DNA from: an uncultured bacterium
GTDB lineage: Bacteria > Schekmanbacteria > GWA2-38-11 > J061
NCBI GenBank assembly: GCA_964549305.1
Contig: CAZJVM010000079.1
Span: 1-10,774, forward strand
Length of the DNA: 10,774 nucleotides
Direction of reading: 5' to 3'
Shown here: in pieces, positions 1-10,774 of the stretch
How positions within the stretch are numbered: the first letter of the stretch is position 1
How the letters are laid out: every line of letters starts with the position of its first letter
Program-made: the position numbers and the translations under genes
Notes under the pieces: generated by a model
Databases searched by the model: none
What the model was told of the DNA's origin: nothing
The model's input: only the letters and a program-made list of their open reading frames with translations

Positions 1-1
1 C

Positions 2-31
2 GTCATCTTCCAGCTCGACTGGAAGATCCAG
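2..31 (+). repeat. REP-like palindromic element GTCAT-CTTCCAG-CTCGA-CTGGAAG-ATCCAG
   Basis: Perfect 9-bp stem 5-13/19-27 with a 5-nt loop. Same 30-nt architecture as the reverse complement of 8546-8575. Confidence 0.75.
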
Positions 32-44
32 AAAACATTAACAA

Positions 45-78
45 CTGGATACCCGTCGGAATTTATGCCGTATTATGA
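45..78 (-). repeat. Degenerate inverted partner of the REP-like element (BIME-like pair)
   Basis: CTGGAT at 45-50 is the reverse complement of ATCCAG at 26-31, with a 13-nt spacer. The remainder is decayed, so the right boundary is approximate. Confidence 0.4.
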
Positions 79-158
79 AAAGAGTCTCTCAAACCTCACA
101 ACCCTTAATTCTCCTGCAGTTACCGTTCCTTTTTCCAAACAACGAACAAGTTCTTCAT

Positions 159-623
159 TTATTGACGTTTATACCTGCAATAACTCCTGCTTTCGTAATG
201 CTCCTTCAATTTATTCAATTGTTCGGGAGTGAGCACATTTCGGATATCAATTGCAACGCCTGCAAATGTGTCCACAAGTCCCGATATTTCATCTCTTATA
301 TTGTTTATTTCCGACTGCAATTCTTCCTTTGTCGAACCCTCTGTGAAGAAAAGTTCTGCCACTGCCTTTCTCTCGCTGAGCAGTTTTTCTCTTGTTTCCT
401 GCCTTTGTGCCTTTGTATTGTCAATCAACGCCTTAATTTCTTCAGTCTGAGCATCCGAGAGGTCAAGGCGTGTCTTCCATTTTTCTAAAATGTAGTCAGC
501 AATTTTCCCCTGCGAATAGCATTGGTATCCCTTGTACGCTGAATATCCAATAGTTCCTGCGCCTACTGAAAATACGAGAATGATTGTCAAAAGAAGATAA
601 AGAAGCGTCTTTTTTGAAAACAT
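159..623 (-). CDS. Spy/CpxP-family (LTXXQ motif) periplasmic chaperone / metal-sensor-like protein
   Basis: Basic N-terminus plus hydrophobic signal/anchor, helical body, two LTXXQ-type motifs (LDLSDAQ, VLTPEQ). RBS AGGAGG at 636-631 lies 7 nt from ATG 623 but only 1 nt from the ORF-track ATG 629, so 623 is the preferred start. Confidence 0.8.
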   Translation of the reverse strand: MFSKKTLLYLLLTIILVFSVGAGTIGYSAYKGYQCYSQGKIADYILEKWKTRLDLSDAQTEEIKALIDNTKAQRQETREKLLSERKAVAELFFTEGSTKEELQSEINNIRDEISGLVDTFAGVAIDIRNVLTPEQLNKLKEHYESRSYCRYKRQ

Positions 624-768
624 TTTCATTCCTCCTTTTAGATTATCTGTCTCATTGCCTTTCGCTTACTTTTTAAAATATATATTTGCCTTGTAAAAAA
701 TGATTAGATAAGTTGTAAATATTAACTATCCATTAATCAGTGTTTTAAAAAAAATGAGTTGGTGAATT

Positions 769-2004
769 ATGAAGAAAAATATATGTTTTTTAATTATTAT
801 ACTTTTTGCCATATTTGTTTCGTTTTCTTCCTATGCGGAAACACCTCCTGAACTATTCCACGACAAAGATACTCCGGGCTTTTCAGCGGAAAGAAAAGCG
901 TATCACTCCGATGCCATAAAAAAAGTTTCCGTTGATTTTTCATTAATCAATCCTGAAGGCAGTCGTTCAAGAAGAATAATTGCTGACCTGCCGGACAAAA
1001 GCGTAACCCTCGAAATGACAAATATCTCATCTGACGGTAACGGGAATTATTCGTGGTTCGGCAAGGTTGAAGGCAAAAAATTATCGAGCGTTGTTTTCTC
1101 GGTAACCGACGGAAAATTATTCGGAGATATAAGCGTTGACGGTGAATCCTACGCGGTGGAACCTTCGGGAAAGAGTTACCGAATCGTCAGGGAAGATTTA
1201 GAAAAAATGAACCCCCTTTGCGACTCTCCCCTTATTCCTCCCGCAACTCATATCTCTACAGAAGAAATATCCCCCCGCAAAAGCTACAGGGACAGCGGGA
1301 ATGAAATCGATGTACTCGTTTTATATACTAAATCTCTTAAGAAAAAATACAAATCCAAGCTCAATGGATTGGTGAAACATTACGCGGATATTGCCAATCA
1401 GGCATATGCCAACAGCAACATCAACCTGAAACTGAATATAACCGCTACGGAAGCTTTCTATGACGATGGAACAAAGGAAAAAGCGAACAGCACTTCCGAT
1501 GCCCTCACGTATATTACAGAGAATGCGACTGTAAAGTCGCTCAGAAAATCCTATAAAGCGGATTTAATCTGCCTGATGAGAAAATTCAGAAAAAAAGGAA
1601 AATCCCCCTGCGGTACGGGTTGGCTTTTAACCAGCGCGGACAAAACATTTTCCCCATACGCTTATTCAGTAGTCGAAGTCAGGAAACCCTCGGGCAGAGG
1701 ATATTACTGTGACAAAAGGACATTTGCCCACGAGATAGGGCATAATCTCGGATGCGCTCACGACAGGGCACACGCTTCGGAACAAGGAGCTTATGAATAT
1801 TCCTACGGATACAAAAAGAAGGGAAAGTTTAGCACAATTATGAGTTATGGTTCGCACAGGATTACATACTTCTCCACTCCCATTGAAACATACAGGAACA
1901 AAGTCATCGGTAAGGATATAAACGAAAATAAGCCTGCCTACAACGCCCTTACCATTGAGCAGACAAAAGATGCCGTCGCTAACTTCAAAAAAAGCGGAAA
2001 TTAA
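769..2004 (+). CDS. Secreted metzincin zinc metallopeptidase (M12B/reprolysin-like) with pro-domain
   Basis: Signal peptide ending ...SSYA. Extended zinc motif HEIGHNLGCAHD (HExxHxxGxxH, 1729-1764) and Met-turn STIMSY. The catalytic domain begins at IDVLVLYT, with YKADLICL and CGTGWL as in bacterial reprolysin-like proteases. Confidence 0.9.
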   Translation: MKKNICFLIIILFAIFVSFSSYAETPPELFHDKDTPGFSAERKAYHSDAIKKVSVDFSLINPEGSRSRRIIADLPDKSVTLEMTNISSDGNGNYSWFGKVEGKKLSSVVFSVTDGKLFGDISVDGESYAVEPSGKSYRIVREDLEKMNPLCDSPLIPPATHISTEEISPRKSYRDSGNEIDVLVLYTKSLKKKYKSKLNGLVKHYADIANQAYANSNINLKLNITATEAFYDDGTKEKANSTSDALTYITENATVKSLRKSYKADLICLMRKFRKKGKSPCGTGWLLTSADKTFSPYAYSVVEVRKPSGRGYYCDKRTFAHEIGHNLGCAHDRAHASEQGAYEYSYGYKKKGKFSTIMSYGSHRITYFSTPIETYRNKVIGKDINENKPAYNALTIEQTKDAVANFKKSGN

Positions 2005-2036
2005 ATTACGGGAACATTAGTTTAAGAGTACATTGT

Positions 2037-3098
2037 TTATTTGACTATGTCTTTTATCTTTTCCCCCTTATCTTCGGAAAATGCACCTTCGCCTTTGAAA
2101 AGAACATTCCCTTTATTATCAACAAGCAATACATATATGGTCTGCTCGTTTTCTACTCCCAATGCCCTGTTAAATGGCGCCTTATCTATATAGAGAGTGA
2201 TTGTCGCCTCTCTTGCCTTAACATCCTGTATCCCGGAACGCATAGCGTAATTGATGTACCACTGATAGAGAATATTGAGGTTTTCTATAGTTGGAAGCTC
2301 ATAATATTTCAACTTATCGTTATTCGCGGAAAGCGTTTTCGCGAAAGGTAACCAGGTATCCACAAGTTGCTGTTGCTCACGATAATAAGCAATAAAAAGA
2401 AGGTTGAATTCTCCTTCAAAATCACCGGGCAATTTATATTTTTTACCTTCAAGATTTGCCCCGGCAACTTCTGGAAAAATGTAATTCAATTTGGTCTCTT
2501 TATTTTTTTCTCCGAAAGTTGAAATACTCTTAAGCTCAAGAGAAAATTGCCCCTCCTGTTTGTCGGAAATAAGGAAACCCATAGCGCTAATCTTTTTTAC
2601 ATCCAGTTTCGGAGCATCATTTAAAACCTGTCCTCTGAAAGTGGGTATAAAATCCGCGAAAGGAATTTTAACAGTCATCCAATTCCCCCTCTCGGTTAAA
2701 AAAACTGTCTGATAAAGGGTAGTGTCGCGATTATCATCGTTTTTCATATAGAATTTATACTTATTTCCGTCTCCCTTAATTCTCAATTCCACACCTTCAT
2801 AACCGCTCAAGTCATATGAATTTTCTTCATTTATAACGGAGGCAAAACCTCCATAATTATCAAGAGATATATTCCCTGAAAAAACCGCGTTTCTCTCTTT
2901 CGTCATTCCAAAAGTGCTTCTCGATACTCCTCCCATAACTGTATCGTCAACATTTACCCAACCATCCGCATTGCCTGATTTTTCAAAATCTAAAAGAAGA
3001 CTGCTTTTATATTCCATGCTCATTGCAATTCCTCCGTATGTTAATATAAAAATCAGAAATGATGCTGAAATGAATACTCTTATAATCTGATTTATCAT
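2037..3098 (-). CDS. CIA30 (complex I intermediate-associated protein 30)-domain protein fused to a C-terminal ATP10-like thioredoxin-fold domain, with N-terminal signal/TM segment
   Basis: CIA30 motifs WVNVDDTVMGGVS, FSGNISLDNYGGFAS, IKGDGNKYKF, IPFADFIPTFRG, ISDKQEGQFSLE. The C-terminal domain FPEVAGANLEG..LPGDF..VDTW..YYELP..MRSGI..YVLLVDNKGNVLFKGEG resembles bacterial ATP10-like proteins. RBS AGGAG 3110-3106 fits ATG 3098 (the ORF track starts at TTG 3101). An alternative start exists at 3023. Confidence 0.8.
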   Translation of the reverse strand: MINQIIRVFISASFLIFILTYGGIAMSMEYKSSLLLDFEKSGNADGWVNVDDTVMGGVSRSTFGMTKERNAVFSGNISLDNYGGFASVINEENSYDLSGYEGVELRIKGDGNKYKFYMKNDDNRDTTLYQTVFLTERGNWMTVKIPFADFIPTFRGQVLNDAPKLDVKKISAMGFLISDKQEGQFSLELKSISTFGEKNKETKLNYIFPEVAGANLEGKKYKLPGDFEGEFNLLFIAYYREQQQLVDTWLPFAKTLSANNDKLKYYELPTIENLNILYQWYINYAMRSGIQDVKAREATITLYIDKAPFNRALGVENEQTIYVLLVDNKGNVLFKGEGAFSEDKGEKIKDIVK

Positions 3099-3195
3099 CA
3101 ATGAACTCCTCTTTTATTATTAATTACTCTCTTTATTAAATAAAAAATATATTAAAAATACACAAATTAATCATATTTATTCTGTTTTAACTCAT

Positions 3196-3225
3196 AAAAA
3201 ATGCCGGATTAACTTGGACCGGTAT
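3196..3225 (-). terminator. Possible weak intrinsic terminator after the methyltransferase gene
   Basis: Minus strand reads ATACCGG-TCCAAGTTAAT-CCGGCAT-TTTTT directly after the stop codon. The stem is short and imperfect. Confidence 0.3.
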
Positions 3226-4068
3226 TTACCTTGCCGCTAAAGTAAAATCCGTAACAGGAGAATTGATTGCTTCTATTGCTTCCTTGTCGCAGGTATGTAT
3301 GAATGAAAAGTGTTTTGACAGGAATTTTTCTGCTTCGCTGAGTGTCAGAAAATTTGCTCCGATTTTCTCAAATATTATATCATATGCTTCTTTTTTACCG
3401 GTGATGTTAAGGTCTTCTACCATTAATAATATGTCAGCAAGAGGTGCTATAGTATCAATACCTTCAAGTCCGGTATATGGGATGCAGAAACGCTCAAAGA
3501 GAAAAACCGGTTTTTTCAGTTTTTGAAACATCTCCCGCGGAACCTCTTTTCTGAAATCCCATTGAAAATCTGATATATCAAACTCAGGATATTTTCCCCT
3601 GAGCATTGCTCCTGTTTCGCTGATTTGAGGTATCTTGTCAGAAATTATTACAGGAACCTCTATTTCTTTCCTTCTCATTTCATCACATATACCGGTGGTG
3701 ACATGTCCTAAACCTGCTCCCACTTCAACAAGCGTTCCGATTTCATATTTGTCTAAAACAGAAGAAACAACATCCATCGTGCCGTCTGCAAATATTTTAT
3801 AAATATCGCTTTCTGCAACCTCTCTGTAAAGATTCTGTATCTCCGGTTTTGACCAGTCCCACTCTTCCTCTTCCATCACAGCAACCATAAATTTTACTAT
3901 AGGAACAAAAATGTCAGGGACTTCATTTTTTTTCACGTCTTCCCCTGCAAGAAGTTTTTCAGATGAGGTAAGGAGAGGTTTCCAATCGCAAAAAGCTTTT
4001 TTTGCCTTATCGCAATACCGCGTCATCGGTGCTTCGATAGCTTCAAGCAATTCATCACGATTAATCAT
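3226..4068 (-). CDS. Class I SAM-dependent methyltransferase-like protein, substrate unknown
   Basis: Motif I-like LVEVGAGLG, acidic residue ending strand 2 (VIISD), FQWDF, LFERFCIPY. AGGGGG at 4080-4075 abuts the ORF-track ATG 4074 and lies 6 nt from ATG 4068, so 4068 is preferred. It starts about 20 nt after the oxoprolinase B stop. Confidence 0.65.
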   Translation of the reverse strand: MINRDELLEAIEAPMTRYCDKAKKAFCDWKPLLTSSEKLLAGEDVKKNEVPDIFVPIVKFMVAVMEEEEWDWSKPEIQNLYREVAESDIYKIFADGTMDVVSSVLDKYEIGTLVEVGAGLGHVTTGICDEMRRKEIEVPVIISDKIPQISETGAMLRGKYPEFDISDFQWDFRKEVPREMFQKLKKPVFLFERFCIPYTGLEGIDTIAPLADILLMVEDLNITGKKEAYDIIFEKIGANFLTLSEAEKFLSKHFSFIHTCDKEAIEAINSPVTDFTLAAR

Positions 4069-4088
4069 ATTCATCCCCCTGTTAATGT

Positions 4089-5663
4089 TTAATCACCGGC
4101 GCTGCCAAATCCCCCTCCGCCGGGAGTTTCGATTCGAAGCACATCGCCTTTTTTTACTCTGTCATAGAATTTGCCGCTTTTATCAATTTCTTCACCTTCG
4201 CGAATAATTGTATTCTTTCCGCATTTGCCTTTCTCTCCACCGTCCAAACCGTATGGCGCGTATTTTCTTCGCTCTGAAATCACAGTCACTTCGGCATCGG
4301 ACAAGAATTCAATTTCTCTTACAATACCGTCGCCTCCGCGGTATTTCCCCTTGCCTCCTGAATCTTTCCTGATGCTGTAGCGCCTCACAATGACCGGGTA
4401 GGAATATTCCATTGCCTCTATGGGAGTGTTTAGAGTGTTTGTCATATGCGACTGCACCGCTGACGCGCCGTTGCCTTCTTTGAACGCGCCCATTCCGCCG
4501 CCGACTGTTTCATAGTAGGTGAAGGTTTTTCCCCTGCGCTCATCGACTCCGCCTATTGCCGTATTATTCATCGTACCCTGCGCCCCTGCGCATATTTCAC
4601 CTGGCATCGCTTTGGAAAGCGCGCCTAAAATCACATCCACTATCCTCTGTGATGTCTCAACATTGCCTCCTGCCACTGCCGACGGAAATTGAGCATCGAC
4701 TATGCACCCCCTCTCCGTTACGAGATTTATCACCTTCATAAGACCCGCGTTTGTAGGCGCGTCTTCAGGCATAAGGCATCTCACCGCGTAAATGAGCGCA
4801 GACAGTGTTATCGCTTTTACAGCGTTTACAGACCCCTTCACCTGCGCCGCGCTACCGGTAAAGTCGGCAGTCAGGCAGTCGCCTTCCACGGTAATCACCG
4901 CCTTTAACTTTATCGATTCCGTACCGACACCGTCATCGTCGAGGAAATCATCGAATTCATAAACGCCGTCTGGTATTCGGCTTATTGTTTTTCGGGCAAT
5001 TTTCTCCGTATAATTCTGAAGCGCGGAAGCGTAAAAGAGCGTTTCCTCTCTTCCGTATTTATCCGCTGTGTCGCGCAACCTCTTTACCCCCGTAAGGTTT
5101 GCCATTATCTGCGCGCTGAAATCCCCCCTGCGCTCTTCCGATGTACGCACATTGCTCGTAATGAGTCTCAACACGCTCTCATCAATTTTATCTTCACGCA
5201 CGAGCAACAGAGGCGGGATTATAACTCCTTCCTGAAATATGGATGTGGATATTGGCATTGATCCGGAAGCCATACCTCCCATATCTGCGTGATGCGCGCG
5301 GTTTGCCACATAGAAATCCGCTTCTTCGCCATCACCGCAGAAAACCGGGGCAACAACCGTTACATCGGGAAGATGCGTTCCCCCCCGAAAAGGATCATTT
5401 ACAACTGCCATGGCACCACGGGACACAGGACATTCTTTGAGGACCGATTTAACGGACAACGGCATCGAGCCCAAATGCACCGGTATGTGCGCCGCCTGTG
5501 AAACCATATCACCCTTTTTATCGAATATGGCGCAAGAATAATCGCGCCTTTCCTTTATATTAGGTGAAAACGAAGTGCGCCTCAGCGTTGACCCCATTTC
5601 TTCAGAAATCGAAGACAACCTGTTTTTAAACACTTCAAGCAGTATGGGATTTACATCAGTCAT
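4089..5663 (-). CDS. hyuB: Hydantoinase B / 5-oxoprolinase family subunit
   Basis: SPNIKERRDYSCA, AHIPVHLGSM, NDPFRGGTHLPD, NRAHHADMGG, GGNVETSQR, MTNTLNTPIEAME, C-terminal TPGGGGFG. Its start overlaps the A-subunit stop by 1 nt (TAATG). Confidence 0.93.
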   Translation of the reverse strand: MTDVNPILLEVFKNRLSSISEEMGSTLRRTSFSPNIKERRDYSCAIFDKKGDMVSQAAHIPVHLGSMPLSVKSVLKECPVSRGAMAVVNDPFRGGTHLPDVTVVAPVFCGDGEEADFYVANRAHHADMGGMASGSMPISTSIFQEGVIIPPLLLVREDKIDESVLRLITSNVRTSEERRGDFSAQIMANLTGVKRLRDTADKYGREETLFYASALQNYTEKIARKTISRIPDGVYEFDDFLDDDGVGTESIKLKAVITVEGDCLTADFTGSAAQVKGSVNAVKAITLSALIYAVRCLMPEDAPTNAGLMKVINLVTERGCIVDAQFPSAVAGGNVETSQRIVDVILGALSKAMPGEICAGAQGTMNNTAIGGVDERRGKTFTYYETVGGGMGAFKEGNGASAVQSHMTNTLNTPIEAMEYSYPVIVRRYSIRKDSGGKGKYRGGDGIVREIEFLSDAEVTVISERRKYAPYGLDGGEKGKCGKNTIIREGEEIDKSGKFYDRVKKGDVLRIETPGGGGFGSAGD

Positions 5664-7639
5664 TATATCCTTTCAATTATAACATTATATTCATCATCTA
5701 TTCCGGCTTTCCATCGCGGCGGAATAAATGTGGTTGCGCTGTATTCAACTATAACCGCGGGGCCTTCTAAATTGTTTTCGGGCAGTAATTTTTCACGGTC
5801 ATAAAATTTCGCGTTCATCTTCCGCGACTCATAAAATATTTCACCTTCGCCAATCAGAGAAATTCCCTTTTCATTATTTTTCACCTTTCCGCTCACAGGC
5901 GCGCTTTCTCTTTTGCCGGACACCCTCAATCTTAAATTCACTATTTCACAAGGCACACCGCTGTGACTGTATCCGTACAAACGTTTATGAAGCGAATGAA
6001 AACGTTTCACATAATCATCGCTGAAGGGAACGACAATTTCGTAAGACTGCCCCTCAAAACGCATATCAACATATTTTTTAAAAGTGAGTTTCTCTTCCTT
6101 AAAACCCTCCTTAGCCATTTCAACACCACCCCTTTGGCAAAGAGGAGAAAATCTGTTTTCAATATCATTGAAGGAGGTAGCATTTTCTTTGAGCATTACA
6201 GTAATCGAATAATCCTTTACAACATCTGCCTTGAGCATCCCCACAGCCGACAAAAGCCCCGGTGCATATGGTATGATTACACCTTTCATTGAAAGATTAC
6301 CGGCAAGGGCAACTGCGTGGAGTCCGCCTGCGCCTCCGAATGACACAATAGAAAATTCGCGAAGGTCATATCCTCTCTCGATGGATATTACACGTACCGC
6401 TTTTTCCATTTCTGCATTTGCCACTTCAACTATTCCTTCGGCAAGCGTGAAGGGGTCGATTCCGGATTCAGACGATAATTTTCCGATAGCTCTTTGCGCC
6501 CTTTCCGGGTAAAGCTTCATTTTTCCGCCGAGGAAATAATCCGGCGAGAGACGTCCGAGAAAAAGATTCGCGTCTGTTACGGTTGCCCTGTTTCCTTTGC
6601 CGTAACAGGCAGGACCCGGGTCCGCGCCCGCGCTTTCAGGCCCGACTCTCAGAGCGCCTCCTCCGTCAATCCTCGCAATAGAACCACCTCCCGCGCCAAC
6701 AGTGTGGATGTCTATCATAGGTACTTTTACAGGCATACCGGCAATAGCAGATTCGGTAACTATTGACATATCTCCGTCAACAAGGGAAACATCCGTTGAA
6801 GTGCCTCCCATATCGAAGGTTATAATTTTATTCTTTCCGGCCTTTTTTGCTACATCCAAAGCCCCCACGACACCGCCTGCAGGCCCTGAGAGTATTGTCC
6901 TTGCAGATTCATCCATTGCCGTATCCGCCGATATACTTCCGCCGTTTGACTGCATTATTCTCAGTAAATCATCTTCGGAGAGGTTGCTCTTGAGAAATGA
7001 AATGTATTTCTTCATCACGGGCGACACATAGGCATTCACGACTGTAGTGGAAGTTCTTTCATATTCTCTGAATTCCGGAATAATGCGGTGCGAGGCAGAA
7101 ACAAAAAGCCCTCTTCTTTCGCATTCCTCTTCCACAAGCTTTTCGTGTTTCGGATTTATAAAGGAATAAAGAAAGCAGACTGCGACAGATTCAGCGCCCT
7201 TTTCTACTGCTTCTGCAACAACTGCTTTTATCTCTTCATTATGGGGAGACTTCAATACTTCTCCGTCGCAGAGGACTCTCTCCTCAAGGGACAGTCTTCG
7301 CTCCCGCGTAATGAGAGGTGCATCTTTTTTATATTTAAGGTTGTAAAGCTCTTTTCTTTGTTGTCTTCCTATTTCTATAACATCTTCGAACCCGCCTGTT
7401 GTTATGAGCGCGGTAACGGCGCCCTTTCTCTCGAGCAGCGCGTTGGTGGCAACAGTTGAGCCGTGAATGACGGTTTTTCTTTTTTCCATCGATATTGCAT
7501 CGAGGCCTCCGCATACGGCTTCCGCGGGATTTGAGGGCGTTGAAAGTATTTTAAATGTTTTGAGTTTCCCTTCGTCCATATAGACGAAATCGGTGAATGT
7601 GCCTCCCGTATCCACGCCGACTAATATATGGTCTTTCAT
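5663..7639 (-). CDS. hyuA: Hydantoinase A / 5-oxoprolinase family subunit (ATP-binding)
   Basis: GVDTGGTFTD, HGSTVATNALLER, EFREYERTSTT, LSGPAGG, DMGGTSTDV, GAGGGSIA, GPESAGADPGPACYG, GGAGGLHA. GAGGGAG RBS-like sequence upstream. Confidence 0.93.
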   Translation of the reverse strand: MKDHILVGVDTGGTFTDFVYMDEGKLKTFKILSTPSNPAEAVCGGLDAISMEKRKTVIHGSTVATNALLERKGAVTALITTGGFEDVIEIGRQQRKELYNLKYKKDAPLITRERRLSLEERVLCDGEVLKSPHNEEIKAVVAEAVEKGAESVAVCFLYSFINPKHEKLVEEECERRGLFVSASHRIIPEFREYERTSTTVVNAYVSPVMKKYISFLKSNLSEDDLLRIMQSNGGSISADTAMDESARTILSGPAGGVVGALDVAKKAGKNKIITFDMGGTSTDVSLVDGDMSIVTESAIAGMPVKVPMIDIHTVGAGGGSIARIDGGGALRVGPESAGADPGPACYGKGNRATVTDANLFLGRLSPDYFLGGKMKLYPERAQRAIGKLSSESGIDPFTLAEGIVEVANAEMEKAVRVISIERGYDLREFSIVSFGGAGGLHAVALAGNLSMKGVIIPYAPGLLSAVGMLKADVVKDYSITVMLKENATSFNDIENRFSPLCQRGGVEMAKEGFKEEKLTFKKYVDMRFEGQSYEIVVPFSDDYVKRFHSLHKRLYGYSHSGVPCEIVNLRLRVSGKRESAPVSGKVKNNEKGISLIGEGEIFYESRKMNAKFYDREKLLPENNLEGPAVIVEYSATTFIPPRWKAGIDDEYNVIIERI

Positions 7640-7743
7640 TACAACTCACTCCCTCTATCTTAAAATTAAACATACCATTTTTAGATGAAATAATTTATAT
7701 AATTTGAATAAATATCAATGGCGCTTATCAGGAGGGTAAATGA
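7640..7743. promoter_or_regulatory. AT-rich divergent promoter region shared by hyuA-like and hemF-like genes
   Basis: 104-bp gap between head-to-head genes. TATAAT at 7698-7703 (+) with no clear -35. RBS AGGAGG at 7730-7735. Confidence 0.5.
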
Positions 7744-8508
7744 ATGTCCAAAATTAAGGAAGTTGATAGTTTCTTTGAAGAGCTTACAAACCGCGCGCTC
7801 GGAGAATTCGCAAAGATCGACCCTATGGGAATCACAACAAAAAGAAAATGGGATACCGAACTGGGACTTATGGAAGTGCGCCTTTTTATGGGCGAGGTTT
7901 TCGAAAAAGCGGGCGTAAGTTACTCCGCTCTGAAAATTAAACTTCCCAACACGGATACCGGGGCGGATGTGCGCGTTTTTGAAATTCTCACCTATATGGC
8001 AAATCCCAAAGTGCCCACTCTTGCAATAAGTTTGAGATACAGAGCAAACGGAGGCGAAAAATTTATGGGTCTTTGCGATATATCCCCTTCCATCGCTATT
8101 GACGAAGACCTTGATTATTTCGGACAGGCAATGAAAGGGCTTTGCGAAAAACACGGCAAAAAATACGATGATATGCTCAAGCGTCTCAATTATCTTTTCA
8201 CTTCAAAATACACCGGCAAAACCGTACTTGGCGGAAGAGGAATCGCTTTTGACCTCGAAGATGACGGATTTGATTTCTTCAAAGAGTTTGGAGAGCTATT
8301 CCTCGACACATCGCTTGAAATTATCAAAAGAAGAAAGGACGAAGAATTCACACTTCAGGATAAGGACAAACAACTTCACGACAGAGGAAAATGGGTTGAA
8401 TTCAATCTTACGGAAGACAAGGGGTTTATTTTGGGTGTAAAAGTAGGCATACCGCCCGAGGCAATGAATTATCAGACACTGCCTCCGGTAGCAAAATTTT
8501 ATCCGTAG
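7744..8508 (+). CDS. Divergent HemF-like protein (oxygen-dependent coproporphyrinogen III oxidase fold); canonical activity doubtful
   Basis: Collinear HemF signatures: GEVFEKAGVSYS, NPKVPT...LRY, DISP, IIKRRKDEEFT, QLHDRGKWVEFNLTEDKG, TLPPVAKF. Many normally invariant residues are substituted. RBS AGGAGG lies 8 nt upstream. Confidence 0.8.
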   Translation: MSKIKEVDSFFEELTNRALGEFAKIDPMGITTKRKWDTELGLMEVRLFMGEVFEKAGVSYSALKIKLPNTDTGADVRVFEILTYMANPKVPTLAISLRYRANGGEKFMGLCDISPSIAIDEDLDYFGQAMKGLCEKHGKKYDDMLKRLNYLFTSKYTGKTVLGGRGIAFDLEDDGFDFFKEFGELFLDTSLEIIKRRKDEEFTLQDKDKQLHDRGKWVEFNLTEDKGFILGVKVGIPPEAMNYQTLPPVAKFYP

Positions 8509-8545
8509 AGGGGAAGAGATGTACCCTTTTTCCTGCCCTTACTCC

Positions 8546-8600
8546 CTGGATTATCCGGTCAAGCCGGATAATGACAAATAAAAGAGTAGCGGACAATGAC
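8546..8600 (-). repeat. REP-like palindromic element (GTCAT-TATCCGG-CTTGA-CCGGATA-ATCCAG on the minus strand, 8546-8575) plus a partial tandem copy
   Basis: Perfect 9-bp stem 8550-8558/8564-8572. CGGATAATGAC (8565-8575) recurs as CGGACAATGAC (8590-8600). Matches the element at 2-31. Confidence 0.75.
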
Positions 8601-8683
8601 GGAAAAAAGCAACCAATCTTCCCGTTAGCAATGCGAACAAGATATACAAAAGTGAACATATCAACCTTTATTTCAGTTTCTGA

Positions 8684-8713
8684 TTGACATCATCCTTATT
8701 ACTTTTTTATAGT
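8684..8713 (+). promoter_or_regulatory. Sigma70-type promoter for the flavin reductase-like pair
   Basis: TTGACA (8684-8689), 18-nt spacer, TATAGT (8708-8713). RBS TAAGGAG at 8731-8737 precedes ATG 8745. Confidence 0.65.
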
Positions 8714-8744
8714 CAGAGAATTCAATTCAATAAGGAGATATTCA

Positions 8745-9617
8745 ATGTCCCACAAATTTGAAGAGATCAGAATTCTTGATAATTTTTACCAGACTTCAAG
8801 CTTCTTTCCTATGCCTGTTATGCTCATAAGCACTATTTCCGAATCGGGAGAAACCAACCTTGGTCCCTACTCTCTCTGTTTTCCAAAAATAATCACAGGC
8901 GGCAAGGGACACGCGATGCTCTTAATATCGCGCGGTACAAGCAACACCGCGCAGAACATTTTAAGGACAAAAGTATGCTCCCTGAATTTTATTCCCGACA
9001 AGAAAAAATATCTTAAAAACTGCGTTATGCTCGGTTTTCCCGGTGAAACTACAGAAGATAAGATGAAAAACAGTATCTTTACATTGTTACCTTCTACGAA
9101 AAAGTCTGATTCGAAAGATGCCCCCAATAACGGAAAATTCCCTGATATAGTAAAGGAGGCGTTTCAGGTCTTCGAATGCACCTGGGACGATTCATACCCC
9201 CTTAAACATAATGATGAGCTTGTGGAATCACATTTTCTTCTTCGCATAGACAAGATTCTGCTCAGGAAGAAATGGAAAGATTCACTCTTCAAGGGCAAGG
9301 GTTTTCCGCGCATACCAATTGATTACGGTTACAGGGATAATGTGAGATTTTGGTTTACAAGACATTCACAACCATTTGCCGTGCCTGTGCCACAGGACAA
9401 AGAAAACGCCGTTGAAGTTGTAAAATATGCCTGCGACCGTTTTGACCCTGATATTAAATGGGAGGACGATGCCTGCGCGAAGATAGTCAAGGTGCCGAAC
9501 ATTTTCCTGAAAAAAGTAATCGGAGGTGTAGTAAAAGCGGCGCGCGAAGAAGGTGTCACTGTTATAACTCCTGAATTTATGGACAAGATTCAGGATAAAA
9601 GGTCATCAGACAAGTAA
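8745..9617 (+). CDS. Flavin reductase-like (DIM6/NTAB, FMN-binding split barrel) protein with C-terminal PCP_red-like domain
   Basis: PMPVMLISTISESGETNLGPYS, SNTAQNILRTKVCSLNF, IVKEAFQVFEC. The C-terminal IKWEDDACAKIVKVPNIFLKKV..AAREEGVTVITPEFM (about 9450-9600) matches the W-x2/3-A-x3-h-x-K-h-P...G-x3-IT pattern of the BchB/ChlB C-terminal domain. Confidence 0.78.
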   Translation: MSHKFEEIRILDNFYQTSSFFPMPVMLISTISESGETNLGPYSLCFPKIITGGKGHAMLLISRGTSNTAQNILRTKVCSLNFIPDKKKYLKNCVMLGFPGETTEDKMKNSIFTLLPSTKKSDSKDAPNNGKFPDIVKEAFQVFECTWDDSYPLKHNDELVESHFLLRIDKILLRKKWKDSLFKGKGFPRIPIDYGYRDNVRFWFTRHSQPFAVPVPQDKENAVEVVKYACDRFDPDIKWEDDACAKIVKVPNIFLKKVIGGVVKAAREEGVTVITPEFMDKIQDKRSSDK

Positions 9618-9645
9618 AGGCAAACAATATTTCAAGAGGTTGAAA

Positions 9646-10470
9646 ATGAAAAAAATAGTTCCTATCAAACCCTTCTGGTATTCCGATGTAGTCGTGTTTC
9701 CAAAGATGATAACTATAATCACCACTATAGACAAGGAAGGCAAAGTCAATGCTGCGCCCTATTCCTTCTTTATGCAGTACGATGTTATGAATAAGAATCC
9801 ACGCGTTATTGTTGGAATGAGAAAATTCACTCACACTTATAAAAATATAGAAGCAACAGGAGAGTTTGTAGTAAATTTCCCTACTGCCGACTATCTCGAG
9901 GATATGATGGAAACCTGCCGTTTCTATCCCGAAGGAGTTAATGAGCTTGAACATACTCGCTTTACTGAAATACCATCACAGAAGGTAAAACCGCCGAGCA
10001 TCAAGGAGTGCGGGCAAATTATCGAGTGTTCCCTTGACCGGCAATATACTCTCGATAAAACGCAGGGACAGGTCATCGGAAAGATTGAGGCAATCGTGAT
10101 GGATGAGGAATTAATAGATTTGAGGCGCGATGAGCGTTTCAGAAAACTTAACCTTCCCATAGGGTTGGGAGACGAAAAGAGAAAATATTTTTATTACGGG
10201 CACATCGGGGATATCGAGATGATTAAGCTGAAAGCACCGCCAAAGGAAGATGAGTTTAAAGGAGAGCTTAAAACCACGATGAATTGGGATAAGGAAGCGC
10301 TCGACGGAGTCCGTCAAATCCCCTCTGCCATACAGGAAATGGTCATAGAGATGACTGAAGACATAGTTCAAAAAGAAGGTGCCGAAAACGTTACAAACGA
10401 AAGGTTTCAAAAACTTATCGAAGAATACGCGCCACCTGATATGCTCGACCGATTTGATAAGGATGAGTAA
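9646..10470 (+). CDS. Flavin reductase-like (DIM6/NTAB) protein with C-terminal PCP_red-like domain; paralogue of the upstream gene
   Basis: PKMITIITTIDKEGKVNAAPYSFF, HTYKNIEATGEFVVNFP, PSQKVKPPSIKEC..IEC. C-terminal MNWDKEALDGVRQIPSAIQEMV..EGAENVTNERF (from 10279). RBS AGAGGT 9635-9640 favours ATG 9646 over the ORF-track TTG 9640. Confidence 0.85.
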   Translation: MKKIVPIKPFWYSDVVVFPKMITIITTIDKEGKVNAAPYSFFMQYDVMNKNPRVIVGMRKFTHTYKNIEATGEFVVNFPTADYLEDMMETCRFYPEGVNELEHTRFTEIPSQKVKPPSIKECGQIIECSLDRQYTLDKTQGQVIGKIEAIVMDEELIDLRRDERFRKLNLPIGLGDEKRKYFYYGHIGDIEMIKLKAPPKEDEFKGELKTTMNWDKEALDGVRQIPSAIQEMVIEMTEDIVQKEGAENVTNERFQKLIEEYAPPDMLDRFDKDE

Positions 10471-10560
10471 AAGGGAACGATTTTAGTGACTAATTTAAAT
10501 CCGGTTTCCCCTGTCTTTGCGGCATAATAATCTTGCAAAACTTTTCTAAGAAATTATCAG

Positions 10561-10671
10561 TTATGAGATTTTCTTTCTTATGATAATCCCTGCAAGTCCG
10601 CCTAAAAGAAGCAAAATGGTGGATGCCTCAGGCACAGGATTTGAAGGAGGAAGCAGATTCTCATCTATCAT
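10561..10671 (-). pseudogene. Orphan PEP-CTERM-type sorting-signal fragment (36 aa)
   Basis: My translation is MIDENLLPPSNPVPEASTILLLLGGLAGIIIRKKIS*: a VPE[P>A] motif, hydrophobic TM segment, basic tail, then stop. An in-frame TGA (10672-10674) lies immediately upstream, and there is no RBS or signal peptide. Confidence 0.65.
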
Positions 10672-10690
10672 TCATAACAAATGCCAAAAG

Positions 10691-10710
10691 CAGACCCGAC
10701 CCCTTTTCTC
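10691..10710. repeat. Possible short interspersed repeat end (AGACCCGACCCCTTTT)
   Basis: Resembles, from memory, the AGACCTGACCCC/GGGGTCAGGTCT extragenic repeats seen in many bacterial genomes. Only one copy is in this window. Confidence 0.3.
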
Positions 10711-10774
10711 TGCTAAAGAAATCATTTCCTGATTTTATTGTGCACGGGATTTTCCAAATCGAGACTCCATTTTA

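Follow-up and report, generated by a model that had tools for sequence, protein, structure and literature searches.

The locus and its gene content

The window analysed, 10,774 nucleotides in length, is one entire contig from a genome bin assigned to Candidatus Schekmanbacteria. Gene calling reproduced the six genes described in the first-pass annotation, and the features of the locus are as follows.

3226..4074, minus strand: 282-aa methyltransferase-like protein (motif I, nearest Atlas clusters)
4089..5663, minus strand: HyuB, beta subunit of an ATP-dependent hydantoinase/oxoprolinase/caprolactamase-family enzyme (PF02538, 681.9 bits, E 6.7e-205)
5663..7639, minus strand: HyuA, alpha subunit of the same enzyme (PF01968, PF05378, PF19278)
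7640..7743: divergent spacer of 104 bp between hyuA and the HemF-like gene (gene coordinates)
7744..8508, plus strand: HemF-like protein, predicted coproporphyrinogen-oxidase fold (PF01218, 98.4 bits)
about 8546..8578: REP-like dispersed repeat, hairpin with a 9-bp stem (blastn)
8684..8713, plus strand: sigma-70-like promoter match (TTGACA-18-TATAGT, consensus match alone)
8745..9617, plus strand: FR1, FMN split-barrel (flavin-reductase/flavoredoxin) fold with a PCP_red-like C-terminal helical tail (Foldseek)
9640..10470, plus strand: FR2, Flavin_Reduct domain with a PCP_red-like tail (PF01613, 75.8 bits; PF08369, 25.1 bits)

Pfam and NCBIfam scans of 10 ORFs revealed no hem, bch or cob families other than those already noted. 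The contig ends 304 bp past FR2, and this end may cut off the HemF-like/FR1/FR2 trio and leave its gene set incomplete. Promoter-like matches in the 104-bp spacer are weak (9/12). The HemF-like gene is separated from FR1 and FR2 by the REP-like repeat and the promoter-like site. The repeat is real, a hairpin-bearing sequence of ~30 nt that blastn finds on at least 10 other contigs, with copies of 24-34 nt plus a single 18-nt match, many of them at contig ends. The flavin reductase pair had been assigned its own promoter, and TTGACA-18-TATAGT upstream of FR1 is indeed the best sigma-70-like match in the region (11/12), but promoter-like sites occur there at the frequency expected by chance (7 observed versus 6.8).

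The HemF-like protein and the flavin reductases

The HemF-like protein scores above the Pfam cut-off for PF01218 and reaches 114.6 bits against NF003727 (HemF), for which the cut-off is 297. It retains 22 of the 49 columns that are invariant in 12 canonical HemF sequences, and Arg98, Asp112, Arg214, Asp225 and an EFNL motif are all in place. Asp112, which we take to correspond to human Asp282, aligns with one of the columns invariant in the canonical proteins, is invariant in an alignment of 25 HemF-like sequences and, in a second alignment, occurs in 17 of 19 HemF-like rows. In contrast to canonical HemF, all four conserved His are lost, Asn107, Arg177 and Arg181 are also replaced, and the protein stops at profile position 269-270 of 294-295. 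Its structural model (pLDDT 94) is closest in Foldseek to coproporphyrinogen oxidase (CPOX) structures (TM 0.87-0.88, E about 5e-15), followed by ferredoxin-dependent bilin reductases (FDBR) and RCC reductase (RCCR), which share the fold superfamily (TM 0.5-0.6, E 1e-4 to 2e-3). All 34 matches at E <= 0.001 are CPOX, FDBR or RCCR, although by sequence the protein matches PF01218 and not PF05996, the FDBR/RCCR family. The 12 canonical HemF sequences form one clade in a tree (support 100/100, branch length 2.06), with the window protein and all other HemF-like rows outside. The remodelled HemF fold proposed earlier is thus borne out by score, lost His and model, which together point confidently to a non-canonical member of the CPOX/FDBR/RCCR fold, predicted to be without the HemF catalytic signature.

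FR1 and FR2 are 22% identical (tblastn E 4e-8). They resemble the flavin reductase/flavoredoxin family (PF01613), which includes NbaA, HpaC, flavoredoxin and CobR. The FR1 match to Flavin_Reduct is degenerate, 16.6 bits against a cut-off of 27, and the FR1 model resembles FMN split-barrel reductases (4z85, 1eje, 2d5m, 3cb0; E from 1e-9 to 1e-6), with a best Foldseek E of 3.6e-9. FR1 differs further from the family in four Cys (C45, C78, C93 and C145) that are invariant across 38 sequences. Both proteins add a C-terminal extension ending in a helical module of ~45 residues that resembles the C-terminus of BchB/ChlB and scores 24.4 (FR1) and 25.1 bits (FR2) against PF08369 (PCP_red), under the Pfam cut-off of 32.5. 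The split-barrel part of the postulated flavin reductase-PCP_red fusions therefore stands, but the tails and the FR1 domain are sub-threshold. This same short module is found on four different redox scaffolds and, judging from these sequences, is not specific here as a tetrapyrrole marker. The FR1 and FR2 families contain 4332 and 534 clusters, respectively, with a precomputed PF08369 match in most of the listed FR2 members. Both carry the JGI name 'flavin reductase (DIM6/NTAB) family' and are large and well conserved, and they appear to be uncharacterised.

Distribution and gene neighbourhoods

The 2.9 Mb genome to which the window belongs has 9 PF01218 and 17 PF05996 matches at E <= 0.001, with 7 and 13, respectively, above the Pfam cut-offs. 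The nine HemF-like copies score 26-161 bits versus 297-408 for canonical representatives, and one, on another contig, lies directly downstream of a PF05996 gene. Ferredoxin is the expected partner of ferredoxin-dependent bilin reductases, and some of the PF05996 genes adjoin small ferredoxins. Among the 24 CPOX/FDBR-fold genes examined in this genome, AFOR-like, small Fer4 and DUF169 genes adjoin 4, 3 and 3, respectively, and the fourth member of the Fer4-associated cluster is a DUF362-Fer4 fusion. The loci scanned have anaerobe-type content, namely AFOR, many radical-SAM genes, DUF362 and rubrerythrin. To our knowledge, bilin activity has been established for none of these paralogues. Schekmanbacteria sequences were placed in the RCCR outgroup by Rockwell et al. 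2023 (PMC10151467), and the portions of that text available to us mention neither the HemF-like expansion nor FR partners.

The flavin reductases had been proposed to belong with this fold, and such a tie is seen both by locus and, in another phylum, by genome. Among 401 genomes sampled from that phylum (the phylum of G005), PF05996 occurs in 13, PF01218 in 11, FR1 in 10 and FR2-like genes in 9, with the last three sets all contained within the 13 FDBR-rich genomes. In an RpoB tree, 11 rows of these 13 genomes form one clade; they are essentially one lineage, so the co-occurrence amounts to roughly one event, plus Schekmanbacteria. At 14 FR1 loci outside Schekmanbacteria, there is a nearby FDBR-like gene at 6, a HemF-like gene at 1 and BchN/B-like pairs with CbiX at 2, and none of the FDBR-like, HemF-like or BchN/B-like neighbours at 5. 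One FR1 subgroup is flanked by BchN/B-like pairs whose PCP_red domains are true ones (42-49 bits), together with genes for a CbiX-type chelatase and a GGR-like flavoprotein. An FR2 orthologue (66%) adjoins an FDBR-like gene in G268, another (71%) is 6.6 kb from a HemF-like orthologue (67%) in G004, and in G002 a Flavin_Reduct gene is divergent to a HemF-like gene ~0.8 kb away. An FR1 orthologue was not found in the 4 other Schekmanbacteria genomes, and the closest sampled HemF-like orthologues (G004, L064 and L065) have no adjacent FR gene. FR2 is not bound to the CPOX/FDBR fold, as a member of its family (61% identity) is present in a gammaproteobacterial bin with no PF01218 or PF05996 match, and two further FR2 loci have MarR and MFS neighbours alone.

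The HyuAB family hydrolyses cyclic amides. The window HyuA and HyuB match PF01968, PF05378, PF19278 and PF02538 full-length, within the hydantoinase/oxoprolinase/caprolactamase/acetone-carboxylase superfamily, but fall below every NCBIfam equivalog cut-off; the nearest are caprolactamase alpha for HyuA (516 bits) and beta for HyuB (259 bits), each with a cut-off of 1000, and acetophenone carboxylase scores lower still. HyuB is present in one copy in the genome. In G003, of the same genus, an orthologous HyuA (61% identity) is found in the order LTXXQ-M12-HyuB-HyuA, with neither the CIA30 gene nor the 282-aa gene. HyuA was detected in 2 of 5 Schekmanbacteria genomes, and the 3 without it still carry HemF-like and FDBR-like genes. 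Orthologues with at least 50% identity are present in 2 of the 10 FDBR-rich genomes tested (G209 and G239), where their neighbours are unrelated and their contigs have no listed FDBR-like, HemF-like or FR matches. No hyuAB lies near the HemF-like orthologues of G004, L064 and L065.

For the 282-aa protein, Pfam and NCBIfam searches gave no match, which makes the methyltransferase assignment weaker than had been claimed. It has a motif I, ExGAGxG (E117-x-G-A-G-x-G123), that is kept in three homologues, its nearest Atlas clusters are class I SAM methyltransferases (score 0.96), and a single 30%-identical homologue matches Methyltransf_33 at 1e-7; a class I SAM-methyltransferase fold is probable. 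Homologues with ~30% identity in G001, G003 and G004 are at other loci, two of them immediately after a DUF362 gene, and from these comparisons the gene is not a conserved partner of hyuAB. The supposed link of hyuAB and the methyltransferase to the plus-strand trio is not supported, and the proposal of ring-opening and methylation is without comparative support. The six genes exist as a cluster in the window, but the cluster is not conserved.

Candidate roles of the trio

The reading we favour, at a probability of about 0.5, is that the window contains three separately inherited units and that the trio is a flavin-driven reductive system with imported tetrapyrrole-type compounds as its candidate substrate. 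The hyuB-hyuA pair would be a stand-alone ATP-dependent lactam/hydantoin-type hydrolase, grouped with the LTXXQ chaperone and M12 protease to its left, and the 282-aa gene would be a recent arrival at the locus. The trio would be a fragment of a far larger system in which tens of paralogues with the CPOX/FDBR/RCCR fold are served by low-potential donors, for example AFOR-like enzymes, flavin reductases and small ferredoxins. The HemF-like protein has presumably lost O2-dependent decarboxylation, while the acidic and basic residues Arg98, Asp112, Arg214 and Asp225 are retained in a pocket that could hold a porphyrinoid or bilin-type ligand. This ligand is probably imported, because a TonB-dependent receptor is encoded upstream at all three loci with 66-67% HemF-like orthologues. 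FR1 and FR2 would supply the ligand or its carrier with electrons drawn from NAD(P)H or ferredoxin, and their BchB-like tails may serve as docking or lid modules.

Flavin-dependent anaerobic bilin reduction has a precedent in the gut enzymes BilR and BilV of the OYE family (PMC10769871; 10.64898/2026.06.10.731317), with an HGDR motif defining the BilR clade and the MarR regulator gene bilQ beside bilR. FadH-like OYE genes adjoin FR1 at 6 of the 14 loci and a MarR regulator is beside FR genes at three loci (L083, L106 and L120), as bilQ is beside bilR. The window, however, has no OYE gene, and the FadH-like neighbours have HGHEGYL where BilR has HGDR.

This last difference is consistent with a less probable, although still serious, alternative in which the CPOX/FDBR-fold paralogues and both flavin reductases have non-tetrapyrrole substrates, for example quinones, aromatic acids, isoprenoids or further hydrophobic compounds with conjugated systems, the fold being a general scaffold for binding or reduction in bacteria with anaerobe-type genes. 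The AFOR-like, UbiD and FadH/OYE-like neighbours would fit such substrates equally, as would NmrA-like, alpha/beta-hydrolase, DUF1302/DUF1329, SDR and sulfatase genes, the number of paralogues, which suggests many substrates, and the loss of HemF catalytic residues. Arguing for tetrapyrroles are the solved structures matched by the HemF-like model at E <= 0.001, all tetrapyrrole enzymes, the retention of Asp112, the FR1 subgroup amid BchN/B-like, CbiX-type and GGR-like genes, and the small ferredoxins that adjoin FDBR-like genes.

That all six genes form one bilin/phyllobilin catabolic pathway, with the trio binding and reducing the pigment, HyuAB using ATP to open a terminal lactam ring and the 282-aa protein methylating a product, is very improbable. 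The head-to-head arrangement across 104 bp and the cyclic-amide chemistry of the HyuAB family would suit it, and a nearly identical strain, which may be the same population rather than an independent case, has a short contig that also spans the hyuA-HemF-like junction; the gene order in G003 and the separate distributions of hyuAB and the HemF-like genes argue against it. Least likely is a housekeeping role, with a divergent working coproporphyrinogen oxidase for haem synthesis and generic flavin reductases downstream by accident: the PF01218 score, the public annotation of homologues as 'coproporphyrinogen III oxidase' and the JGI family name agree with it, but the score far under the HemF equivalog cut-off, the lost His, nine paralogues with none canonical, the anaerobe-type gene content and the confinement of FR1, FR2 and HemF-like genes, within the 401-genome sample, to the FDBR-rich members do not.

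The six genes, as compared here, do not constitute a single conserved pathway. The HemF-like protein, FR1 and FR2 instead appear to be part of a large, undescribed set of proteins with tetrapyrrole-enzyme folds in sediment bacteria with anaerobe-type genes.

Gene content and conservation of the contig

The 10,774 bases constitute the whole of contig C79 in a bin of 2.94 Mb (169 contigs, 41% G+C). Close homologues of the encoded proteins carry the NCBI name 'Candidatus Schekmanbacteria', and the assignment to this taxon is based on these names, as a search of the bin found no 16S gene. The gene set of the loci scanned is of anaerobe type, with aldehyde:ferredoxin oxidoreductases, numerous radical-SAM genes, DUF362 and rubrerythrin, and no photosynthesis genes were seen in them. 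The first-pass annotation assigned six genes of the contig to a single candidate cluster for tetrapyrrole or bilin modification or catabolism. Its observations were largely right, and the gene calls and the 104-bp divergent spacer were confirmed as given, but the PCP_red tails score below threshold and the putative methyltransferase has no Pfam or NCBIfam match. The elements of the contig are as follows.

2037-3101 (-), CIA30-domain protein (CIA30, 175 bits; C-terminal half weakly ATP10-like)
3226-4074 (-), methyltransferase-like protein of 282 aa
4089-5663 (-), HyuB
5663-7639 (-), HyuA
7744-8508 (+), HemF-like protein
8546-8578, dispersed repeat 1, a hairpin with a 9-bp stem
8619-8649, dispersed repeat 2, a short dispersed repeat
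8745-9617 (+), FR1, flavin-reductase-type protein with a PCP_red-like tail
9640-10470 (+), FR2, flavin-reductase-type protein with a PCP_red-like tail
10561-10671 (-), ORF of 36 aa

Over their full length, HyuA and HyuB belong to the hydantoinase/oxoprolinase superfamily, but they reach no equivalog, scoring 516 bits (alpha) and 259 bits (beta) with the caprolactamase models against cut-offs of 1000 and giving no match to any 5-oxoprolinase model. The 282-aa protein has no Pfam or NCBIfam match. Its motif I (ExGAGxG) is present and conserved, its nearest Atlas neighbours are methyltransferase clusters and a 30% homologue matches Methyltransf_33 (1e-7); a class I SAM-dependent methyltransferase fold is likely but unproven. 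Within the phylum sample of five Schekmanbacteria genomes, HyuA is present in only two. The gene order in G003, a genome of the same genus, is LTXXQ - M12 - HyuB - HyuA - contig end, with neither the CIA30 gene nor the 282-aa gene between M12 and HyuB. Homologues of the 282-aa protein (~30%) are found in three of the four other Schekmanbacteria genomes, all at other loci and two directly behind a DUF362 gene, and none of these four genomes has an FR1 orthologue. HyuAB orthologues with 50-53% identity are present in two genomes of another phylum, that of G005 and G006, where the neighbours are sulfatase, UPF0047, amidohydrolase or ApbA genes. The six genes do not form a conserved unit. The placement of hyuAB and the methyltransferase-like gene in a tetrapyrrole pathway fails, and no tie of either to tetrapyrroles was found in the genomes and loci compared. 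The tetrapyrrole reading is reasonable, and does have real comparative support, for the plus-strand trio (HemF-like, FR1 and FR2), whose members co-occur in other genomes with bilin-reductase-like genes. Separately, locus L045 (4941-7076; contig C42 of the Schekmanbacteria genome G001) has an ORF for a fumarate-reductase/succinate-dehydrogenase flavoprotein with a C-terminal HNH endonuclease domain.

The spacer at 8509-8744 contains the region's highest-scoring promoter-like match and a hairpin-bearing repeat. Copies recur on 10 or more further contigs, frequently at their ends, and such short dispersed repeats therefore probably break the assembly. The contig ends 304 bp past FR2. The 36-aa ORF in this terminal region has at its end a putative PEP-CTERM-like sorting tail (VPEA, a hydrophobic stretch, RKK), and may be what is left of a gene or the 3′-terminal part of one running towards the contig end. 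The contigs from four sequencing runs were all short (100-850 bp) and came mostly from strains nearly identical to this one, and they provided no independent synteny or transcript information.

The HemF-like protein and the expansion of its fold

The HemF-like protein scores 98.4 bits with PF01218, the only one of the two fold families reported for it (PF05996 gave no match), and 114.6 bits with the HemF equivalog NF003727, below the 297-bit cut-off. There are nine PF01218 matches in the bin, seven above the Pfam cut-off, with NF003727 scores of 26-161 bits; canonical-type HemF representatives drawn from a library of 1.84 billion proteins score 275.9-408 bits, three of them below 297 (275.9, 288.6 and 296.5). 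On these scores, none of the copies in the bin is a canonical HemF, and the annotation 'coproporphyrinogen III oxidase' is misleading for such genes. The close subfamily is rare, as 3 of the 538 library matches at E <= 1e-3 reach 1e-30.

The AlphaFold model (pLDDT 94) superimposes on the coproporphyrinogen oxidase (CPOX) structures 3ejo, 3e8j, 5eo6 and 8t7w with TM 0.87-0.88, and the predicted fold is thus that of CPOX. The other significant structure matches (34 in all, E <= 0.001) are bilin reductases and red chlorophyll catabolite reductase (RCCR), with TM 0.5-0.6 for PcyA, PebA and RCCR. Four histidines are essential in E. coli HemF. Of 49 alignment columns that do not vary among 12 canonical HemF, the HemF-like protein retains 22. 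Arg98, Asp112, Arg214 and Asp225 are conserved, and there are replacements at all four conserved reference histidines (H95 to Y84, H105 to A94, H146 to G127, H176 to Y156), at N107 (to S96) and at Arg177 and Arg181. The motif whose histidine aligns with Ala94 is taken to hold human His258, a human numbering that comes from the motif; a 2026 preprint (bioRxiv 10.64898/2026.07.02.735896) describes His258 of human CPOX as catalytic, and Asn260 and Asp282 as positions that do not tolerate change. Phylogenetically, the 12 canonical HemF group together as a single long-branched clade (support 100/100), and the HemF-like sequences branch deeply and are diverse. Six copies from the bin each pair with a different representative from elsewhere, a pattern that suggests ancient paralogues and not a recent round of duplication.

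A metagenome search with the HemF-like alignment returned two loci. The orthologue in the Schekmanbacteria genome G004 (67%) and two metagenome orthologues (66-67%) each follow a TonB-dependent receptor, and these three loci have neither hyuAB nor an adjacent FR gene. In G004, an FR2 orthologue (71%) is located 6.6 kb from the HemF-like gene, divergent from a UbiD-MFS-pilin-receptor-HemF-like run.

The fold is greatly represented in the bin. PF05996 has 17 matches, 13 above cut-off (examples are C7:32177-32848, C7:39985-40647, C28:17895-18470, C28:22859-23440, C9:55816-56388 and C123:137-808), and 13, 8, 3 and 3 matches in the other four Schekmanbacteria genomes. Adding the HemF-like proteins brings the total to ~26 members of this fold in a 2.9-Mb genome. 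On contig C9, a bilin-reductase-like gene is directly upstream of a HemF-like paralogue and behind a NIR_SIR/ferredoxin gene. Inspection of four genes on each side of the 24 genes of this fold that have a gene call revealed recurrent neighbours, namely AFOR-like proteins (4), small ferredoxins (3, plus one DUF362-Fer4 fusion), GGR-like FAD proteins (4), TonB receptors (3) and DUF169 (3). The AFOR-like tungsten-enzyme genes adjoin fold members at C30:15112-17923, C66:8278-11253, C25:31360-35447 and C101:84-2636, with a UbiD-like gene also adjoining on C66. As documented in the accessible text of Rockwell et al. (PMC10151467), Schekmanbacteria sequences are present in the RCCR outgroup of the bilin-reductase tree and the fold is common to CPOX; that text has no mention of the expansion or the HemF-like genes. 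Searches of the open-access literature turned up no account of either the expansion or the FR families.

Flavin reductases, their tails and their genomic neighbours

FR2 is a clear Flavin_Reduct protein, with 75.8 bits for PF01613 (Pfam gathering score 27), and FR1 scores only 16.6 bits with the same model. The two are 22% identical over 280 residues (E 4e-8), and the FR1 model matches FMN split-barrel flavin reductases (E 3.6e-9), so that both can be placed in the Flavin_Reduct/split-barrel group, FR1 by its predicted fold. Both belong to large, well conserved, unnamed families. At E <= 1e-3 the family of FR1 comprises 4332 clusters, the best 120 of the 4332 being 60-100% identical, and that of FR2 has 534, the best 120 of the 534 being 54-87% identical; the source names include Desulfobacterota, Deltaproteobacteria and Gammaproteobacteria for both, and also Spirochaetota for FR1. 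Four FR1 cysteines (C45, C78, C93 and C145) are invariant in 38 family members with 60-88% identity and may form a metal or Fe-S site in the flavin-reductase fold; C244 is nearly invariant.

PCP_red (PF08369) is the domain at the C-terminus of BchB/ChlB. The PCP_red tails of FR1 and FR2 score 24.4 and 25.1 bits against a Pfam gathering score of 32.5 (E ~2-3e-5), covering positions 1-43 of 45. Precomputed PF08369 matches are present on many FR2 and some FR1 orthologues, and the FR1 model is helical in this region. Across the five Schekmanbacteria genomes, the module is C-terminal on Flavin_Reduct and DUF169 proteins and N-terminal on NIR_SIR/ferredoxin and FMN_red proteins. Outside flavin reductases, modules of ~45 residues (on DUF169, NIR_SIR/ferredoxin and FMN_red proteins) are encoded at C8:35336-36304, C7:5155-6150 and C54:9306-10214 in the bin and at G004:C2:100835-101770. 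Three of the five copies in the bin (FR1, FR2 and the C8 DUF169 protein) are beside a HemF-like gene. PCP_red appears to be a transferable helical unit found on various redox proteins, and is no specific marker of tetrapyrroles.

Among the 401 genomes sampled from the phylum of G005 and G006, FR1 is present in 10, an FR2-like protein (E <= 1e-30) in 9, a weak HemF-like protein in 11 and bilin-reductase-like proteins in 13, and every genome with FR1, an FR2-like or a HemF-like protein is among these 13. The 13 genomes have 6-7 scored PF05996 matches each, with 7-27 first-look candidates. In an RpoB tree, 11 of them form one clade among 10 negative genomes, the only negatives included; G296 was left out (split gene) and the G370 row was unusable (~20% identity, very long branch, wrong ORF). 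The co-occurrence is therefore approximately one evolutionary event plus Schekmanbacteria, and the evidence from individual loci is stronger than that from genome co-occurrence.

There are 14 FR1 loci outside Schekmanbacteria, in 11 genomes and with a gene order that varies from locus to locus, and nine have a tetrapyrrole-type neighbour. In the region inspected, a bilin-reductase-like gene is near FR1 in six (L086, L103, L104, L114, L116 and L118) and a HemF-like gene in one (L102). In L106 and L120, FR1 is beside MarR and is flanked by two BchN/B-like (nitrogenase-like) pairs with genuine PCP_red, and these loci also have a CbiX-type chelatase and a GGR-like flavoprotein. The arrangement resembles a cluster for tetrapyrrole modification; the bins belong to the G005 phylum, in which NCBI labels some bins Desulfobacterota. 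The FR1 proteins of these two loci (G042:C8 and G296:C3) are a subgroup with 64-65% identity, three of the four B-like subunits have a true PCP_red (42-49 bits), and several of the cluster genes of L120 are split. Five loci (L101, L105, L115, L117 and L119) have none of these neighbours. Further FR1 neighbours are FadH/OYE-like proteins (6), PNPOx-type split barrels (5), alpha/beta hydrolases (5), NmrA-like proteins (3), DUF1302/DUF1329 outer-membrane proteins (5) and Ycf48-like BNR proteins (3). For FR2, a single-protein search of the genome contigs gave only three loci. The one-strand order in genome G268 (L123, G268:C147:21000-24200) is TetR - bilin-reductase-like - FR2 (66%) - LCM-type methyltransferase - MoxR - VWA, the MoxR being a MoxR/Mg-chelatase-like AAA protein. 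A gammaproteobacterial bin has FR2 (61%) yet no PF01218 or PF05996 match, which argues against a strict link between FR2 and the fold.

BilR and BilV of gut bacteria belong to the OYE family, with BilR defined by an HGDR motif (PMC10769871), and these two are the only defined anaerobic bilin reducers found in the literature searched. All six FadH-like neighbours of FR1 carry HGHEGYL, not HGDR, and their identification as BilR was rejected; they could act in a similar way.

A possible reductive pathway

On the best reading, the trio is one fragment of a reductive system, so far undescribed, whose basis is paralogues with the fold of CPOX and the ferredoxin-dependent bilin reductases (FDBR). We infer its tetrapyrrole substrate class from fold and neighbours only, and a substrate other than a tetrapyrrole is a serious rival explanation. 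More tentatively, with a probability of roughly 0.3, anaerobe-type sediment bacteria (Schekmanbacteria, one lineage of the G005 phylum, in which some bins carry the NCBI label Desulfobacterota or Deltaproteobacteria, and perhaps others) may have an undescribed, oxygen-independent pathway for the uptake and reduction of tetrapyrrole remains. Its components would be tens of specialised paralogues of the CPOX/FDBR/RCCR fold, with low-potential reductases serving each of them, and it would act in degradation or as an electron sink, with haem or chlorophyll breakdown products or phycobilins as candidate substrates. In this scheme FR1 and FR2 would be flavin partners dedicated to the system, their BchB-like tail docking on the pigment pocket or capping it. 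The HemF-like proteins would represent ancient anaerobic relatives of HemF, and not copies of it that have decayed.

How the residues of chlorophyll, haem and phycobilins fare in anoxic sediments is little known, and ~26 fold members beside ferredoxins, AFOR-like proteins, TonB receptors and two conserved flavin-reductase families point to a large candidate enzyme repertoire. The HemF and bilin-reductase relatives of anaerobe-type genomes could be used to test the published idea that the fold arose after oxygenation and, if the proposal is true, ancient anaerobic HemF-like proteins would bear on the view, as expressed in the discussion of PMC10151467, that the whole fold arose only after oxygen.

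Follow-up and report, generated by a model that had tools for sequence, protein, structure and literature searches.

The gene at positions 7744 to 8508 of the window (the whole stretch of 10,774 nucleotides that was analyzed) encodes a 254-amino-acid HemF-like protein. The finding is real, the protein is conserved, and it fits no described enzyme, being a variant within a known fold family. A function other than that of coproporphyrinogen oxidase (CPO) is very probable because the pocket is rebuilt, the protein belongs to a non-canonical clade, and half of the residues indispensable in the human enzyme are missing. As one of nine HemF-like paralogues in a bacterium without recognizable late heme enzymes, it probably deals with a ring pigment in an undescribed manner. 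It is tentatively read here as a cytoplasmic protein that binds or processes a tetrapyrrole and is tied to uptake. The gene and its ribosome-binding site are as follows.

7730 to 7735, forward strand: Shine-Dalgarno sequence AGGAGG, read from the sequence, 8 nucleotides before the ATG of the HemF-like coding sequence
7744 to 8508, forward strand: coding sequence of the 254-amino-acid non-canonical HemF-fold protein (P0001), with an ATG start, no internal stop, and no signal peptide

An earlier note, made from the letters alone, had described an intact ORF with a strong ribosome-binding site, and this holds over all 254 codons. The sole Pfam family in the protein is PF01218 (Coprogen_oxidas), with an E-value of 3.9e-28 and 98.4 bits against a gathering cut-off of 31.8. 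The match joins residues 7 to 252 of the protein to positions 2 to 270 of the 295-position profile and, as a profile match, is far beyond chance. PF01218 is still the only family when Pfam is relaxed to E 10. The canonical HemFs among the search matches score 300 to 477 bits against this profile, versus 98 for the 254-amino-acid protein. Scored with the NCBIfam HemF equivalog model (NF003727), the protein reaches 114.6 bits, below the cut-off of 297.

An AlphaFold model of the protein, built on 15 relatives, has a mean pLDDT of 92.2 and a pTM of 0.90. Foldseek places HemF structures at the top (TM 0.81 to 0.88), followed by bilin reductases and RCCR (E about 1e-4). With VIA-align, full-length HemFs align at Z 27.5 to 32.4 over 243 to 248 residues with an rmsd of 1.7 to 2.3 Å, so that the shared fold covers nearly the whole chain at 26 to 29% identity. 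A second group at Z 13 to 21 contains PebA, PebB, HY2, PcyA, PebS, PcyX, RCCR, and two chloroplast motor-complex chains. Beyond these the scores drop to about Z 6, and no other match lies above Z 7. The named enzymes among the solved structural relatives all act on tetrapyrroles. The ESM Atlas search returned only clusters named coproporphyrinogen oxidase. As modeled, the protein has the HemF fold and belongs to PF01218 at the fold level, but it falls short as a HemF equivalog. The proposal of the earlier note, a HemF fold with a remodeled active site, is upheld by the profile score, the model, the structural alignments, and the pocket replacements described below.

Compared with canonical HemF and CPOX, the protein is about 45 residues shorter. 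Alignments with HemF relatives show that neither the N-terminal GGGG loop, which the earlier note had already found missing, nor the C-terminal extension is present, whereas the C-terminal LPP motif is kept. The best alignment to a solved HemF is with Klebsiella HemF (8t7w, 60 bits). Relative to that protein, HPRNPYVPTSHANVRF is changed to TYMANPKVPTLAISLRY, GGGFDLTP to MGLCDISP, WDRGTLFG to EDKGFILG, and GGRTES to GIPPEA. The motif substitutions that the earlier note had given relative to E. coli HemF are reproduced here, with solved structures and HemFs from databases standing in for the E. coli protein.

Pocket residues are given in human CPOX numbering. The numbering was anchored on a mammal-like database representative (P0108), and 19 of the 19 residue names quoted in the preprint (bioRxiv 10.64898/2026.07.02.735896) match the computed positions. 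Six residues are kept: Arg262 (Arg98 in the 254-amino-acid protein), Asp282 (Asp112), Arg389 (Arg214), Asp400 (Asp225), Gly402 (Gly227), and Gly406 (Gly231). Ten are replaced: Ser244 by Glu80, His258 by Ala94, Asn260 by Ser96, His327 by Tyr156, Arg328 by Thr157, Arg332 by Val161, Arg391 by Lys216, Arg401 by Lys226, Arg413 by Pro237, and Ser416 by Ala240. The protein therefore departs from HemF at the catalytic His and at Ser244, Asn260, and Arg332, and agrees with it at Asp282, Asp400, Arg262, Gly402, and Gly406. The loss of several propionate-binding arginines claimed in the earlier note is seen at Arg328, Arg332, and Arg413, which become Thr, Val, and Pro, while Arg262 and Arg389 are retained and Arg391 and Arg401 become Lys.

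According to the deep mutational scan of human CPOX in the same preprint, substitutions are not tolerated at His258, Ser244, Asn260, Asp282, Arg332, and Gly406, and Asp400 and Gly402 are critical. Of these eight residues, the 254-amino-acid protein keeps four and replaces four. Among the orthologues, Glu80, Ala94, and Ser96 are fixed in 10 out of 10 and Val161 in 6 out of 10. Most of the remaining arginine positions are replaced less uniformly than the positions of the catalytic His, Ser244, and Asn260. In a 15-row alignment of closer relatives, Glu80, Ser96, Arg98, Asp112, Asp225, Gly227, and Gly231 are invariant. The new invariant acid, Glu80, lies on the sheet beside the retained Asp112. 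Conservation in the 59 canonical rows of the tree described below reaches 80% or more at 59 positions; the window subfamily keeps 29 of them and changes 30, and 16 of the 30 changed positions are fixed in at least 9 of the 10 orthologues.

A word-indexed search returned 17 relatives (1 identical, 9 at 64 to 81% identity, 3 at 39%, and 4 at 30 to 33%). In the 10 orthologues (64 to 81% identity), 96 of the 254 columns are invariant, the substituted pocket residues included. The dN/dS ratio is 0.055 between the orthologue in genome G004 and that at metagenome locus L031 (95% amino-acid identity), the sole pair with unsaturated synonymous sites. The remaining five orthologue pairs have a pN of about 0.2 and a pS of about 0.83 to 0.87, with dS saturated. 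By this comparison of coding sequences, the gene is under strong purifying selection, and with a ratio this low it is not decaying. The replacements at His258, Ser244, and Asn260 do not show the lack of conservation in close homologues that the earlier note associated with relaxed selection. The preference of that note for a new function over decay is supported by the fixed substitutions, the dN/dS ratio, and the distinct non-canonical clade.

In an exhaustive HMMER search through 1.84 billion representatives, 538 matched at E ≤ 1e-3, 67 at ≤ 1e-10, and only 3 at ≤ 1e-30. A tree was constructed from 167 proteins and the nine host paralogues. Sequences of 235 to 340 amino acids were kept (109 rows), with P0001 and P0002 omitted as duplicates of the window protein, and 13 rows covering less than 85% of the query were dropped to leave 96. 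The tree comes from a quick IQ-TREE search with SH-aLRT values as its only support and no bootstrap. All 59 canonical rows group in a single clade (SH-aLRT 100) on a stem of length 1.33, and this fully supported long branch separates the 254-amino-acid protein from all of them. The other 37 of the 96 rows lie on the opposite side and are all short forms without the canonical motifs. The window protein falls outside the canonical HemF clade, in a 10-row clade with a support of 100, and closest to it are the host's own C3, C30, and C25 types (named, like the other paralogues below, by contig).

The host genome is 2.94 Mb in 169 contigs and is rated 100% complete. It contains nine intact PF01218-like ORFs of 252 to 328 amino acids, seven of them above the Pfam cut-off and the other two slightly below. 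None of the nine approaches the canonical HemF score. On the tree, the label for the host's own genome has to change nine times, and no two paralogues pair with the same database sequence, so the nine are old subfamilies and not a recent burst. All five genomes of the phylum that were examined are multi-copy, with 9, 6, 7, 4, and 2 PF01218-like matches. A scan of genome contigs with the HemF-like protein gave a single locus, of a paralogue type at 41% identity. Across the subfamilies, pocket positions vary, and the scaffold residues and the two Asp residues are widely kept. Paralogues C8, C82, and C66 have hydrophobic N-termini that resemble signal peptides, as judged by eye and without a predictor. 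The surroundings of six paralogues are listed below.

C8 paralogue (putatively exported): in a cluster headed by a receptor 40% identical to the G004 receptor, with a 603-amino-acid protein of no family and, further, a DUF169 plus PCP_red protein, a metallo-beta-lactamase-fold protein, and a DUF362 protein
C9 paralogue: directly after a sulfite-reductase-like Fe-S protein gene and an FDBR/RCCR-like gene
C25 paralogue: first gene of an operon that continues with QueG/dehalogenase-like, ferredoxin, and AFOR genes, with the same operon in G004
C66 paralogue: adjoins an AFOR gene in the host and in G004, with UbiD alongside in the host
C30 paralogue: directly after an AFOR gene in the host and, at loci L017, L035, L037, and L040 elsewhere, beside universal stress proteins
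C3 paralogue: follows a radical-SAM gene and a GT9 glycosyltransferase gene in the host and in G004

Three of the five host ORFs that bear a PCP_red domain lie within two genes of a HemF-like gene.

Tetrapyrrole metabolism in the host was surveyed with profile models. ALAD is present (490 bits), as are genes of heme-protein type, namely a COX1-family oxidase and a di-heme cytochrome c peroxidase. Three hemE-like (URO-D) proteins all fall below the equivalog cut-off (277, 233, and 229 versus 303). The sole HemN_C-domain protein passes the HemW model (308 versus 205) and fails the HemN model (154 versus 325). The best host score is 27 bits for ferrochelatase, against a cut-off of 124.6, and 67.6 for HemY, against 97.85. 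ChdC, the AhbAB domain, heme oxygenase, and cytochrome bd have no match in the genome, and no canonical HemF is found among the host proteins. Neither HemN nor the Ahb pathway, the two sources of heme considered in the earlier note, is therefore recognizable. From these profile scores the host appears to have no recognizable known late heme route, with the reservation that absence is never certain in a draft assembly.

A true orthologue of the window protein is present in only one other examined genome, G004 (67% identity). In G004 and at L031, the orthologue starts 29 nucleotides after a TonB-dependent receptor gene. At a further locus, L032, which carries a 67% orthologue, a 49%-identical receptor is encoded 1.1 kb upstream on the same strand. 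G004 and L031 are 95% identical, and the receptor linkage therefore represents only two independent lineages. In both of these other lineages with usable flanks, the orthologue is downstream of a TonB-dependent receptor. The locus in the window itself lacks such a receptor. The receptor family has eight matches in the host genome, and other than the receptor heading the C8 cluster, the remaining seven are not on a contig with a HemF-like gene. Of these seven, three had their flanks read, and no gene of HemF-like size is beside them. None of the NCBIfam siderophore, heme, and B12 receptor models comes close to its cut-off on the receptor, so no cargo was assigned from them.

HemS/ChuS/PhuS and HugZ/HutZ are cytoplasmic heme-handling proteins of TonB-dependent heme uptake loci. 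The likeness to them lies in gene position alone, in that the gene of a cytoplasmic protein immediately follows one for an outer-membrane TonB-dependent receptor. Their folds are unrelated to that of the 254-amino-acid protein.

It is rather likely that the ligand is a tetrapyrrole. The characterized enzymes of the fold all act on tetrapyrroles, the two Asp residues proposed to contact the pyrrole nitrogens are kept, and FDBR-like and BchB-domain genes lie beside paralogues. This ligand may have free pyrrole N-H groups and, since several arginines are gone, fewer carboxylates than coproporphyrinogen. The link to uptake, which is put at slightly short of even, would have the protein accept or process, in the cytoplasm, a tetrapyrrole imported by a TonB-dependent receptor. 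The handling of an imported tetrapyrrole is suggested by the receptor linkage in both other lineages, by the receptor cluster with putatively exported paralogues, and by the absence of a recognizable heme pathway. Such a role would fit an organism seemingly unable to make heme by any of the known late pathways. Whether the protein is an enzyme or a carrier is about evenly balanced.

The neighbors of the other subfamilies (tungsten AFOR, UbiD, QueG-like, and radical-SAM/GT9 genes) contain no obvious pointer to tetrapyrroles. The AFOR, UbiD, and GT9 contexts weigh against a purely tetrapyrrole account and keep alive a different ligand, a non-tetrapyrrole aromatic carboxylic acid that would be bound or transformed in the anaerobic acid and aldehyde metabolism of AFOR, UbiD, and aldo-keto reductases. 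Three other subfamilies adjoin AFOR genes (contigs C30, C25, and C66), and two of these pairings recur in G004, one of them with an aldo-keto reductase. UbiD is beside the C66 paralogue, and UbiD with an MFS transporter lies 3 to 6 kb upstream of the G004 orthologue. Against an aromatic acid, the solved relatives above Z 13 with a known enzymatic function all act on a tetrapyrrole, and the protein retains the two Asp residues proposed in HemF to contact the pyrrole nitrogens. In addition, one paralogue directly follows an FDBR-like gene, and genes with PCP_red domains flank two paralogues. On balance this ligand is unlikely.

The protein could also be a working, atypical oxidative decarboxylase of coproporphyrinogen, or of a protoporphyrinogen type, that supplies the missing heme step or acts on other propionates as HemF2 does. 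The host has no other candidate for the step, having only HemW and no canonical HemF, and it has the three hemE-like URO-D paralogues. The equivalents of Asp282, Asp400, Arg262, Gly402, and Gly406 are kept. The COX1-family oxidase suggests some exposure to oxygen and would leave room for oxygen-dependent chemistry in the host. There is also a precedent in HemF2 of the tolyporphin cluster, a non-canonical HemF that PMC10548856 describes as decarboxylating rings C and D of protoporphyrinogen IX. What speaks against an oxidase is the replacement of His258, Ser244, Asn260, and Arg332, all four intolerant in the human scan as given in the preprint and the first three fixed in the orthologues. The downstream enzymes HemY/PgoX, ferrochelatase, and ChdC are undetectable in the host, and nine paralogues with differing pockets, three of them with signal-peptide-like N-termini by eye, are a poor fit for one housekeeping step. 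An oxidase of this kind is judged decidedly unlikely.

By its description in PMC10548856, HemF2 is the closest functional precedent for the 254-amino-acid protein. As described there, it too is a HemF-family protein with moderate similarity to HemF, an altered substrate pocket, and a different tetrapyrrole job. It differs in that it is still an oxidative decarboxylase and comes from an aerobic cyanobacterium, whereas the 254-amino-acid protein has lost the catalytic His. Full-text literature searches returned no description of the non-canonical clade, and only HemF2 was described in them as a non-canonical HemF.

A bilin-reductase-like, oxygen-independent tetrapyrrole reductase, which takes up the reductase option of the earlier note, would use Glu80 and Asp112 as proton donors and take electrons from the neighboring flavoredoxin/PCP_red proteins. 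The fold is common to the FDBRs at Z 18 to 21, and Ser244, on the sheet beside Asp112, has given way to the invariant acid Glu80. The FDBR and RCCR structures (PebA 2x9o, PebB 6qx6, HY2 6kme, PcyA 2d1e, and RCCR 2zxk) share the alpha/beta/alpha sandwich over 170 to 228 residues, and all bind tetrapyrroles on the sheet face. The common fold of CPOX, FDBRs, and RCCR is already reported in PMC10151467, so the likeness is not special to the 254-amino-acid protein.

At the level of sequence, the two families stay apart. The earlier note had suggested, from a D-h-S-P strand end, that the protein might bridge HemF and the FDBRs. In Pfam, neither Fe_bilin_red (PF05996) nor RCC_reductase (PF06405) matches it even at E ≤ 10, as opposed to the 98.4 bits for Coprogen_oxidas. 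With hhalign, the window subfamily against the host genome's own FDBR-like protein gives an insignificant probability of 0.16% and an E-value of 0.36. The distant non-canonical subfamilies and canonical HemF compare equally insignificantly with that protein (all probabilities ≤ 0.3%, E 0.2 to 0.36). A local, non-significant profile match does bring the D-x-x-P strand ends of the HemF-like proteins and the host FDBR-like protein into register. The bridge is rejected at the sequence level; the structural likeness is strong (Z 13 to 21) but applies to canonical CPOX too.

The supposed electron donors are encoded downstream of the HemF-like gene. That gene is divergent from a hydantoinase A/B pair and is followed, after 236 nucleotides, by two split-barrel/PCP_red genes.

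8684 to 8713, forward strand: sigma-70-like promoter, TTGACA, an 18-nucleotide spacer, and TATAGT, 11 of 12 positions, a consensus match only
8745 to 9617, forward strand: 290-amino-acid protein in which a weak flavin-reductase-like split barrel is joined to a PCP_red (BchB C-terminal) domain at the C-terminus, both below cut-off (Flavin_Reduct 16.6 bits, PCP_red 24.4 bits)
9640 to 10470, forward strand: 276-amino-acid flavoredoxin-type FMN split-barrel protein with a C-terminal PCP_red domain, with a 71% orthologue in G004

The two proteins are paralogous and 22% identical to each other, and the N-terminal domain of the 276-amino-acid protein matches FMN-binding proteins and flavoredoxins. 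In G004, the orthologue of its gene is 7.3 kb upstream of the HemF-like gene, with UbiD, the MFS transporter, a pilin gene, and the receptor gene between them. A flavoredoxin-type gene thus lies less than 8 kb from the HemF-like gene in both genera with an orthologue, and the 290-amino-acid protein is a possible functional neighbor. The putative promoter suggests that the downstream genes have their own transcript. The flavoredoxin/PCP_red family is also far more widespread, with 534 matches (54 to 87% identity among the best 120, and some named as Delta- or Gammaproteobacteria MAGs) versus 17 for the HemF-like subfamily, and its protein is therefore not a dedicated partner. A firm, dedicated partnership is rejected, the family being conserved without the HemF-like subfamily and its genes probably having their own promoter. 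A complex prediction of P0001 with the 276-amino-acid protein scored 0.00 and, having been run without controls, counts neither way. With no significant sequence link to the FDBRs, a reductase is regarded as improbable.

The loss of many canonical residues might suggest a decaying hemF copy without function, but this is refuted by the intact ORF with its Shine-Dalgarno sequence, a dN/dS of 0.055, the 96 invariant columns, and a model at pLDDT 92, and it is given almost no weight.

The tetrapyrrole-uptake reading concerns a bacterium (Schekmanbacteria) rich in ferredoxin-linked tungsten enzymes that has heme proteins, an expanded receptor family, and at least nine old HemF-fold subfamilies. Oxygen-independent binding or conversion of tetrapyrroles by these subfamilies, if real, would fill a gap in how such organisms obtain or remodel heme-like cofactors, and the evolutionary story of the fold would change. 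PMC10151467 argues that the fold diversified after oxygenic photosynthesis, on the ground that its characterized members all act on tetrapyrroles and depend directly or indirectly on oxygen. A broader scheme, in which the nine subfamilies are oxygen-independent members of the CPOX/FDBR/RCCR fold and at least some of them work with the three UroD-like proteins in an undescribed late tetrapyrrole or salvage pathway, is a long shot. If it were true, the fold would not have arisen only after oxygen, contrary to what that paper proposes. In the same paper, FDBR-like sequences of Schekmanbacteria are described as falling with the RCCR outgroup.

Database relatives longer than the window protein were checked for fusions. 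The longer canonical ones are SpoU, URO-D, or RNase H fusions or have transit-like extensions. The two longer non-canonical ones, P0023 and P0117, have N-terminal regions that match no family.

Two gene sets that include a HemF-like paralogue are kept in two genera, represented by the genome of the window (G000) and by G004. The first is an operon of four genes encoding the HemF-like protein, a QueG/reductive-dehalogenase-like protein (Fer4_16 and HEAT), a 2x[4Fe-4S] ferredoxin, and an aldehyde:ferredoxin oxidoreductase. The second has an identical gene order of radical-SAM, GT9 glycosyltransferase, and HemF-like genes in both genomes. A radical-SAM protein and a GT9 glycosyltransferase are surprising partners for a HemF-fold protein.

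Four-gene operon: G000 contig C25, 31219-35447 (locus L011, 8220-12448); G004 contig C1 (locus L041, 2825-7103).
Radical-SAM/GT9/HemF-like set: G000 contig C3 (locus L010, 8352-11231); G004 contig C17 (locus L042, 4227-7147).
Receptor and exported HemF-like cluster: G000 contig C8, 30492-39392 (locus L012, 1993-10893).

The C8 cluster encodes a TonB-dependent receptor alongside a 603-aa protein that matches no family, a fusion of DUF169 with PCP_red, and the exported HemF-like protein. Its other products are a protein with a metallo-beta-lactamase fold and a DUF362 protein. One TonB-dependent receptor family has eight matches in G000 (contigs C112, C56, C130, C92, C8, and C10, and two on C7) that are 43-66% identical to the G004 receptor. 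Several of these lie on short contigs or at the ends of contigs.

The late haem pathway was not recognisable in a whole-genome screen of G000. HemW was found but HemN was not, and canonical HemF, HemY, ferrochelatase, ChdC, an AhbAB domain, and haem oxygenase had no match at threshold. The same screen identified ALAD together with a di-haem peroxidase and an oxidase of the COX1 family. All three hemE-like proteins of G000 fall under the equivalog cut-off.

Other genes of the window are as follows.

2037-3101, minus strand: 354-aa protein with a CIA30 domain (175 bits) and a weak ATP10-like region.
3226-4074, minus strand: 282-aa ORF, no family in Pfam and NCBIfam searches.
4089-7639, minus strand: hydantoinase B and hydantoinase A pair, caprolactamase/oxoprolinase-like.
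9640-10470: flavoredoxin and PCP_red fusion protein.

The fusion family has 534 matches, and the 120 listed are 54-87% identical and occur across phyla. It is strongly conserved and broadly distributed. The hydantoinase genes share one base at 5663, and the pair is divergent from the HemF-like gene with a 104-nucleotide spacer between them. CIA30 and ATP10 are both more familiar from mitochondrial assembly factors. The GC content of the window rises within a few kilobases, from 0.34-0.37 at positions 2000-4000 to 0.50-0.52 at positions 4000-5500.
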